Source of the DNA: a virus
UHGV virus genome: UHGV-0271399
Length of the DNA stretch: 36,671 nucleotides
Direction: 5' to 3' (one strand)
This document shows positions 1-36,671 of the stretch, in pieces. A program made the translations under genes and the position numbers. Numbering within the stretch: the stretch's first letter is position 1; the number at the start of each line of letters is the position of its first letter. The notes under the pieces were generated by a model. That model searched no databases, was not told the DNA's origin, and saw nothing but the letters and a program-made list of their open reading frames with translations.

Positions 1-615
1 GATAGCCTCATCAATAATAAGGCTTTATGCTAGATGCATTCTGCTTTGCGACTCAACCTTTTTCACCTAAAGGATGACAAAATCACATAAATAATTTAAA
101 AATCATAGCATTAGATTACTTAATGATTAAATAATAGACTGCAAAACGCGACAAAACACATCATATCCAGTCACTATGAATCAACTACTTAGATAGTATT
201 AGTGACCTGTAACAGAGCATTAGCGCAAGGTGATTTTTGTCTTCTTGCGCTAATTTTTTGTCGTAAAATCGGTAACGGCTGGAAATCATTCAATACTCGC
301 ACTATCGAAAGTTCGCCAGCCAGCCGCAGCACGTTCTTGTATACGACGTGGCTGCGGCTTTAACTCCCGCCAGCTCCACCACTTTTGATAGGACTGCAAC
401 CGGACAGCGGCAATAAAATCAGCCAATTACGGACACTGACCAGACAGTGCGCAGACCGAGAAAAGACAAAAATATGCACGTGAAATGCACGTGCACTTTA
501 AAAGAACCCCAGATCTCACGGTCTGAGGTTTTTCTATTTGTAATTAAGGGTAACAAAAACATGTCCCTTTCTCGCGCTGCGCTCGCCTTGACACTGTTTA
601 TTTTTACAGTAAAAA

Positions 616-635
616 TACTGTATACAACCACAGTG
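616..635 (+). promoter_or_regulatory. LexA (SOS) box upstream of dinI-like gene
   Basis: CTGT-N8-ACAG at 618-633 (TACTGTATACAACCACAGTG), about 20 nt upstream of GGAGG RBS and ATG at 653. Confidence 0.6.
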
Positions 636-652
636 GTTTTCCGGAGGCTTTT

Positions 653-919
653 ATGTTCGTTGAACTGGTTTATGACAAGCGAAATGTAGAGGGGCTCGAA
701 GGGGCCAGAGAAATTATTCTGGCAGAGCTGACGAAACGAGTGCACCAGATCTTCCCTGATGCCGAAGTAAGGGTGAAGCCGATGCAGGCGAACGGCTTGA
801 ATAGCGATGCCAGTAAAAGCGATCGGGAAAAGCTGAACCGCATGCTGGAGGATATGTTTGAAGAGGCCGATATGTGGCTGGTATCTGAGTTCCCGACAGT
901 TCGCCAAGTTGGGCTGTAA
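653..919 (+). CDS. dinI: DinI-like DNA damage-inducible protein
   Basis: 88 aa; small acidic protein with DinI-family hallmarks (AELTKR...FPDAEV...WLVSE); GGAGG RBS; LexA box upstream. Confidence 0.7.
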   Translation: MFVELVYDKRNVEGLEGAREIILAELTKRVHQIFPDAEVRVKPMQANGLNSDASKSDREKLNRMLEDMFEEADMWLVSEFPTVRQVGL

Positions 920-1145
920 AATTGTGCAGGCTGCCAGCCTAAACATTTACCGGCAGCCTGCATCATGTCTATCCACTACCTACCGGGAATTTTCGGTAGA
1001 GTGTCGAAACGCCGACGTCGTAAATGATTGCCACACGCTGGCACGTTTCCCCCGCCTTCCTCACAACCTTTCGATTCTGAAACTCTATACCTAAAATACA
1101 ATTAAAGTTAAAATGCTTTCTAACATCGTTAAGTGAGATTATCAG

Positions 1146-2171
1146 ATGAATTCATCAAAAAACAAAATGGATGGCATCACCATATTGCGGTTCTTTGCTG
1201 CATTTTATGTATTTATTTTTCATATCAATATGCGAGCCCCAGTTGACTTTGGTTCTCATTTAAATAAAACCATTTCAAACGGGGCAATAGGAATGAGCAT
1301 ATTCTTTATGCTTTCTGGATTTGTCCTTACATACAATTATTATGATTCTCAGTTGCTTGATTACTTTAAAAAAAGAATAGCAAGAATTTACCCAGCTTAT
1401 TTATGCTGCGGAATTATATCATTCCCATTTCTTTTTACTGACAATTTAACCTCAGGGCAAATTATATCATGCTTAGTCCTATATTTAGTATGTATGCAGG
1501 CATGGATATACCAATCATTCAGCCTGTGGAATTTTGGTGGAACCTGGTCAGTATCAGTTGAGATGTTTTTTTATTCTTTATTCCCTTATATACTAAAGAT
1601 AATAAATAAAGACAACTTGATTTTCATAACACTTTTTGCATACGGTTTTTCTGCTGTGCTTGTTCCAATTTCTCTGATTATTGGTGGGCCAACCGTGGGT
1701 TCCGTTTACTACGCCACTCCGATTTTTAGGCTTCCTGAATTTATTGTCGGAATATGTGCAGCCATGTATTTCATAAATGGGAAAAGAATAAATAATATTA
1801 CTTTTTATATTTCTGTGACTATGTTTTTTTATGCTACCACACTATCCGATGTTAACATGGATACAAACTACTTAATAATACCAACACTTGCATTAATTAT
1901 ATGTTATTTGGGAAACCTAGAAATAACCAAAAACATATTAACATCTTGCCTTATTTATTTGGGTGACATCAGCTATTCATTTTATTTGATGCAGCTGCCA
2001 TTGCTAATGTATCTGGACAGAAATCCAGATACATTCTTAAGAACTCACGGTATTGCTAGTTGGATACTTGTCTTTTTGTTAAATCTTGCAATGGCTATGT
2101 TGTGTTGGCATTTCATAGAGAAAAATTCGATATTGAGGTCCTTATTTTTAAGAAAGGAAGCACGAGCCTAA
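1146..2171 (+). CDS. Acyltransferase family 3 integral membrane protein (O-antigen O-acetyltransferase-like lysogenic conversion gene)
   Basis: 341 aa, multi-TM, N-terminal ILRFFAAF...FH and FFMLSGF motifs typical of acyltransferase_3; strongly AT-rich; sits next to tail fibre/Tfa genes on the opposite strand. Confidence 0.7.
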   Translation: MNSSKNKMDGITILRFFAAFYVFIFHINMRAPVDFGSHLNKTISNGAIGMSIFFMLSGFVLTYNYYDSQLLDYFKKRIARIYPAYLCCGIISFPFLFTDNLTSGQIISCLVLYLVCMQAWIYQSFSLWNFGGTWSVSVEMFFYSLFPYILKIINKDNLIFITLFAYGFSAVLVPISLIIGGPTVGSVYYATPIFRLPEFIVGICAAMYFINGKRINNITFYISVTMFFYATTLSDVNMDTNYLIIPTLALIICYLGNLEITKNILTSCLIYLGDISYSFYLMQLPLLMYLDRNPDTFLRTHGIASWILVFLLNLAMAMLCWHFIEKNSILRSLFLRKEARA

Positions 2172-2182
2172 ATTAGGCTCTG

Positions 2183-2626
2183 TCACAATTTTTCTGGCGA
2201 AGTGGGCCAAATAATTTCTGGTGCTGTAGAAATATCTACAGCATACAATGTATCAAGATAATCTAGCCAAATACTATATCTTTCCAATTCTTCATCTTTT
2301 AGACGCCCAAGCGCCGCTTTACCCGGCCATTGTTTACCATTTATGTATTCATTAGCTTGATCAATCAGTGATTGTTTTTTTGAAACCGCCATAGCTTTTT
2401 GCTCTTCATGAGTGGGCGGAGGGATTTCTCCCCATGATGGCAATCCATCACCGCTCGATACTCTTATTTTTCCTGCTGGCGGGGAAACTGAATACTGGTT
2501 GAATATCTCATCGCTAATCCCAAGCGCATCGGAGGGCCATGAACCAGCCTGTTCATATCGCTTGCGAAGATCTGCTGGGTAAAAGCTATTCATTTTTGGA
2601 CTGTAATAATAGTTGTAATTCATCAT
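2183..2626 (-). CDS. tfa: Tail fibre assembly protein (Tfa)
   Basis: N-terminus MMNYNYYYSPKMNSFYPADL...AGSWP and C-terminal IIWPTSPE typical of Tfa chaperones; ATG at 2626 sits 1 nt after the fibre stop; track start 2683 is an upstream GTG. Confidence 0.7.
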   Translation of the reverse strand: MMNYNYYYSPKMNSFYPADLRKRYEQAGSWPSDALGISDEIFNQYSVSPPAGKIRVSSGDGLPSWGEIPPPTHEEQKAMAVSKKQSLIDQANEYINGKQWPGKAALGRLKDEELERYSIWLDYLDTLYAVDISTAPEIIWPTSPEKL

Positions 2627-2627
2627 A

Positions 2628-3383
2628 TCAAAACCCCTCAGCCATCCAACGTAATGATCTGTTATTGAAGAAAACTGAACCACCTGTGCTCAAAATAAAG
2701 ACTATCATTCTATTATTTTCAGGAACGATGGATATCTCAAATGGTGTTTGGTTCGGGACACCATCCTCAAATATAGCAAAACAATCAACACAACCATTCG
2801 GAAATGCAATTGGGAAATTGATTACAAGGGAGTTTCCCGTACCATCAGGTGCCGTGACTTTCCCACCCTGTTTAATCAGCAATCCCGGCCCTTTTGAAAC
2901 AAATGAATTTATTGTTCCATTAAATGAAAACCCTAGATTGTTCTGCGCTGCACCTGCATCCGGGCTACCAATAACAGTGCGGCCAATATCCGTTAGACCA
3001 GTCAGGGCCATGGTGTCATTGCCATTGAAATATGGCAATTTATTAGCTGCACCCGTTAGTGATGCCAGTGCCGTCAGCGTGGCATCAAGCGCCTGGAAAT
3101 CCTTACCGAACGCGGTGGTCATTTTGATAATGAACCCGTTCAGATCACCATCATCAAGTACATCCAGCCCGCTTTTGTTGGCGGTGTACTGCGCCAGCGC
3201 TGCCGCGATAAAGCTGGCCTGCCGAATAGCCTTGTTGACTTGCGCACTGGATGCTTTCCCTGCTGTAAATCCGGATAAAAGCGCAGGCAACGCTTCCCAT
3301 TCCTCCTGCGACATAACATTGGCATTTTTACCCGTTGCAAACGCTTTAAAGTCATTTTTCGCCATCAGAGTAATACTCCCCAT
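2628..3383 (-). CDS. Tail fibre protein (short)
   Basis: 251 aa Gly/Asn/Thr-rich protein immediately upstream of Tfa; alternative coupled start at 3365 (TGATG overlap with upstream gene). Confidence 0.6.
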   Translation of the reverse strand: MGSITLMAKNDFKAFATGKNANVMSQEEWEALPALLSGFTAGKASSAQVNKAIRQASFIAAALAQYTANKSGLDVLDDGDLNGFIIKMTTAFGKDFQALDATLTALASLTGAANKLPYFNGNDTMALTGLTDIGRTVIGSPDAGAAQNNLGFSFNGTINSFVSKGPGLLIKQGGKVTAPDGTGNSLVINFPIAFPNGCVDCFAIFEDGVPNQTPFEISIVPENNRMIVFILSTGGSVFFNNRSLRWMAEGF

Positions 3384-4045
3384 GCTCCTACATCAAAACC
3401 ACTGATGAATTCGTTATCCATATCAAAACCAAAAAATTTTGAGCCTTCCGATGGGGTTTCCACCGAAGGTGTTTCAATGCCACCCGCCCATACCCCGGCG
3501 GCTTTTACTGTGAGATACCCCTGTTTAATTGCCGCAATTAACTCACGCGATACATCTGAAATATCAGTATCAGGAAAGACCCAGACCGATATCGTCATGT
3601 CCTGGTTATCGACTATCTGCATTCGCAGCCCGGATCCTGCTGTTGCCGCGTCAAGAATTGCCGGAAGCGAATCATTCCGTCCGTCCCAGTTATTAATCGC
3701 AATCTTCGCTTTAAGAATGACACGATAAGTTTCATCGCTGAGATACATGTATCCAGAATCAGGATCATATGGCCCCTGCCATACACCCTGATCATATCCA
3801 AGCCCGTCGGTATCCCAGCTGAAATAGACACCTGAAATAGGCTGGCTGACAACACGGCTACGTCCGATCCACAATCCCAGAATGTCAAGTTGCATACCAA
3901 CCGCAGAGTCAATATCAAATGCAGTAATCAGCCCTCTGGTGGCAGCCGCAACATCAATAAGTGGCCGGGTCATCAGATCAACATGCGCAAGAAATTTAGG
4001 TTTGGTGGCGTGATGGTTTGTGATTAGTTCGGTGTATTTGCTCAT
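3365..4045 (-). CDS. Baseplate wedge / fibre-attachment protein (Mu gp48 / P2 gpI-like)
   Basis: 226 aa; position between baseplate J and tail fibre; ATGA overlap with gpJ-like stop. Confidence 0.5.
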   Translation of the reverse strand: MSKYTELITNHHATKPKFLAHVDLMTRPLIDVAAATRGLITAFDIDSAVGMQLDILGLWIGRSRVVSQPISGVYFSWDTDGLGYDQGVWQGPYDPDSGYMYLSDETYRVILKAKIAINNWDGRNDSLPAILDAATAGSGLRMQIVDNQDMTISVWVFPDTDISDVSRELIAAIKQGYLTVKAAGVWAGGIETPSVETPSEGSKFFGFDMDNEFISGFDVGAWGVLL

Positions 4046-5241
4046 GATTCCACCGTTATAACGATATTTACCGGGGTACAGGACGCAGATTCGTTATATC
4101 TGATATCAATGTTTGATGACGACAAAGCCCCCGGGGATTTCCCAATCGTCAGTTCCTGAATATCGTAATAGCGTGCATTCCCGCCACTCACCACGCCAAG
4201 ATTCGCCGGTGAGTAAATGCGACTTAAAAGGACCGAATCACCGATCGTCAGACTATTGATATAGTCGGAAATAGCCTGCTGGATCTGCTGCCCTATCTGT
4301 GAGGTATAACCCGTAAAAACTTTTAATTTAATCCGGGCATAAACAGGTACATCACTGGAACGCGAGAATTTGATTACATGGGGATTGCCGTATTTATCCG
4401 GAACCGTAACGGATGTTGTACCGTGAGTGGCTGTCCCCTGGCCTTTATTCCCTCTGATAGCCTGAGCAATATCCGTCACATCACCGCCATCCACAATTAC
4501 AGCAACAGAGTGTGGCGGTAACCCGTTACCGTCCTCCGAACCAGTATCGTTTTCATAGAGTTTGTGGCGGGTTACACCGGTAACATTAGAAACAGCACCA
4601 TCCAGTGCTTCAAATGGGGTTATTGATGGCAATGCAACACTTTGCGACTGGCGGATACGTAACTCAGCATCAGTTTCTGCCGGAGAGCCAACAGTAGCCG
4701 CAGCAGGATTAGTTACCGAAACCCAGCCACGGGTTGGCGTATTAATTTCAGTGATAGTTCCAGCCAGCGCCGCCACTGCACCACTGACGGAACATGTTGC
4801 GGTCGCCATCACTGTACCATCCACGCCGACCACCACTGAAGCAGGCAAACGCCATATCACATTATTACTGTCTTTCACGCTGCCATTAATGATGGTTGTT
4901 CCGGCAGTTCCTGTAAGAAGCAAATCAACCGTAGAGTTCGTCGCGCCTTTACGTGAAATACCATTTATTTTCACGTTACTGGTCAGTGCAGCCCCATAGC
5001 CGGTTGCCGGTGAAAAACAGTTGTAGACAGTTATCGCCATATTATTGGCATCATGAATCGCCAGCGCCATCAGAGCCACCATCTGGCCGTCTTTGCTGTC
5101 CGGTTCGAGGTAGGCATCACTGCCATAAATCTGCTGAAAATAGCTAATCAGGGTGCTGAGTATCGTCTGATAATCAGGCGCACTGATCCCCTCCGCGGTT
5201 ACCTTTGCAGATAAACCGAGAGAATCAAGGTTCAGAGCCAT
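4042..5241 (-). CDS. Baseplate J-like protein
   Basis: 399 aa; size and position typical of gpJ/Mu gp47-like baseplate protein. Confidence 0.7.
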   Translation of the reverse strand: MALNLDSLGLSAKVTAEGISAPDYQTILSTLISYFQQIYGSDAYLEPDSKDGQMVALMALAIHDANNMAITVYNCFSPATGYGAALTSNVKINGISRKGATNSTVDLLLTGTAGTTIINGSVKDSNNVIWRLPASVVVGVDGTVMATATCSVSGAVAALAGTITEINTPTRGWVSVTNPAAATVGSPAETDAELRIRQSQSVALPSITPFEALDGAVSNVTGVTRHKLYENDTGSEDGNGLPPHSVAVIVDGGDVTDIAQAIRGNKGQGTATHGTTSVTVPDKYGNPHVIKFSRSSDVPVYARIKLKVFTGYTSQIGQQIQQAISDYINSLTIGDSVLLSRIYSPANLGVVSGGNARYYDIQELTIGKSPGALSSSNIDIRYNESASCTPVNIVITVES

Positions 5242-5594
5242 TACGCCTCCGATGTAACAGTCGTTATTCCATAGAGAGTGTCGATTTCAGCGGAAAACAT
5301 GACACGTCGGGTCGTGGTATCCACCGTCGTATTGAAAGAGAGGATTGATTTAACGCCCCGCGTTTCCAGAATGCGTTTTCTGATCGCCAGGTTGTAAGTT
5401 TCCGGTTTTTGCCTGCCCAGCACGGACTGGATCCACGGAGTCCCCTCGGTGGTGTCGAGAAACCATTGCCCATACCACAATTCGAATCGCGTTTTTACCG
5501 CCTGCGCCACGGCCTCCGGTGAGTTAATCAGCCAGGTGTCATCACCGCTGCCAAAGGTGTAATCGCCATCGGCGTCTTCACGTCTGTATCGCAT
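5241..5594 (-). CDS. Baseplate wedge protein (gp25/gpW-like)
   Basis: 117 aa; small protein directly upstream of gpJ-like gene. Confidence 0.5.
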   Translation of the reverse strand: MRYRREDADGDYTFGSGDDTWLINSPEAVAQAVKTRFELWYGQWFLDTTEGTPWIQSVLGRQKPETYNLAIRKRILETRGVKSILSFNTTVDTTTRRVMFSAEIDTLYGITTVTSEA

Positions 5595-6346
5595 CAGTTT
5601 ACCCCATCGGTATTGCTTCCACCGCGCTGAACACCGCCATGAGTGTGCGTATCATCGATTGGCTTGCCGTTAGCCTTAACGCTCCCCAAGAACTCAACAG
5701 CACCAGTGATTTTTGAAGCCACACCAGAAACAACAGACCCCACCATGCCCCCCATCCAGGTTAACAGGCCATGAATGGTTACTTTCTCAGAAAAATCAGC
5801 CAGAGGGGCAACCACATCAAGACCACCCGGGGCGACAATTTTAATTTTCCGGGTATCAGGATTAAGCTCAAAATAGGTGCTGCCGTCGTCACTACGCAAC
5901 TGTGTGACACTGGTATTAATACCGCTAATCTTCCTCGCCTGCGACTGGGGACCGACAATACAAAATGCATCCGATAAATCATGCATTCTGTCATCGACCG
6001 GCTCCTGTATCCCACCGCTCTGCCACCAGAAATCAATACAACGATCGGCAAAAACGACAAGACACTCATCCCCGGCTTTAACCGGAAAAGTCAACGTACA
6101 GCCTCCGCCGCGCGGAAATACCACTGGCACATCCACCAGCAACGGGTAATTTTTGGTAATGCGGTTACCGTCGTTATCCTTTTCAACCGAACGGATAGCT
6201 GGCTGCACAACCGCCGTCACCGCGTCGGGATCGAATGACTGAACAATGCCAGGCAAGGCGACACGGATCTGGTTCTTTGTTGTTTCCCGTTCAGATTTGA
6301 ATGTTTCGGCAAGGTCGCCGCTGCGGGTCTGGTCAGATACTGCCAT
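5594..6346 (-). CDS. Baseplate assembly protein V-like / central spike
   Basis: 250 aa; N-terminal OB-fold-like region (IRVALPGIVQSFDP...VPVVFP) resembling gpV/Mu gp45. Confidence 0.5.
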   Translation of the reverse strand: MAVSDQTRSGDLAETFKSERETTKNQIRVALPGIVQSFDPDAVTAVVQPAIRSVEKDNDGNRITKNYPLLVDVPVVFPRGGGCTLTFPVKAGDECLVVFADRCIDFWWQSGGIQEPVDDRMHDLSDAFCIVGPQSQARKISGINTSVTQLRSDDGSTYFELNPDTRKIKIVAPGGLDVVAPLADFSEKVTIHGLLTWMGGMVGSVVSGVASKITGAVEFLGSVKANGKPIDDTHTHGGVQRGGSNTDGVN

Positions 6347-6361
6347 TTAGTAGGCTCCAGA

Positions 6362-6388
6362 AAGCAAAAAACCCGCCGGGTGGCGGGT
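6362..6388 (-). terminator. Rho-independent terminator after membrane-protein moron
   Basis: minus-strand stem ACCCGCC/GGCGGGT with 4-nt loop followed by TTTTTT; 18 nt downstream of stop at 6406. Confidence 0.6.
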
Positions 6389-6405
6389 TCATTATTGAAG
6401 TTTCA

Positions 6406-6645
6406 TTACTGCTTGTTTGCTTCTAACGCTTCAGCTATTCGGCGAAGATACTCATTGTTTTTAAATGAAACCATGATGCACTCAAAGAATATTCGGCAAA
6501 ATACAGCACATAACAAAAGCACTAAAGCGCCAGCAGCCTTCCCATTAACAAACGTTATAATGGCGGCAACAACCAGAAGTAACATTGTGATGCCATACAG
6601 AACGTTGATGATTTTTGGAGTTATTAATTTATCAAATCCGAACAT
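6406..6645 (-). CDS. Small two-TM membrane protein (moron, unknown function)
   Basis: 79 aa, two hydrophobic helices; AAGGAA RBS; own terminator. Confidence 0.5.
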   Translation of the reverse strand: MFGFDKLITPKIINVLYGITMLLLVVAAIITFVNGKAAGALVLLLCAVFCRIFFECIMVSFKNNEYLRRIAEALEANKQ

Positions 6646-6698
6646 GCGACAAATTCCTTATCGTGAAAGTAGAAGTATCACATTATAATTACGAGTGA

Positions 6699-7040
6699 TT
6701 AATCAACAATCTTTTTGCATGGAAAGGAACCGATGATTTTCGGCGCATCCATGCTGTTCTGCAGCAGTTGGACATTAAGGAATCGCGTTTCGGTACCAGG
6801 GCGACGAATGTATTCAAAGCCGTAGTTGTTACCGTCTTTGGCAGGCATAAGCCCCATGTCTACTTTCAAACCATTGGTACCCAGTTCGGTGATTTTTTGA
6901 GAGGTAACTCTTTCACCGTTGATTGTCGATAACTCGCCCTGGTTTGCAACCATAGTGTAGCCACCGCATTTAACCGTGAAGCCATCCGCCCACGCGCTGC
7001 ACGCAGAAAAGACAGCTAACAGAAAAATAATACCCCTCAT
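6699..7040 (-). CDS. Secreted protein with signal peptide (moron, unknown function)
   Basis: 113 aa; N-terminal MRGIIFLLAVFSACSAWA signal peptide; AGGGG RBS; inserted between baseplate hub and spike genes. Confidence 0.55.
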   Translation of the reverse strand: MRGIIFLLAVFSACSAWADGFTVKCGGYTMVANQGELSTINGERVTSQKITELGTNGLKVDMGLMPAKDGNNYGFEYIRRPGTETRFLNVQLLQNSMDAPKIIGSFPCKKIVD

Positions 7041-7043
7041 TGC

Positions 7044-8105
7044 TCATCCCCTTTGCAAAGCCGATTGCGTATACAGATCCGCCGCGCCACGCGCTTCGCA
7101 CATCATATCCATGTACCACGCCTGGCCCCTTGTATCGCCAGTGTACATAATCCCGCGCACAATATAAACGCCATCCGTTGCGATGCTGGCAGGCTGCGAT
7201 GTGGTGCCGCTGAGCGTGATATTTCCGTCCGTGTTCTGGTCGGTGATCTGCCCGCCGGCCATCGCGATATGGTTGTTCGACAGCGCGGTGCGGAATACTG
7301 AAGCCTGATCCAGCTTAATGAGCCCGTTAACCCGGATGTTCGGGTTAATCAGCGCGCGGACGTTTACGCCGTTGCCGATAGTCTTCTGTGGCATACCGAT
7401 AAGCCCCGTGGCACTGTTGAGCACAATCGCGTCGTGAACATATTCGTTATTCGCCACCATCTGGCGCTGACCATCCACGAACTGCCATGTTGCGCCACAT
7501 TGTCCGGCCACGTTATCCATAAGATGACGTGTCATGCCGAATAGCACCCGGCCCCGGGGGAAAACGGTAGCAGGCATTTCAGGCGTCAGACCTTCAGTCG
7601 CGCCTTTGGCCTCGAAGTCTTTCATCAGCGCGCGATTCACGTCTGCGACCGTATAACCGGCCGCCAGCGTCTGCGAAGTTATGCTGGTGGCAAAAGCCAG
7701 ATCCGTATCGGCAGCCTGAATCAGAACGTAAGAATCAATGGGGCTGTCTTTTCCTGTTACCGAGTAACGAATTTCGCCGCTGAAAATCATCCCATAGTTG
7801 CGGCCATCACTCTGGCCCACATCCGCCGCGTCGACTTCCCGCACGGTCCCGACGTCGCTGGCCGATACCTCCGGCGCGATACCGTCGTAACCCGCAATCA
7901 GACGCACTTTCGAAAACTCCTGCCCGGTGATTCGGTTCACAGTATCTGCCGAGAGGTTATAAATTTTGATAGTCCCTACCCGGGACGCACTGCTGATGTT
8001 GAACCAGTCGATCGTAAAGGTGACTTTAAAATCACTTAGCTCAATTCCCTGACCGTTCCCGTCCACAAGCTGCAGCTCGAAATGTCTCATCCAGTTCTGT
8101 GACAT
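7044..8105 (-). CDS. Baseplate hub protein (late control D / XkdQ-like)
   Basis: 353 aa; position after tape measure and small tail proteins. Confidence 0.5.
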   Translation of the reverse strand: MSQNWMRHFELQLVDGNGQGIELSDFKVTFTIDWFNISSASRVGTIKIYNLSADTVNRITGQEFSKVRLIAGYDGIAPEVSASDVGTVREVDAADVGQSDGRNYGMIFSGEIRYSVTGKDSPIDSYVLIQAADTDLAFATSITSQTLAAGYTVADVNRALMKDFEAKGATEGLTPEMPATVFPRGRVLFGMTRHLMDNVAGQCGATWQFVDGQRQMVANNEYVHDAIVLNSATGLIGMPQKTIGNGVNVRALINPNIRVNGLIKLDQASVFRTALSNNHIAMAGGQITDQNTDGNITLSGTTSQPASIATDGVYIVRGIMYTGDTRGQAWYMDMMCEARGAADLYTQSALQRG

Positions 8106-8107
8106 GC

Positions 8108-8410
8108 TTACTCCGTTGATACCAGTAAATGACTGCGACCGCCCAGGTCAGTTTTCGTGGGATAATCCTGTGTGTTGTCATCGCAGACCACCAACAGCTT
8201 AAAACCAAGCCCCATACAGGCGTACTGCGCCAGCAGATCAGCGCCAGTGACGAGAGGAATACCGGAGATTACCGGCTCCCCTCTGTCATTCAGCAGGTCC
8301 ATAATCCAGTAAAGATCGCGCCATATGATGCTAATCCGCCAGGTGACACCACCCAGGACGATGCTGAACTGCTGGTTGTCCGCTGTCAGCGGAATTTCCT
8401 GAATTGTCAT
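8108..8410 (-). CDS. Small tail/baseplate protein
   Basis: 100 aa; tightly packed in tail operon. Confidence 0.45.
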   Translation of the reverse strand: MTIQEIPLTADNQQFSIVLGGVTWRISIIWRDLYWIMDLLNDRGEPVISGIPLVTGADLLAQYACMGLGFKLLVVCDDNTQDYPTKTDLGGRSHLLVSTE

Positions 8411-8997
8411 TAGCCGCCCCCCAGTAATGACGCCACGTTACCCGTGATGCTTTTCAGCAGTGAAGTATCTGGAGGTTTTGTGGTTTTGTTGCCGCTGTTC
8501 TGTACCGCCGAGGTGCTGGCCCCTTCCTTCATATTGGTTTTATCCGCGACGGTAATCTGCTGTGTCCGGGAGATAAGGACCTCCCTCAGGGTAAGAACGG
8601 CGGACAGGATGTTTTCGGTTGTCTTGTCCGTCGTCACTTCCAGCGCCCGGATCAACATGTTGCTGTACAGTCGTTTACCGGTTACCACATCGAAGGGGAT
8701 ACGGCTTTCCTGCAGATCCAGTAGCTCCTGATACGTCTGCTGAGGACTCAGGCCGAGCAGGCTGGTAGCCGTCAGATTACTGGCAAAATCCAGCAATGCG
8801 CCGCCACCGGCGAAACCAACCTCCATCACCACTTCTGACGGTTTTTTATAGGCATGATCAGCGACAGCGGCCCCGACTTCTACCGGATGCTCGGTTATTT
8901 CAAGCATATCTGTATGCTTCTCTGAAATAACAACACTGGGAACAATTATTCCTATTTTTCTGCTCTGCTGATGAAAAAGTGTAGAGAGAATATCCAC
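8410..8997 (-). CDS. Tail protein downstream of tape measure
   Basis: 195 aa; GTG start overlapping tape-measure stop (TAGTG). Confidence 0.45.
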   Translation of the reverse strand: MDILSTLFHQQSRKIGIIVPSVVISEKHTDMLEITEHPVEVGAAVADHAYKKPSEVVMEVGFAGGGALLDFASNLTATSLLGLSPQQTYQELLDLQESRIPFDVVTGKRLYSNMLIRALEVTTDKTTENILSAVLTLREVLISRTQQITVADKTNMKEGASTSAVQNSGNKTTKPPDTSLLKSITGNVASLLGGG

Positions 8998-10985
8998 TAA
9001 CTCACCCTCACCTGATTACTTCGCATGACCTGAGCATTTGCAGACTGTTGCCGACGTGCAACCTCATTACCGACAGCGTGCGGATCTCCGCCACCGTAAA
9101 TGTGGTAGGTATTTTGCTGGTTAACCTCTGTCACTTTGCCACTAATTCCCGCCACGGCAGCCTTATTAATCAGCTCTTGAGAATAGATATTTCTTCCATT
9201 TTCATGCTGGATAATGCTGCTCATCAATGCTGACATGGTTTGCGGATCGCTCATATTCAGGGCAGCCCGGGGATCCACTCCCAGTCGTTGCGATACAGCC
9301 CTGATATACGCAGTTGTGTTGTTATTATCAGACGCAGGCGCCCAGGTAGAGATAATTTTCTCCACGCTGTTTATTCCACGTCCGGCATACAACATTAACT
9401 GACGAGCAAGAGCCCGTAATCCATCAAAGGCAGTTTCGAATCTGGCAAATCGCCCGCCCGGGCGTTCAAGAGAAGCCCCCGCCTGACCAGCAAAATTAAG
9501 GTTTCCCGGATTGTTATTCCGTTCTCCTCGTTTCGTAGCCTGTGCATGTTGTTCCGGCTCATCATCACCAAACCAGCCGCGTACCGTCCGGCCCACACTG
9601 CGGGGATCGAATCCCCAGTGCTCTTTAATCCAGTCGGCAGTACTGTTAGCGCTGTCTGTAACCATCGGCATCGCTGACGGATTTTCGCTGCCCTGATTAA
9701 GTATCTGTTTGCCGATGCTGACGGCATCAGCCCAGCGGCCATCTTTGATAGCGTTGAGCAGGTCGGCGATCATGTTCAGCATTTTGCTGAATTCGCCCAT
9801 CTGGTCGATGAAGTTGCTGAAATCCCACTTCAGGGACCATGATTTGGGGTCAATATTGAGTAGTTTCGCCAGCGCTTTCGCCAGGTCGTTAACGGTCGTT
9901 TTAAGGTCACGAACCATCTTCAGCGCGGCATCGACCTCCGGTTTCCACTTGCCCCAGTCAATCAGGCTGTCGCCGCCTTCCTTCCAGGTCTGATAGTCCT
10001 CCCACAGGAGGGCAATACCCGCCGCCAGCGCGGTAATGAGGCCAATCGGCGACATCCAGAACGTACTGTTCAGAATGCGCAGCGCAATCGTCAGTGCGCC
10101 AAACAGCGAGATCAACTCCCGCGTTTGCTTATCCAGCGATTGCCACCAGGTGATGAGGCTTGATGTTCCTTCAATCAGTCTGAAGAACAGCCGCCCGATA
10201 ATATCCCCGAGCGCCAGAATGCCTTTTATGGCTTTCGTCAGGGTCTGCTCGATACGAGGGAAGTTGTCCAGGATATGGCGGCGCAGGGTGTCCAGCGAAC
10301 CCGCAAGCCCACCCGCAAGATTAGAGCCGATTTTGTCACGGGCCATGCCTGCCATCGCGCCAAACTCACGCAGGGAGGTCATAAATTTGTTGGAGCTTCT
10401 GGCCGCCTCGTCAGCATTGAAGCCGATAGCTTTCGCCATTGCGCTGTACTGCCCGGAGAAGCCACCCACACCCCGACGCATCGCCATAAGGGTATTTTCG
10501 TCAATGCCCAGCATCTGCGCATACTGGTTAGCCCGGTAATACGGCATGCTGCTGAGTTTCTGTCCAACGCCCGTAAAGATAGCGGCCATGTCACGCATGT
10601 TACCGCTGGCATCACGGGTCTGTACGCCCAGGCGATTCAGAAAGCCTTCTGCACCGGGATTGTTACGAATAAACCGGGAGAGGCTTTCCAGAGAAGATCG
10701 CGCAGCGTCCACGCTGCCGCCAACCTGCGAAACCGCATAGCCAATAGACTGAATTCCCTGGACTGTCGCGCCGGTGCGCTGTGACGCCCAGTAAAGATTA
10801 TCCAGGCCGGAGGCGATCTTAGCCGTGAAGGCCACCACGGACAGCGCAGCTCCTTCAACGGCCAGTCCCATTTTGATGACATTTGCAGTTGTACCGGCGA
10901 GGACAGAACCGAACTTTTTCGCTCCTGCATCATCCACACTGAAGCCAAGCGAGACGAGGAAATCTTTAATAGTTTCAGCGATCAT
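8997..10985 (-). CDS. Tail tape measure protein
   Basis: about 660 aa, Ala/Gly-rich helical N-terminal part; ATG at 10985 preceded by GGAGAGAGG RBS (track start 11006 is an upstream TTG). Confidence 0.7.
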   Translation of the reverse strand: MIAETIKDFLVSLGFSVDDAGAKKFGSVLAGTTANVIKMGLAVEGAALSVVAFTAKIASGLDNLYWASQRTGATVQGIQSIGYAVSQVGGSVDAARSSLESLSRFIRNNPGAEGFLNRLGVQTRDASGNMRDMAAIFTGVGQKLSSMPYYRANQYAQMLGIDENTLMAMRRGVGGFSGQYSAMAKAIGFNADEAARSSNKFMTSLREFGAMAGMARDKIGSNLAGGLAGSLDTLRRHILDNFPRIEQTLTKAIKGILALGDIIGRLFFRLIEGTSSLITWWQSLDKQTRELISLFGALTIALRILNSTFWMSPIGLITALAAGIALLWEDYQTWKEGGDSLIDWGKWKPEVDAALKMVRDLKTTVNDLAKALAKLLNIDPKSWSLKWDFSNFIDQMGEFSKMLNMIADLLNAIKDGRWADAVSIGKQILNQGSENPSAMPMVTDSANSTADWIKEHWGFDPRSVGRTVRGWFGDDEPEQHAQATKRGERNNNPGNLNFAGQAGASLERPGGRFARFETAFDGLRALARQLMLYAGRGINSVEKIISTWAPASDNNNTTAYIRAVSQRLGVDPRAALNMSDPQTMSALMSSIIQHENGRNIYSQELINKAAVAGISGKVTEVNQQNTYHIYGGGDPHAVGNEVARRQQSANAQVMRSNQVRVS

Positions 10986-11162
10986 TATCCTCTCTCCATT
11001 TCTCAATGCGCCGCTGGTTATCCGCTTTTACCGCCAGATGGTCATTCAAAAGAGCAATATCGTACAAATCGACAGAGCCATCTTTAAGTGCTGTATAAGG
11101 AATTAACCCGGCGTCAACCGGATTGAGAAGGTAGGACAGCCCGTCCGGCAGGCTGTTAAACG

Positions 11163-11615
11163 TCAGCCCTGTTGCAGGCTCTGCGTCGTGCTGGTAAGGG
11201 GTGTAGGCAAAAAATTTCCCAGCGAATCGGCGACCACCCGCGCCACCAGCTGCAGCATGACCAGCAAGTCAATATCATCAAACATCAGTTCGCCCTGGGT
11301 AAATACCGGAACCCATCCGTCCATATGACGCCGCGATACCACCGCAAGACAGGGATGAATAATCGCACTGGTGTCATCTTCGGTCAGGGAAGACAGTTCC
11401 TCAGCGATACGCGGGAGCATGGTTTCAAACACCGGTTTTAAGTGCTCGAATTTCACGGTGTCGATTTTGCCGTCAGCAGGCAAACGGGAGCGAATGCTCC
11501 CGAAATCTGACATCATTCCCGCCAGTACCGGCAAAAGTTTGCGGATCACTTTCAGCTGGTCAAAAACGCTGAGTTTTGCCGTGCGATATTTCACGCCTTT
11601 GATTTCGAATTCCAT
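11163..11615 (-). CDS. Tail assembly chaperone
   Basis: 150 aa acidic protein between tail tube and tape measure. Confidence 0.5.
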   Translation of the reverse strand: MEFEIKGVKYRTAKLSVFDQLKVIRKLLPVLAGMMSDFGSIRSRLPADGKIDTVKFEHLKPVFETMLPRIAEELSSLTEDDTSAIIHPCLAVVSRRHMDGWVPVFTQGELMFDDIDLLVMLQLVARVVADSLGNFLPTPLTSTTQSLQQG

Positions 11616-11618
11616 GTA

Positions 11619-12059
11619 TTAAAACTCCCCGAGAACCTGGTCAATCTTGCCGCAGTCAAACACCCACGGCATCGTATTACCGGTTTTAGCGTTGGCGTTA
11701 TCCGGTTGTTTCTGGAACGCAACACTGCGTGCTGTGATGATGTCGCCGCTGACCTTGTTTCGGATCACAATAACGTTATTCCCCCATGTGGCAGAAGACT
11801 GGCTCTGTGCGTTATACGCCAGCGACAATTTTTTATTTGTCGGTGATGTCTTCAGAAGGTTAACGGTAATCGTCCCGCTTTTATCTGCATGGAGGCTGTG
11901 CATCACTTCGCCATCAGCACCGATGGTCATGGTGTTTTTAGGACCGCCCATCGCAACCACAATCCCCTCTTCAGAACTTGCCGAACCGTACCCGAGGTCA
12001 ATCGAACCGGTCGGCCCGGTCAGCGTCGCAGTGACATCCATAAAAGAATAGGTAGACAT
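11619..12059 (-). CDS. Tail tube protein
   Basis: 146 aa directly downstream of sheath gene. Confidence 0.6.
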   Translation of the reverse strand: MSTYSFMDVTATLTGPTGSIDLGYGSASSEEGIVVAMGGPKNTMTIGADGEVMHSLHADKSGTITVNLLKTSPTNKKLSLAYNAQSQSSATWGNNVIVIRNKVSGDIITARSVAFQKQPDNANAKTGNTMPWVFDCGKIDQVLGEF

Positions 12060-12069
12060 TCACTTCCCC

Positions 12070-13215
12070 TTAGCGAACAACGTTAATCTGTACGTCAGCG
12101 TAATGAACCGCGCCTGCAAGTTTTATTGCAGCCTGAATCACCGGAGCCTTACGGGCTTCACGTTCTGATTGTGCCTGTTCATCCAGCGGCTGGGCGTATA
12201 CGTAATAACCTTTGGGCAGCGTGTCACCTGATGACAACTGACCAAGGTCGCCACCGTTCCATACGCCCGGAGCAATCAGTCCATTCTGAACGGCCTGATC
12301 CAGTGATTTTTCTACATTTGATAACAGTCGGGTAATACCGGCTTCAGTCTGGGGAACCTTCGTGGTGCTGGTATAAAGCAGGTTATAGAGGTTGGTCTGC
12401 ACATAATTCTGTAACCAGTCCAGGCCGTGGCGTTCATCAAAGAAATCGCCGTTAGCCATCACTCCCTGCTGGAGGATAGCTGTATCATTCTGGTAGTACA
12501 CGAACACATTGCAGTTTTTTGCATCAAGTGCCGATGCCTGGCTGACTGTCAGTGTTTCATACCCGACACCCGGCTCCTGCTTAAACTTGAGCGTAATCGC
12601 GGTATTACTGCCATTGAAATTAACCGTGAATGCCCGGCCAAATGCAGATAACGCAGCGTATTTATTACCCGATGAATACTGAATAAAACTGCGTGAATAT
12701 CCGGCGGTTTTCAGTTTTGATGCCAAATCATCGCTGGATGCAGTCTGCAGGCATTTCTCATCGCTTGTCGTAATCGCCAGAATACGGCTTACAGAAGAGG
12801 ATTCGATCGCCGCAGCCACTTTCAGCCAGTCTGCATCCGGAATATCTGCATCGTCTGCAATCCCCAGCCCATACCATGAAGTATAATCAAGCATGGCATT
12901 CACAGCCTGCTCCAGCGTCTCAGGCGTGGCCTGTTCGCTGTCTCCCTTCGTTTTCACCCAACGACCAACAAAAACCTCCTGAGGTTTCGGTGATTGTGAG
13001 AAAAACACCTGCGCAGCCTTATATTCTGGTGATTCCACGCCAAAATCTTTTCCAATATCTTCCGCGGCAGAATAACGGCGAATGCGCTCACTTACCGGAA
13101 TGATTGTGGACGGGCCGAGAATGAGTAATGCACCAAAATTTCGCCCTGATGCTGCACGCGGCGACATGATCACATCAACATTAACAACGTTTGATACAGG
13201 CAAGCCCTGTGCCAT
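12070..13215 (-). CDS. Contractile tail sheath protein
   Basis: 381 aa followed by tube gene; GGAGA RBS. Confidence 0.65.
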
Positions 13216-13218
13216 AGC

Positions 13219-13782
13219 TTAATCTCCGAAAAAGATGACTGGTGCTTCCACCAGCGATTTAATACCGTACTCGCGCACAACCTTCCGGCGCAGACGCACC
13301 GTCATATCGTAGCGGCGGACCCATTGCTGATTAATAAGTTCAGGGAAGGGAGTCAGACCTGTGTAATCGCCAAGAGACAGCCCCAGCGCATTCAGTGCTG
13401 CGTTGTTCTGCGGTACAGATATACCGTCACGAAACCGGGACGCATACACCATCCCCGCCGGACCATAAAACGAAGCCATACACTCAATCGTTTCATGCCG
13501 CCAGAGCTGAGAGCCATCATCGGCCTGTCTGATGAATGCAGGACTGTCATCACCTGACCATCCGATAACCCCAAACGCACACCAGTTCGTTTCAACCGGT
13601 AGCAGTGGTGGCTGCTCTTTCTGCCAGCGCGGGCGAACCATCCCGGCAGACAGACCGGAAACGTTACGCATCCACTGGCTTAACAGCCTGTCGAGCGCTT
13701 CGTCATAATCCGGATCGCCACTGGTTGGTATTAACCATCCGCGCTCTGTACTGGTGTTATTGCTCAACCGGAGTTCCCCCAT
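13219..13782 (-). CDS. Tail completion / head-tail joining protein
   Basis: about 187 aa, ATG at 13782 (track start is TTG at 13785). Confidence 0.45.
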   Translation of the reverse strand: MGELRLSNNTSTERGWLIPTSGDPDYDEALDRLLSQWMRNVSGLSAGMVRPRWQKEQPPLLPVETNWCAFGVIGWSGDDSPAFIRQADDGSQLWRHETIECMASFYGPAGMVYASRFRDGISVPQNNAALNALGLSLGDYTGLTPFPELINQQWVRRYDMTVRLRRKVVREYGIKSLVEAPVIFFGD

Positions 13783-14146
13783 CAAACGGCATCACCTCAC
13801 AATGCGCCTGAACGAATCCGGCACCATAAGCTGTATACGGGTCGACGAAGGTCACACGATAATCACGGTCCTGATACGTCACGATATCGGCATCACGGCC
13901 AGTCTGTCCCTGCGTCAGTCGCTCAGTCGTCACAATCAGAATTGCACCACTGATTACCTGCCCGGCCTGCATACGACGGTTTTCCAGAGAGCGATCAACA
14001 GTAACGACTCCGGCAAACTGCTTTTTAACTTCGCTGTCGCTGCCGATCCCGTCCTCATCCACCGTTTGCACTCGGCGTGTTACCCACAAATTGAAGTCGC
14101 AAAAATCGGGGTCAAAAAGCACATCTGTTACATCAAGAGTCGGCAT
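13757..14146 (-). CDS. Head-tail adaptor protein
   Basis: 129 aa in head-tail joining block. Confidence 0.45.
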   Translation of the reverse strand: MPTLDVTDVLFDPDFCDFNLWVTRRVQTVDEDGIGSDSEVKKQFAGVVTVDRSLENRRMQAGQVISGAILIVTTERLTQGQTGRDADIVTYQDRDYRVTFVDPYTAYGAGFVQAHCEVMPFDGGTPVEQ

Positions 14147-14687
14147 TTTTATCCCTCACAACATGGGTAATAGCTCTGCGATATTGCCCGGTATCAATTA
14201 ATGGTTTCGCCAGATCGGTTCCCGGAGATTCGCCAGCAGCACGCCGGGCAAGTTCCAGTGTTGCCCCCTTGCGCCCCCGACGAGCCCGGGCTTCAACAGT
14301 ACTGTCAGCAAGCGGCGTAAAGCCGGTAATGGTCATGTAACGCCTGACGCCATTAGCGGCCAGCGTTCCGGCACGGTTGAGTGCGCTTTCTGCTCCCGCA
14401 GCATTACCATCAAGAGCAGCCTGCGCCGCGGCTTTGAGCTGCGGCACCGTCTGCTCTTCTGCCGATTTAACGCCGGGGACCAGGTGAGGTCGTGGCGGGA
14501 TGTTCTGCTCTGGTGAGCCGTATTCGTTGAGGTAACCGATGCCCGCATTACCAAACGGAACATCATCCCGCTCGCTGTCTTCCGAAGGGATGCCGACCAG
14601 CACATCTTTTTTGGTTAACGATCTGAGCGCATCCAGAATGGCCTTAGCGTTATCCACCCTCGTTGTTACACCGCTTTTGAAACTCAT
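14133..14687 (-). CDS. Head-tail connector / structural protein
   Basis: 184 aa; ATGA overlap with upstream gene. Confidence 0.45.
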
Positions 14688-15091
14688 AGCTGGCGACCAC
14701 CTGCACCGAACATCGTGATCAACTGATAAAATTCAGCGCCATATCGGGTGTTATTCCAGAAACCTGCATCAGGATTCAGCGTCGCGCTGGTGTCATAACT
14801 GACGCTTACCTTATCCACGGACTTTGAGGACTGAACACCATTGGTTGAACCGCCCGGCCCGCCAGCCAGCATCGCCCGGCTGTCTGCCGCCCAGAGCGTC
14901 ATGTAGTGTGCAACGAACAATCCGGCAAAGTACGGAAACAACTTTTTGCCGGTGACGTTTTCGCTCAGCAGTTCATCGGCCAGATTCAGACGAAACTGGA
15001 TTTGCGCTTCGGGATATTTGGCAGGGTCAGCAAACTGCGGGAAGTCGCGGCGAAAATCACTTACCGCTGGCAGACTTTGATTCTTTGGCAT
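14684..15091 (-). CDS. Head completion protein (DUF4054-like)
   Basis: 135 aa; GAGG RBS; position after capsid gene. Confidence 0.45.
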
Positions 15092-15278
15092 TTTTTACCT
15101 CGTTACGCGCGTCTGTGGCTTTGCCAACGGATACTTCCGCGTGCGCACGAGTGAACCAGTGCGTGGCAACGTCTTCCTCCACAGCATGACGGCCTTTAAC
15201 AAACTCGCGCCGCGAACCGTCGGGAAGCGTGAGCACAAACGGGGTATGTACGTGTATTACTGCATTATTTTTTGCCAT
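15057..15278 (-). CDS. Small hypothetical structural-module protein
   Basis: 73 aa from internal ATG at 15278 with AAGGATGA RBS in the gap after the capsid stop; track ORF extends into capsid gene. Confidence 0.35.
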
Positions 15279-15318
15279 CGGGTCATCCTTAATGGCCCCG
15301 CCAGGGGCCATATGGCTG

Positions 15319-16260
15319 TTAAATGCCATCAACGTACGAAAGAGTTTCTTTGTACACTGGCTCGACTGCACCCAGCTTGCCGTAGTAAGTGACGATCTGA
15401 TACAGACCGCGATACTGCACCGGCACGCTCTGAAGCGGAACCAGCGGGTAGCGGACGTATTTTTTATCGTTGGTGTACGCAACCATGCGATCCTTATTCC
15501 CCACACCACGGCCTTTCAGCCATTTAACCGCGCGGATATTCAGCGGAACACCGTTCTGGTGATAGCTGATGGTGTTGGTCTGAAGGTACGTCAACAGGGA
15601 CTGGTTACCCGCAGATGAAACGATAATGCTGGACAACAGAGCAAACTGCTCAGGCGGGATCAGCAAATCACGCGGAACCACAGAGTAACCGGAAGCGGCC
15701 CACGCATCAGACAGCACCTGGTTAATGCTTGCGCGGATTTCGTCCGGTGTTGAGGTTGCCCACGTTTTGGCAGCGTTGTTGACAGGCACGCCGTCCAGGG
15801 TAACAAGGCCTTTCAGGTTTAATGCGGAATCGCCAACATATACCTGTTCATCGTTATCCATCTGCCATTTCAGTTGCATACCGTCATACTTCTGCGTATC
15901 AATCGGGCGGCCGACCTGCTGAGCAGCCTGCAATTCTATGACCGTCCAGCCAAGTTCCATCCCCCACAGGTTCAGCGGGTTACCGGATTTGCCGATATCC
16001 ACGTTCACGCCAGCAATAGCGGTTGAGTCTTTGCCTACCCAGTTTTTGCCATTCGGATTTGCACCAGTACCCGCAGCGGCGAAGCTGGTATTCGTCCAGC
16101 TGGAAATGTCATCTGCGATGGAGACATCTTCACGCAGTTGGATATCGCGGGTCCAGGTGTACCCCACCAGTGGCAGGTTCAGCGTCTGGTCGAGTCGCTC
16201 CAGCTCCCCGATGAGAAAGGCACCAGAGCTGTCAACGGTTGCCTGATCAAAAGTAATCAT
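15319..16260 (-). CDS. Major capsid protein
   Basis: 313 aa; position after protease/scaffold and decoration-like genes. Confidence 0.6.
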   Translation of the reverse strand: MITFDQATVDSSGAFLIGELERLDQTLNLPLVGYTWTRDIQLREDVSIADDISSWTNTSFAAAGTGANPNGKNWVGKDSTAIAGVNVDIGKSGNPLNLWGMELGWTVIELQAAQQVGRPIDTQKYDGMQLKWQMDNDEQVYVGDSALNLKGLVTLDGVPVNNAAKTWATSTPDEIRASINQVLSDAWAASGYSVVPRDLLIPPEQFALLSSIIVSSAGNQSLLTYLQTNTISYHQNGVPLNIRAVKWLKGRGVGNKDRMVAYTNDKKYVRYPLVPLQSVPVQYRGLYQIVTYYGKLGAVEPVYKETLSYVDGI

Positions 16261-16271
16261 TCGTCTGTTCC

Positions 16272-16778
16272 TTAAATCTTCCAGGAAATTTCTGCATTGC
16301 CGTCAGCATCACCGGCACCTGTGAATTCAGCGTTGGTCAGCACCACATTTTTGCCACTGACTGACGTGGACATGAATCCACCCAGCGGCACTTTGATGGA
16401 TTCATCAGTGGAGACGACAACGTATACCGGGTCGCCTTTTTTGATGGTGCTGGCATCAAAATCAGAACCGAGATTAACAGTCACGTAGCCACGCTTCATG
16501 GCGTCGCCAGGGAAGTTCTTGCCTGTTCCCACCTGGCGAACCATGTCCGGCTGCGACGTGGTCGGATAAGGGCGCACGTAGATCCCCTTCACCTTGTCTG
16601 CGGTATCACCATCTGCCAGCGGCACGAAAAAACCGTCATCATCGTATTTACCAGCCAGGCCATAGGCAGCGAAGGCGTTATCGGATTTAAGGACCACCGG
16701 TTCGACGGTTAAGTCCTGCGGGCGAGAGATAGCCCCGGCAATGCCAACAGGCATCCGGTACAGAAATACATTATTCAT
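16272..16778 (-). CDS. Capsid-associated structural protein
   Basis: 168 aa immediately upstream of major capsid gene. Confidence 0.45.
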   Translation of the reverse strand: MNNVFLYRMPVGIAGAISRPQDLTVEPVVLKSDNAFAAYGLAGKYDDDGFFVPLADGDTADKVKGIYVRPYPTTSQPDMVRQVGTGKNFPGDAMKRGYVTVNLGSDFDASTIKKGDPVYVVVSTDESIKVPLGGFMSTSVSGKNVVLTNAEFTGAGDADGNAEISWKI

Positions 16779-16781
16779 TTT

Positions 16782-18002
16782 TTACCCTTTACGGTTTGCC
16801 CAGAATTCAGCGTTTTGTTTGTTCAGGGAAGCGATACTGGTCATGCCCATGTTTGGGCGCTGTGCATCGCCGGTGGTGGCGCGGGTGTTTCGCCCTTTGG
16901 CAATCTCAGACACGGCATTAAACGCCATGTCGACCGATTGTTTCGGCAATTTGCGGATATCCGCATCACCGACGATCTGGCGAACCAGCGTTTTATCTGC
17001 GGAAGCCAGAACCTCGCGTTTGAACTCGGTCGGTTTCATCTTACGGCTCAGATCGATACCCGGAACGATAACTTCGGCACGCCAGGCTGAGTCACCAGTA
17101 ATCGTGGTTTCCTCTTCATCGTCCTCGCCGTCACCGGTCGGATTATCGTCAGGCTTATTATCGTTATCGCCCGTGGCATTTCCTTCCAGCTTAGCCAGCA
17201 GGGCTTTCAGTAATGTTTTGAGGTCATCATCACTGTCGCCGGTTGGACCTCCACCCATCTCTGGTGCTTTGTCCGGTAGTGGTTGCTGCGGGGACAGGTT
17301 GATATTGAGATTAACGCCCTGCGGCAAATCCCCCTCATCTCCTGTAACCGATGCGGGGGCCGACTCCACCAGTTCGTTCATGGTGTCGGCATCTCCTGTC
17401 TTGATGGCCGCACGCATGCGGTTCCACCAGTTTTTCTTTTGATTTGCCATTGTGTCTCTGTCTCCAATTGCACAACGATTTCCGGCTCTGCCTTTAGGGA
17501 CAAGAGCCACATGGTTTCCGGTAATATCGACCTGCTCAGCTTTACCTGGCTCGGTCTGCTCGTACTCCGCGTCATAGCCGCACGACACTTCGCGCAGGCC
17601 ATCTTCGATAAGCTGAATGGCGTTTTCGTCTTTGACGATAAGGTCAGCCAGCATCAAATCAGACTGCTCACCCGTCCCGCGCCGGACATTCTGGAGGTGC
17701 CCGACAGCAAGCTCTTTCCAGTTCTCGGGATTTACCAGCCGCACATTCCCGTTTTCATCTTCAGGATGCAGAATCGTGATGCTCATCCCTTCGAATGAGG
17801 CAAGCGTGGTCGGATGGAATACCTGCTCAGGAGAACGCGTGACGACTATTTCACCGAACTTATCGGGTTTCAGTTTTGGCAGGTCATCAGCACCATAGAG
17901 CTGCTTACCTGTTCGTCCTATCGGCACGTCTTTGCACAGCAACGAGCCGTCAGCCAGCTGGTAGCGGGTTTCTCCCAGCCGGGTATTGAAAAAATATTTC
18001 AT
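16782..18002 (-). CDS. Prohead protease / scaffold fusion protein (DUF2213-like)
   Basis: 406 aa; N-terminal globular domain plus highly acidic low-complexity C-terminal half typical of scaffolds. Confidence 0.55.
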   Translation of the reverse strand: MKYFFNTRLGETRYQLADGSLLCKDVPIGRTGKQLYGADDLPKLKPDKFGEIVVTRSPEQVFHPTTLASFEGMSITILHPEDENGNVRLVNPENWKELAVGHLQNVRRGTGEQSDLMLADLIVKDENAIQLIEDGLREVSCGYDAEYEQTEPGKAEQVDITGNHVALVPKGRAGNRCAIGDRDTMANQKKNWWNRMRAAIKTGDADTMNELVESAPASVTGDEGDLPQGVNLNINLSPQQPLPDKAPEMGGGPTGDSDDDLKTLLKALLAKLEGNATGDNDNKPDDNPTGDGEDDEEETTITGDSAWRAEVIVPGIDLSRKMKPTEFKREVLASADKTLVRQIVGDADIRKLPKQSVDMAFNAVSEIAKGRNTRATTGDAQRPNMGMTSIASLNKQNAEFWANRKG

Positions 18003-18016
18003 GGGTTACCTGCGAT

Positions 18017-18790
18017 TCAGGCGGGATAAGATTGGGAGGTGGGGAAAACGATTTCTTTATAACAGCGACAATTCGGGAACTCGCCAGCGTGACCGGTCAT
18101 GCCGTCAAGCGTTGGAGGTTTGCCCCATTCGACAAATTTACCTTCCATTTCCCGATGAGAATGCCTGACGTCACCATCTTCGGCTGTACGCCAGATATAA
18201 CCATTCGAACCAATTGACAGCGCACGCGCCTGATCCAGCGCGCCGGTTGCACGTCCAAGTTCAGTACGGGCAATCAGGTCAGCTCTGGACTTTGCTATAT
18301 CACCCGATGCGGCTATTTCTTTAGCAAAATGTTCTGCTCTCCCACCGGTCACAACAGCTTCTATCGCCCGATTCTGGATGTCGTACACCCTGTCAGCCGC
18401 CTCGAGGGGGAGCGATTTGATGTACTTGACCTGTTCGGCGATGATGGATTGCATCACCTGGCCCACAGGAGCGCTTTCCACAAGATTGCGGAGCTCGCGA
18501 CTGATGTTCTTGCTGTGTTGCCGCCAAACTTTCTCGTTCTGCCGGGTTAGGTCCGCAGTAAAGTTTTCCGCGACCTTTGTCGCCCAGGGGGTGATGATTT
18601 CACTGTAGCGTTCCAGCGCCTCAATAATTTCCGTGATACTGTCATTTGAACCATCGTAGCGACCATTTACGATGTCTCCGACCGCCCGCGCTATCCTGCG
18701 TAGGCTGGTTCGATAGCGGATTTCCGCCTGACGGTTCCTGCGGTTCGTCATCAGGTTCGCCGATGCCGGGCGGCGCTTCATCTTCGGCAT
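18017..18790 (-). CDS. Head morphogenesis protein (Mu F-like minor head protein)
   Basis: 257 aa with conserved C-terminal HREMEGK...NCRC motif; start uncertain (overlaps portal 3' end; alternative ATG at 18751). Confidence 0.65.
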   Translation of the reverse strand: MPKMKRRPASANLMTNRRNRQAEIRYRTSLRRIARAVGDIVNGRYDGSNDSITEIIEALERYSEIITPWATKVAENFTADLTRQNEKVWRQHSKNISRELRNLVESAPVGQVMQSIIAEQVKYIKSLPLEAADRVYDIQNRAIEAVVTGGRAEHFAKEIAASGDIAKSRADLIARTELGRATGALDQARALSIGSNGYIWRTAEDGDVRHSHREMEGKFVEWGKPPTLDGMTGHAGEFPNCRCYKEIVFPTSQSYPA

Positions 18791-20108
18791 TCTCGATGTC
18801 CTCGTCGGTAATGGATGCCCCGATGCCGGTTACGTCAGAATTTTCGCGCAAATCAGTCATAGCGGCTTTCAGTGTCATCAGACCATCACCCAGCGCCGTA
18901 CTGATTGCGTTGGTAGTGTTTAACGCCACCGTTGAGCGATCGACATCAGACATTTGCCAGAGCGGGTTAAACTCAAACGTGAAATCGTCCGGCAGCGGCT
19001 TGCCAAGCTCCGAACGATGCATGATGTCCAGTATCCGCCGCACCGGAAGACGTAAACGCCTCTCCTGTAACGAGCTTACCCGGTCGTAATAGTTGGCAAG
19101 GTCTGCATCACCGGTAGAAAATCCTTTCGGGGACTGTCCGAACAACCTCACCAGTGGGATACCAACAGCGCCACTAATCTGTTCTGCAAACTGCGAAAGG
19201 ATGTCATCCAGACCACTGAAGCTGTACTGATGGGTTTCAAACTTATCCCGCGAGTCCATGAGCGTCATGCCTTCATTACTCTGGAACTGTCGAATCAGGT
19301 CGATATTCTTCAGCAACGCTTCATACGCAGGACCACCAAGTGCGATAAGCTCACGTAGCTTCTCCACGCTGTAGGTACGCAGATGCGCCTTGTAGACCAG
19401 CTGCGCCGCGCCGACAGTAGCGCTGTCGAACGCGGTAAGACGATCCCAGATACGCTCTACAACCGACATTCCCCATTCGTTCTCGGTCATCTTCTGCTGA
19501 AATGGCAGCGTGACGCCATCAAAGCGAATCAGGCGGCTGTGATGGATGCGCCAGGCCGGGATGCCCGTTGCAGTGGTCACCACGTCGTAAAACTCAGGTT
19601 TACCCAGGTCCGGCCCCATCTCTTTAATGCGGCGGGTCAGCACCGGGTTAATCATCCAGCGGTCGAGCGGGAGAATGCCCTTAAACTTGCCTTCTCCAAT
19701 GGTTTCGAGCCGCAACGGGGTCATTGGTGCCTGCCCCTCAATCATGATGAAGCCAACCGCGCCGCCGTAGAGACGCGACCATTTCAGCACGTCGTTCAGC
19801 GCATCCCAGATCTGCAACTCATCCAGCTGCGCTTCCAGGGTGCCACGGTCTTTGGCGTCAATCTCCGAAGTGATGCGAATGCCTTTCCGGGTCATATCGT
19901 CCGGGATAGCGTCGACCGCTTCGCCGATGATCCAGGACGAACGATAGGACCATTCCACCAGCATGCGGTTGCGGCTGGTGAAGTTAGCCCGGTAGGTCGA
20001 TGCTGAGTGCTGGTTAGGCGTCTGCATCCCCACGCGGGCGACAAAGTTCTCATAGCCATCAGCGGTGGCCTGTGCCGTTCGCTGAGAGGCTTGCTTGTTT
20101 CGTGCCAT
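18642..20108 (-). CDS. Portal protein
   Basis: 488 aa directly downstream of terminase large subunit (ATGA overlap); acidic C-terminus. Confidence 0.65.
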   Translation of the reverse strand: MARNKQASQRTAQATADGYENFVARVGMQTPNQHSASTYRANFTSRNRMLVEWSYRSSWIIGEAVDAIPDDMTRKGIRITSEIDAKDRGTLEAQLDELQIWDALNDVLKWSRLYGGAVGFIMIEGQAPMTPLRLETIGEGKFKGILPLDRWMINPVLTRRIKEMGPDLGKPEFYDVVTTATGIPAWRIHHSRLIRFDGVTLPFQQKMTENEWGMSVVERIWDRLTAFDSATVGAAQLVYKAHLRTYSVEKLRELIALGGPAYEALLKNIDLIRQFQSNEGMTLMDSRDKFETHQYSFSGLDDILSQFAEQISGAVGIPLVRLFGQSPKGFSTGDADLANYYDRVSSLQERRLRLPVRRILDIMHRSELGKPLPDDFTFEFNPLWQMSDVDRSTVALNTTNAISTALGDGLMTLKAAMTDLRENSDVTGIGASITDEDIENAEDEAPPGIGEPDDEPQEPSGGNPLSNQPTQDSAGGRRHRKWSLRWFK

Positions 20109-21730
20109 CAGGCCTGTCTCCCTAGCAGCTCCCAGATGTTCAGGGCTGAATTCATTGGCGCGTAGCTGATCATCACCGAGTCGGCGAGGTTCGGCGACTT
20201 GGTGCCGTCAGGCTGTTTATCAACAACGATTTTCCCCACGCCGTTAATGGAGTAGGTCGGCTGCGACAGCTCGATGATGAGTTTGTCTTTGCTCGCCATG
20301 GCGCTGCTGATTGAGATGATTTCGTCCGGGTTGTAGGCCATGCCCTCAACCACGGCACGGTAGGTGTTCTGGAAAAGTTTACGTAACCGCCACCAGCTCT
20401 GGGCTTTGGCGTTAGCGAAGAAGTCCTTGTTCAGACGTGCGGCTTGCCCGTTGTCCCCGCGAACAGCTTCATCATCCGGATCAAATACCGCGCCACTACC
20501 TCGAAACGGTGTGGCGAGTATTGACGGTCGGCGCGCAGCGTTACGCAGTTCGTTGATAGCGCGTGCATCGCCGCGAACGCCAGCGCCCAGCCCGTCCTCA
20601 TCAAAGCGAAACTCTTCGAGGTTGTCCTGTTCGCAAAAACCGAAGACCTTCTCGACGGACTGATAAATGTCGCTGCCCACACCAGACCATTCCCGCACAT
20701 TTTCCAGGAGGAAGCCATGACGGGTGGAAAAGGCATTTTTGTCCCTGCCTTCATCAGCGACATCCATCGCGCCAAGTCGTTTGCCTGTTGGCTGGATACC
20801 CAGTTTGATATGCGCATCAACGGCAGCCTGTACCCATTCGGATGGAATCAGGACGCCTTCCGCTGATGCGCTGTAGTTCAGATCAAGTTCCTGTGCCACC
20901 ACCACCGGATTATCGATTTTCTCGCATTCCCTGCGATACCACTCTTCATCCTTGCGAGGATCATCCCGCCAGTGGAATGTGAATACCGGTATCTTCCCGC
21001 CATGACGCTTCTGAGCGAACGGGTTAGCCATGCCGTTAACTGAACTCAGGTCGATACGGCAACGCGTCGTTTGTGACAACGCCGCATCAATCAGCAGAGG
21101 ACGCTGAAGGAATGCAGCCTCATCAACCAGATAAAGCGTGGTACGGTCACCACGACCAATATTATCGCCAGCCTCGCCTTTGATAACGGCACCAGTTTCA
21201 GGAAACTCAACACGCATATATGGCGCGTGCTTCTTCTCGCTCCACGAACCGCGAAACTCTACAGGTAGTGTTTCCACGAACTTGCGCGCCTTCCAGAACA
21301 ATGCTTTCGGGTCACCGGTGCTATCGACGTATTCCTCTTTACGGGAGCCGAAACCGATAACCATTTCTTTGTTGAAGAGACAAAGCGAGCAGGCCAGTCC
21401 GATCGCGGTCCAACTGAGCCCCATTTCACGGGATTTTTCGGTAATACCATTCTCCCGATTGCCCCAGCGTTCCATAATCCAGTGGATCCACTCCTCCTGC
21501 TTAGGGAAGAGTAAAAACGGAATGGTCACCGGCAGGCCATAATCAATATTACGCGGGTCCGTTGTCATGCCCCAGTCGATGATGAACTGAGCCGGATTGG
21601 TTCGGTAAAACTGTTTTAGTGCAGGCAATATTTCAGGATTCTGGCGAATGCGCTGTAGGCGTTCCATCCGCCATTCAAAAACCATCTGGTAATCAGGATG
21701 TTTAAAATCGAAGGGGAATGGTAACGGCAT
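20108..21730 (-). CDS. Terminase large subunit
   Basis: 540 aa; position after terminase small subunit; ATPase/nuclease-size protein. Confidence 0.8.
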
Positions 21731-21732
21731 AC

Positions 21733-22284
21733 TTAGCCCATCATTTTTCTATACGCCTCTGCAGCCTGCTCCGGCGTTAAGTTGGTAATTTCTGTTCTGA
21801 CTGGTCCTCCATCAGCGCCAGTCACTTCATTTTTGACGTTGTCTTTAAACGCCTGAACAGAAACATGGCGCCCAAGTAACTCAAGGTTTTTAACCTTATC
21901 AGGCCATTTGATTTTCTTCAGAAGTGCGGCGCTATCTGCGGATACCATCTCCACGACATCCATTCCTGATAGCGTTGTGCGCCATACCTTAGGCCAGTCT
22001 TTAATGGGTTTTAGCTCACCGTTTTGCAGGAGAATGTCGAGCACATCCATCTGGTCGATTTCAAGAAGGCGATTAAGTACATATTCTGCATTAATACCAA
22101 CAAGATCATTGCGTTGCGCTTTCAGTTCGGCGATTCTTAACTTGATGTCAGGTTTTGACAAGTTTTCGGATGCGGTACGGTTAGCTGTCTTTGCGCTGTA
22201 CCCCGCCCGAATAGCCGCTTGCGTGGCGTTTAAATCGATGAGGTACTCGTGACAGAACATTTCTTGCTTGTCAGTAAGTGCCAT
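21733..22284 (-). CDS. Terminase small subunit
   Basis: 183 aa; N-terminal [31 protein letters not shown] motif typical of TerS. Confidence 0.8.
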
Positions 22285-22305
22285 GTTTTATCTCTGGAGA
22301 TTTTC

Positions 22306-22551
22306 GTGAGAAAATTAATCGTATTTGTATCTTTTTGTTCGGCTTTAGGCTTTGGCTATCAAGCCATAACCAGTCAAACATTATCCACAGCGCTAGCAGC
22401 ATTAGCGAGTTTGGTCGTTTTTCTAACAGCCTTAGCAAATCTAAAAAGCAACAAAGCTAAAGAGCAAGGTGTTAGCCAAACAATCGGCGATAACTCTAGC
22501 GGTATACAAATTGGTGGCAACATAACTATTAATGAAAGGGACAAAGAATGA
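22306..22551 (+). CDS. Small membrane protein (unknown; first gene of AT-rich cassette)
   Basis: about 81 aa from GTG 22306 with GGAGA RBS 5 nt upstream; two hydrophobic helices; stop overlaps next ATG (ATGA); no in-frame ATG, so start uncertain. Confidence 0.45.
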   Translation: MRKLIVFVSFCSALGFGYQAITSQTLSTALAALASLVVFLTALANLKSNKAKEQGVSQTIGDNSSGIQIGGNITINERDKE

Positions 22552-23453
22552 GCTTATTCGAGAAATCCGGTCAAAGTGTGGGTGATAACTCCTCAGCTAT
22601 ACAAGTTACAGGTGATGCCTACTTTGGCAACACCACTACTGAGGTCATGGCTATTTGCCAGTTAATGGTCAAAAGTGAAATGGCTTCGCTTCGTGAAGAT
22701 GCATTCGCTTTAGTCGACTCACGGGCTCAAGAATTTGGTCACCAAATTGCAGAAAAACTATCTAAAGATGTTGATGAAAAACTAAGAGCAAAACTCGCTG
22801 ATCCCGATATTCAGTACACCCTCAATCAAGCAGTCGTTCAGGTCGCAAGAAAGGGGTTTGATGCAAAATCAGAACTTCTTAAGGAGTTAATAGTTACTAA
22901 AATTGAAAACGATCAAGAAGACCAAAGCATTTTGATCGATCAAGCGTTAGATACAACATCCAGACTGACCACTAATGATATTAAGTTTTTGGCATTTGTA
23001 TATTTTTTACGTTCAATCAATAAGATGATAGGAAGTATAAATATCACAGAACTTGCAGAGAAAAAAAGTACTCATTTTTCACTACCTAACATTTCCTTGG
23101 AAGAAAATTACATGATCCATAGGTCAATGTATGCTGTTTATGAAACAGATTATATAAAATTTCTTGGAGAACATTTCACCCTCAAACGCCTAAATCAGCA
23201 GCTATTAGAAATTAAAGGCGTATTTTTCTCAGATAAAATATATAATATCAATTACTTAGAGTTATTATCAAAAAGAACGGGTTATGACACTCTTACATCT
23301 GATGCATCATTTTATGAAGCATTCCCAGCTACAAAATTAGTTCTCGACTCTTTTGGTATTTCAACCCTTACAGAACTTGACTCACTAGTCATCAATCCAG
23401 TAGGTATAATTATTGCGGAAAATTATCTCAAAGCTCATGGATATATCAGTTAA
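22548..23453 (+). CDS. Hypothetical 301-aa protein (unknown; candidate accessory/defence gene)
   Basis: long uninterrupted ORF, AT-rich, coherent codon usage, AGGG RBS; no recognisable phage structural or regulatory motif. Confidence 0.7.
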   Translation: MSLFEKSGQSVGDNSSAIQVTGDAYFGNTTTEVMAICQLMVKSEMASLREDAFALVDSRAQEFGHQIAEKLSKDVDEKLRAKLADPDIQYTLNQAVVQVARKGFDAKSELLKELIVTKIENDQEDQSILIDQALDTTSRLTTNDIKFLAFVYFLRSINKMIGSINITELAEKKSTHFSLPNISLEENYMIHRSMYAVYETDYIKFLGEHFTLKRLNQQLLEIKGVFFSDKIYNINYLELLSKRTGYDTLTSDASFYEAFPATKLVLDSFGISTLTELDSLVINPVGIIIAENYLKAHGYIS

Positions 23454-23631
23454 TACTCAGCATATGTAAAAAGGCTCATGGATGCCAGTTGCCAGAGTCG
23501 GGAAAGATAATTGGCGGACATTACCTAGGCTCGCCATCGTTAGCCATAGGTTACTCCGTCGTTTGCTCTGTCTGTCCTGCCGCTACTGGCGTGAACTGCA
23601 CGCGCTTCGCATCACCAGGAGCAAAGTACAG

Positions 23632-23757
23632 CTACTCGCCTGTCTCGGTCGCCAGCGGCACAAAGCCATTAACCAGCTCATGCTGACGTCGTGACATCTT
23701 GCCAGTGAAGGTTTCGCCTGTTTGGGTGGTTAGCGTGATTTGGTAGATGTCGGACAT
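23632..23757 (-). CDS. Small ORF (41 aa) ending at an in-frame TAG; possible disrupted small gene
   Basis: ATG 23757 with AAGGT RBS; reading frame stays open for 27 more codons after the TAG. Confidence 0.2.
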   Translation of the reverse strand: MSDIYQITLTTQTGETFTGKMSRRQHELVNGFVPLATETGE

Positions 23758-23810
23758 AGTGTTATACCTTCAAAGGCGGTTAAAATTACCAATGACATAT
23801 AGGAGGAAGA

Positions 23811-24071
23811 ATGTCTTCGTTCAACCAAACAAGCCTACGATCATCCAACAGCCCGCTTCGCATAGAAACAACTGATAAAGAACATGCCATTGCCCATGAG
23901 GCAATTTTGGTTGCCTTATTGACTAACGTTGCAAGGTCTGCGCACAGCAATCAGGCGCTGATTGAATTAGAAGAAACAGTTAAAGGTTTGATTAGCAATT
24001 CCAACCCTAATAGCTTTCGGATCGCTTCAGATCTCATTAATGAAGCAAAAGAGAATTTCAACAGGGGTTGA
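23811..24071 (+). CDS. Hypothetical 86-aa protein
   Basis: strong AGGAGG RBS just upstream of ATG 23811; convergent with rha. Confidence 0.5.
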   Translation: MSSFNQTSLRSSNSPLRIETTDKEHAIAHEAILVALLTNVARSAHSNQALIELEETVKGLISNSNPNSFRIASDLINEAKENFNRG

Positions 24072-24137
24072 GTTTTAGGCGCATCGTTAGGTGCGCCATT
24101 GTCCAAGCACCTCAGTGAAGAGTTTCTGTAATGTCAA

Positions 24138-24662
24138 TCAGCCAATCAGCAATTCTGGCTGCGTCACCTGCATGATGTGCTCATGCTCGAGCTCAAGAAC
24201 GCGCTTCTCTTTCTTCCGCTCATTCATCAACCGGCTACCGATCGTTCCCTTCAACTTTGAGCGCGTTTCTTTGATGGCGTAGCGGTGCTGCATTTCTTCA
24301 CCCATGGCCAGGCGACGGCTAAGTTGCTCAGACATCCAGTTGAACGCTGAAATGTAGCTTTCTTTGATAGCCGCAGCAGCTTTCCCGGTGAATCCCATAA
24401 CAACCATGATCCAGCCATCTTTCGTCAGGCTATACATCGGGCGAACCTTACCCTGCTCATCGATATAATCAGCCGACGCAAAATTGCGTTGGCTAAACTC
24501 TCTTGAGCAATCGGCCTTAACCTGCTCGATTTTCCTGAGCACATCACCGTGTCGCTTTCCGAAGTACGTAGCAACTTTTCTGGATGTGGTAACGACCTCT
24601 CCGTTTTTAGCTTGCACCATTTCTCGGAAGTCAAAGGCCGGAATAACTGACGGATTATTCAT
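24138..24662 (-). CDS. rha: Rha family phage regulatory protein
   Basis: 174 aa from ATG 24662 (AAGG RBS); N-terminal SRKVATYFGKRHGDVLRKIEQ motif characteristic of Rha; upstream track extension looks non-coding. Confidence 0.7.
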   Translation of the reverse strand: MNNPSVIPAFDFREMVQAKNGEVVTTSRKVATYFGKRHGDVLRKIEQVKADCSREFSQRNFASADYIDEQGKVRPMYSLTKDGWIMVVMGFTGKAAAAIKESYISAFNWMSEQLSRRLAMGEEMQHRYAIKETRSKLKGTIGSRLMNERKKEKRVLELEHEHIMQVTQPELLIG

Positions 24663-25005
24663 AGCGTCTTTACCTTTTAGAAAGTGAGCCTGTCTCACAG
24701 AAAAGCCGCCCGAGAGAGGTCGCCACCTATAACGGCATTTCTCAGGCTCGCTTACTGAAAGGCTCTCGTTAATATGCGCGTGAGATGCGCGGTGAAATTC
24801 AGATGTAAAAAAGCCCCGCGAATGCGAGGCAAAATCCTGGTATTTGTAATGACTGGCTCTTATTTCAACGCAGCCCCTTACCGTGCGCAAGATGCTCAAT
24901 ATCAAGCATCAGCAATGAGATGTTTAATCTGGATTCACTCCAAAAGTGATCACCATCCTGTCTACAGAGCCAAATGTGAAGGATGATGAGTAAAAATTAT
25001 CGCTA

Positions 25006-25473
25006 TCATCGAAGGCATTGTGTCCTGATATATTCCTGAAGCGTTCTCAGTGCTGTTTGGTCGCTGATGATTCCGTCCCGGATACCGAGAACGTTTCGTC
25101 CAGCAACTGGAGAGAGTTCGACGGAGGCATCATTGCCCATGCCGGAGGCGCTGGAGGTTTCGGCTGAGGATGGCACAGGGCATTTTCCTTTGACGAGCAC
25201 CCTACCACCATTATCAAGCTTGCGCCGAAGAGCATCATTTTCAGCTTTCGCATCAGCTAACTCCTTCGTGTATTTAGCATCGAGTGCATCAGCAGTACGC
25301 TGGCGCTGCTGCATGTCAGTAATGGTGGCAGTCGCCTGCTTCAGCTCACTGACTTTTTTATCGCGCTGCTCTTTGTAGGTCATGGCGTTATCACGGTAAT
25401 GATTAACAGCCCATGACAGGCAGACGATGATGCAGATAACCAGAGCGGAGATAATCGCGGTTACTCTGCTCAT
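25006..25473 (-). CDS. Rz: Rz i-spanin
   Basis: 155 aa, N-terminal TM anchor, coiled-coil; follows endolysin; contains embedded Rz1. Confidence 0.85.
25047..25253 (-). CDS. Rz1: Rz1 o-spanin lipoprotein (embedded in Rz, +1 frame)
   Basis: lipobox MVVGCSS then Pro-rich segment [11 protein letters not shown]; fully inside Rz. Confidence 0.75.
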
Positions 25474-25946
25474 ACCTCAATCTCTCTGACCGTTCCGCCT
25501 GCTTCTTTGAATTTTGCAATCAGGCTGTCAGCCTTATGCTCGAACTGACCATAACCAGCCCCCGGAAGTGAAGCCCAGATATTACTGCAACGGTCGATTG
25601 CCTGACGGATATCACCGCGATCAATCATAGGTAAAGCGCCACGCTCCTTAATCTGCTGCAGTGCAACAGCGTCCTGGCTTTTCGGAGAGAAGTCTTTCAG
25701 GCCAAGCTGCTTGCGATAGGCATCCCACCAACGGGAAAGAAGTTGGTAACGTCCGGCGGCTGTTGATTTGAGTTTTGGGTTTAGCGTGACAAGTTTGCGA
25801 GGGTGATCGGAGTAATCAGTGAATAGCTCTCCGCCAACAATGACGTCATAACCATGATTTCTGGTTTTCTGTCGTCCATTATCAGTTCCCTCTGACCACG
25901 CCAGCATATCGAGGAACGCCTTACGTTGATTATTGATTTCCACCAT
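25470..25946 (-). CDS. R: Endolysin (lambda R-type lytic transglycosylase)
   Basis: 158 aa, near-identical to lambda R ([26 protein letters not shown]...). Confidence 0.9.
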
Positions 25947-26253
25947 CTTCTACTCCGGCTTTTTTAGCAGCGAAGCGTTTGATAAGCGAACCTATCGAGT
26001 CAGTACCGATGTAGCCGATGAACACGCTCGTTATATAAGCGAGATTGCTACTTAGTCCGGCGAAGTCGAGAAGGTCACGAATGAACCAGGCGATAATGGC
26101 GCACATCGTTGCGTCGATTACTGTTTTTGTAAACGCACCGCCATTATATCTGCCGCGAAGGTACGCCATTGCAAACGCAAGGATTGCCCCGATGCCTTGT
26201 TCCTTTGCCGCGAGAATGGTGGCTAACAGGTCATGTTTTTCTGGCATCTTCAT
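25930..26253 (-). CDS. S: Holin (lambda S, dual-start motif MKM)
   Basis: 107 aa, near-identical to lambda S107. Confidence 0.9.
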
Positions 26254-26650
26254 GTCTTAGCCCCAATAAGGGGATTTGCTCTATTTAATTAGGAATAAGG
26301 TCGATTACTGATAGAACAAATCCAGGCTACTGTGTTTAGTAATCAGATTTGTTCGTGACCGATATGCACGGACAAAACGGCATGCGGTTGTTAGCGCAGC
26401 CTCTTGCCACCCGCTTTCACGAAGGTCATGTTTAGAAGGCCGCAGCGTAACTATCACTGATGAATTCAGGATAGCCAGTGGCTACGGCTCAGTTTGGGTT
26501 GTGCTGTTGCTGGGCGGCGATGACGCCTGTACACATTTGGTGATCCGGTTCTGCTTCCGGTATTCGCTTAGTTCAGCACAACGGAAAGAGCACTCAATAC
26601 ATTTAAGCCAAGCCCCATAAGGGAGAATGCTCTTACCTGTTACACAGATA

Positions 26651-26708
26651 TAAAAAATCCCGAAACCGTTATGCAGGCTCTAACTATTACCTGCGAACTG
26701 TTTCGGGA
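26651..26708 (-). terminator. tR' terminator (end of lambda 6S RNA)
   Basis: minus-strand TCCCGAAAC...GTTTCGGGA stem followed by TTTTTT; matches lambda pR'-tR' region. Confidence 0.7.
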
Positions 26709-26844
26709 TTGCATTTTACAGACCTCTCAGCCTGCGATGGTTGGAGTTCCAGACGATACGTCGAAGTGACCAACTAGGCGGAATCGGTAGTAAGCGCCGC
26801 CTCTTTTCATCTCACTACCACAACGAGCGAATTAACCCATCGTT

Positions 26845-26880
26845 TGGTCAAATTTACCCAAGTTTATTCAAAAAGTCAAT
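26845..26880 (-). promoter_or_regulatory. Late promoter pR' with qut region
   Basis: minus strand TTGACT (-35; plus 26874-26879), 17-nt spacer, TAAATT (-10; plus 26851-26856), immediately downstream of Q. Confidence 0.75.
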
Positions 26881-26921
26881 ATCATGCCGTTAATATGTTG
26901 CCATCCGTGGCAATCATGGTG

Positions 26922-27545
26922 CTAACGTGTGACCGCATTCAAAATGTTGTCTGCGATTGACTCTTCTTTGTGGCATTGCACCACCAGAGCGTCATACAGC
27001 GGCTTAACAGTGCGTGACCAGGTGGGTTGGGTGAGGTTTGGCATTAGCATCGTTACAGCGCGATATGCGGCGCTTGCAGGCATCCTTGAATAACCGACGC
27101 CTTTACATCTTCCGCACTCTTTCTCAACAACTCTCCCCCACTGCTCTGTTTTTGCTATATCAACCGCACGGCCTGTACCGTGGCAATCTCTGCATCTTGC
27201 TCCCGGCGTCGCAGCACTACGGCAATAATCCGCATAAGCGAATGTTGCGAGCACTTGCAGTACCTTTGCCTTAGTATTTCCTTCAAGCTTTGCAACGCAA
27301 CGGTATTTCCCCGATACCTTGTGTGCAAATTGCATCAGATAGTTGATAGCCTTTTGTTTGTCGTTCTGGCCGAGTTCATGCTTACCGCAGAATGCAGCCA
27401 TTCCGAATCCTGCTTGTGATTGAGCCATCCCCATAGCAGCCATCACATCAGTACCGGAAAGAGAGTCAGAAGCCGTGGCCCGTGGTGAGTCACTCATCAT
27501 CGGGCTTTTTGGCGAATGAAATTTAGCTACGCTTTCGAGTCTCAT
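26922..27545 (-). CDS. Q: Late gene antiterminator Q
   Basis: 207 aa near-identical to lambda Q. Confidence 0.9.
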
Positions 27546-28207
27546 GCGACTTCTCCCTGTACCTGAATCAATGTGAGGTTTCCGCAGAACACTGCGCCGG
27601 TATCGATATACATCTGGTTGGCAAATTTGAGTGGTTTCACTGCTGGCGTATGACCAAAGATGAACGTGTCCGCGCCTTTAATTTCTTTCACGATCCCGTC
27701 TTGTGAGTTGCCGATTCGTTCGCGGTTCCAGATTACCTGCTGAGGATCAACTGGCTTTCCAAATTCGTATTCGTTACAAGGATAATCGGCGTGGCAAATG
27801 ACATATTTTTTATCTTTGCTCACCAGTTCGATGATTAACGGAAGTTCTTCTGCTTTATGGGCAAGAGCTTTAGCCAGAATCTCTTTGTCGTAATCGAGAT
27901 TGAAGAACCAGCCACCGCCATTAAGCAGCCAGTGATTAACGTTTCCACGCTCTGATAAGCCATCAATCATCATTTGCTCATGGTTTCCACGTACAGCTCT
28001 GAACCAGGGGAATGTGATTAATTCCAGACATTCGACGTTCTCTGTACCGCGATCAACCAAATCGCCAACCGAGATGAGCAGGTCTTTTTTGTTGTCGAAT
28101 CCAATCGTATCCAGTTTGTTCATCAGGTTCGTGTAGCATCCGTGCAGGTCGCCAGCTACCCAAATATTTCGGTATTTGCTGCCATCAATTCTTTCGTAGA
28201 TATTCAT
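27542..28207 (-). CDS. Ser/Thr protein phosphatase (lambda ORF221)
   Basis: 221 aa; GDLHG and GNHE metallophosphatase motifs. Confidence 0.9.
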
Positions 28208-28818
28208 GCAGCCTCACTTCTGCTATTTCGCAGTTTTTTAAGTTTCTGTTGGTACTCTTCCTTGATCGCCTTGCACTCTTCGACAGTCCAGCGATGGCGG
28301 TTATGGTTTGATTCGATTTCGTCTACTGCTTCCTGCCCGATGCGGCTAATCAGTTCGACGCGATACGGAACGAGATTTCCGCTTTTGTGCTGGTTGCACA
28401 CCACGCATTGCTTGTGAATATTGCGTTCATCAAATCGGAGTTGAGGTGCCGCAGCAGTTGTCCGGTAATGTCCGGCATCCCACTGAGCAGACGTGAGCGT
28501 TCCGCACGAGATACATGGTAAGTCGCGATCTCTTTCTCTGATGAAGGCGTTTACGGCTTGTTGGGCTTGTTTAATCCAGTAACTGCGGGGCTTTAAGGCG
28601 AGTTTTCGAATCTTAAGTTTATCTTTCTGTTTCTGCTCCTCTCGTCGTCGTTTCTTCTCTGCTGCTTTTTCCGCTTTTTCGCGTTCTTTACTTCGTCGTT
28701 CGAGTGCTATCTTGGTTCCACACTCTAGAGAGCACCACCACTGATTAGCGAATGCAGGGTGAAACCATTCCCGACATTCATCGTTTTTACATCGTCTTCG
28801 CGCTGGTTTAGCCATCAT
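28204..28818 (-). CDS. ninG: NinG (Rap) recombination-associated protein
   Basis: 204 aa, near-identical to lambda NinG. Confidence 0.85.
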
Positions 28819-28978
28819 CTTCTTCCTCGTGCATCGAGCTATTCGAATCGCTCATCAGCTCTGCACAGCAGTGCCCACACACGTGAACTTCCAGCACATG
28901 CAGCTTCTGACCGCAATTAGCGCACGTTAAAACCCGCTCGACGCTTTCTTGTTCGTAACTTCGATTTGGGTCAATCAC
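28808..28978 (-). CDS. ninF: NinF
   Basis: 56 aa from GTG 28978 (GTGA overlap with ninE stop); Cys-rich CANCGQ...CGHCC; track start 29020 is an upstream extension. Confidence 0.6.
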
Positions 28979-29157
28979 CTTGTATTCCTCGCACGATGTC
29001 TTAGCCACCGGATATCCCACAGGTGAGCCGTGTAGTTGAAGGTTTTTACGTCAGATTCTTTTGGGATTGGCTTGCGTTTATTTCTGGAGCGTTTCGTTGG
29101 AAGGTATTTGCAGTTTTCGCAGATTATGTCGGTGATGCTTCGTCGCTGTCGTCTCAT
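28975..29157 (-). CDS. ninE: NinE
   Basis: 60 aa from ATG 29157 ([20 protein letters not shown]...), ATGA overlap with methyltransferase stop. Confidence 0.75.
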
Positions 29158-29681
29158 TCTGCCCTCCTGACGCCCTGCCCGATCGCCATCAATGCCGCTT
29201 TGGATACGGTAGTAAACATCCGTCGAGGACTGATGAACGGTCGCCAAATCAGCAGCATGGAACCTTTGCTGTTTCCCTTCTTCTCCAGCCCTGTCGATGG
29301 TTCGATAAAATTAATCCGTCCATCAGTAATGATGCGAACTTCGTCAATACTCTCCAGAGCCTTGCTGAACCATCCGACAGACATATCCTCTGGCACAAGC
29401 ATCACTATCGTCTGTCGCTGTTGTATGCACTGCTCAGCGGCTTTTTCCACCCACGGCCTGATATTGCTGTACGGTGGGTTATTCCAGATTGCACCGTGGC
29501 TTATCCACTCAGAATTTAGCGCGTCGTCGGCCTCAGTTAACCAGTGAGCGCACAGAGCATTTTTGTCGCTCGCTGCCGAATCCAGCCAGAATCCAAACTC
29601 AATATCCAGTGCATCAAAAAGCCAAAGCGGCGTTTGCCAGCAGTCCTTGTCGTGTGCTGGCGTATTTGATTTGATAGTCAT
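29154..29681 (-). CDS. Phage DNA N6-adenine methyltransferase
   Basis: 175 aa from ATG 29681 (ATGA overlap with ninB stop); NPPY catalytic motif ([10 protein letters not shown]). Confidence 0.7.
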
Positions 29682-30118
29682 GCAGCCCGATCTCCCCATC
29701 GCGCTTTCCATTCGAGAGCCAGTCGCGCTTCGTCTGACCACTTAACGCCACGCTCTGTACCGAATGCCTGTATAAGCTCTAATAGCTCCGCAAATTCGTT
29801 TACACGCATCCTGCTGGTTGACTGGCCTATTACCACAAAGCCATTCCCGGCAAGGTTAGGAACAACGTCCTGCTGCTTTAATGCTGCTGTAAAAACGCAC
29901 TTCCAGCTTTCTGCATCCAGCCAGCGACCATGCCATTCAACCTGACGAGAGACGTCACCAAGGCAAGCCCAAAGCTTTCGATTCTGGTCTAAGCTGCGGT
30001 TGCGTTCCTGAATGGTTACTACGATTGGTTTGGTTGGGTCTGGAAGGATTTGCTGTACTGCGTGAATAGCGTTTTGCTGATGTGCCGGAGATCGAATTTC
30101 AAAGGTTAGTTTTTTCAT
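29678..30118 (-). CDS. ninB: NinB (Orf) recombination protein
   Basis: 146 aa from ATG 30118, near-identical to lambda NinB. Confidence 0.85.
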   Translation of the reverse strand: MKKLTFEIRSPAHQQNAIHAVQQILPDPTKPIVVTIQERNRSLDQNRKLWACLGDVSRQVEWHGRWLDAESWKCVFTAALKQQDVVPNLAGNGFVVIGQSTSRMRVNEFAELLELIQAFGTERGVKWSDEARLALEWKARWGDRAA

Positions 30119-30133
30119 GACTACCCTCTCCCC

Positions 30134-30166
30134 CAAATAAAAAGGCCTGCGATTACCTGCAGGCCT
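30134..30166 (-). terminator. tR2-like rho-independent terminator
   Basis: minus-strand AGGCCTGC/GCAGGCCT stem with 8-nt loop followed by TTTTTATTT; between ren and ninB. Confidence 0.6.
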
Positions 30167-30191
30167 GTTATTAGCTCAGTGATGTAGATGG

Positions 30192-30482
30192 TCATCTTTT
30201 AACTCCATATACCGCCAATACCCGTTTCATCGCGGCACTCTGGCGACACTCCTTAAAAATCAGGTTCGTGCTCACCTTTCCTTCCCGTTCTTCTCTGGTA
30301 GCGAACCGGTAATACACCGTTCGCCAGACCTTACCTTCGATAACCAGAAGACCTGCCCGTGCCATTTTAGCCGCGGCCTGATTTATGCTGGTTACTGTTG
30401 CGCCTGTTAGTGCGGCAACGTCCGGCGCACAGAAGCTCTTGTGCGTCTCCAGATAATGAATAATTGCTTCTTTGCCCGTCAT
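30192..30482 (-). CDS. ren: Ren
   Basis: 96 aa near-identical to lambda Ren. Confidence 0.85.
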   Translation of the reverse strand: MTGKEAIIHYLETHKSFCAPDVAALTGATVTSINQAAAKMARAGLLVIEGKVWRTVYYRFATREEREGKVSTNLIFKECRQSAAMKRVLAVYGVKR

Positions 30483-31180
30483 AGACTTGCTCCTTTCAGT
30501 CCGAACTTAGCTTTAATTTCTGCGATCTTCGCCAGCGCCTGAACACGATTTAGAGGCCTGCCGCCCATGACAGGAAGTTGTTTTACTGGTTCAGGTATCG
30601 TCTCACCACGGTTAATTCGCGCTGTCATACAGGTCAGTTCATCGGCAGCCTTGCGTCGTAATTCCGCGTCAGTCAGCGCATTGGCCCGCATGTTCTGGTA
30701 CAGGTTGGTAACCAGCCAGTAGTGCGCGTTCGATTTCCACGGATAAGACTCTGCATCCGGATACAGGCCACGCTTCCGGCAATACTCGTAAACCATATCA
30801 ACCAGCTCGCTGACGTTTGGCAGTCCGGCGATAACGGATGCTTCTTCCCGGCACCATGCAACAAACTGCCCAGGTGATGGCAGAAATGGTCGATTCTGCC
30901 GACGGGCTACGCGCATTCCTGCGTTAACCTGTTCCATTGTGGTGATCCCGTTTTCCCGGAAAGCCAGAACCCACTGGCGGCGGATTTCGTTCAGTTCGTT
31001 CTGGTCACGGTTAGCCAGGCTCGCCGGGAAAGTTGCCAGTAACTGGCTGAACACACCGTTGATGATCTGCGCTACCTGCTGTACCTGCGGCTTTTCGTCG
31101 TACTGTTCCGGCATGTTGTTGGCGATCCGACGCATCTGCTCACGGTCAAAGTTAACCATCTGTGCGGCGATGTTTTTCAT
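30479..31180 (-). CDS. P: Replication protein P (helicase loader)
   Basis: 233 aa near-identical to lambda P. Confidence 0.9.
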   Translation of the reverse strand: MKNIAAQMVNFDREQMRRIANNMPEQYDEKPQVQQVAQIINGVFSQLLATFPASLANRDQNELNEIRRQWVLAFRENGITTMEQVNAGMRVARRQNRPFLPSPGQFVAWCREEASVIAGLPNVSELVDMVYEYCRKRGLYPDAESYPWKSNAHYWLVTNLYQNMRANALTDAELRRKAADELTCMTARINRGETIPEPVKQLPVMGGRPLNRVQALAKIAEIKAKFGLKGASL

Positions 31181-32076
31181 AGATCCACCCCGTAAATCCA
31201 GTCTGTGTTTGTCAGGTCGAGTTTTGGTTTGCTAGCTGTCACGCCTGCCTGTTGCTTGTTACGGTTGATTTCGAGCTGGGTCCACTTGTCGCGGAGTTTA
31301 GCCGGACTCAGCACGTTACCGGACCAGAAGTTGTCCTGGCATGCCCAGCGGAACAGCACGCACATGTCGCGGTGGTTACGTCCATCACGTTCACGCATCA
31401 GGCGGATATCGTTAGCCCACCCTGCAAAATTCGGTTTTCTGGCTGATGGCGCGATGGTCTTCACCATGTCAAACATCCACTCTGCGGCGGTCAGGTCTTC
31501 TGCTGTCCCCCACTTGCTGCCGCTCTGAATTGCAGCATCCGGTTTCACCACAGAAAGATCGTTTTCTGGCTGGTCAGAGGATTCGCCAGAATTCTCTGAC
31601 GAATAATCTTTTCTTTTTTCTTTTGTATTAGTGTCTTTTGTGTCCCCCTGTTTTGAGGGATAGCAATCCCCCAATTTGAGGGATGTTTTATCCCTCGTTT
31701 TAGGGGATTTTCCCTCGTTTTGAGGGATGCACCATTCTGAGATGTTTTTATTTGGTCCAAACATGCCGCATTGTTGCTTGATAATATTCATTCTGACGAG
31801 TTCTAACTTGGCTTCATTGCACCGTTTGACGGGTAACTTTGTAATCTCGCTAAGTTGAGAATCGGTGATTCTGTCCATTGGTTTATTCCACCCATAGGTT
31901 TTACGCAGAATGGCAAGCAGCACTTTAAACTGTCGCTTGGTCAGATCTGCGCCTGAATAAGCCTCAAGCAGCATATTTGATAGTCTGGCGTAACCATCAT
32001 CGAGATCTGCCACATTACGCTCCTGTTTGGCAAAGTTACCTCTGCAGAAGTTGAGTATTTTTGCTGTATTTGTCAT
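31177..32076 (-). CDS. O: Replication initiator O
   Basis: 299 aa near-identical to lambda O; contains ori iterons. Confidence 0.9.
   Translation of the reverse strand: MTNTAKILNFCRGNFAKQERNVADLDDGYARLSNMLLEAYSGADLTKRQFKVLLAILRKTYGWNKPMDRITDSQLSEITKLPVKRCNEAKLELVRMNIIKQQCGMFGPNKNISEWCIPQNEGKSPKTRDKTSLKLGDCYPSKQGDTKDTNTKEKRKDYSSENSGESSDQPENDLSVVKPDAAIQSGSKWGTAEDLTAAEWMFDMVKTIAPSARKPNFAGWANDIRLMRERDGRNHRDMCVLFRWACQDNFWSGNVLSPAKLRDKWTQLEINRNKQQAGVTASKPKLDLTNTDWIYGVDL
31636..31730. other. ori-lambda: four iterons plus adjacent AT-rich region, inside O
   Basis: repeats of TCCCTCAAAACGAGGGA-type ~18-bp units at 31636-31730, A/T-rich tract at about 31600-31635. Confidence 0.8.
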
Positions 32077-32108
32077 AATGACTCCTGTGGATTGATCCAG
32101 TAATGACC

Positions 32109-32402
32109 TCAGAACTCCATCTGGATTTGTTCAGAACGCTCGGTTGCCGCCGGGCGTTTTTTATTGGTGAGAATCGCAGCAACTTGTCGCGCCAATCGAG
32201 CCATGTCGTCGTCAACGACACCCCATTCAAGAACAGCAAGCAGCATTGAGAACTTTGGAATCCAGTCTCTCTTCCACCTGCTGATCTGCGACTTATCAAC
32301 TCCCACAGCTTCCGCTGTCTTCTCAGTTCCAAGCATTGCGATTTTGTTAAGCAACGCACTCTCGATTCGTAGAGCCTCGTTGCGTTTGTTTGCACGAACC
32401 AT
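32109..32402 (-). CDS. cII: CII transcriptional activator
   Basis: 97 aa from ATG 32402, near-identical to lambda CII (MVRANKRNEALRIESALLNKIAMLG...). Confidence 0.9.
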   Translation of the reverse strand: MVRANKRNEALRIESALLNKIAMLGTEKTAEAVGVDKSQISRWKRDWIPKFSMLLAVLEWGVVDDDMARLARQVAAILTNKKRPAATERSEQIQMEF

Positions 32403-32477
32403 ATGTAAGTATTTCCTTAGATAACAATTAATTGAATGTATGCAAATAAATGCATACACCATAGGTATGGTTTAATT

Positions 32478-32512
32478 GGATGCCCTTTTTCAGGGCGGGG
32501 ATGTGTAAGAAC
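32478..32512 (-). promoter_or_regulatory. nutR (boxA/boxB)
   Basis: minus strand CTTACACAT (boxA-like) then GCCCTGAAAAAGGGC boxB hairpin, just downstream of cro. Confidence 0.6.
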
Positions 32513-32521
32513 GGGAATGTC

Positions 32522-33874
<1,353 letters not shown>

Positions 33875-33924
33875 TCCCCACCTCAATCTCAATAACCAAA
33901 AAACAAACTATTTTCCGTTTAAAA

Positions 33925-33992
33925 ACAATGGAGTTTGTTTTGCACACCTCTTTTTACAATATTTCTTGTTTACAATATACAATCTTTCTTGT
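33925..33992. promoter_or_regulatory. OL operators (434-type) with pL
   Basis: three ACAA-N6-TTGT 14-mers at 33925-33938, 33956-33969, 33979-33992, upstream of nutL and N. Confidence 0.7.
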
Positions 33993-34036
33993 AATTTTAA
34001 ACCATCAGCAGGACGCACTGACCACCATGAAGGTGA

Positions 34037-34067
34037 TGCTCTTAAAAATTAAGCCCTGAAAAAGGGC
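34037..34067 (+). promoter_or_regulatory. nutL (boxA/boxB)
   Basis: GCTCTTAAAAATTAA then boxB hairpin GCCCTGAAAAAGGGC (34053-34067) in the N leader. Confidence 0.65.
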
Positions 34068-34225
34068 AGCATTCAAAGCAGAAGGCTTTGGGGTGTATGA
34101 TACGAAACGAAGCATTGGCCGGAAGTGCGATTCCGGATTAGCTGCCAATGTGCCAATCGCGGGGTGTTTTCGTTCAGGACTACAACTGCCACACACCACC
34201 AAAGCTAACTGACAGGAGAATCCAG

Positions 34226-34549
34226 ATGGATGCACAAACACGCCGCCGCGAACGTCGCGCAGAGAAACAGGCTCAATGGAAAGCAGCAAATCCCCTGTTG
34301 GTTGGGGTAAGCACAAAACCAGTTAACCGCCCTATTCTCTCGCTGAATCGCAAACCGAAATCACGAGTAGAAAGCGCACTAAATCCGATAGACCTTACAG
34401 TGCTGGCTGAATACCACGAACAGATTGAAAGCAACCTGCAACGTATTGAGCGCAAGAATCATCGAGTTTGGTATAGCAAGCCAGGTGAGTTCGGTATAAC
34501 TTGTCAAGGAAGACAAAAGGTTAAAGGGAAATCCATTCCATTGGCATGA
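34226..34549 (+). CDS. N: Antiterminator N
   Basis: 107 aa from ATG 34226 (AGGAGA RBS), near-identical to lambda N (MDAQTRRRERRAEKQAQWKAANPLL...). Confidence 0.9.
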   Translation: MDAQTRRRERRAEKQAQWKAANPLLVGVSTKPVNRPILSLNRKPKSRVESALNPIDLTVLAEYHEQIESNLQRIERKNHRVWYSKPGEFGITCQGRQKVKGKSIPLA

Positions 34550-34557
34550 GGTACGTA

Positions 34558-35427
34558 ATGAAGAAGATTGATTACAAGTCCATACCAAAACCAATAGACT
34601 CAGCATCAGAGCGAAAAAAACACAAAAAAGAGGCTGAAAAATTAGTAAATTATATCAGTTTTATTAGAAACAATGCTCACGGCGATGGCGACAAGAAGTT
34701 GCTTTCAGATGCTCGGACCCAAGCGTTCGGTATACTTCGTAAGCAGATGCAATATCGTCTTCATCCAGGCTACATAATTGAAATTCGCCCTACTGAAAGA
34801 CAATTGTTCTTATTAAACTCTGTCTTTGACTTTGTAAACGTAGTTGGAGATCTTATCGACAGATCTGTAGATAAGGATCCTGATACAAATAGTTTTCTTC
34901 TAACAAATAAAGAATACTTATATGGTAAATTCGGTATAAACGGATGGCAAAAATATGTACGCTTCTTACGTGCATTCGTTGATGCGTATAAAAATTCCGA
35001 CATGATTTATACATATTTGCCTGGTGGTGATAATTGTACGCTTTCGGCAGACAATAGAATATTCATACCTGTACTTGGTCTTGGGCTGATTAATGCAGTA
35101 AATGAAAGAGATGTTATAATTGTTAAGCAGTGGCGAAAATATGAGGGATATAGATATCTGCCATGCTTTGATATATTAAAAATACAGAATAAATTCTATG
35201 TAAAAATTAAATATAAAGAAGATATTTTCTTCCTCAGAAAAAACAAAGATCTTTTACAAGAACTTTCTGGTACAATAGATGTCATCTTAGGTTCTAGGTT
35301 TATAAAAGAACTGAAAGAAAGCAGGTCTTTCTCTCGTGTAGAGATAAGCGAGTCAGAGTTATGGGGTATATCAAATAATCCTGTAAACCACGCTCACCAA
35401 CGAAACCCAAACAAAAAGTGGTCATAA
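34558..35427 (+). CDS. Hypothetical ~289-aa protein in pL operon (unknown; candidate exclusion/defence gene)
   Basis: ATG 34558 with GAGG RBS (alternative ATG 34546 overlapping N stop); AT-rich; Lys/Tyr/Asn-rich; occupies the ral/sieB position between N and ea10. Confidence 0.7.
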   Translation: MKKIDYKSIPKPIDSASERKKHKKEAEKLVNYISFIRNNAHGDGDKKLLSDARTQAFGILRKQMQYRLHPGYIIEIRPTERQLFLLNSVFDFVNVVGDLIDRSVDKDPDTNSFLLTNKEYLYGKFGINGWQKYVRFLRAFVDAYKNSDMIYTYLPGGDNCTLSADNRIFIPVLGLGLINAVNERDVIIVKQWRKYEGYRYLPCFDILKIQNKFYVKIKYKEDIFFLRKNKDLLQELSGTIDVILGSRFIKELKESRSFSRVEISESELWGISNNPVNHAHQRNPNKKWS

Positions 35428-35569
35428 CCCGCTTAGGCGGATTTCATTTTCACGCAAACAACAGAATAAACACTGCACTGTGTATTCATTCCAACGAGTG
35501 AATACACGGAGCAATGTCGCTCGTAACTAAACAGGAGCCGACTTGTTCTGATTATTGGAAATCTTCTTT

Positions 35570-35596
35570 GCCCTCCAATGTGAGGGCGATTTTTTA
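35570..35596 (+). terminator. Putative rho-independent terminator
   Basis: GCCCTC/GAGGGC stem with 6-nt loop followed by GATTTTTTAT. Confidence 0.45.
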
Positions 35597-35615
35597 TCTG
35601 TGAGGATATGAACAG

Positions 35616-35984
35616 ATGTCAAACATCAAAAAATACATCATTGATTACGACTGGAAAGCATCAATAGAAATTGAAATCGACCATGACGTAATGACAGAGG
35701 AAAAACTTCACCAGATTAATAATTTCTGGTCAGACTCTGAATACCGACTAAATAAACACGGCTCTTTATTAAATGCTGTATTAATCATGCTGGCGCAACA
35801 TGCTCTGCTTATAGCAATTTCAAGCGACTTAAATGCATATGGTGTTGTGTGTGAGTTCGACTGGAATGATGGAAATGGTCAGGAAGGATGGCCTCCAATG
35901 GATGGTAGCGAAGGAATAAGAATTACCGATATCGATACATCAGGAATATTTGATTCAGATGATATGACTATCAAAGCCGCCTGA
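35616..35984 (+). CDS. ea10: Ea10-like protein
   Basis: 122 aa acidic protein at the lambda ea10 position upstream of cIII; identification from recalled similarity only. Confidence 0.6.
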   Translation: MSNIKKYIIDYDWKASIEIEIDHDVMTEEKLHQINNFWSDSEYRLNKHGSLLNAVLIMLAQHALLIAISSDLNAYGVVCEFDWNDGNGQEGWPPMDGSEGIRITDIDTSGIFDSDDMTIKAA

Positions 35985-36056
35985 GCGCGGCGTTACCGCA
36001 TACCAATAACGCTTCACTCGAGGCGTTTTTCGTTATGTATAAATAAGGAGCACACC

Positions 36057-36221
36057 ATGCAATATGCCATTGCAGGGTGGCCTGTTGCTGGCTGCCCTTC
36101 CGAATCTTTACTTGAACGAATCACCCGCAAATTACGTGGCGGATGGAAACGCCTTATCGACATACTTAATCAGCCAGGAGTCCCAAAAAATGGATCAAAC
36201 ACTTATGGCTATCCAGACTAA
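36057..36221 (+). CDS. cIII: CIII (FtsH inhibitor)
   Basis: 54 aa, AAGGAG RBS; [54 protein letters not shown]; not in track because under 60 aa. Confidence 0.85.
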   Translation: MQYAIAGWPVAGCPSESLLERITRKLRGGWKRLIDILNQPGVPKNGSNTYGYPD

Positions 36222-36333
36222 ATTCACTATCGCCACTTTTATTGGCGATGAAAAGATGTTTCGTGAGGCCGTCGACGCTTATAAAAAATGGATATTAATA
36301 CTGAAACTGAGATCAAGCAAAAGCATTCACTAA
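36190..36333 (+). CDS. kil: Kil (host killing/FtsZ inhibitor)
   Basis: 47 aa from ATG 36190 ([47 protein letters not shown]); overlaps cIII 3' end as in lambda. Confidence 0.8.
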
Positions 36334-36408
36334 CCCCCTTTCCTGTTTTCCTAATCAGCCTGGCATTTCGCGGGCGATATTTTCACAGCCATTTTCAGGA
36401 GTTCAGCC

Positions 36409-36671
36409 ATGAACGCTTATTACATTCAGGATCGTCTTGAGGCTCAGAGCTGGGCGCGTCACTACCAGCAGATCGCCCGTGAAGAGAAAGAGGCAGAACT
36501 GGCAGACGACATGGAAAAATGCCTGCACCAGCACCTGTTTGAATCGCTATGCATCGATCATTTGCAACGCCACGGGGCCAGCAAAAAAGCCATTACCCGT
36601 GCGTTTGATGACGATGTTGAGTTTCAGGAGCGCATGGCAGAACACATCCGGTACATGGTTGAAACCATTGC
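36409..36671 (+). CDS. gam: Gam (RecBCD inhibitor), short form, 3'-truncated by window end
   Basis: ATG 36409; [37 protein letters not shown]... matches lambda GamS. Confidence 0.85.

Follow-up and report, generated by a model that had tools for sequence, protein, structure and literature searches.

Introduction

Genes for membrane O-acyltransferases of family 3 (AT3) that are carried by phages beside receptor-binding genes are a textbook case of lysogenic conversion. In the Shigella phage Sf6, a P22-like podovirus with a tailspike, the stand-alone AT3 enzyme Oac (OacA), considered here together with the OacB/C/D group, is encoded by an AT-rich cargo gene, which lies next to int at the prophage end and is convergent with the receptor-binding (tailspike) gene. 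The prophage of Salmonella phage BTP1 carries OafB (family II GtrC), which is encoded in a gtr operon and, like OafA, combines an AT3 domain with a fused periplasmic SGNH domain. According to PMC9558356, O-antigen acetylation by the BTP1 prophage protects against the phage's own tailspike.

Three motifs, R/K-X10-H, RXXR and FFxxSG, are listed as essential for AT3 enzymes in PMC9833829 and PMC9558356. The R/K-X10-H motif resides in transmembrane helix 1, where it corresponds to Arg14 and His25 of OafB (PMC9833829). [quoted passage not shown] Besides the O-antigen, PMC9558356 names enterobacterial common antigen (ECA), glucans of the periplasm, capsules and Nod factors as targets of the family.

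Here we analyze an AT3 gene in a stretch of 36,671 nucleotides (UHGV virus genome UHGV-0271399; hereafter "the window"), which covers an end of a prophage that lies next to torT in E. coli. A first-pass annotation, made from the letters of the window only, had proposed that this gene modifies the O-antigen and had pointed out that serotype-converting phages carry acetylase genes at this position. The latter agrees with the layout of Sf6, where oac, a proven O-antigen acetylase gene, also runs towards the tailspike gene.

Results and discussion

An intact AT3 gene at the fibre end of the prophage

The reading frame that had been flagged as AT3-like is intact, begins with ATG, and is annotated with the same coordinates in RefSeq as 'acyltransferase family protein' (WP_001088918.1) (Table 1). 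We regard a chance ORF as excluded, since 341 codons are open in DNA of 33% GC and the domain match extends over the full length. The gene was also correctly described as much AT-richer than the structural genes: its GC content is 33.0% (GC3 32.5%) versus 51.8% in the structural block (2183-22284) and 48.7% in the whole window. Compared with a 79%-identical homologue from Enterobacter, the non-synonymous differences amount to 0.12 per site (pN) while the synonymous ones are saturated at 0.76 (pS), indicating that the gene is under purifying selection.

As the first-pass annotation had stated, the gene is convergent to the gene of the tail fibre assembly protein (Tfa) at the fibre end of the prophage. 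For Tfa we use the RefSeq start at 2626; the mechanical ORF spans 2183..2683 (-). The part of the fibre gene that encodes the N-terminus (from about 2980-3133 onward) is common to the sister prophages, whereas the fibre tip and Tfa are phage-specific.

Table 1 Features at the AT3 locus; positions are those of the window.
Feature	Position	Strand	Details
dinI	653-919	+	cargo neighbour; 594..919 including the LexA-box matches
GC-rich strong hairpin, 12 bp	924..961		between dinI stop and invertase remnant; z = -4.5, 0/200 shuffles fold equally well
Pin/Gin-type serine DNA invertase remnant	969..1055	-	last 29 codons, ending RVAIIYDVGVSTLYRKFPVGSG and stop
AT-rich 90-bp stretch before AT3 gene	1056..1145	+	sequence inspection, promoter scan
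DNA similarity (75%) to Enterobacter homologue	1131..2120	+	protein 79% identical
AT3 membrane O-acyltransferase gene, stand-alone	1146..2171	+	341 aa, ATG start, 33% GC
Palindrome GAGCCTAAATTAGGCTC	2163..2179		spans AT3 stop codon, between convergent AT3 and Tfa genes
Tail fibre assembly protein (Caudo_TAP, Tfa)	2183..2626	-	147 aa, 41% GC, E = 2e-30
Tail fibre, gp53-like C-terminal domain	2628..3365	-	domain matches, RefSeq

Protein family, motifs and predicted fold

The acyltransferase family 3 signature seen in the first reading was borne out by a Pfam search, in which PF01757 (Acyl_transf_3) matched with 92.4 bits (cut-off 31; E = 3.8e-26); the alignment runs from residue 10 to residue 321 and takes in nearly the whole model (positions 3-325 of 326). 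The search revealed no second Pfam domain, and the 341-aa protein has an AT3-only architecture without a fused SGNH or other C-terminal domain, like Oac, WbaK and Lag1. The best PHROG match was phrog_3333 'O-acetyltransferase' (E = 2.6e-40), and PADLOC reported no match to an anti-phage defence family. All essential motifs are intact, as R15-X10-H26, FFMLSGF (residues 53-59) and R77-x-x-R80 (R77-I-A-R80), and are accompanied by W134-SVSV-E139. Across 46 homologues R15, H26, F53, F54, S57, G58 and R77 are invariant and R80 is conserved in at least 90%; E139, Y189 and E325 are also invariant or nearly so.

An AlphaFold model (pLDDT 92.1, pTM 0.91) predicted an all-helical protein with about 10 long transmembrane helices, and a hydropathy scan gave 10 scan positions over the threshold, several of which overlap, resulting in approximately seven distinct regions. 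Strong structural matches to the model were limited to HGSNAT, which ranked first, and GWT1, both transmembrane acyl-CoA transferases. These are larger, eukaryotic enzymes with other acceptors and share 10-13% identity with the AT3 protein; the likeness suggested by the model is thus one of fold and mechanism, not of sequence-level family membership. Judged by its motifs and predicted fold, the protein is an intact stand-alone AT3 membrane acyltransferase.

The homology check against Oac/OafA-type enzymes proposed with the first annotation retrieved no close characterised acetylase, with identities of 22-29%, and no NCBIfam equivalog matched the protein. Sf6 Oac is 22% identical (pairwise E = 7e-8), BTP1 OafB/GtrC 25% over the AT3 domain, and a TL-2011b protein annotated as O-acetyltransferase, for which we know of no experimental test, 29%. 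Sf6 Oac resembles the window protein as a stand-alone AT3 enzyme of similar length (333 vs 341 aa) with the same essential motifs, and both are phage-borne AT-rich cargo. However, with only 22% identity the two belong to different subfamilies, and the gene in the window is located beside an invertase remnant instead of int and in a contractile-tailed phage with fibres instead of a podovirus. With OafB and OafA the protein shares an AT3 domain containing R-X10-H and RXXR, but it lacks their SGNH domain. The substrate of an AT3 enzyme cannot be read from identities of 22-29%.

A single-gene cargo cassette

The DNA similarity to the Enterobacter homologue begins 15 bp before the start codon, and the DNA on either side shows no relationship. 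Since the similarity is confined to the gene, we consider the AT3 gene a single-gene cassette. The first-pass annotation had recognised neither this nor the remains of an invertase gene in which the AT3 gene lies. It is missing from the sister prophages A41, KSC64, A15 and 873.10, and this absence together with the deviant GC content identifies it as a moron, i.e. as optional single-gene cargo. Among 5,426 complete E. coli genomes only three carry the gene (strains Rb-23, 1002W03 and TUM14697); in public assemblies, 239 index blocks contain the identical protein, which is found at two or more integration sites. In GCA_964049745.1 and GCA_030003655.1, for example, the module occupies a second site.

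Linkage of related genes to receptor-binding genes

Searches with generic AT3 motif patterns retrieved mainly proteins that belong to unrelated phyla and are 25-30% identical, and gene contexts were instead taken from targeted look-ups. Wherever the context could be read, relatives with at least 46% identity lay at the end of a prophage, convergent with a gene for a fibre or Tfa. Only P0009 is an exception, since its contig ends there and the gene downstream is truncated. This linkage was found across five tail types, namely lambda-like, P2-like, the DUF2612 type, a second myovirus baseplate type from Phytobacter, and the GP46/YmfQ baseplate type. In one case, a 46%-identical relative, the AT3 gene is preceded by a GtrA-like gene, which recalls the position of OafB in gtr operons. 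Relatives of 45% identity or less (40-45%) are chromosomal singletons without phage or O-antigen context.

O serogroups of the carrier strains

Serogroups were read from the genome annotation, as publications on the strains yielded no helpful serotype information. The closest relative in E. coli, which is 57% identical, was found in 66 genomes, and O7-wzx was present in at least 51 of the 57 listed, compared with 95 O7 genomes among the 5,426 overall. The corresponding lower-bound Fisher p value of 4e-83 is uncorrected for clonality, and the association is inflated by the clonal E. coli B laboratory strains. This relative resides at three different integration sites (att-lambda, ssrA and proL). 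P0009, which is 60% identical, also originates from an O7:H7 strain.

The allele in the window belongs to an O39 lineage. Rb-23 and 1002W03 possess an intact O39 cluster, and TUM14697 has kept the AT3 gene and lost wcaJ through galF together with the whole O-antigen cluster. The gene is absent from 13 of the 15 O39 genomes and is therefore not a part of O39 synthesis; SCU-115 and F8704-2 are examples of O39 strains that lack the prophage. The rml, vioA/B and manCB pathways (Rha/Qui4NAc/Man) are common to the O39 and O7 clusters; the glycosyltransferases of the two are not orthologous, which implies that the O39 and O7 units differ in their linkages. A literature search for O-acetylation of O39 or O7 returned nothing relevant, with the O39 structure paper outside its reach. 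The association with O7 and O39 could also stem from the host range of the carrier phages, which is linked to the fibre tip and Tfa, and not from the substrate of the enzyme.

Proposed function

Circumstantial evidence, which includes the linkage of the close relatives to fibre genes, makes acetylation of the O-antigen the best-supported reading of the AT3 gene. On the analogy with the described phage systems, we lean toward the view that the cassette product acetylates the undecaprenyl-linked, O39-type O-antigen of the lysogen and thereby causes lysogenic conversion. In this regard the proposal made from the sequence alone gained ground through the O7 restriction of the closest relative, the O39 background of the window allele and the GtrA-like partner gene, and lost some through the distance to the nearest characterised acetylases (22-29% identity), the lack of a convincing promoter (see below), the many O39 genomes without the gene and the deleted O-antigen cluster of TUM14697.

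The data show the enzyme family, the intact catalytic motifs, the fold, the cargo status, the linkage to fibre genes and the serogroup-restricted distribution of the subfamily, from which we infer acetyl donor, acceptor, expression in the lysogen and any effect on phages. If it works like the AT3 enzymes characterised so far, the protein would bind cytoplasmic acetyl-CoA in a central membrane cavity via Arg15, Arg77 and Arg80. The acetyl group would then be passed via His26, with the conserved Tyr near position 189, to the hydroxyl of a sugar in the periplasm. The likeliest acceptor would be the undecaprenyl-linked O-antigen of the lysogen, here an O39-type unit with Rha, Qui4NAc and Man. Such a modification would change the cell surface, and fewer phages that use this O-antigen would be expected to adsorb.

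Alternatively, the active enzyme may acylate another envelope glycan, such as ECA, the LPS core, capsule or colanic acid, or periplasmic glucans, and influence phage and host via that molecule. AT3 enzymes for all these targets are described (PMC9558356). An acceptor of this kind would be consistent with the 40-45%-identical relatives, which are chromosomal singletons lacking phage or O-antigen context, with the mere 22-29% identity to proven O-antigen acetylases, with the intact gene in TUM14697, which has no O-antigen cluster, and with the persistence of the 57%-identical relative in E. coli B strains, which are rough. However, the O-antigen losses in TUM14697 and the B strains appear to be recent and reveal little about what the enzyme originally did, and a tight O-serogroup restriction would be hard to explain for the invariant ECA, core and periplasmic glucans. 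The consistent association with receptor-binding genes, to which one relative adds a GtrA-like gene, also points away from these molecules. The missing NCBIfam equivalog counts against WecH and OpgC in particular if the library contains their models, as we presume it does. Taken together, an acceptor other than the O-antigen appears unlikely, albeit well worth considering.

If O39 is acetylated by the enzyme studied here and O7 by its relative, two E. coli serogroups would join the short list of those for which O-acetylation by a phage enzyme is known. O-acetyl groups influence serotyping as well as glycoconjugate vaccine epitopes and the range of hosts open to therapeutic phages. The tight link between AT3 allele and serogroup suggests that prophage AT3 genes could predict the O-antigen recognised by a temperate phage. 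Beyond this serogroup link, the AT3 gene is ordinary and belongs to a familiar type of phage cargo.

Possible expression in the lysogen and proposed acyl donor

The AT-rich stretch upstream of the AT3 gene contained no sigma-70 promoter above the threshold of a consensus scan, which is a crude tool. By eye, two weak sigma-70-like candidates were recognized in the same 90 bp, each with 8/12 matches and a 17-nt spacer: TTTCGA (1069-1074) with TAAAAT (1092-1097), and TATACC (1086-1091) with TAAAAT (1109-1114). A weak Shine-Dalgarno-like GTGAG is located at 1133-1137. The 90 bp contain no GATC and thus no Dam/OxyR phase-variation signature. Homopolymer runs of 7 occur upstream of the AT3 gene, as expected for DNA of 33% GC. 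At the other end of the gene, the palindrome spanning the stop codon forms a weak terminator-like hairpin, which was not significant compared with shuffled sequences (z = -1.5 and -1.8).

Farther upstream, dinI is preceded by two LexA-box matches (594-609 and 618-633) and belongs to a block (354-1052) derived from an ssrA-integrating prophage. The hairpin behind its stop codon is probably a terminator for two convergent genes, dinI and the invertase remnant, and its strength makes read-through from dinI into the AT3 gene unlikely. We therefore rejected SOS-driven co-transcription with dinI as unlikely in spite of the two LexA boxes.

These features raise the question of whether the intact gene is a silent passenger, which is unexpressed (for example owing to H-NS silencing) or expressed only in the lytic phase and would not convert the serotype of the lysogen. 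Apart from the two candidates found by eye, no promoter passed the scan, the hairpin probably blocks read-through from dinI, and the AT3 gene is divergent from the dead invertase gene, so that it inherited no obvious promoter from it. Furthermore, DNA of 33% GC is a typical target of H-NS. On the other hand, non-canonical promoters are frequent in AT-rich DNA. The strong purifying selection (pN 0.12 with saturated pS), the retention of all catalytic residues across relatives on many phages, and the spread of the identical protein (239 index blocks of assemblies, at least two integration sites) also speak against this reading, and we rate a silent passenger as quite improbable.

Transfer of a succinyl group (as by OpgC) or a longer acyl chain to a glycan target is very improbable: several acyl-CoA donors are used within the AT3 family and a long acyl chain is what GWT1, a structural neighbour, transfers, but all AT3 enzymes of phages that have been characterised to date transfer acetyl groups (both statements on the family from PMC9558356), the best PHROG match is an O-acetyltransferase family, and HGSNAT, the top structural match, uses acetyl-CoA.

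Locus history and comparison with invertible host-range segments

The AT3 cassette has replaced the 5' four-fifths of a Pin/Gin-type invertase gene, of which intact or near-intact counterparts exist in the sister prophages. The locus thus resembles the invertible segments Mu G, P1 C and e14 P (with Gin, Cin and Pin, respectively), as Tfa flanks the AT3 gene on one side and the invertase remnant on the other. In Mu, the alternative U'/S' genes are opposite in strand, and the AT3 gene is likewise on the strand opposite to Tfa. Unlike in these segments, the invertase has been cut to 29 codons and no crossover-site inverted repeats were detected (the best candidate, with 74% complementarity, is misplaced), so nothing can invert. 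We therefore rejected a still-functional invertible segment that would control the AT3 gene; the invertase remnant reflects the history of the locus and no present mechanism of inversion.

This history allows a more speculative extension of the proposed O-antigen acetylation, which we put forward only tentatively. AT3, Tfa and the fibre tip may form a portable unit that both recognises and masks a receptor, and that arose from a segment for host-range switching, in which an AT3 gene took the place of the invertase and of the half with the alternative fibre. The AT3 subfamily would then be specific for O-antigens containing Qui4NAc, Rha and Man (O7 and O39). In that case the AT3 allele of a prophage would predict the O-type used as phage receptor, and the phages would have given up the flipping of their host range and gained a means to modify the receptor.

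A close parallel to the locus is a prophage module associated with O7 (WP_000204788 of IAI39 and WP_012777356 of REL606; P0004), the AT3 gene of which has 32% GC and encodes the 57%-identical relative, likewise of putative function. The two differ in tail types, integration sites and host serogroup (O7 versus O39), and their Tfa proteins are only 36% identical. They share the same order of genes, with an invertase remnant, an AT3 gene convergent with Tfa, and then the fibre gene, and the invertase remnants upstream of both AT3 genes are homologous.

The acyltransferase gene and its product

The window starts at the prophage end that abuts torT in E. coli, and in TUM14697 it begins directly after this gene. 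Among 5,426 complete E. coli genomes searched, positions 1-3400 were found at 100% identity in three (Rb-23, TUM14697 and 1002W03), and at most 23% of this segment was covered in the remaining ones. All parts of the observation in the first-pass annotation were confirmed: the acyltransferase-3 (AT3) gene is an ORF with the coordinates also listed in RefSeq, it bears the signature of its family, it is much AT-richer than the structural genes (33.0% GC vs 51.8% in the block 2183-22284), and it lies convergent to the gene of the tail fibre assembly protein Tfa at the fibre end. Next to Tfa comes a gene for a fibre whose C-terminal domain is gp53-like; the wedge (DUF2612) and baseplate J genes follow.

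Features of the prophage with their coordinates in the window
Feature	Coordinates	Strand	Remarks
LexA-box matches (two)	594-633		CTGT-N8-ACAG, within 60 bp upstream of dinI; 0.34 expected in whole window
Hairpin	924-961		just after dinI stop; 12 bp, GC-rich, z = -4.5
Invertase remnant	969-1055	opposite AT3	immediately upstream of AT3; RefSeq 'HTH domain protein, missing N-terminus'; reads ...RVAIIYDVGVSTLYRKFPVGSG (stop)
AT3 gene	1146..2171	+	ATG ORF, 341 aa; RefSeq 'acyltransferase family protein'
Tfa gene	2183..2626 (RefSeq)	convergent with AT3	Caudo_TAP, E = 2e-30
301-aa ORF	22548-23453	+ (opposite to neighbours)	between small terminase and Rha-like genes; phrog_19542, function unknown
293-aa ORF	34546-35427		phrog_12139, function unknown
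DUF2528 gene	35616-35984		within third AT-rich stretch

Along its full length, the protein matched Pfam Acyl_transf_3 (92.4 bits, cut-off 31, E = 3.8e-26) and PHROG 3333 'O-acetyltransferase' (E = 2.6e-40). No second domain was found in it, and it is therefore a stand-alone AT3 protein like Oac of phage Sf6, whereas OafA and OafB are AT3-SGNH fusions. The motifs essential in AT3 proteins are an absolutely conserved R-X10-H in TMH1, RXXR in TMH3, and V-x-x-F-F-x-(I/V/L)-S-G-(F/W/Y) (PMC9833829, PMC9558356). All three occur in the window protein (R15...H26, R77-I-A-R80 and F53-FMLSG-F59), as does W134-SVSV-E139. In an alignment of 46 homologues with identities down to 32%, R15, H26, F53, F54, S57, G58, R77, W134, E139, Y143 and Y189 were invariant, and R80 and E325 were at least 90% conserved. 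The AlphaFold model built from this alignment was confident (pLDDT 92.1, pTM 0.91) and all-helical, with about 10 long helices. Compared to the 79%-identical homologue, pN was 0.12 and pS 0.76; against the phage-borne relatives, non-synonymous changes were few and synonymous sites saturated. The gene is maintained as an enzyme gene and is no decaying ORF. Its product is certainly an AT3 acyltransferase, intact and stand-alone, and the phage carries the gene as cargo beside receptor-binding genes.

Insertion into the remains of an invertase gene

Sister prophages that share the wedge and baseplate genes of this phage have no AT3 gene. In the A41 prophage, integrated at ssrA, dinI is directly followed by Tfa; the KSC64 and A15 prophages, integrated at torT, have Tfa as their last gene, next to the attachment site. 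DNA comparison of the window with the sister prophages and the Enterobacter homologue locus revealed a mosaic. Positions 1-268 are common to torT prophages and 354-925 to the ssrA prophage of A41, and the ssrA 3' end is copied at 354-381. The segment 354-1052, comprising dinI and 84 nt from the 3' end of an invertase gene, matches ssrA-integrated prophages, although this prophage resides at torT. Sequence common to every sister prophage resumes at ~2980-3133, where the N-terminal part of the fibre is encoded; the tip of the fibre and Tfa are peculiar to this phage. Similarity to the Enterobacter gene (79%-identical product) was confined to 1131-2120; it sets in 15 bp ahead of the AT3 start codon and ends ~50 bp short of the stop, and the flanks are unrelated. 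The phage-borne AT3 relatives are all AT-rich (32-39% GC), whatever the host. The AT3 gene is thus an optional single-gene cargo.

The product of the remnant upstream of AT3 is presumably the C-terminal DNA-binding helix of a serine invertase of the Gin/Pin/Hin type. This reading is supported by two counterparts. The 873.10 prophage at torT has a frameshifted 'recombinase family protein' gene at the same place, adjoining Tfa, whose translation is that of a typical serine invertase (MIYGYARVSTNHQ...GRRPKFT...STLYKRFP). In 'isolate 44', ssrA is followed by dinI convergent with an intact recombinase gene and, beyond it on the recombinase strand, Tfa; the match with the window includes the 3'-terminal 84 nt of the recombinase gene and stops there. 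It follows from the remnant and these counterparts that the AT3 cassette replaced the 5' four-fifths of the invertase gene and whatever separated that gene from Tfa. In phages of the Mu, P1 and e14 types, the space between invertase and Tfa holds alternative, inverted fibre-tip genes, and the AT3 gene is oriented like these. Present-day inversion was rejected, as only a stub is left of the invertase and inverted repeats of the crossover type are lacking (the best repeat was 74% complementary and misplaced). A similar remnant (...QKVAIIYDVGISTLYKKFPVGDK, then stop) precedes the 57%-identical AT3 gene in IAI39 and in T309.Ta3; the copy in REL606 is more degraded. The module (invertase remnant plus AT3 and Tfa) must therefore be old or recurrent.

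Relatives and their contexts

None of the 683 AT3 homologues found has an experimentally based name. The contexts of those at 46% identity and above are tabulated below; at 40-45% identity, the relatives stand as single genes in the chromosomes of Enterobacter, Leclercia and Photobacterium.

Genomic contexts of relatives of the window AT3 protein
Identity	Genome context	Arrangement
79%	Enterobacter asburiae, lambda-like prophage end	umuDC on one side; AT3 convergent with fibre gene
60% (P0009)	O7:H7 strain	adjoins yejM at contig end; downstream gene off contig
57%	defective prophage at att-lambda	AT3 convergent with Caudo_TAP; the E. coli B arrangement
55%	P2-like prophage	AT3 convergent with Tfa and H-type fibre
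46%	Phytobacter myovirus prophage	int and S24 repressor on one side; AT3 convergent with fibre gene
46%	metagenome prophage of the window's wedge/baseplate type (locus L102, 720-2165)	GtrA-like gene (PF04138) directly upstream of AT3

The pairing with a GtrA-like gene recalls gtr operons with an acetyltransferase as third gene. Homology to Oac/OafA-type acetylases, which the first-pass annotation had proposed as a check, yielded only remote characterised relatives: the best matches in phage records were 24-29% identical, including those of phage TL-2011b and the experimentally proven GtrC/OafB of BTP1, and Sf6 Oac was only 22% identical. The statement that serotype-converting phages place an acetylase gene at this position held for Sf6, whose oac is also convergent with a receptor-binding gene.

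In an index of public assemblies, 239 blocks contain a protein identical to that of the window gene. An identical DinI-AT3-Tfa-fibre-baseplate module occupies a second chromosomal site near mltF-tadA (GCA_030003655.1 and GCA_964049745.1; loci L114 and L115), which means that this phage has established lysogeny on more than one independent occasion. The 99%-identical variant P0001 lies in the same module on metagenome contigs. The defective att-lambda prophage remnant of E. coli B holds two AT3 genes: in REL606, the 57%-identical relative has a longer one of 381 aa (4066-5211 of locus L107, 5088-6233 of locus L005) ~2 kb upstream.

Serogroup distribution

With a relaxed DNA search, AT3 relatives (~67% DNA identity, corresponding to the 57%-identical protein) came up in another 66 E. 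coli genomes. Among the carriers are the O7:K1 strains IAI39 and CE10, the O7:H4 strain MIN14, and the E. coli B lineage with an 'O7 family' wzx in its O-antigen cluster. O7 wzx was present in 95 of 5,426 genomes, and at least 51 of the 57 listed carriers were positive for it (82 of the 95 O7 genomes being listed); the other six may be among the remaining 13 O7 genomes. The lower-bound Fisher p of this association, 4e-83, is inflated by clonal E. coli B laboratory strains. BL21 and REL606 are among the listed carriers; BL21(DE3)-type genomes are O7-wzx positive and not among them, and their att-lambda neighbourhood may have been altered on DE3 integration. The 57%-identical AT3 gene is integrated at att-lambda (B), ssrA (IAI39) and proL (T309.Ta3), with the same Tfa in each, which implies at least three entries into O7 backgrounds.

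The window allele belongs to an O39 lineage, and the gene is absent from 13 of 15 O39 genomes. The O39 and O7 clusters have dTDP-Rha, dTDP-Qui4NAc (vioA/vioB) and GDP-Man pathways in common and unrelated glycosyltransferases; their units therefore share sugars, not linkages. Rb-23 and 1002W03 kept an intact cluster with annotated O39 wzx and wzy. In contrast, cpsG is joined directly to gnd in TUM14697 (NZ_CP128888.1, 1806000-1856000), and wcaJ through galF and the whole O39 cluster are missing, apparently by recombination between cpsG and the O-cluster manB. This carrier thus has no O-antigen to modify, and its predicted phenotype is rough and without colanic acid.

Probable function

The O-antigen proposal in the first-pass annotation was supported in part: the intact AT3 acyltransferase cargo beside receptor-binding genes stood, and the O-antigen is a putative substrate. 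O-antigen acetylation with lysogenic conversion is the best supported function, and we consider it somewhat probable. Serogroup restriction is expected of an O-antigen-specific function; the restriction to O7 and O39 may also be due to the host range of the carrier phages, through the linked fibre tip and Tfa, and not to the substrate. The absence of the gene from most O39 genomes and the loss of the O-antigen cluster in TUM14697 are further caveats. That the enzyme acylates another envelope glycan seems rather unlikely, as an O-serogroup restriction is hard to explain for the invariant ECA, core or periplasmic glucans. A silent gene is improbable. A consensus scan detected no promoter in the 90 bp upstream of AT3, and inspection by eye revealed two sigma-70-like candidates, each matching 8/12 positions, and a weak GTGAG ribosome-binding site. 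SOS-driven read-through from dinI is unlikely because of the strong hairpin following the dinI stop. A short palindrome across the AT3 stop, between the convergent genes, was not significant against shuffles.

AT3-type phage cargo is of a well-known kind, of which the window gene encodes an uncharacterised enzyme; modest new points are that the subfamily is restricted in serogroup and that it sits in the remains of a system for fibre inversion.

Further AT-rich islands

A second AT-rich island (22401-23453, 37% GC) contains a 301-aa ORF that is a candidate further cargo gene; it had no Pfam or PADLOC match, its sole match being phrog_19542. A third AT-rich stretch (34401-36000, 37-38% GC) lies beyond the CI-like repressor gene.

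Follow-up and report, generated by a model that had tools for sequence, protein, structure and literature searches.

The window, a stretch of 36,671 nucleotides from virus genome UHGV-0271399, carries on its minus strand, as read from its open reading frames and sequence, a baseplate hub gene, two small genes designated ORF-A and ORF-B, a terminator hairpin and a spike gene, in that order. All of these elements were found at the minus-strand coordinates collected in Table 1, with a Shine-Dalgarno sequence ahead of both small genes. The hub product matches the 'baseplate hub' family phrog_196 (E = 4.5e-88) and, weakly, PF22759 (E217_gp41; E = 1.5e-5). The spike product matches PF18352 (E = 1.7e-44) and carries an Apex motif; the Shine-Dalgarno sequence of its gene, GGAG (6358..6355), directly follows the T-run of the terminator.

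Table 1. Features of the hub-to-spike locus, with two elements from the start of its late operon.
Feature	Position	Strand	Remarks
Baseplate hub gene	8105..7044	-	353 aa; left flank; last ~13 codons inside variable segment V1
Variable segment V1	7085..6768	-	hub 3' end and ORF-A codons 1 to ~90
ORF-A	7040..6699	-	113 aa; phrog_3443; signal-peptide protein
ORF-A signal peptide (predicted)	7040..6987	-	residues 1-18
Candidate ORF-B sigma-70 promoter	6709..6682	-	TTGTTG (6709..6704), 16-nt spacer, TATAAT (6687..6682)
ORF-B	6645..6406	-	79 aa; DUF4282; present occupant of cargo slot V2
Intrinsic-terminator hairpin and T-run (predicted)	6390..6363	-	GAACCCGCC-ACCC-GGCGGGTTT; right boundary of cargo slot
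Spike gene	6346..5594	-	250 aa; ATG 6346; right flank
Q antiterminator gene	27545..26922	-	PF03589, E = 3.7e-56; head of late operon containing the locus
PR'-like promoter	26879..26851	-	TTGACT-17-TAAATT; head of late operon containing the locus

The ATG of ORF-A lies 3 nt past the hub stop, with its Shine-Dalgarno sequence (AGGGGA) 6 nt upstream. The N-terminus of the product, MRGIIFLLAVFSACSAWA with DG after the putative cleavage point, starts with a positive charge and runs through a hydrophobic core to an AXA cleavage site; its n-, h- and c-regions (MRG, IIFLLAVFSAC and SAWA, the last followed by DG) agree in sequence with a substrate of Sec and signal peptidase I, and the protein is predicted to be Sec-exported and cleaved at the AXA site. 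Six N-terminal types of the protein occur among the relatives, and all of them retain the charged start, the hydrophobic core and AXA, the signal-peptide sequence itself being unconserved. Only C25, L88 and C108 are invariant in alignments of 21-24 diverse members, and no family match was obtained in Pfam, NCBIfam or PADLOC. With a shallow alignment AlphaFold2 gave a pLDDT of 58, which rose to 83.6 when distant members were added; the resulting model is all-beta, with 7 DSSP strands and a short strand pair, and is read as predicting an eight-stranded beta-barrel for the mature protein, its first and last strands probably closed by a Cys25-Cys108 disulfide. The fold is a generic barrel, common to proteins of many functions. 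A BFVD fold search with it gave no significant match, PDB sequences yielded no hit to either a profile or the single sequence, and the likeness to the avidin family, PliC/MliC, the T6SS immunity protein BtaiB and the Cap15 barrel is at fold level only (6-13% identity), with no function assigned from it.

Two other kinds of envelope protein were considered for ORF-A and dropped. A mature protein of ~95 residues with strands of 5-9 residues and lacking a C-terminal aromatic residue would, by inference, be no Lom/OmpX-type outer-membrane barrel. It is also not taken for a lipoprotein, as Cys14 of the window allele (FSAC) is F, S, G or another residue in most homologues; lipoboxes were seen only in the replacement gene of cluster 13 and in homologue P0148, which is fused behind a lipoprotein signal (LSGC).

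Among 76 closely related IMG/VR loci, with hubs at least 96% identical, ORF-A directly follows the hub in 72, and it follows the hub in phages SEN34, Mulock, 689R2 and YP3 as well. Homologues with 27-68% identity occupy the same place in seven other genera, including Pantoea, Photorhabdus, Yersinia, Serratia, Rahnella and Pectobacterium; the most distant of the post-hub homologues are 27-35% identical, and the gene was hub-adjacent in every distant Enterobacterales relative with the module that was checked. ORF-A is still there in three loci whose cargo slot is empty (L060, L075 and L107). In the four exceptions among the 76 it has been swapped for other exported proteins, either a lipoprotein (LTSC lipobox) or one of 153-158 aa that has a hydrophobic segment at its N-terminus, and a remnant of the ORF-A 3' end persists in these loci.

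The two halves of ORF-A have had very different histories. Segment V1 exists in about six old allelic types, which reassort among prophages whose hubs share at least 96% identity; in two of the loci (L059 and L063) its nucleotide identity is 40-57% against 100% on either side, with the identity breakpoint ~40 nt ahead of the hub stop. In the C-terminal half of ORF-A dN is 0.009-0.018 at a dS of ~0.8, as compared with a dN of 0.3-0.5 in the N-terminal half and a dN of 0.02 at a dS of 0.31-0.40 in the hub; judged from these substitution rates, the C-terminal half is under extreme purifying selection, a stronger constraint than that on the structural hub. The ORF-A types reassort freely with those of the tape-measure protein (TMP), spike and cargo, and they do not co-vary with the wedge types either. 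Since they do not co-vary with TMP, spike or cargo, there is no genetic hint of a binding partner for ORF-A.

The initial annotation had held that neither small protein is an expected baseplate component, and this stands, one being predicted to be exported and the other membrane-embedded. The opposite reading of ORF-A, as a baseplate assembly factor or minor virion protein whose hydrophobic N-terminus is an uncleaved membrane-insertion or interaction helix, could draw on the tight and probably translational coupling to the hub, on the age of the synteny, and on a C-terminal half constrained beyond the hub. It is nevertheless very unlikely, given the retention of AXA in six otherwise unrelated signal-peptide types, an invariant Cys pair that fits an oxidising compartment, the lipoprotein-signal fusion in P0148, and the replacement of ORF-A in four loci by an unrelated lipoprotein or exported protein, never by a structural one. 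Edwardsiella phage GF-2, a distant relative with the same gene order, has its hub and spike genes adjacent, and phage E217 has between hub and tip a protein, gp42, that is not named among the proteins built in the cryo-EM virion model (PMC10329688). A literature search found no virion proteomics for any relative, SEN34 included. E217 gp42 itself looks cytoplasmic and, by eye, bears no evident likeness to ORF-A. The suggestion that related tail clusters might have hub and spike adjacent was borne out in GF-2; in nearly all other relatives it is ORF-A that follows the hub, and the presence of the insert in related tail modules, which had been named as evidence against an acquired cassette, is thus seen for this gene.

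ORF-B, with the Shine-Dalgarno sequence AAGGA 9 nt upstream, has hydrophobic segments at residues ~11-32 and 38-60 and is predicted to form a two-helix hairpin in the inner membrane with both its N- and C-termini inside. It matches PF14110 (DUF4282) at 42.2 bits (cutoff 27), with residues 2-71 aligned to model positions 2-85 of 86, as well as phrog_12129 and, weakly, YbhQ; PADLOC gave no match for it, and a full-text literature search returned nothing relevant on DUF4282 or STY1065. Its GC content is 37.5% (GC3 0.39), compared with 55.4% (GC3 0.65) for the hub and 51.5% for the spike. The gene is present in 15 of the 76 close loci, the remaining ones having different cargo or none. It is found at 99% identity or more in 84 of 5426 complete E. 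coli genomes, while the tail module, 90-100% identical, is in 353; the carriers amount to 84 of those 353 module-bearing genomes.

The candidate promoter ahead of ORF-B scores 9.5 with the position weight matrix, under the 95th percentile of the background (10.1); both hexamers and their spacing are unchanged in a diverged form of the cassette (L117, 87% amino acid identity). The last codons of ORF-A (IVD and the stop) overlap its -35 element and co-vary with the cargo. A promoter search had originally been suggested around 7040-7100, ahead of ORF-A, where the 3-nt gap leaves no room for one; within the hub 3' end no promoter-like site stands out (best PWM score 9.4), and the candidate lies instead between ORF-A and ORF-B. 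With its low GC, a candidate promoter of its own and patchy presence among near-identical prophages, ORF-B is the real moron of this locus.

In phage GF-2 and in a sipho-type prophage of Klebsiella an ORF-B homologue immediately follows the TMP gene, a recurrent linkage to DNA-delivery genes; DUF4282 genes in other locations likewise end in a hairpin and T-run. Homologues also occur as chromosomal orphans outside prophages, so that the DUF4282 family is not intrinsically one of phage exclusion. These prophage-unrelated chromosomal genes, the weak YbhQ match and the class II holin outline of ORF-B (two helices, termini inside, charged C-terminal tail) would suit a protein that tunes lysis or host physiology, whether as a hairpin of the holin or antiholin type or as a membrane protein related to stress from which the lysogen benefits, and the same may apply to ORF-A. 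This is an unlikely reading, the prophage already having a complete lambda-type S/R/Rz lysis cassette, and the phage homologues of ORF-B adjoining TMP, hub and spike in three different tail-module slots rather than lysis cassettes.

The slot that ORF-B occupies has 16 architectures in the 76 loci. Its junctions were mapped by allele alignment and identity breakpoints, and the cargo bay so delimited appears to run from the last 2-3 codons of ORF-A to the conserved terminator. Elsewhere it holds a YafO toxin (PF13957, E = 4e-17), DUF2335 or other genes, or it is empty. Weak HEPN-like and PycTM-like matches were found among the cargo, and no cargo beyond these matched a validated PADLOC defence system.

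The hairpin at the right end of the bay has a stem (6390..6369) of 9 pairs, 6 of them G-C, with a 4-nt loop and a T-run extending to ~6363, and is the top-ranked terminator-like site of the whole structural region. In 22 of the 24 relatives examined it recurs shortly before the spike start, and the arrangement of hairpin, T-run, GGAG and ATG is conserved in relatives. An alignment of 20 distinct sequences, drawn from those 24 and from other close relatives, has 93% of its cells paired, with compensatory changes at 4 of the 8 pairs; values this high came up in 0-2 of 500 shuffles, and the hairpin is more than chance. It is kept ahead of the spike in all 16 architectures, the empty slot included, and on these comparisons the predicted terminator is a feature of the backbone, neither brought in by the insert nor specific to it. 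The initial annotation had considered the terminator to be the insert's own, and that part of its scheme is not sustained; the other part, read-through by Q-modified polymerase during lytic growth, is plausible because the strand also carries, further upstream, a Q gene and a PR'-like promoter.

These comparisons also bear on the proposal that ORF-A and ORF-B were acquired together, as one two-gene moron expressed as a unit in the lysogen from a promoter near 7040-7100 and closed by its own terminator. Both products are directed to the envelope, a terminator does follow ORF-B, and the GC content of ORF-A, at 46.8%, is intermediate, somewhat under that of the hub. Against a single unit, ORF-A is syntenic in nearly all relatives, distant ones among them, is independent of the cargo and is there when the bay is empty; T4-type ORF-A was found with the same DUF4282 cassette, which shows the two genes to recombine independently; ORF-A begins only 3 nt beyond the hub stop, with no significant promoter; and the terminator is common to all occupants. 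The comparative data thus already contradict the two-gene unit, which we regard as very improbable; the term moron holds for ORF-B, by GC, candidate promoter and presence or absence, and not for ORF-A. Anatomy and evolutionary comparisons together make it highly probable that the locus is a two-tier accessory region in the late (tail) operon of a lambdoid/SEN34-type hybrid E. coli prophage.

The site is of a known kind, a prophage add-on site. Like the classical morons (Juhala/Hendrix; lambda lom and bor, HK97 gene 15), ORF-B is small, of atypical base composition, patchily present between late-operon neighbours, and has a promoter-like site before it and a terminator after it. Unlike those, the terminator here is a fixed backbone element common to all cargo and to the empty site, and ORF-A is no moron by these features; there is no sequence relation to gp15, Lom or Bor. 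The P2/P4 hotspots (Rousset et al. 2022) and the Tab/anti-Tab site of JBD26 are similar in having, at a fixed late-cluster site with conserved anchors, swapped and unrelated genes, toxin-antitoxin-like, HEPN-like or membrane ones. In JBD26, Tab/anti-Tab lies between the terminase genes, and gene 30 is coupled to the preceding late gene and has a neighbour with its own promoter (PMC10884400), much as ORF-A is coupled to the hub and ORF-B has a candidate promoter of its own. The present site differs in lying between hub and spike and in another phage lineage, and from Tab/anti-Tab also in that ORF-A persists without cargo; being, by prediction, exported, ORF-A cannot be a cytoplasmic antidote to the cargo.

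In the scheme that we propose for the two-tier locus, ORF-A would be an old syntenic gene, next after the hub gene on the late transcript and translated from it, whose product is not a part of the virion. The protein would be exported by Sec, cleaved at AXA and folded in the periplasm into a small eight-stranded beta-barrel, in which the almost invariant strands 5-8 presumably hold a conserved partner, and strands 1-4, with the signal peptide, would come in about six anciently diverged, recombining types. The bay behind it would contain, in this prophage, a probable promoter and a low-GC DUF4282 gene followed by the terminator, making up a classical moron; in sister prophages it would be empty or would hold toxin-antitoxin-like, HEPN-like, membrane or other genes. 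The terminator would keep lysogen transcripts started in the bay out of the spike, wedge and fibre genes, and in lytic growth Q-modified polymerase from PR' would pass it.

As to function, small exclusion proteins with signal peptides that work in the periplasm or membranes (T5 Llp, phi80 and N15 Cor, T4 Spackle and Imm) are encoded beside tail-tip or receptor-binding genes, and Llp is a small disulfide-containing beta protein. ORF-A resembles them in being small, in having a signal peptide and in lying beside tail genes, and resembles Llp also as a predicted beta protein with a probable disulfide; it differs in having no conserved lipobox Cys, in showing no sequence similarity to them and in appearing to be late-transcribed. 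HK97 gp15, for its part, is reportedly an inner-membrane exclusion protein encoded within tail genes. By these analogies both proteins may guard the lysogen or the infected cell against the entry of further phage, with ORF-A acting in the periplasm in the manner of T4 Spackle, T5 Llp or Cor, and ORF-B at the inner membrane like HK97 gp15 or P22 SieA. Taken for each protein separately, exclusion is a serious possibility that falls somewhat short of probable; the two-tier locus with an exclusion function included is, we think, rather probably the best overall explanation. A literature search turned up nothing relevant on exported proteins or morons in baseplate modules.

No lysogen promoter is visible for ORF-A, and were its expression confined to the late phase, exclusion of the classical, prophage-mediated kind would not be open to it. 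In that case ORF-A would have to act during lytic growth, perhaps against secondary infection or against loss of progeny on debris.

A narrower version of exclusion would make ORF-A a periplasmic inhibitor of a muralytic enzyme, similar to PliC/MliC or T4 Spackle, that neutralises the cell-wall hydrolase which incoming phages carry on their tails. Such a role is quite improbable, with avidin-like and other barrels outscoring PliC for the fold, no sequence similarity between ORF-A and any PDB chain, no Pfam SLT match at E <= 0.001 in the TMP of the window, an SLT-bearing TMP in GF-2 with no ORF-A, and ORF-A types that do not track TMP types. Much broader, and doubtful though less so than the inhibitor, is the idea that ORF-A is the founder of an undescribed family of periplasmic entry-blockers tied to the contractile-tail baseplate module. 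The invariant half of the barrel would bind a conserved component of the entry route, whether the tail tip of an arriving phage or a factor of the host envelope; an arms race among competing SEN34-type prophages would drive the hypervariable half, and the adjacent bay would be an unrecognised defence hotspot in ~6.5% of complete E. coli genomes.

SEN34-type tail modules, besides their occurrence in those 353 of 5426 complete E. coli genomes, are present in Salmonella, Klebsiella, Yersinia, Pantoea, Photorhabdus and other genera, and a slot in them that exchanges toxin-antitoxin-like, HEPN-like and membrane genes is a convenient place to mine for anti-phage or fitness genes. The conserved terminator within the operon offers a clean natural example of a phage insulating its structural genes from the transcription of embedded cargo. 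ORF-A is unusual in being predicted to be exported and yet attached to the hub gene across deep divergence, with one half more constrained than the hub and the other highly diversified; its partner could throw light on the passage of these phages through the periplasm, or on the way in which lysogens prevent it.

A prophage integrated next to torT in E. coli strain Rb-23 matches the region at 100% identity; its lambdoid part, for control and lysis (lambda S holin, a GH24 endolysin by RefSeq annotation, and Rz), is joined to a contractile-tail module of the SEN34 type. A Lambda CIII thermoregulator element indicates a lambda-type early region despite the SEN34-like tail. The minus strand carries every late gene, from the antiterminator gene Q through the tail fibres, so that the locus between the baseplate hub and spike genes lies within the Q-dependent late operon. 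The initial annotation described this locus accurately, and both genes and the terminator have been found on the minus strand (see table). ORF-A, the gene for a predicted exported protein, belongs only to phrog_3443, a family without assigned function. ORF-B encodes a predicted two-helix membrane hairpin with a charged C-terminal tail, both of whose termini should be cytoplasmic by the positive-inside rule. The terminator ahead of the spike gene is the top terminator-like site of the structural region.

Features of the hub-spike locus and of the prophage control region
Feature	Position	Strand	Details
Lambda CIII thermoregulator	36044..36102	+	RF01804, 88.5 bits, E=1.7e-20
Q antiterminator gene	27545..26922	-	PF03589, E=3.7e-56
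PR'-like (late) promoter	26879..26851	-	
Hub gene	8105..7044	-	353 aa; phrog_196 match, E=4.5e-88
ORF-A	7040..6699	-	113 aa; start 3 nt past hub stop; AGGGGA ribosome-binding site ahead
Candidate ORF-B promoter	-35 TTGTTG 6709..6704; -10 TATAAT 6687..6682	-	16-nt spacing; -35 overlaps the final ORF-A codons (IVD)
ORF-A/ORF-B spacer	6698..6646	-	53 nt
ORF-B	6645..6406	-	79 aa; PF14110 (DUF4282), 42.2 bits
Terminator	6390..6369 + T-run	-	stem 9 bp with 6 G-C pairs; loop 4 nt
Spike gene	6346..5594	-	PF18352 (E=1.7e-44) + Apex motif; GGAG ribosome-binding site right behind the T-run

Elsewhere in the late operon, a second strong terminator-like hairpin (24830-24813, minus strand; GCCTCGC-ATTC-GCGGGGC + T6) lies between Rz and a Rha-family gene and could delimit a further insulated slot for accessory genes. 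Two opposite-strand genes at 22249-23453 (+), in the interval from the small terminase gene to the Rha region, look like a further moron or defence candidate; one encodes a 301-aa protein of the LPO_1073/Vpar_1526 family with no Pfam match. An opposite-strand acyltransferase gene at the prophage end, just beyond the tail-fibre assembly gene (1146-2171, +; Acyl_transf_3, PF01757, E=3.8e-26), is likely an O-antigen-modifying cargo gene; a similar acyltransferase is found behind the fibre genes of locus L089.

ORF-A and ORF-B had been read as a single two-gene cassette, a view that the relatives contradict. An ORF-A homolog lies directly behind the hub in each of four sequenced relatives (Yersinia phage YP3, E. 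coli phage vB_EcoM-689R2, Salmonella phage SEN34 and Klebsiella phage Mulock), while the second gene is different in each. The closer set comprised 80 IMG/VR loci chosen for a hub identity of 96% or more, 76 of which hold both hub and spike; ORF-A occupies the first position in 72 of these (once frameshifted), and the second slot varies. The other four carry another exported protein in its place, either a 241-aa lipoprotein with an LTSC lipobox or a 153-158 aa protein with an N-terminal hydrophobic segment, behind which a remnant of the ORF-A 3' end (MDAPKIIGSFPCKK...) has been left. More distant ORF-A homologs (27-68% identity), from Pantoea, Dryocola, Photorhabdus, Yersinia, Serratia, Rahnella and Pectobacterium, hold the identical position between the spike and a hub of 57-71% identity, followed by gaps of 29 to 2111 nt; one is a fusion with a lipoprotein domain ahead of the ORF-A part. 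Judged from this retention of position in close and distant relatives alike, ORF-A is an old resident of the tail module, and the second slot alone is the swap site. In Edwardsiella phage GF-2, whose module has the same gene order and is far more distant (hub 24% identical, in local alignment only), hub and spike overlap with no gene between them, so ORF-A is not a general requirement of this baseplate architecture. In SEN34, the annotation of SEN34_20 (NC_028699, 2391-2624) gives 77 aa, while tblastn aligns the whole 113-aa ORF-A (residues 1-113, 69.9% identity); the deposited start appears to have been called too far downstream, losing the signal peptide from the annotation. Pseudomonas phage E217 has one gene, gp42 (L090, 7595-8128), between hub gp41 and tail tip gp43; it has no signal peptide and, compared by eye, no evident resemblance to ORF-A. 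It is not among the proteins named as built into the cryo-EM virion model (PMC10329688).

Sixteen second-slot architectures occur among the 76 loci: a 243-aa TPR-like plus a 142-aa HEPN-like protein (22 loci), DUF4282 (15), a 266-aa protein plus a HEPN-like protein (12), a 192-aa protein plus a YafO toxin (6; PF13957, E=4e-17), a DUF2335 membrane protein (4), a weakly PycTM-like membrane protein (3), several other types in a few loci each, and an empty slot in two (L060 and L075). RefSeq annotation of E. coli genomes gives the same range. The ORF-B cassette is at least 99% identical across 84 E. coli genomes, the surrounding module being 90 to 100% identical, and ORF-B has a GC content of 37.5%, compared with 55% in the hub gene and 51.5% in the spike gene. 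Its left junction falls at the last three ORF-A codons (FPCKK/IVD-stop), which co-vary with the cargo. The candidate ORF-B promoter scores 9.5 by PWM, slightly below the background 95th percentile (10.1); in a cassette diverged to 87% aa identity, both hexamers and their spacing are the same and the spacer around them has drifted. Candidate promoters of other cassettes are stronger, with scores up to 15.0, and a few cassettes are coupled directly to ORF-A.

ORF-B homologs occupy the same slot in Pectobacterium; GF-2 and a Klebsiella sipho-type prophage each have one directly behind the tape-measure gene, and others are chromosomal orphans. Each copy inspected ends in a hairpin and T-run. The GF-2 tail operon, a cluster of the same kind, has a further accessory site: an Arc-like repressor and Ant anti-repressor module (L091, 3908-5816) is inserted there between the tape-measure/DUF4282 genes and a Dit-like gene. 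In the degraded prophage L117, a 434-aa ORF (433-1737) fuses the first ~115 tape-measure residues to the hub from about residue 37, indicating deletion of most of the tape-measure, Dit and plug genes; the exported slot-1 gene, DUF4282 cassette and terminator are all retained.

The terminator, previously taken as the moron's own, belongs elsewhere: the order hairpin, T-run, GGAG, spike ATG is seen in all 16 architectures, the empty slot and the slot-1 replacements included. It was found in 22 of 24 relatives examined, from several genera, the exceptions being YP3, with a weak hairpin only, and a second copy in Pantoea, where ORF-A runs directly up to the spike. Stems vary (CCCGCC/GGCGGG, GCCCAC/GTGGGT, CCTGC/GCAGG, CCCAGC/GCTGGG), and when 20 distinct sequences are aligned, 93% of cells are paired, with compensatory changes in 4 of 8 pairs; 0-2 of 500 shuffles matched the observed values, and slid controls were 29-61% paired. 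On this comparative evidence it is not a component of the DUF4282 insert but a backbone element whose structure is under selection. The comparisons thus establish the order of the genes, that ORF-A is coupled to the hub, and that ORF-A, cargo and terminator are independent of one another. In a Klebsiella sipho-type prophage (L109, 5240-5290), the terminator and Shine-Dalgarno junction behind the DUF4282 gene, CCCGCTCCGGCGGGTTTTTTATGCCCGGAGG, is nearly identical to the pre-spike junction CCCGCTCCGGCGGGTTTTTTAATGCCGGAG of the SEN34-type Klebsiella ST340-VIM1phi10.1 (L092); this may reflect a portable 3' junction or merely a common terminator form.

Six N-terminal ORF-A types among the close relatives share no common signal-peptide sequence, and all six retain a predicted basic start, hydrophobic core and AXA cleavage site. 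Over 21-24 diverse family members only Cys25, Leu88 and Cys108 are invariant. A lipoprotein was considered and rejected because conservation does not extend to Cys14 of the window allele. AlphaFold with a diverse alignment gave a confident all-beta model (pLDDT 83.6), in which DSSP assigned seven strands of at least 3 residues plus one short strand pair; it can be read as an eight-stranded up-and-down barrel, whose first strand is modelled to contain Cys25 and whose last contains Cys108; a disulfide between them would close it. A BFVD search gave no significant match, and PDB sequence searches gave none. Between allelic types, residues 63-110 show dN of 0.009-0.018 at dS of ~0.8, so this half has been kept by protein-level selection rather than recent shared descent, while dN reaches 0.3-0.5 over residues 20-62. 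Hubs of the same phages show dN of 0.02 and dS of 0.31-0.40; the alleles thus predate hub divergence and must travel by recombination, with breakpoints ~40 nt ahead of the hub stop and ~70 nt ahead of the ORF-A stop. The types reassort freely with tape-measure, spike and cargo types, so linkage gives no clue to the ORF-A partner. Among the 80 loci, spikes form at least two main classes (~95-100% and ~67-70% identity to that of the window, with a few at 82-91%) and tape-measure proteins three (~97-100%, 90-94% and 74-77%); their free reassortment indicates strong mosaicism across the entire tail-tip region.

The selection pattern and the upstream position of Q are established, as are, at the level of sequence, the export and membrane signals. 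ORF-A would be made from the late transcript, exported and oxidized in the periplasm, where its invariant face would hold a conserved partner. In the lysogen, ORF-B would be transcribed from its own candidate promoter and the transcript ended by the terminator, leaving the spike, wedge and fibre genes silent; during lytic growth, Q-modified polymerase would pass the terminator. Blocking of phage entry is the function we tentatively favor for ORF-A and likewise for ORF-B, in each case at somewhat less than even confidence, since both proteins are predicted to act in the envelope, both genes lie among DNA-delivery genes, and slot 1 holds another exported protein or lipoprotein where ORF-A has been lost. 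Exclusion proteins of this type with the same linkage include T5 Llp, Cor, T4 Spackle and Imm, HK97 gp15 and P22 SieA. The main weakness of this reading for ORF-A is that no lysogenic promoter is visible for it; ORF-A may instead act late, for example against secondary infection or progeny loss on cell debris.

Morons and prophage accessory hotspots are well known, as in lambda lom and bor, HK97 gp15, and the P2/P4 hotspots. Tab/anti-Tab occupies such a site between the terminase genes of JBD26 (PMC10884400). The present locus is another of this kind, and a literature search found no description of an accessory site at this position in this lineage. Three features go beyond the usual moron picture: the tight attachment of a deeply conserved gene for an exported protein to the hub gene, the division of that gene into ultra-conserved and hypervariable halves, and a conserved, probably insulating terminator that is a property of the backbone.

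Follow-up and report, generated by a model that had tools for sequence, protein, structure and literature searches.

The stretch of DNA analysed here (the window; 36,671 nucleotides of the virus genome UHGV-0271399) contains a two-gene cassette on the plus strand, in which a gene for an 81-aa membrane protein (22306..22551) is followed by a gene for a 301-aa protein of the LPO_1073/Vpar_1526 family (22548..23453); the two products together amount to 382 residues. The orientation given in the initial annotation, with both genes opposed to the minus-strand late operon, is confirmed by the list of open reading frames (ORFs). That operon is represented by terS (21733..22284, an ORF also called by PGAP; a divergent neighbour outside the module), terL (20108-21730) and the portal gene (18642-20108), and by the lysis genes for Rz (25006-25473), lysozyme (25470-25946) and holin (25930-26253), all on the minus strand. 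The ATGA stop/start overlap that had been read as translational coupling is indeed found in the sequence at 22548..22551, and the Klebsiella, Providencia and IMG/VR copies of the pair have the same 4-nt overlap. The cassette was also described as richer in AT than the flanking phage genes, which agrees with GC contents of 0.386 for the small gene, 0.394 for codons 1-155 of the large gene and 0.313 for its codons 156-301, versus 0.487 for the whole window and 0.535 for terL.

The small ORF had been drawn from 22249, but GTG 22306 is the most likely start codon. A Shine-Dalgarno-like GGAG (22296..22299), which the Klebsiella and Pantoea copies share, lies 6 nt 5' of it, the 81-aa form is the one annotated by PGAP (WP_001228633), and in the homologues from Serratia and Providencia an ATG stands at the corresponding position. 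The 22249 start, which would overlap terS, was rejected on these grounds; from 22306, a gap of 21 bp separates the GTG from the ATG of terS. Both genes are real, given that the pair is conserved across genera and that dN/dS is below 1 in all parts of both genes. In the small gene dN/dS is 0.36-0.52, and its product is 56-93% identical across Enterobacterales (about 90% conserved in the comparison with the Klebsiella homologue).

The product of the small gene had been called a membrane protein, and a two-helix transmembrane hairpin is predicted for it here (22309..22470). In the AlphaFold2 (AF2) model (m1be08f293c80), helices occupy residues 2-23 and 26-55 with pLDDT of about 90, the hydropathy peaks match these two hydrophobic segments, which a Lys-rich stretch follows, and residues 56-81 are disordered (pLDDT about 50). 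From the basic linker KSNKAKE after the second segment, the positive-inside rule would place the C-terminal tail in the cytoplasm. The hairpin is a plain hydrophobic one and lacks the features of Bell, HeLo or Babybell effectors. Searches with the small protein gave weak, sub-threshold Pfam matches to unrelated membrane families, no NCBIfam or PADLOC match, and, with a profile, no relative in the PDB. Its only PHROG match to holins, phrog_565, is non-significant (E = 0.059). A role in the lysis cassette was rejected on strand and context, because the two genes lie on the strand opposite to the lysis genes, which include a lambda-family holin of their own.

The large protein matches NCBIfam NF045477 (LPO_1073/Vpar_1526) over residues 27-295 with 98.3 bits (E = 5.5e-28; curated cut-off, 45 bits), and Pfam PF28206 is precomputed for its close homologues, although the local Pfam copy gave no match to the protein itself; an identical copy in E. 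coli bears the PGAP name LPO_1073/Vpar_1526. The earlier statement that neither protein shows an assignable motif therefore has to be amended for this family membership and for the motif described below, but it holds in so far as NF045477 and PF28206 are both families without an assigned function. At E ≤ 1e-3 the family comprises 722 cluster representatives (clusters at 50% identity) from several phyla. A genome scan with a narrow family alignment gave two loci. In the literature, LPO_1073, PDC-S47, PF28206 and the RefSeq accessions are absent from published papers, and Vpar_1526 appears only in a list of the V. parvula outer-membrane proteome.

The AF2 model of the large protein is all-alpha with a pLDDT of 89, except that residues 1-28 are of low confidence (pLDDT 48-64). 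Profile and structure searches, which the initial annotation had proposed for both proteins, thus placed the large one in a functionless family and found for it no PDB relative by fold or by sequence profile. The Pfam and NCBIfam searches revealed neither an NTPase nor any other known oligomerisation engine in it, and it does not resemble the ligand-activated oligomerising receptors, that is, an NLR/STAND NTPase or the TGP of Agp.

The two halves of the large protein differ in conservation. Its helical N-domain (residues 29-155; 22632..23012) is conserved, with dN/dS of 0.09-0.18 and a mean pairwise identity of 0.63; it is 80% identical to that of the Klebsiella protein P0039 (80-93% for residues 1-155), and most of the distant relatives match the large protein in this domain. 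The C-domain (residues 156-301; 23013..23450), by contrast, is hypervariable and the most AT-rich part of the cassette, with only 29% identity to P0039 and a mean pairwise identity of 0.35. Positive selection on it was considered and rejected, because its dN/dS is 0.33 and its dS is raised to 3-6 times the N-domain value; these figures indicate exchange of the domain by recombination (mosaicism). We propose that it may be the domain that determines specificity or binds a trigger.

The same short motif ends the small protein and starts the large one: QTIGDNSSGIQIGGNITIN at Q58-N76 of the former (22477..22533), in the tail that AF2 predicts to be disordered, and QSVGDNSSAIQVTGDAYFGN at Q9-N28 of the latter (22572..22631). 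Its family-wide consensus, from 91 N-termini of large proteins, is QKVGDGSTAIQAGGDVTI. A hidden Markov model (HMM) of the motif, built solely from these 91 N-termini, was searched against 4560 ORF fragments; it scored 21.8 bits with the tail of the small protein of the window, compared with 6.3 bits for the next unrelated fragment, and in every locus with unfused genes it matched the tail of the upstream small ORF (16-34 bits) and nothing else. The layout was present in all 20 of the unfused loci examined (19 tabulated jointly, and an E. coli P2-like plasmid), which range from Enterobacterales to a Bacteroidales genome and include Klebsiella, Serratia, Providencia, Pantoea, a Bacteroidales MAG and metagenomic lineages. 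In a local alignment the two motifs of the window score 52, a value reached by only eight of 5000 shuffles (29.3 ± 4.7). Within pairs of this family the motifs are 33-67% identical. When cognate and non-cognate motifs of 10 diverse pairs were compared by permutation, p was 0.026 by BLOSUM score and 0.085 by identities, and the cognate partner ranked first in 4/10; such weak cognate-specific covariation is explained by the conservation of the motif throughout the family. The shared motif is not mentioned in the initial annotation, and it is the main clue to the mechanism. The pair thus has the layout that characterises amyloid-signalling pairs, namely a motif at the C-terminus of an effector and at the N-terminus of a receptor encoded by adjacent genes, and in both proteins the motif is predicted to be disordered in the monomer and flanks a folded domain with pLDDT of about 90.

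The core of the motif in the small protein, NSSGIQIG (window sequence NSSGIQIGGNITI), resembles the RHIM cores of RIPK1 (NSTGIQIG, in NSTGIQIGA) and RIPK3 (NCSGVQVGD), for which TIYNSTGIQIGA and NIYNCSGVQVGD served as references (PMC9918910). In NSSGIQIGGNITI the RHIM tetrad (I/V)-Q-(I/V/L)-G comes after N-x-(S/T)-G and before an Asn and apolar positions; in the motif of the large protein (NSSAIQVTGDAYF) the tetrad is degenerate. RHIM (PF12721) was the sole Pfam match of the small-protein motif, at 12.4 bits (E = 0.12), the best score in the window and below the gathering threshold of 20 bits. It was the more frequent of only two Pfam families matched by motifs of the family, with matches in 2/22 (best E = 0.059), and it is absent from the Pfam results of both full-length proteins of the window. 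In a search of 177,635 PDB sequences with the motif profile, RHIM peptides of RIPK1 ranked first and second (E = 0.28 and 0.76). The likeness to RIPK1 and RIPK3 consists of an N-S-(S/T)-G-I-Q-I-G core with an Asn and an alternation of apolar residues behind it; it spans 8-10 residues, lies under all significance and curated thresholds, and may represent either homology or convergence on a pattern compatible with cross-beta structure.

The initial annotation placed the cassette directly after Rz, at the lambda bor position, as a known moron hotspot. This position is not borne out, since the cassette is separated from Rz by Rha (24138-24905, minus strand), an 86-aa plus-strand ORF and a pseudogene. 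The cassette instead abuts the start of terS, so the closest described site is the pid locus of phage P22 (40357-40998; PMC3573128), and the assignment to an accessory-cargo site holds with pid in place of bor. The left junction is marked by the 5' end of terS (22203..22283), which is 93.8% identical by megablast to P22 40745-40825 and to the corresponding part of BTP1, and which persists in both phages as a relic upstream of pid; this is the insertion boundary of the moron hotspot. P22 pid and the cassette have the site, the flanking terS 5' sequence and the divergent orientation in common, and as cargo they are unrelated: the product of pid is an 86-aa protein that regulates the host dgo operon, and the gene, which has the position and orientation of the cassette, is silent in lysogens (PMC3573128). 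Related E. coli prophages have other cargo at the same point, and the cassette occurs at the same site in unrelated lambdoid prophages. A cargo site at the start codon of terS, defined by recombination, is located here for lambdoid and P22-like phages. No sigma-70-like promoter was found on the plus strand upstream of 22306, nor a terminator after 23453. Expression of the cassette in the lysogen, which the initial annotation suggested, is therefore an assumption that neither the promoter search nor the behaviour of pid supports. Because only 21 bp separate the ATG of terS from GTG 22306, any promoter of the cassette would lie inside the 5' coding region of terS, and because the upstream DNA is unconserved between contexts, no promoter carried by the cassette itself can be defined.

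In a synteny survey of relatives, another check that had been suggested, the pair recurs across genera and contexts; it is conserved and moves as a unit among prophages, at the lysis/terminase junction, and outside prophages. In a P2-like element, the cassette is situated between the portal gene and Hp1-3 of a 3HP system (E = 1e-156 to 1e-247), and this portal-side site of P2 is the gpA-gpQ defence hotspot (PMC9122126). Other copies adjoin a type II restriction-modification (R-M) system and a gene for an HNH restriction-type nuclease, further copies are found beside tail genes, a portal gene and integrases, and a Serratia copy lies beside an IS3 element outside a prophage. Among 50,697 records of isolated phages, neither megablast nor tblastn gave a match.

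In some relatives the two partners are fused. P0156 is a single chain of transmembrane segment, motif and domain, and its transmembrane segment EWVFSGVG matches the small partners with one such segment at two other loci (L014 and L034). Five others (P0120, P0164, P0204, P0207 and P0199) are fusions of an HNH domain, the motif and the domain, and their HNH part is of the CBASS/Shedu effector type, with matches to CBASS endonuclease effectors, SAVED-HNH, SduA and PDC-M68A (E = 1e-18 to 1e-29). These fusions indicate that the effector is exchangeable, with the Vpar_1526 domain staying constant as the regulator. In the fused relatives a single copy of the motif remains and forms a linker, so the motif may have a role besides templating in trans.

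A further connection to defence comes from PADLOC, in which the model PDC-S47 (PDLC05026) matches 17 of 124 relatives (best E = 1.3e-6). Neither protein of the window has a PADLOC match (for the large one, none to PDC-S47 at E ≤ 1); the large protein is a curated member of the LPO_1073/Vpar_1526 family, and it is part of this family that matches the candidate defence model. PADLOC-DB lists PDC-S47 as a single-gene candidate, and neither this entry nor NF045477/PF28206 includes the small partner or the shared motif. The suggestion that a membrane protein and a soluble partner form an exclusion or abortive-infection module accordingly gains from the mobility of the pair, the validated or recognisable defence genes beside it, the HNH fusions and the PDC-S47 relatives, whereas neither window protein itself matches a known defence model.

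[quoted passage not shown] Both are adjacent pairs at prophage hotspots with the small protein first (109 aa for Bab and 81 aa here) and with the same order of motifs. In contrast to Bab, the effector here is a two-helix transmembrane hairpin without detectable relation to Bell or Babybell, and the motif is RHIM-like, unlike the one reported for BASS11. The Bell/NLR pairs (BASS1-10, especially the RHIM-like BASS3) and fungal HET-S/NWD2 likewise have the motif at the effector C-terminus and the receptor N-terminus of neighbouring genes, and all-in-one fusions coexist with split forms in them as in the present family; motif identity in tested BASS pairs is 43-56% (bioRxiv 10.1101/2020.01.06.895854). 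Their receptors, however, are NB-ARC/NACHT STAND NTPases with repeats and their effectors Bell or HeLo proteins, whereas the present family has no NTPase. Bell/NLR pairs are also reported to be restricted to multicellular bacteria (bioRxiv 10.1101/2020.01.06.895854), and the present family differs in occurring in unicellular Enterobacterales and other phyla.

We tentatively read the cassette, with a confidence somewhat short of even, as a mobile two-gene abortive-infection module in which an RHIM-like and possibly amyloid motif couples a sensor to a membrane effector. The 301-aa protein would be a cytoplasmic sensor, composed of a flexible N-terminal tail with the G/N/Q-rich motif, a conserved helical N-domain, and a C-domain that is swapped by recombination and is the probable site of trigger binding. 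The 81-aa protein would be the effector, a two-helix hairpin in the membrane that has the same motif in its C-terminal tail, presumably in the cytoplasm. Once triggered, the sensor may self-associate, and its N-terminal motifs would then engage the tails of the effector in homotypic contacts, most likely by cross-beta templating of the RHIM/BASS amyloid type. The hairpins brought together in this way would permeabilise the inner membrane, and the infected cell would die before phage release, which is the anti-phage function that we infer. Several observations count against this reading: the sub-threshold RHIM scores, the weak covariation of cognate motifs, the missing oligomerisation engine of the sensor, the single motif copy in fused relatives, the lack of PADLOC matches for the two window proteins, the negative promoter and terminator searches, the silence of pid in lysogens, and the absence of the gene from the 50,697 records of isolated phages.

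Another candidate is a two-gene defence or conflict module whose motif acts only in stoichiometric docking: short paired beta-strands would tether the soluble protein to its membrane partner, and neither amyloid nor templated polymerisation would be involved; we regard this account as unlikely, if the most serious of the alternatives. The single-chain relatives, in which one motif copy joins the domain to the TM or HNH part, are what would be expected if a connector had been duplicated as the gene was split, and the sub-threshold RHIM similarity and the lack of a known oligomerisation engine in the large protein point the same way. On the other hand, the motif is rich in G, N and Q, alternates in hydrophobicity and has an (I/V)Q(I/V/A)G core as known cross-beta signalling motifs do, neither tail is ordered in the monomer models, and adjacent genes whose products share a motif, at the C-terminus of the effector and the N-terminus of the sensor, are diagnostic of amyloid-signalling pairs.

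Two other explanations dispense with sensor-driven killing of the infected cell. The small protein could cause superinfection exclusion, blocking DNA entry or another step at the membrane without killing, with the large protein as its regulator or chaperone. A small inner-membrane protein of a prophage, encoded against the late genes at an accessory-cargo site, would suit this role, yet it is improbable in view of the relatives that swap the membrane part for an HNH nuclease, which point to a toxic effector, of the copies outside prophages beside R-M systems, and of the hypervariable cytoplasmic domain, which suits intracellular sensing. We give equally little credence to an addiction (toxin-antitoxin-like) module or a role in the phage's own lysis or regulation, in which a holin-like small toxin would be held by the large protein and would stabilise the element or tune lysis. 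The proximity of the lysis genes, the weak match to phrog_565 and the Serratia copy by the IS3 element agree with it, but the strand is opposite to that of the lysis genes, the holin match is non-significant, and diversification of the C-domain is unexpected of a simple antitoxin; moreover, the pair also occurs beside tail genes, a portal gene, R-M systems and integrases and is thus not tied to lysis.

If the reading as an abortive-infection module with an RHIM-like motif is right, E. coli would have a second amyloid-type anti-phage switch, far smaller and more tractable than Bab/Agp. A curated family without a function would gain a testable role and mechanism. It is also possible, although we consider it rather doubtful, that the family and its small partners constitute a large class, so far unrecognised, of cell-death systems that signal through RHIM-like amyloids in ordinary unicellular bacteria and in the prophages of these, each with a sensor of about 280 aa that lacks an NTPase, a transmembrane-hairpin executioner of 60-90 aa, swappable TM or HNH effectors, and specificity domains exchanged by recombination. 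On that view prion-like signalling would reach well beyond the NLR/Bell pairs and Bab/Agp, and an E. coli prophage would carry an IQIG core like that of RIPK1. Such pairs may be sought by a simple rule, namely that the C-terminal motif of a small upstream transmembrane protein recurs at the N-terminus of the product of the next gene. Should the reading of the cassette itself prove correct, RHIM-like homotypic motifs would couple sensors to killers in unicellular bacteria of different phyla, which would bear on the origin of RHIM and necroptosis-type signalling.

This lambdoid prophage of E. coli carries its late genes on the minus strand, namely holin (25930-26253), lysozyme (25470-25946), Rz (25006-25473), Rha (24138-24905), terS (21733-22284), terL (20108-21730) and portal (18642-20108), and two plus-strand ORFs are found between Rha and terS. 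The AT-rich, two-gene cassette opposing the late operon that the initial annotation described is real in both ORF map and composition: the GC content is 0.386 in the small gene, and 0.394 and 0.313 in codons 1-155 and 156-301 of the large gene (22548-23453), versus 0.487 for the whole window. The ATGA overlap of the two genes, also claimed there, is present at 22548-22551. However, the cassette does not directly follow Rz, as had been stated, but adjoins the start codon of terS, and the small ORF, originally begun at 22249 (which would reach 36 nt into terS), is best started at GTG 22306, giving 81 aa. This GTG is preceded by GGAG 6 nt upstream, the 81-aa form is the PGAP annotation, and in the homologues from Serratia and Providencia the corresponding codon is ATG. 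Purifying selection acts on both genes (dN/dS 0.09-0.52, depending on the part); neither a promoter nor a terminator was found for the cassette.

Positions 22150-23600 are 100% identical in E. coli strains Rb-23, TUM14697 and 1002W03, and the Rb-23 record places the prophage beside torS. In that record, PGAP flags the replication protein gene (window ~31177-32056; 29028-29907 in the compared locus L036) and torS next to it as frameshifted, so the prophage may be replication-defective. Between the cassette and Rha lie a minus-strand pseudogene with an internal stop (23551-23757; phrog_6581) and an 86-aa plus-strand ORF (23811-24071; WP_000093956, no family) whose PADLOC MTase_II match (E = 9e-4) is probably spurious; neither is conserved alongside the cassette in other prophages. 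The mechanical ORF of Rha has 255 aa from a TTG, versus 174 aa (~24138-24662) in PGAP, and its upstream 80 codons are probably not translated. A 289-aa hypothetical protein is encoded directly 3' of the N antiterminator gene (window ~34538-35407; L036 32389-33258), downstream of which is another classical accessory-gene position of lambdoid phages.

The two cassette proteins share a motif, located at the C-terminus of the small protein (QTIGDNSSGIQIGGNITIN) and at the N-terminus of the large one (QSVGDNSSAIQVTGDAYFGN). Their local alignment scores 52, versus 29.3 ± 4.7 for shuffles, eight of 5000 of which reached that score. The N-terminal motif is family-wide, the consensus of 91 N-termini being QKVGDGSTAIQAGGDVTI. 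An HMM trained solely on these 91 large-protein N-termini detected the C-terminal tail encoded by the small ORF upstream at every locus with an unfused family gene (16-34 bits), and nothing besides such tails among 4560 six-frame ORF fragments (next best, 6.3 bits). Motif pairs exist in Klebsiella, Enterobacter, Pantoea, Serratia and Providencia, in a Bacteroidales MAG (partner of 60 aa with one TM segment), in three further lineages (partners of 68, 85 and 92 aa) and, as a distant copy, on a P2-like plasmid from E. coli. Identity within pairs is 33-67% over 18 residues, and cognate motifs resemble each other only weakly more than non-cognate motifs do (BLOSUM, p = 0.026; identities, p = 0.085), the weakness of this preference being due to family-wide conservation of the motif.

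The core NSSGIQIGGN of the window resembles the RHIM cores of RIPK1 (NSTGIQIGA) and RIPK3 (NCSGVQVGD) (PMC9918910, PMC4262963). Two unbiased searches agree with this: the best two matches of the motif profile to 177,635 PDB sequences were RIPK1 RHIM peptides, at non-significant E-values of 0.28 and 0.76, and just two Pfam families matched any of 22 motif segments: RHIM (2/22, best E = 0.059) and EAD10 (1/22). The window's small-protein tail scored 12.4 bits against Pfam RHIM, under the cut-off of 20. These values, below significance, point to a resemblance to RHIM rather than to membership.

The large protein passes the curated NCBIfam model LPO_1073/Vpar_1526 (98.3 bits; cut-off 45) and carries Pfam PF28206, both families of unknown function, and an exhaustive phmmer search recovered 722 cluster representatives of its family at E <= 1e-3. 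Its sole match in PHROGs is again an unknown-function family; a PADLOC search gave no match for the protein itself, 17 of its 124 relatives hit PDC-S47, a candidate model of PADLOC, and the family profile found no relative among PDB sequences. Except for residues 1-28, the AF2 model (124 homologues) is all-alpha and of high confidence (pLDDT 89, pTM 0.80). The family namesake, Vpar_1526, was found in whole-cell, outer-membrane and surface-exposed fractions of Veillonella parvula, its localisation being unpredictable (PMC5491611); this could reflect membrane association or insolubility. Within Enterobacterales, residues 1-155 are 80-93% conserved and residues 156-301 fall to 29% identity. Synonymous divergence in the latter part is 3-6 times higher, with a dN/dS of 0.33, which indicates that the C-domain is exchanged by recombination, as would be expected of a specificity domain.

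The small protein, ~90% conserved within Enterobacterales, is predicted to form a two-helix hydrophobic hairpin (residues 2-23 and 26-55, pLDDT ~90), followed in the same model by a disordered tail (residues 56-81). The Lys-rich stretch after the second helix suggests, by the positive-inside rule, that the tail is cytoplasmic. P0156, a relative of the large protein, joins one TM segment, one copy of the motif and the Vpar_1526 domain in a single chain, and its TM segment (EWVFSGVG) matches the one-TM partners at loci L014 and L034. Five representatives (P0120, P0164, P0204, P0207 and P0199) have an N-terminal HNH nuclease of the CBASS/Shedu-effector type, a motif-like G/N/Q stretch and then the domain, and their HNH matches the PADLOC models of CBASS endonuclease effectors, SAVED-HNH, SduA and PDC-M68A (E = 1e-18 to 1e-29). 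These fusions indicate that the Vpar_1526 domain stays constant and that the element N-terminal to it or upstream is an exchangeable toxic effector. Locus L032 (2757-4778; GCA_000225995.2) has a single small 2-TM partner and, after it, two Vpar_1526 paralogues in tandem, both with an N-terminal motif of their own, which suggests one effector served by two sensors. One HNH-fused member (L017 1321-2778) immediately follows an integrase gene.

The 5' end of terS (22203-22283) is 93.8% identical to the P22/BTP1 stretch just upstream of pid (L002 636-716 in BTP1). In both phages this relic directly precedes pid and has a mutated start codon (plus strand GCCAT to GCCAC), which marks the terS start codon as a recombination junction joining different morons. 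P22 pid has been described as a genuine, divergently transcribed moron, at a position that is empty or differently occupied in related phages (PMC3573128). The terS 5' end occurs in 203 of 5426 complete E. coli genomes and the cassette in only 13; two other E. coli genomes that were inspected have different plus-strand cargo starting ~25 bp from the terS start (a 78-aa hypothetical protein in one, YodC and DUF6953 in the other). The pid site and this differing cargo thus define a cargo site shaped by recombination. Since P22 pid is not expressed in lysogens, orientation alone is no proof of lysogenic expression.

Elsewhere, prophages whose terminases are unrelated (Terminase_2 in one, Terminase_4 and HNH in another) also carry the pair at the lysis-terminase junction, on the strand opposing the late genes. 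The Serratia copy lies by an IS3 element near proBA/crl, not in a prophage; in the Bacteroidales MAG, genes for two DNA methyltransferases and a restriction enzyme come after the pair, and at another locus it adjoins an HNH restriction-type gene. The distant copy on the 55-kb P2-like plasmid (L039, NZ_CP148400.1) is located between the portal gene and a complete PADLOC 3HP defence system (Hp1-Hp2-Hp3; 181-2931, E = 1e-156 to 1e-247), and this portal side is known in P2-like phages as the gpA-gpQ defence hotspot (PMC9122126). None of 50,697 records of isolated phages has the gene.

We tentatively read the cassette as a two-component abortive-infection module. The layout, in which a small membrane-targeted protein ends in a motif with which the next gene's product starts, is diagnostic of amyloid-signalling pairs and is common to HET-S/NWD2 of fungi, the Bell/NLR pairs with BASS motifs of filamentous bacteria (bioRxiv 10.1101/2020.01.06.895854) and Bab/Agp (bioRxiv 10.1101/2024.11.07.622273). 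Bab/Agp is an E. coli abortive-infection system in a prophage hotspot, in which Agp, on infection, turns the motif of Bab into amyloid, after which Bab causes membrane damage (bioRxiv 10.1101/2024.11.07.622273). From what is observed, namely the shared conserved terminal motif and the genetic link to defence loci, we infer that the variable C-domain of the sensor would recognise a phage product, upon which sensors would associate with one another. Their N-terminal motifs would then seed homotypic assembly, probably of the cross-beta type, with the tails of many copies of the small membrane protein, and the hairpins, once clustered, would breach the membrane; in the HNH-fused relatives, clustering of this kind would switch on the nuclease.

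The motif might instead be a plain stoichiometric tether and not an amyloid, a rather unlikely reading that is nonetheless favoured by two features: the fused forms have just one motif copy, and the sensor has no known oligomerisation engine. Effector swaps, contexts outside prophages and the strand all speak against superinfection exclusion without cell death, which we regard as improbable, and against an addiction or lysis-related role, to which we give an equally small chance. The lysogen-expressed exclusion or abortive-infection module originally proposed is partly supported: it is plausible as a functional class and has comparative backing, but the shared motif, the clue to mechanism, had been missed; likewise, the statement that no motif could be assigned holds in that neither matched family has an assigned function, but overlooks the curated family match as well as that motif.

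The family was already catalogued, with no function assigned to it, and amyloid-signalling Abi pairs were known as a class. In the searchable literature, neither the small partner nor the shared motif is described, nor is any role of the Vpar_1526 family, and an August 2026 review still gives amyloid-signalling systems only for filamentous bacteria. The whole system comprises 382 residues and is directly testable in E. coli. If the abortive-infection reading is true, the cassette would be an amyloid-signalling Abi pair whose sensor family is new, whose effector is a minimal TM hairpin and whose motif is RHIM-like, and such pairs would be widespread in unicellular bacteria.

Follow-up and report, generated by a model that had tools for sequence, protein, structure and literature searches.

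The locus described here, two overlapping genes within an E. coli prophage, appears to be built like the effector/receptor pairs of amyloid signalling. We propose that it works as an abortive-infection module, in which a motif at the N-terminus of a cytoplasmic sensor would template the matching tail of a small membrane protein; to this reading, taken as a whole, we give an even chance of being right. It draws on computed features of several kinds: gene anatomy, the geometry of gene coupling, a transmembrane (TM) hairpin, disordered motifs, co-evolution of the partners, exchange of modules, a RHIM-like core and composition, and genomic context. The window, that is, the whole analysed stretch of 36,671 nucleotides (UHGV-0271399), contains the following relevant features.

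21733-22284, minus strand: small terminase gene, one neighbour of the moron; Rha/lysis genes lie on the other side
22285..23480, plus strand: two-gene AT-rich moron, GC 31-42% vs about 45-57% in the flanks
22296..22299, plus strand: Shine-Dalgarno-like GGAG, 6 nt 5' of the small ORF GTG, read from the sequence
22306..22551, plus strand: small membrane protein, putative effector, 81 aa; GTG start, the same start being called by PGAP
22477..22533, plus strand: effector-side motif QTIGDNSSGIQIGGNITIN, residues 58-76, core G-I-Q-I-G
22537-22540, plus strand: Shine-Dalgarno-like AGGG, preceding the 301-aa ORF start
22548..22551, plus strand: start/stop overlap ATGA, common to both ORFs, read from the sequence
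22548..23453, plus strand: cytoplasmic LPO_1073/Vpar_1526 family protein, putative sensor, 301 aa
22572..22628, plus strand: sensor-side motif QSVGDNSSAIQVTGDAYFG, residues 9-27, directly N-terminal to the LPO_1073 domain
23028..23450, plus strand: hypervariable C-terminal half of the 301-aa protein, residues 161-301, candidate specificity/sensing region

Genomic setting and anatomy of the gene pair

The moron is oriented opposite to the flanking phage genes, and the same slot, in the terminase-lysis interval and on the opposite strand, is occupied in unrelated prophages of Leclercia and Providencia. The module is present in 13 of 5,426 complete E. coli genomes; tblastn found nothing in 50,697 deposited phage genomes, and the megablast match to phages was limited to the terminase edge of the region. 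Scans for expression signals yielded neither a convincing promoter on the plus strand ahead of 22306 nor a terminator beyond 23453. The pairs occupy prophage moron slots and defence islands: one adjoins a type I R-M system with SLFN_AlbA_2 and PIN7 (L077) and another lies near HigB and SLATT_5 (L074), while in L076 the neighbourhood is metabolic instead, without defence genes. No family in PADLOC-DB v2.0.0 was matched by either protein at E <= 1.

For the 81-aa protein, AF2 predicts two helices, spanning residues 2-23 and 26-52 with pLDDT about 90, and the hydropathy profile agrees with a helical hairpin. A basic linker, KSNKAKE, separates the hairpin from the C-terminal tail, which ends in ...SQTIGDNSSGIQIGGNITINERDKE and is predicted to be unstructured (residues 53-81, pLDDT about 50); these roughly 29 residues are probably cytoplasmic. 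The 27 full-length homologues found share 56-93% identity with the protein, Q58, Q68, G70 and G71 being invariant. The only family matched is PHROG 27656, whose function is not known, and the full protein had no match in Pfam, NCBIfam, PADLOC or PDB. Neither a Bell/HeLo/Hell-type domain nor any other known cell-death domain was found in what is, in essence, a bare TM hairpin.

The 301-aa protein starts with MSLFEKSGQSVGDNSSAIQVTGDAYFGN, and its residues 1-28 are predicted to be unstructured (pLDDT below 50). Residues 27-295 match NCBIfam NF045477 with 98.3 bits, against a cut-off of 45; this LPO_1073_dom entry was the only NCBIfam result, and the scan returned 0 Pfam families for the protein, PF28206 being precomputed for all of its homologues. 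The LPO_1073/Vpar_1526 family, functionally uncharacterised, comprises 1,560 clusters at 50% identity. No NTPase, NB-ARC/NACHT, repeat or recognised oligomerising immune-sensor domain was found in the protein, nor any fold relative; the missing NTPase/repeat domain leaves an induced oligomerisation of the sensor without a ready explanation. Conservation falls steeply along the chain, identities over residues 1-28, 29-160 and 161-301 being 93, 77 and 37% in one homologue (P0014) and 50, 41 and 20% in another (P0063). Such C-terminal hypervariability would be in keeping with a role in sensing and with diversifying pressure on this region.

A motif shared by the two partners

The sequence-only reading of this DNA had pointed to a motif repeated, in different frames, at the C-terminus of the small ORF and at the N-terminus of the 301-aa ORF. 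Both peptides were confirmed: 9 of 15 residues are identical in an ungapped alignment. A local tandem duplication of the DNA had been suggested as their origin, and in this respect the data point elsewhere. When the two nucleotide segments were aligned, only 30 of 54 nt were identical, the matches amounting to 10/15, 11/15 and 7/15 at the first, second and third codon positions, respectively, and serine is encoded by TCT/AGC in one copy and by TCC/TCA in the other. Since codon positions 1 and 2 are favoured, while third positions and serine codon classes differ, the similarity appears to be held at the peptide level, rather than to be the remnant of a recent duplication.

The motif is rich in glycine (13.7%), glutamine (10.6%), asparagine (9%) and serine (9%), and poor in proline (0.5%). 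The effector-side copy is kept in all 27 full-length homologues of the small protein and the sensor-side copy in 63/63 homologues of the large one, at 32-99% identity. A naturally truncated form of the small protein, 53 aa long (P0090), also exists. The family-wide sensor-side consensus is Q-x-V-G-D-[GN]-S-x-A-phi-Q-A-G-G-[DN]-phi-x-phi, and most of the family members listed begin with the motif.

At every locus examined with enough upstream sequence, either a small TM partner or a fused module precedes the motif. In split loci, the upstream gene encodes a protein of 59-90 aa with one or two TM segments, the C-terminal tail of which matches the N-terminus of its own partner. Over 30 pairs, the cognate local-alignment score was 50.6, compared to 33.1 for non-cognate combinations, a difference reached in 0 of 20,000 permutations; with a single pair per motif flavour (12 pairs) the corresponding values were 52.3 and 32.8 +/- 3.1, again 0 out of 20,000, and the cognate partner ranked first in 8 of the 12. 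Position by position, cognate identity exceeds non-cognate identity from -7 to +3, in an anchored comparison in which L046 and L048 were mis-anchored and L039 was dropped, defects that can only lower the apparent cognate identity. Flavours include YQA.RDI (L010), SI.LQAD.I (L011, L049), NV.QV.GN (L040, L042, L045, L054), NVQI (L061) and VN.T.N..G.H[ND]..[VI]G (L058, L062). The partner motifs are similar, not complementary, and track each other pair by pair. This co-variation across very divergent lineages favours the earlier suggestion of a shared interaction motif, through which the two proteins would make contact. As to the searches behind these comparisons, scanning genome contigs with the close-homologue alignment gave 2 loci only; the 60-sequence alignment A2, too diverse for pattern scanning, was replaced for that purpose by the 7-sequence alignment A3, and the 30 matches of a protein search with A2 were used for genomic context only.

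Homologues uniting the membrane and soluble parts in one polypeptide were also sought, and were found among distant relatives. In P0201 and L041 a TM helix is followed by the motif and the domain, while P0219 features two TM helices, two copies of the motif and the domain. In three further proteins (P0200, P0233 and L055) an HNH-like domain (HNH_2, E 9.7e-4) is fused directly before the motif and the domain. The occurrence of either TM or HNH-like fusions ahead of the motif indicates that the N-terminal module behaves as a swappable effector, the LPO_1073 domain being the constant part. As the motif is kept in fused proteins, which have no need for templating in trans, it may also serve generic self-assembly or tethering.

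The effector-side core resembles the RHIM, an amyloid motif active in animal cell death. Its NSSGIQIG stretch is identical to the core of the RIPK1 RHIM in PDB 8ib0_A, and when a profile of the aligned tails was compared to 177,635 PDB sequences, RIPK1 chains accounted for five of the six matches, at E values (0.086-1.4, the best being 8ib0_A at 0.086) below significance thresholds; RIPK1 was recovered by this profile only, a phmmer search of PDB with the single tail giving no match. RHIM (PF12721) is likewise the sole Pfam match of the tails, at 12.2 bits (E 0.14), under the 20-bit gathering cut-off. On the effector side, the G-phi-Q-phi-G core that characterises RHIM/PP/BASS3 (Dyrka et al. 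2020, bioRxiv 10.1101/2020.01.06.895854) is present, as GIQIG here and as GVQVG or GIQVG in homologues; the sensor-side core deviates from it, with AIQVTG here and A-phi-Q-A-G-G family-wide, and matches in part. All these resemblances rest on a core of 8-10 residues, so that convergence is possible.

Proposed mechanism and rival explanations

We infer a contact between the two motifs, a cross-beta structure, a direction of signalling from sensor to effector, membrane damage and an anti-phage role, within the following scheme. With its hypervariable C-terminal half, the sensor would perceive a phage-derived cue; it would then self-associate, gathering its N-terminal motifs into an in-register, RHIM-like cross-beta nucleus. 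The nucleus would recruit and template the matching tails of the membrane protein, and the TM hairpins clustered in this way could damage the inner membrane, so that the infected cell would die, or arrest, before completion of the phage cycle. The outcome would be abortive infection or superinfection exclusion, to the benefit of the prophage.

The matched motifs might instead form a stable, non-amyloid beta-sheet joint that constitutively holds the LPO_1073 protein on its partner in the membrane. It would then make no difference whether the two parts are split or fused, and their complex would work as a single membrane-bound machine, such as a factor for superinfection exclusion or for blocking injection, no templating being involved. 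Fusions in which the motif is kept between TM helix and domain, or in both copies, would suit such a linker, the ATGA overlap suggests stoichiometric co-production, and mass spectrometry of membrane-enriched V. parvula fractions has detected Vpar_1526, namesake of the family (PMC5491611). Stable heteromeric interfaces are, however, normally complementary, whereas here the same residues converge repeatedly in independent lineages, as expected of in-register stacking. Disorder is predicted for both motif regions, and the HNH-like fusions characterize the N-terminal module as an effector, rather than as an anchor alone. We regard such a tether as unlikely, albeit with an appreciable probability. 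A lower one is assigned to a toxin/antitoxin- or holin/antiholin-like arrangement, in which the LPO_1073 protein would restrain a toxic membrane peptide through the motif, and its release would kill the cell or tune the timing of prophage lysis. A tight operon of two overlapping ORFs is the typical toxin-antitoxin layout, HigB is a neighbour in L074, and the locus adjoins the lysis cassette; its holin, lysozyme and Rz genes, however, lie on the strand opposite to the 81-aa ORF, and the match of this protein to a holin family (phrog_565, E 0.059) is weak and not significant. Furthermore, pairs are also found outside prophages, beside R-M systems and in metabolic regions, one-chain fusions such as P0201 and P0219 fit neutralisation by release poorly, and HNH fusions do not suit the logic of a holin.

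Two simpler explanations concern the gene structure and the motif itself. The overlapping ORFs do not share a frame, the large one being at -1 relative to the small one, and one-chain homologues with TM helix and domain exist; a single gene could thus have been broken by a frameshift or a sequencing error, or be joined by a programmed -1 frameshift, which had been envisaged as fusing the membrane anchor to the soluble domain. This is very improbable. Each ORF has a start codon and a Shine-Dalgarno-like element of its own, the frame of the large ORF is closed by TAA TGA 4 codons 5' of its ATG, and no slippery heptamer X XXY YYZ occurs in the 12-nt interval where the shift would have to take place. 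The split is identical in all 13 complete E. coli genomes, and at informative loci in prophages of enterobacteria as well as in metagenomes of soil, aquatic and human-gut origin, fusions in distant homologues apart, it is conserved with junctions of varying geometry: a 4-nt overlap here, which is a typical arrangement for translational coupling, 1-7 nt gaps or larger overlaps elsewhere. Judging from these comparisons, the split two-gene form is a conserved, functional state, not a lesion; the notion of a split or re-fused gene, raised at the outset, holds in the evolutionary sense, as the fusions testify, and fails as a description of damage. Fortuitous, low-complexity similarity devoid of function has a practically negligible probability. 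The motif is indeed short, with many G, N, S and Q residues, but when both proteins were shuffled 300 times, no 15-mer attained 9 identities (the maximum, 8, was seen in 6 shuffles), and the widespread conservation of the motif within the family, together with the co-variation of the pairs, refutes chance.

Comparison with known systems

A matching layout, with a motif at the effector C-terminus and at the receptor N-terminus of adjacent genes, is known from Bell/NLR, HET-S/NWD2 and Bab/Agp. Genes lying side by side in the same orientation and carrying the motif at C- and N-terminal positions, as in FASS/BASS pairs, were found at all informative split loci, and the motif itself is of the expected kind, about 20-25 aa long, rich in G/N/Q/S, poor in proline and, by prediction, unstructured in the monomer. 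Our searches of the literature on the family, the motif, and RHIM or amyloids in phage defence or prophages found no description of this system. More tentatively, and with somewhat less than even confidence, we suggest that LPO_1073/Vpar_1526 proteins, together with their small TM partners, make up a class of amyloid-signalling abortive-infection systems that has so far gone unrecognised and is very large (at least 1,500 clusters at 50% identity). In its members, found in unicellular bacteria, their prophages and the human gut microbiome, a sensor of a new type would be linked through a RHIM-like cross-beta motif to a minimal effector, either a membrane hairpin or an HNH module.

The proposal gives a testable function to a family named from locus tags, and the locus offers a compact, genetically tractable system for signal transmission by a 20-residue motif, the natural flavours of which are ready-made material for specificity swaps. 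If true, it would carry RHIM-type signalling beyond animal necroptosis and filamentous bacteria, into the phage defence of E. coli, and would point to a prokaryotic or phage ancestry for the RHIM core of necroptosis in animals, or else to its repeated convergence.

Among known motifs, those of the BASS3/PP/RHIM group are similar in their N/S/G-rich flanks and in their placement, C-terminal in the effector and N-terminal in the receptor, the two genes overlapping. The partners differ, being here neither Bell/NLR proteins nor kinases, and so do the hosts: BASS motifs, paired with NLRs, have been reported from multicellular Actinobacteria and Cyanobacteria only (Dyrka et al. 2020, bioRxiv 10.1101/2020.01.06.895854), whereas the present pairs are found in unicellular enterobacteria, gut bacteria and their prophages.

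The HET-S/NWD2 pair of Podospora anserina also features adjacent genes, a matching terminal motif and a membrane-acting effector (putative in our case), as well as fused "all-in-one" architectures alongside split pairs. NWD2, however, is an NLR of the NACHT-WD type, HET-S contains a HeLo pore-forming domain, and the HET-s motif is a 21-residue double repeat forming a beta-solenoid; no homology to the two proteins described here was detected. A further prophage system, the lambda RexA/RexB pair, combines a cytoplasmic sensor, roughly 280-300 aa long, with a small protein of the inner membrane, whose presumed action on superinfection is to depolarise the cell. No terminal motif is known to be shared by the Rex proteins, and no sequence or fold similarity to our pair was detected.

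Bab/Agp (BASS11) of E. coli ECOR25 is, in the accessible literature, the one bacterial amyloid-signalling defence system shown experimentally (bioRxiv 10.1101/2024.11.07.622273). Here too two adjacent genes, in an E. coli prophage or defence hotspot, encode a small membrane-targeting effector with a C-terminal motif of roughly 20 residues and a larger cytoplasmic, non-NLR sensor with an N-terminal copy of it; the logic, in which the sensor templates the effector, the membrane is damaged and infection aborts, is the one that we propose here. Bab is, in contrast, a 109-aa protein with a soluble helical Bell-like domain and one N-terminal hydrophobic helix, while the effectors considered here are bare 1-/2-TM proteins of 59-90 aa, and their RHIM-like IQ[IV]GG motif probably belongs to another family than BASS11. 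The locus thus suggests that the same signalling principle may operate in a far commoner and much smaller module, of ~1.2 kb, in E. coli prophages and gut bacteria, which would pair a new sensor fold with the simplest conceivable effector.

The gene pair and its shared motif

The window corresponds to a lambdoid prophage of E. coli; strain Rb-23 has a near-identical one. The gene pair is an AT-rich moron (GC 31-42%, vs about 45-57% in the flanks), oriented against the flanking genes, with the small terminase gene on one side and the Rha/lysis genes on the other. Its two plus-strand ORFs, at about 22.3-23.5 kb, overlap by an ATGA; the GTG start of the small one, with a GGAG 6 nt 5' of it, agrees with PGAP. 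The pair and other genes of the window are:

22306 (GTG) to 22551 (stop), plus strand: small ORF, 81 aa, putative effector
22548-23453, plus strand: large ORF, 301 aa, putative sensor, in the -1 frame relative to the small ORF
23551-23757, minus strand: ORF with an internal stop, labelled a pseudogene, between the pair and the 86-aa ORF
23811-24071, plus strand: 86-aa ORF, same strand as the pair and about 360 nt downstream
20108-21730, minus strand: large terminase, 540 aa, adjoining the small terminase gene (RefSeq label only "hypothetical protein")
31177-32076, minus strand: replication (O-like) gene, an intact 299-aa ORF
653-919, plus strand: DinI-family gene, tail-fibre end of the prophage
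1146-2171, plus strand: acyltransferase-family gene, 341 aa, tail-fibre end of the prophage

In the Rb-23 prophage, otherwise almost the same, the O-like gene carries a frameshift annotation; the two sequences lose register at about 31.7 kb. The acyltransferase-family and DinI-family genes are probably additional lysogenic-conversion morons, e.g. an O-antigen modification gene. Neither the 86-aa ORF nor the pseudogene is conserved beside the pair in the other loci examined. The locus is carried by 13 of 5,426 complete E. coli genomes, and phage genome searches found it in no deposited phage genome.

The small protein ends in ...QTIGDNSSGIQIGGNITINERDKE and the large one begins with MSLFEKSGQSVGDNSSAIQVTGDAYFGN. 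The sequence-only reading had described a motif duplicated across these two termini in different frames, and the likeness holds: 9 of 15 residues are identical without gaps, a figure reached by none of 300 shuffles of both proteins. The same reading had proposed a local tandem DNA duplication, which does not stand: identity is just 30 of 54 nt and falls in the first two codon positions, and the two copies use Ser codons of different classes. The likeness is hence kept in the peptide and does not stem from recent duplication.

For the small protein, structure prediction gives a hairpin of two helices (2-23 and 26-52; pLDDT about 90); a basic linker joins it to a predicted unstructured tail (53-81), and the positive-inside rule would place both termini in the cytoplasm. 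P0090, a homologue from an E. coli TPA assembly (corresponding to 22306-22464 of the window), is a 53-aa small protein ending in ...KSNKAKE, without the motif tail: it could be a natural loss-of-motif allele, or may reflect an assembly error.

The large protein scores above the curated cut-off of NCBIfam NF045477, "LPO_1073/Vpar_1526 family protein" (98.3 bits vs 45), the domain beginning at residue 27, immediately after the motif. It also matches PHROG 19542, which has no functional annotation, and has no match in a local copy of Pfam-A or in PADLOC; no paper in the literature searched describes the family. Its C-terminal half diverges far more than the N-terminal one: the homologue P0014 is 93, 77 and 37% identical over residues 1-28, 29-160 and 161-301, respectively. 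In Veillonella parvula, mass spectrometry detected the family's namesake, Vpar_1526, in whole-cell and surface-exposed fractions as well as the outer-membrane-enriched one (PMC5491611, Table 1), so that the family is expressed and co-fractionates with membranes, despite the lack of a predicted TM segment in Vpar_1526.

Conservation and co-variation of the motif

An exhaustive profile search resulted in 1,560 representative clusters of the LPO_1073 family at E <= 1e-3; most of the 147 representatives listed are about 280-300 aa long, with the motif at the start. The N-terminal motif is kept in 63 of 63 large-protein homologues (32-99% identity), and the C-terminal one in all 27 full-length small-protein homologues. 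The family consensus is Q-x-V-G-D-[GN]-S-x-A-phi-Q-A-G-G-[DN]-phi-x-phi, in a region rich in G, Q, N and S, with 0.5% proline.

Loci from Leclercia, Serratia, Providencia, viral contigs and metagenomes from soil, water and human gut were compared. Fused chains apart, wherever enough upstream sequence is available, a one- or two-TM protein of 59-90 aa is encoded ahead of the large one, and the C-terminal tail of this small protein resembles, pair by pair, the N-terminus of its own partner.

Pair-specific motif variants (flavours), written as small-protein tail / large-protein N-terminus
SQTFGDNSKGYQAGRDINI / EQSTGDNSNSYQAKRDIII
DDSIGLQADVIKEVVIN / GGSIALQADHISGLTIN
NSSNVTQVGGNVTIG / KSENVIQVAGNIEV
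GNHSMNVQIG / GDQSVNVQID
VNQTFNVSGNHNTVVG / VNTTQNAQLGSHDNKFIG

Across the 30 pairs, the motif score is 50.6 for cognate and 33.1 for non-cognate combinations (0 of 20,000 permutations), the independent events behind this co-variation being about 8-12 flavours rather than 30; with one pair per flavour the figures are 52.3 vs 32.8 +/- 3.1 (again 0 of 20,000). The own partner ranks top for 8 of 12 flavour representatives, and from -7 to +3 around the invariant Q nearly every position is more often identical in cognate than in non-cognate combinations. Two motifs drifting independently on a common tree would not become alike, residue for residue, so this signal indicates selection of the motif pair for sameness.

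The two copies differ consistently at position -2, which is A on the sensor side (A-phi-Q) and G on the effector side (G-phi-Q). Across loci L004-L077, at the positions of window 22495-22500 (effector) and 22596-22601 (sensor), the effector almost always reads G-phi-Q-phi-G-G and the sensor A-phi-Q-phi-x-G, position +2 of the latter being variable. The asymmetry may reflect distinct roles, one copy nucleating and the other being templated.

G-phi-Q-phi-G is the core common to metazoan RHIM, fungal PP and bacterial BASS3 motifs (Dyrka et al., bioRxiv 10.1101/2020.01.06.895854); the small protein carries it as GIQIG, its homologues as GVQVG or GIQVG. Against the full set of 177,635 distinct PDB sequences, a profile built from 19 tails gave six matches at E <= 10, five of them RIPK1 RHIM amyloid cores; in the top one (8ib0_A, E 0.086) NSSGIQIG is identical, the RIPK1 sequence having been confirmed against PDB. 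RHIM is also the sole Pfam family matching the tail (E 0.14, 12.2 bits vs a cut-off of 20). These matches are specific yet sub-threshold and, as sequence comparisons, speak for likeness, not homology.

Fused forms and genomic context

The search for homologues joining TM helix and soluble domain, suggested by the earlier reading, was successful: the family includes a few single-chain members. P0201 and L041 feature one TM helix, bearing the EW[VI]FSG[VI]G signature typical of one-TM partners, followed by motif and domain; P0219 features two TM helices, a KKAKE linker, two motif copies and the domain. In P0200, P0233 and L055, an HNH-like domain (HNH_2, E 9.7e-4, slightly below its cut-off) precedes motif and domain. 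In all these chains the NF045477 domain begins directly after the motif. As either kind of module may stand ahead of motif and domain, the N-terminal module is interchangeable and separable: judged from these architectures, the LPO_1073 domain is the constant part and the TM or nuclease-like module the swappable one.

The pair is found in prophage moron slots. At L077, a human-associated metagenome contig, it comes straight after a type I R-M system containing SLFN_AlbA_2, with a second LPO_1073 paralogue and then a PIN7 protein downstream; HigB and SLATT_5 lie near the pair at L074. This context supports, by association, a defence role. The L077 paralogue (6850-7962, 370 aa), directly downstream of the pair, has its own N-terminal motif, TAGDNAQQIQGQNVTIINQIG, and the two sensors may share one effector. 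In a Leclercia adecarboxylata prophage (L004, 6004-6342), an opposite-strand gene beside the pair has a weak Acb2/Tad1-hairpin Pfam match: if real, this would be a candidate anti-defence sponge gene next to a candidate defence moron.

Proposed function and likeness to amyloid-signalling pairs

It is very probable that the two motifs contact each other; we infer that this contact would be amyloid-like, conditional and lethal. The anatomy of the pair, as in amyloid-signalling pairs, and its defence-type context favour an abortive-infection or exclusion module, to which we give about an even chance: activated sensor molecules would nucleate a cross-beta stack, which would recruit the tails of the membrane hairpin. 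The main alternative, itself rather unlikely, is a constitutive, non-amyloid tether via the matched motifs. Retention of the motif in fused proteins and the fractionation of Vpar_1526 with membranes agree with a tether, while selection for sameness, instead of complementarity, and the HNH fusions argue against it. A toxin/antitoxin-like or lysis-timing role is improbable to a greater degree.

The broken gene, or frameshift joining the two ORFs, contemplated in the sequence-only reading is effectively excluded: the split persists across lineages with junctions of varying geometry, stops occur four codons ahead of the large-ORF ATG, and a slippery site was looked for and not found. Chance similarity, which predicted a motif absent from homologues, is the least credible of all and effectively discarded, given its conservation and the outcome of both shuffles and cognate-pair permutations.

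The gene pair reproduces the defining traits of amyloid-signalling gene pairs: the motif lies at the effector C-terminus and receptor N-terminus, in regions predicted to be disordered in the monomer; motifs are homotypic and co-evolve; fused variants occur alongside split ones; and genes are adjacent, often with a 4-bp overlap, as in the Saccharothrix Bell/NLR pair. No PADLOC v2 defence model matches the system, and the literature searched holds no paper on a motif-paired TM/LPO_1073 system. In that literature, Bab/Agp is the one bacterial case established experimentally (bioRxiv 10.1101/2024.11.07.622273) and, like the window pair, it sits in an E. coli prophage hotspot and has a sensor other than an NLR. 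The concept of amyloid-type signalling between adjacent gene products is already known; what is new lies in the sensor family, in the minimal TM effector and the variant of the motif, and in a host range that takes in unicellular enterics and gut bacteria in large numbers.

What the first reader, a model, noticed from the sequence alone, without database searches (positions are those of the whole stretch)
34546..35427. Unknown ~290-aa AT-rich gene coupled to N at the ral/sieB position of the pL operon
In lambda the region just downstream of N holds ral (restriction alleviation) and sieB (superinfection exclusion). Here a single long AT-rich ORF overlaps or immediately follows the N stop and precedes a terminator and ea10. 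Its Lys/Tyr/Asn-rich sequence has no motif I recognise. Position and composition argue for a horizontally acquired accessory gene, plausibly exclusion, anti-restriction or abortive infection.
Basis: partly seen in the sequence, partly recalled or inferred. Interest (0 to 1): 0.75.

Follow-up and report, generated by a model that had tools for sequence, protein, structure and literature searches.

The report
Nun-tailed TnpB-like protein behind N
The unknown gene after N encodes a protein whose last 14 residues are identical to the RNA-polymerase-jamming tail of the phage exclusion factor Nun, attached not to Nun's small RNA-binding motif but to a folded domain resembling the nucleic-acid-recognition half of TnpB/Cas12 nucleases, so it is probably a new type of transcription-blocking weapon.

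Summary
The ORF is real. It is AT-rich, sits 8 nt after N (likely start 34558, not 34546), and replaces lambda sieB/ral. It is the phage 434 gene CPT_434_48, labelled in GenBank only as 'Nun C-terminal peptide-containing protein', with no publication on it.

Three new points:
- Its last 14 residues equal HK022 Nun 96-109. Across homologues only 36-47% identical in the body, the invariant tail residues are exactly Nun's RNAP/nucleic-acid contact residues. Synonymous sites there are saturated, so the tail is under selection and is not a recombination scar.
- The body also occurs in Betaproteobacteria inside BREX loci and other defence islands, with a different conserved tail (GGLPSLGKxR). That tail also ends small zinc-finger proteins encoded directly behind N genes, the same slot used by nun.

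Best reading: a Nun-class blocker of transcription elongation with a new nucleic-acid-binding targeting module, probably used in phage-phage conflict. Its target, its activity and the timing of its expression are all untested. New variant of a known kind; high interest.

The parts
34226..34549 (+). N antiterminator gene (lambda-type ARM, MDAQTRRRERRAEKQAQWK). The gene of interest is coupled to it.
   Evidence: Pfam N36 E=1.2e-25; phage 434 annotation 'antiterminator'. In the 34 long-family loci recovered, the gene nearly always lies directly behind an N gene.
34548..34551 (+). Shine-Dalgarno GAGG, overlapping the N stop codon (TGA 34547-34549), 6 nt before the ATG at 34558
   Evidence: Sequence; an RBS is annotated at the same place in phage 434.
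34558..35427 (+). CDS of the 289-aa Nun-tailed TnpB-like protein. An alternative in-frame ATG at 34546 would add MRYV.
   Evidence: ORF; 99.3% identical to phage 434 CPT_434_48 / UMO75312.1; PHROG 12139 E=9e-205 from residue 5.
34614..34620 (+). A7 homopolymer (codons R19-K21), followed by an A6 run at 34624-34629; frameshift hotspot
   Evidence: Four viral loci have 226-aa ORFs starting at M64. In the two examined (L036 and L064) the reading frame shifts within this poly-A stretch, with different out-of-frame peptides.
34603..34752 (+). N-terminal basic helical hairpin (aa 16-65; residues 1-70 carry net charge +9). It is present in all Nun-tailed members and absent from most GKRR-tailed relatives, some of which carry a different N-terminal extension.
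   Evidence: AF2 model m5756c145c007: helices 16-38 and 43-65, pLDDT ~90; alignment A5; charge.
34768..35217 (+). TnpB/Cas12-type WED-REC-WED module (aa 71-220): strand 72-77 carrying the P78-x3-Q82-x3-L86-x3-F90 motif, REC helices 80-145, WED strands 152-217
35224..35331 (+). Long C-terminal helix (aa 223-258), at the position where TnpB would continue into RuvC
   Evidence: AF2 secondary structure. The protein ends 31 residues later, so there is no room for RuvC or TNB.
35326..35355 (+). Conserved linker motif SFSRVEISES (aa 257-266) at the start of the disordered C-terminal region. It is shared, as S[FY]xRV[DE], with several of the GKRR-tailed relatives.
   Evidence: Invariant columns in A3; alignment A5; pLDDT <50 from residue 255.
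35383..35424 (+). Nun tail VNHAHQRNPNKKWS (aa 276-289), identical to HK022/mEpX1 Nun residues 96-109
   Evidence: N277, H278, H280, R282, K286, K287 and W288 are invariant in the family and correspond to Nun contact residues N97, H98, H100, R102, K106, K107 and W108 (PMC5386594). pS ~0.9-1.0 against pN ~0.1.
35429..35450 (+). Post-stop hairpin CCGC-TTAG-GCGG plus a T-rich run. It is homologous to the hairpin after nun (CCCAC-TTCG-GTGGG in mEpX1), with compensatory changes.
   Evidence: DNA alignment A1.
35568..35599 (+). Intrinsic terminator upstream of ea10 (8-bp stem plus T-run), shared with lambda and many lambdoid phages
   Evidence: Terminator scan; annotated terminator in phage 434; conserved flank in many phages.

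Best explanation
The gene encodes a two-module, Nun-class inhibitor of transcription elongation.

Shown: the last 14 residues are identical to the part of HK022 Nun that threads into the main cleft of the E. coli RNA polymerase elongation complex. The residues that contact the beta' rudder, the RNA, the template DNA and the downstream duplex are invariant across the family under strong purifying selection. This tail lies at the end of a ~35-residue disordered segment. The preceding ~250 residues form a confident fold whose core (aa ~71-220) is the WED-REC half of TnpB/Cas12 RNA-guided nucleases, with no RuvC nuclease or zinc finger. The gene occupies the same slot as nun: directly behind N, or behind a put-like leader in N-less HK022-type phages.

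Inferred: the tail blocks RNAP translocation as Nun's does. Nun's tail alone binds any elongation complex only weakly (Kd ~300 nM) and gains specificity from tethering by its N-terminal ARM. Here the TnpB-like module would replace the ARM as the tether. It would bind a nucleic-acid feature (nascent RNA structure, duplex DNA motif or RNA:DNA hybrid) on the transcription complexes of a rival phage or mobile element, and so direct arrest there.

More speculative: because it is co-expressed with N, the phage's own N-modified complexes may be protected, since lambda N also occupies the hybrid cavity. The biological role would then be exclusion of competitors, possibly with selective shut-off of non-N-modified transcription.
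For: Tail identity to Nun: PHROG 5632 E=8e-5; PDB 6alg_N E=9e-4; real Nun from mEpX1.

PMC5386594: only Nun 87-109 is seen in the cleft and it holds all known arrest determinants. Contacts are N97, H98, H100, R102, K106, K107 and W108, and N103 is a no-contact control. Removing 13 C-terminal residues abolishes RNAP binding. Specificity comes from ARM-boxB tethering, and Nun is toxic when overexpressed.

Family conservation: those contact residues are invariant and the N103 equivalent varies. The tail is 79% identical where the body is 33-46%. In the tail codons pS is ~0.9-1.0 against pN ~0.1 for most pairs of divergent loci.

Structure: AF2 pLDDT 83, pTM 0.78, with a disordered tail.

Slot equivalence: nun lies 8 nt behind N in mEpX1. 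Of 75 assessable short Nun-tail genes, 59 have an upstream ORF within 60 nt, mostly an N gene with a different ARM 1-7 nt away. The long gene lies behind N genes of several ARM types. It follows an HK022 put-like leader in L004.

Defence association of the body: BREX-embedded relatives; a DISARM-like neighbourhood; Pycsar and ApeA neighbours.
Against: There is no direct evidence that this protein binds or arrests RNAP.

The Nun residues H93 and R94, which contact upstream DNA, are replaced by N273 and N274. R94A strongly weakens Nun binding, so the tail may bind more weakly.

The ligand of the TnpB-like module is unknown.

Nun works from a repressed prophage, but this gene is wired into the pL operon, and no promoter-like signal above chance was found (5 sites against 5.1 expected). 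Expression in lysogens is therefore unproven.

The same body carries a non-Nun tail in other bacteria, so the body is not intrinsically tied to RNAP.

The BREX association comes from one closely related set of loci.
Confidence: 0.55

Rival explanations
1. Lytic-phase regulator rather than defence. The protein is made with N from pL after infection or induction. It uses its Nun tail to stall host (or unmodified phage) transcription complexes, giving host shut-off or fine-tuning of early transcription for the phage's own benefit. Excluding rival phages is not its purpose.
For: It is translationally coupled to N in the pL operon. No independent promoter stands out. Nun is known to arrest host RNAP non-specifically when abundant. 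From my own knowledge (Krupp et al. 2019, not retrievable here), lambda N occupies the RNAP hybrid cavity, which could shield the phage's own N-modified complexes.
Against: Classical nun occupies the same slot and is an exclusion gene expressed in lysogens. Body homologues sit in bacterial defence islands. The gene is dispensable and patchy: lambda, lambda imm434 and most lambdoid phages lack it. P0004-type phages carry it without any N.
Confidence: 0.22
2. The Nun tail is a passenger. The 3' end of nun and its terminator form a recombination boundary, and the tail merely supplies a stop codon and terminator to an unrelated gene. The TnpB-like body then acts by another mechanism, for example DNA binding in a BREX-like or regulatory role.
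For: DNA similarity to nun covers only the last 14 codons plus the post-stop hairpin. The same flank is a known mosaic boundary in lambdoid phages ('bsq4 boundary sequence' in Sf6). The body functions with a different tail elsewhere.
Against: The tail is retained in homologues down to 36-42% identity, in hosts as distant as Pantoea, and in both N-type and put-type phages. Synonymous sites are saturated while the contact residues stay invariant, and the variable positions coincide with non-contact positions of Nun. The tail is the best conserved segment of the protein.
Confidence: 0.1
3. RNA-guided arrest. The WED-REC module still binds a guide RNA (an omega-RNA-like transcript) and uses base pairing to bring the Nun tail to complementary DNA or RNA. 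This would make it a nuclease-free, TnpB-derived programmable transcription blocker.
For: In TnpB/Cas12 the WED and REC domains cradle the guide scaffold and the guide-target duplex (established knowledge; PDB entries 8h1j and 9udi are such complexes). Nuclease-dead TnpB derivatives that repress transcription are known (TldR; my own knowledge).
Against: No Rfam or other structured-RNA signal lies next to the gene. In BREX loci the gene is packed between brxC and pglX with gaps of 21-34 nt, which leaves no room for a guide locus. The downstream non-coding DNA in the window is shared with phages that lack the gene. The RuvC/TNB surfaces that hold much of the omega-RNA are absent.
Confidence: 0.05

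Closest known systems
HK022 Nun (transcription arrest / superinfection exclusion factor; PDB 6ALG)
   Same: The C-terminal 14 residues are identical, and all cleft-contact residues are conserved. A homologous post-stop hairpin is present. The gene slot is the same: directly behind N, or behind the put leader, in the pL operon. The logic is also modular: a targeting module plus a threading tail.
   Different: Nun is ~109 aa and largely unstructured, and it targets lambda boxB RNA through an arginine-rich motif. This protein is 289 aa, has no ARM, and has a folded TnpB-like WED-REC body with an extra helical hairpin. It lacks Nun H93 and R94. It coexists with a lambda-type N, which a lambda-specific Nun could not. 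Its activity and target are untested.
TnpB / Cas12 / Fanzor RNA-guided nucleases (e.g. ISDra2 TnpB 8H1J, RdCas12n 9UDI) and nuclease-dead derivatives (TldR)
   Different: The RuvC domain, the catalytic triad, the zinc-finger/TNB domain and the C-terminal domain are all absent. No transposon ends, no TnpA and no adjacent guide RNA are present. It has an added N-terminal hairpin and a C-terminal threading peptide. TldR proteins keep the whole (inactive) RuvC fold and a guide RNA; this protein does not.
Unnamed GGLPSLGKxR-tailed relatives in BREX and other defence islands (P0010-P0036)
   Same: The WED-REC body is homologous (profile E down to 1e-16). The S[FY]xRV[DE] linker motif is shared with several of them. 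The architecture is the same: body plus a short conserved C-terminal peptide.
   Different: They carry a different tail, and most lack the N-terminal hairpin. They occur in Betaproteobacteria and an Acidobacteriota MAG, on chromosomes and plasmids (between brxC and pglX, or next to DISARM-like, Pycsar or ApeA genes), not in lambdoid prophages.
Lambda SieB and Ral (the genes at this position in lambda)
   Same: Same genomic interval between N and ea10, and the same category of dispensable accessory gene involved in conflict with other phages or with restriction.
   Different: No sequence or structural similarity, and different sizes (SieB is a membrane protein, Ral is 66 aa). No evidence for restriction alleviation or SieB-type abortive exclusion.

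Membership tests
HK022 Nun family | C-terminal RNAP-cleft peptide with N97, H98, H100, R102, K106, K107 and W108 at the extreme C-terminus | tested here: met
   VNHAHQRNPNKKWS-COOH is identical to Nun 96-109. These residues are invariant in the family. Their roles are given in PMC5386594.
HK022 Nun family | H93/R94 contacts to the upstream DNA duplex | tested here: not met
   The equivalent residues are N273 and N274 (alignment). R94A strongly affects Nun binding.
HK022 Nun family | N-terminal arginine-rich motif that binds boxB RNA | tested here: not met
   No ARM is present. The N-terminal 250 residues form a folded domain. The short Nun-tail proteins all carry ARM-like N-termini.
HK022 Nun family | Small (~80-125 aa) protein | tested here: not met
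   289 aa. The survey shows two discrete size classes.
HK022 Nun family | Gene in the pL operon directly behind N or behind the put leader | tested here: met
HK022 Nun family | Arrests RNAP translocation and excludes a specific phage | not testable with these tools
   Needs in vitro transcription and plating assays.
TnpB/Cas12 (OMEGA) superfamily | WED-REC N-terminal fold with the strand-P-x3-Q-helix motif | tested here: met
TnpB/Cas12 (OMEGA) superfamily | RuvC nuclease domain with a D-E-D triad | tested here: not met
   After residue ~220 the protein has only one helix and a disordered tail. hhalign against the TnpB C-terminal half gives P=0.97.
TnpB/Cas12 (OMEGA) superfamily | Zinc-finger / target-nucleic-acid-binding domain | tested here: not met
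   No such region in the sequence or the model.
TnpB/Cas12 (OMEGA) superfamily | Adjacent guide (omega/re) RNA and transposon ends | tested here: inconclusive
   No Rfam hit. There is no intergenic room in the BREX loci. No dedicated covariation search was made.
BREX system component | Encoded within a brxA-brxB-brxC-pglX operon | tested here: not met
   The window gene lies in a prophage pL operon. Only distant GKRR-tailed relatives are BREX-embedded. Neither the window protein nor the one BREX-embedded relative tested has a PADLOC model.
Lambda SieB / Ral | Sequence homology to SieB or Ral | tested here: not met
   No Pfam, PHROG or NCBIfam match to either. Lambda DNA matches only the flanks.

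The most novel reading that the evidence does not exclude
The window gene is the enterobacterial representative of an undescribed class of modular 'threading-tail' effectors. In this class a domesticated, RuvC-less TnpB WED-REC nucleic-acid-recognition module (or, in smaller relatives, an ARM or a zinc finger) delivers one of at least two portable C-terminal peptides to selected transcription complexes: the Nun tail NHAHxRxxxKKW, or the so far uncharacterised GGLPSLGKxR. Prophages would use these proteins from the slot behind N, and bacteria would use them inside BREX and other defence islands. If so, the GGLPSLGKxR peptide is a second RNAP-jamming (or otherwise elongation-complex-binding) peptide, and some BREX variants include a transcription-directed component.
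Probability: 0.3. Interest if true: 0.9.

Novelty: new variant of a known kind. Interest (0 to 1): 0.8.

Why it matters
Nun is the textbook case of a phage protein that jams RNA polymerase, and it has been treated as a small ARM protein specific for lambda nut RNA. This finding has several consequences if it holds.
- It shows the arrest peptide is a portable module that evolution has attached to a completely different, much larger targeting domain. That widens what Nun-type exclusion can recognise.
- It identifies a previously unrecognised fate of TnpB: loss of the nuclease half and reuse of the WED-REC half as a delivery module.
- It links that module to BREX, whose mechanism of phage inhibition is still unknown.
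- It exposes a second conserved C-terminal peptide that occupies the same genomic slot as Nun.
- The protein comes from a classical, easily manipulated phage (434), so each prediction can be tested directly with existing Nun assays and Nun-resistant rpoC alleles.

Tried and rejected
- Pfam, NCBIfam and PADLOC scans of the protein found nothing. Pfam on 16 distant relatives also found nothing.
- The first AF2 run with only 4 sequences was unusable (pLDDT 55).
- Foldseek against the PDB gave no significant hit, only a suggestive enrichment of Cas12 structures.
- A profile search against PDB sequences found nothing.
- The word-indexed homologue search found only 4 clusters. The exhaustive profile search was needed to reach the distant relatives.
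- The search for related loci on the very divergent alignment failed, and afdb50 was unavailable.
- Rfam found no RNA next to the gene or its relatives, so the guide-RNA idea gained no support.
- The promoter scan was at chance level, so expression in the prophage state could not be addressed.
- The GGLPSLGKxR tail had no PDB match and no literature match.
- The literature searches found no paper on the gene. The 434 genome announcement does not discuss it. I could not retrieve the lambda N antitermination-complex paper, so the 'N protects its own complexes' idea rests on my memory only.
- I rejected the anti-restriction (Ral-like) and SieB-like readings for lack of any similarity.
- I rejected the 'recent recombination scar' reading because the tail is conserved across saturated synonymous divergence.
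Full report
OBSERVATION. It is clearly AT-rich, at 31-37% GC against 41-52% in N and the DNA upstream of it. The first ATG overlaps the N stop codon (ATGA). A second in-frame ATG at 34558 has a GAGG 6 nt upstream. It is the start used in the phage 434 record, by PHROG 12139 and by all homologues, so the product is most likely 289 aa. Upstream lies a lambda-type N gene (34226-34549; Pfam N36 E=1e-25). Downstream lie a terminator (35568-35599), ea10 (DUF2528), cIII, kil and gam. Lambda records match only the N and ea10 flanks and carry sieB and ral in between. The 'ral/sieB position' statement is therefore correct.

IDENTITY. The interval is 98.7% identical to wild-type phage 434 (OL657226), and the window carries 434-type immunity: cI434, the Hex gene and pL/nutL. 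The gene is CPT_434_48 / UMO75312.1. The depositors named it 'Nun C-terminal peptide-containing protein' on the basis of a BLASTp match. The genome announcement does not mention it (PMC9119081), and I found no paper about it. Among 50,697 phage records the protein body occurs only in 434 and 434B. Lambda imm434 has sieB and ral instead, so classical hybrid-phage work never tested this gene. It is present in 117 of 5426 complete E. coli genomes and is always annotated 'hypothetical protein'. Pfam, NCBIfam and PADLOC give nothing.

THE TAIL. Residues 276-289, VNHAHQRNPNKKWS, are identical to the last 14 residues of Nun. This is seen with PHROG 5632 (E=8e-5), PDB 6alg_N (E=9e-4) and mEpX1 Nun. 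At the DNA level, similarity to nun starts exactly at codon V276 and continues ~15-20 nt past the stop into a hairpin that shows compensatory changes. The cryo-EM study of Nun (PMC5386594) reports the following:
- Only residues 87-109 are ordered in the RNAP cleft, and they contain all known arrest determinants.
- R102 pairs with the C-terminal carboxylate.
- K106, K107 and W108 contact the nucleic acids.
- N103 makes no important contact.
- Removing 13 C-terminal residues abolishes RNAP binding.

The decisive test was whether the tail is a recent recombination scar, and it is not. Homologues only 36-47% identical in the body (P0004, P0005, P0006, P0035) come from Pantoea-like and other prophages, and all end in VNHAH-x-R-x-x-x-KKW(S). 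The invariant positions are N277, H278, A279, H280, R282, K286, K287 and W288, which include all of Nun's contact residues. The positions that vary are Q281, N283 (the N103 equivalent), P284, N285 and the final S. For most pairs of these loci, synonymous sites in the tail codons are saturated (pS ~0.9-1.0) while pN is ~0.1. The tail is also the best conserved segment of the protein, at 79% identity against 33-46% for the body. One difference from Nun is that H93 and R94, which touch the upstream duplex, are replaced by N273 and N274.

THE BODY. An AF2 model built from 29 family sequences is confident (pLDDT 83, pTM 0.78). It shows a basic helical hairpin (aa 16-65), then a beta-strand (72-77), helices (80-145) and beta-strands with one helix (152-217), then a long helix (223-258) and a disordered C-terminus from ~255.

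At the sequence level, the family's nearly invariant P78-x3-Q82-x3-L86-x3-F90 following the first strand matches the same pattern at the N-terminus of real TnpB and Cas12n chains. A profile-profile alignment against eight annotated TnpB proteins is co-linear over 145 columns, with family positions 62-216 against TnpB 2-166 (score 28.4, P=0.006). It is confined to the TnpB N-terminal half: the C-terminal RuvC half gives P=0.97 and the reversed template gives P=0.43. None of 60 block-shuffled controls reached its score. The body is therefore a WED-REC-WED module of TnpB type. The RuvC nuclease and the zinc-finger domains are simply absent, because the protein ends.

RELATIVES AND CONTEXT. An exhaustive profile search found about 25 representatives. 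Besides the Nun-tailed prophage proteins, there is a set of 213-326-aa proteins that share the core, and several of them also share the linker motif S[FY]xRV[DE]. These end in a different, equally conserved peptide...GGLPSLGK(K/R)R-COOH. They occur in Burkholderia, Paraburkholderia, Dechloromonas, a Neisseria MAG and an Acidobacteriota MAG. Their contexts are:
- Three clusters lie between brxC and pglX of a BREX operon (brxA-brxB-brxC-X-pglX; PADLOC scan of one of these loci E=0 to 1e-93).
- One lies near a DISARM-like helicase/MZB/PLD cluster.
- One is immediately followed by a Pycsar pair and an ApeA HEPN protein.
- Another lies about 3.7 kb downstream of an MZB protein and a UvrD-type helicase.

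The body is thus repeatedly associated with defence islands.

THE SLOT BEHIND N. A degenerate-codon scan of viral contigs for NHAHxRxxxKKW showed two architectures. One is many short proteins (79-123 aa) with diverse arginine-rich N-termini. The other is a single long family, this one.

Of 75 assessable short genes, 59 have an upstream ORF of at least 50 aa within 60 nt. Most lie 1-7 nt behind an N-type antiterminator whose ARM differs from their own. For example, the lambda-boxB-specific classical Nun sits behind a phi21-type N. The long gene likewise lies directly behind N (a 4-nt overlap, or a gap of 1-22 nt) for several N ARM types. In N-less phages it follows a leader that is 74% identical to the HK022 pL-nun interval, which by my knowledge of the literature contains putL. 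The long protein is therefore a positional allele of nun.

A scan for the second tail showed that GGLPSLGKKR also ends 80-88-aa C2H2-like zinc-finger proteins (phrog_20899, unknown function). In enterobacterial lambdoid phages these lie 2-5 nt behind N genes of at least three ARM types (a fourth type, in L158, lies 33 nt upstream), are followed by ral in several loci, and in one case lie directly after a Nun-type gene.

So three kinds of body (ARM, zinc finger, TnpB-like) combine with two kinds of tail, and all three prophage combinations use the same slot. This combinatorial pattern is the strongest indirect argument that the two tails do related jobs. What the GGLPSLGKxR peptide binds is unknown: it has no PDB match and no literature match.

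MECHANISM.
Shown: an identical, selected Nun arrest peptide at the end of a flexible linker; a folded TnpB-type WED-REC module; occupancy of the nun slot; and relatives of the body in defence loci.

Inferred: the tail threads into the elongation-complex cleft and blocks translocation. Nun's tail alone binds unspecific complexes only weakly and is tethered by its ARM. The WED-REC module, which in TnpB/Cas12 recognises duplex DNA motifs and RNA and RNA-DNA duplexes, would supply tethering and specificity here. That may be all the more necessary because the H93/R94 contacts are missing. A lambda-boxB-specific Nun would be suicidal for a phage with lambda-type N and nut. A different targeting module avoids this problem.

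Speculative: the conserved coupling to N might mean that N-modified complexes are immune, because N itself traverses the hybrid cavity. That rests on my recollection of Krupp et al. 2019, which I could not retrieve.

Rival readings are given separately: a lytic-phase regulator, a passenger tail, and RNA-guided arrest. The guide-RNA idea found no support. There is no Rfam signal, the BREX-embedded genes have no intergenic room, and the downstream DNA is shared with phages that lack the gene.

LIMITS. Nothing here demonstrates RNAP binding, arrest, exclusion or expression in lysogens. The promoter scan was at chance level. The TnpB assignment rests on a predicted structure plus a weak but specific sequence signal. 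The BREX association derives from closely related loci.

VERDICT. The Nun-tail similarity was already noted in a GenBank product name. As far as I could check, the selected status of the tail, the TnpB-like nature of the body, its defence-island relatives with an alternative tail, and the general 'tail-effector slot behind N' are undescribed. I rate it a new variant of a known kind, with interest 0.8.

Noticed in passing
L143-L167 and L039 (viral contigs), e.g. L148:5561-5827; also P0010-P0036: A second portable C-terminal peptide, GGLP[ST]LGK.R-COOH. It ends 80-88-aa C2H2-like zinc-finger proteins (phrog_20899, unknown function) encoded 2-5 nt behind N genes (33 nt in one locus) and followed by ral in several loci. 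It also ends other small phage proteins with unrelated N-termini, and the TnpB-like relatives in defence islands. It has no PDB match and no literature match. In the genome scan, 84 of the 90 pattern matches did not pass the tblastn check as relatives of the TnpB-like body; those stretches were not returned, so what they encode was not examined.
   Followed up: partly
L007-L126 (viral contigs): The Nun-tail family of short proteins is much more diverse than classical Nun. Members carry lambda-N-like (MDAQARRREKRK...), phi21-like and P22-like ARMs. They usually sit 1-7 nt behind an N gene with a different ARM, which suggests systematic 'own N plus anti-rival Nun' pairs.
   Followed up: partly
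window 34614-34629; L036, L059, L064, L103: An A7 run followed by an A6 run lies near codons 19-24. Four viral loci carry ORFs of 226 aa starting at M64. In the two examined (L036, L064) the frame shifts within this poly-A stretch, with different out-of-frame peptides. Possible causes are slippage-prone phase variation, pseudogenisation or sequencing error.
   Followed up: partly
L127-L130, L133 (BREX loci): This BREX variant has brxA-brxB-brxC-[TnpB-like GKRR protein]-pglX. In L127 and L129 pglX is followed by 376-aa and 423-aa proteins without a family assignment and by an HSP70-like 610-aa protein. pglZ and brxL were not seen within the fetched flanks.
   Followed up: no
window 33398-33874 (overlapping the cI end at 33473): The 158-aa ORF at the rex position matches phrog_2651. 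It corresponds to the phage 434 Hex 'repressor protection protein' (PMID 23303392 is cited in the 434 record, which notes that the published start codon was wrong).
   Followed up: no
window 36288-36440 and 36410 onward: The long form of gam ([11 protein letters not shown]...) appears to run out of frame with the short form ([11 protein letters not shown]...) and stops after 50 codons. The phage 434 record annotates only the short Gam. The comparison with lambda GamL is from memory.
   Followed up: no
window 36044-36102: The lambda cIII thermoregulator RNA element is present (Rfam RF01804, 88.5 bits, E=2e-21) at the start of cIII.
   Followed up: no
L030:3257-3292 and 3556-3591 (- strand): Two Nun-tail motifs lie 299 nt apart on one viral contig, suggesting two tandem Nun-type genes.
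   Followed up: no
L136 (Burkholderia sp. IDO3 plasmid p1, 171806-172750): On Burkholderia megaplasmids the GKRR-tailed relative sits in a run of small hypothetical genes, about 2 kb downstream of a ChpB-type toxin-antitoxin pair and within ~4 kb of a site-specific integrase and an H-NS gene. This looks more like a plasmid accessory or leading region than a defence island.
   Followed up: no
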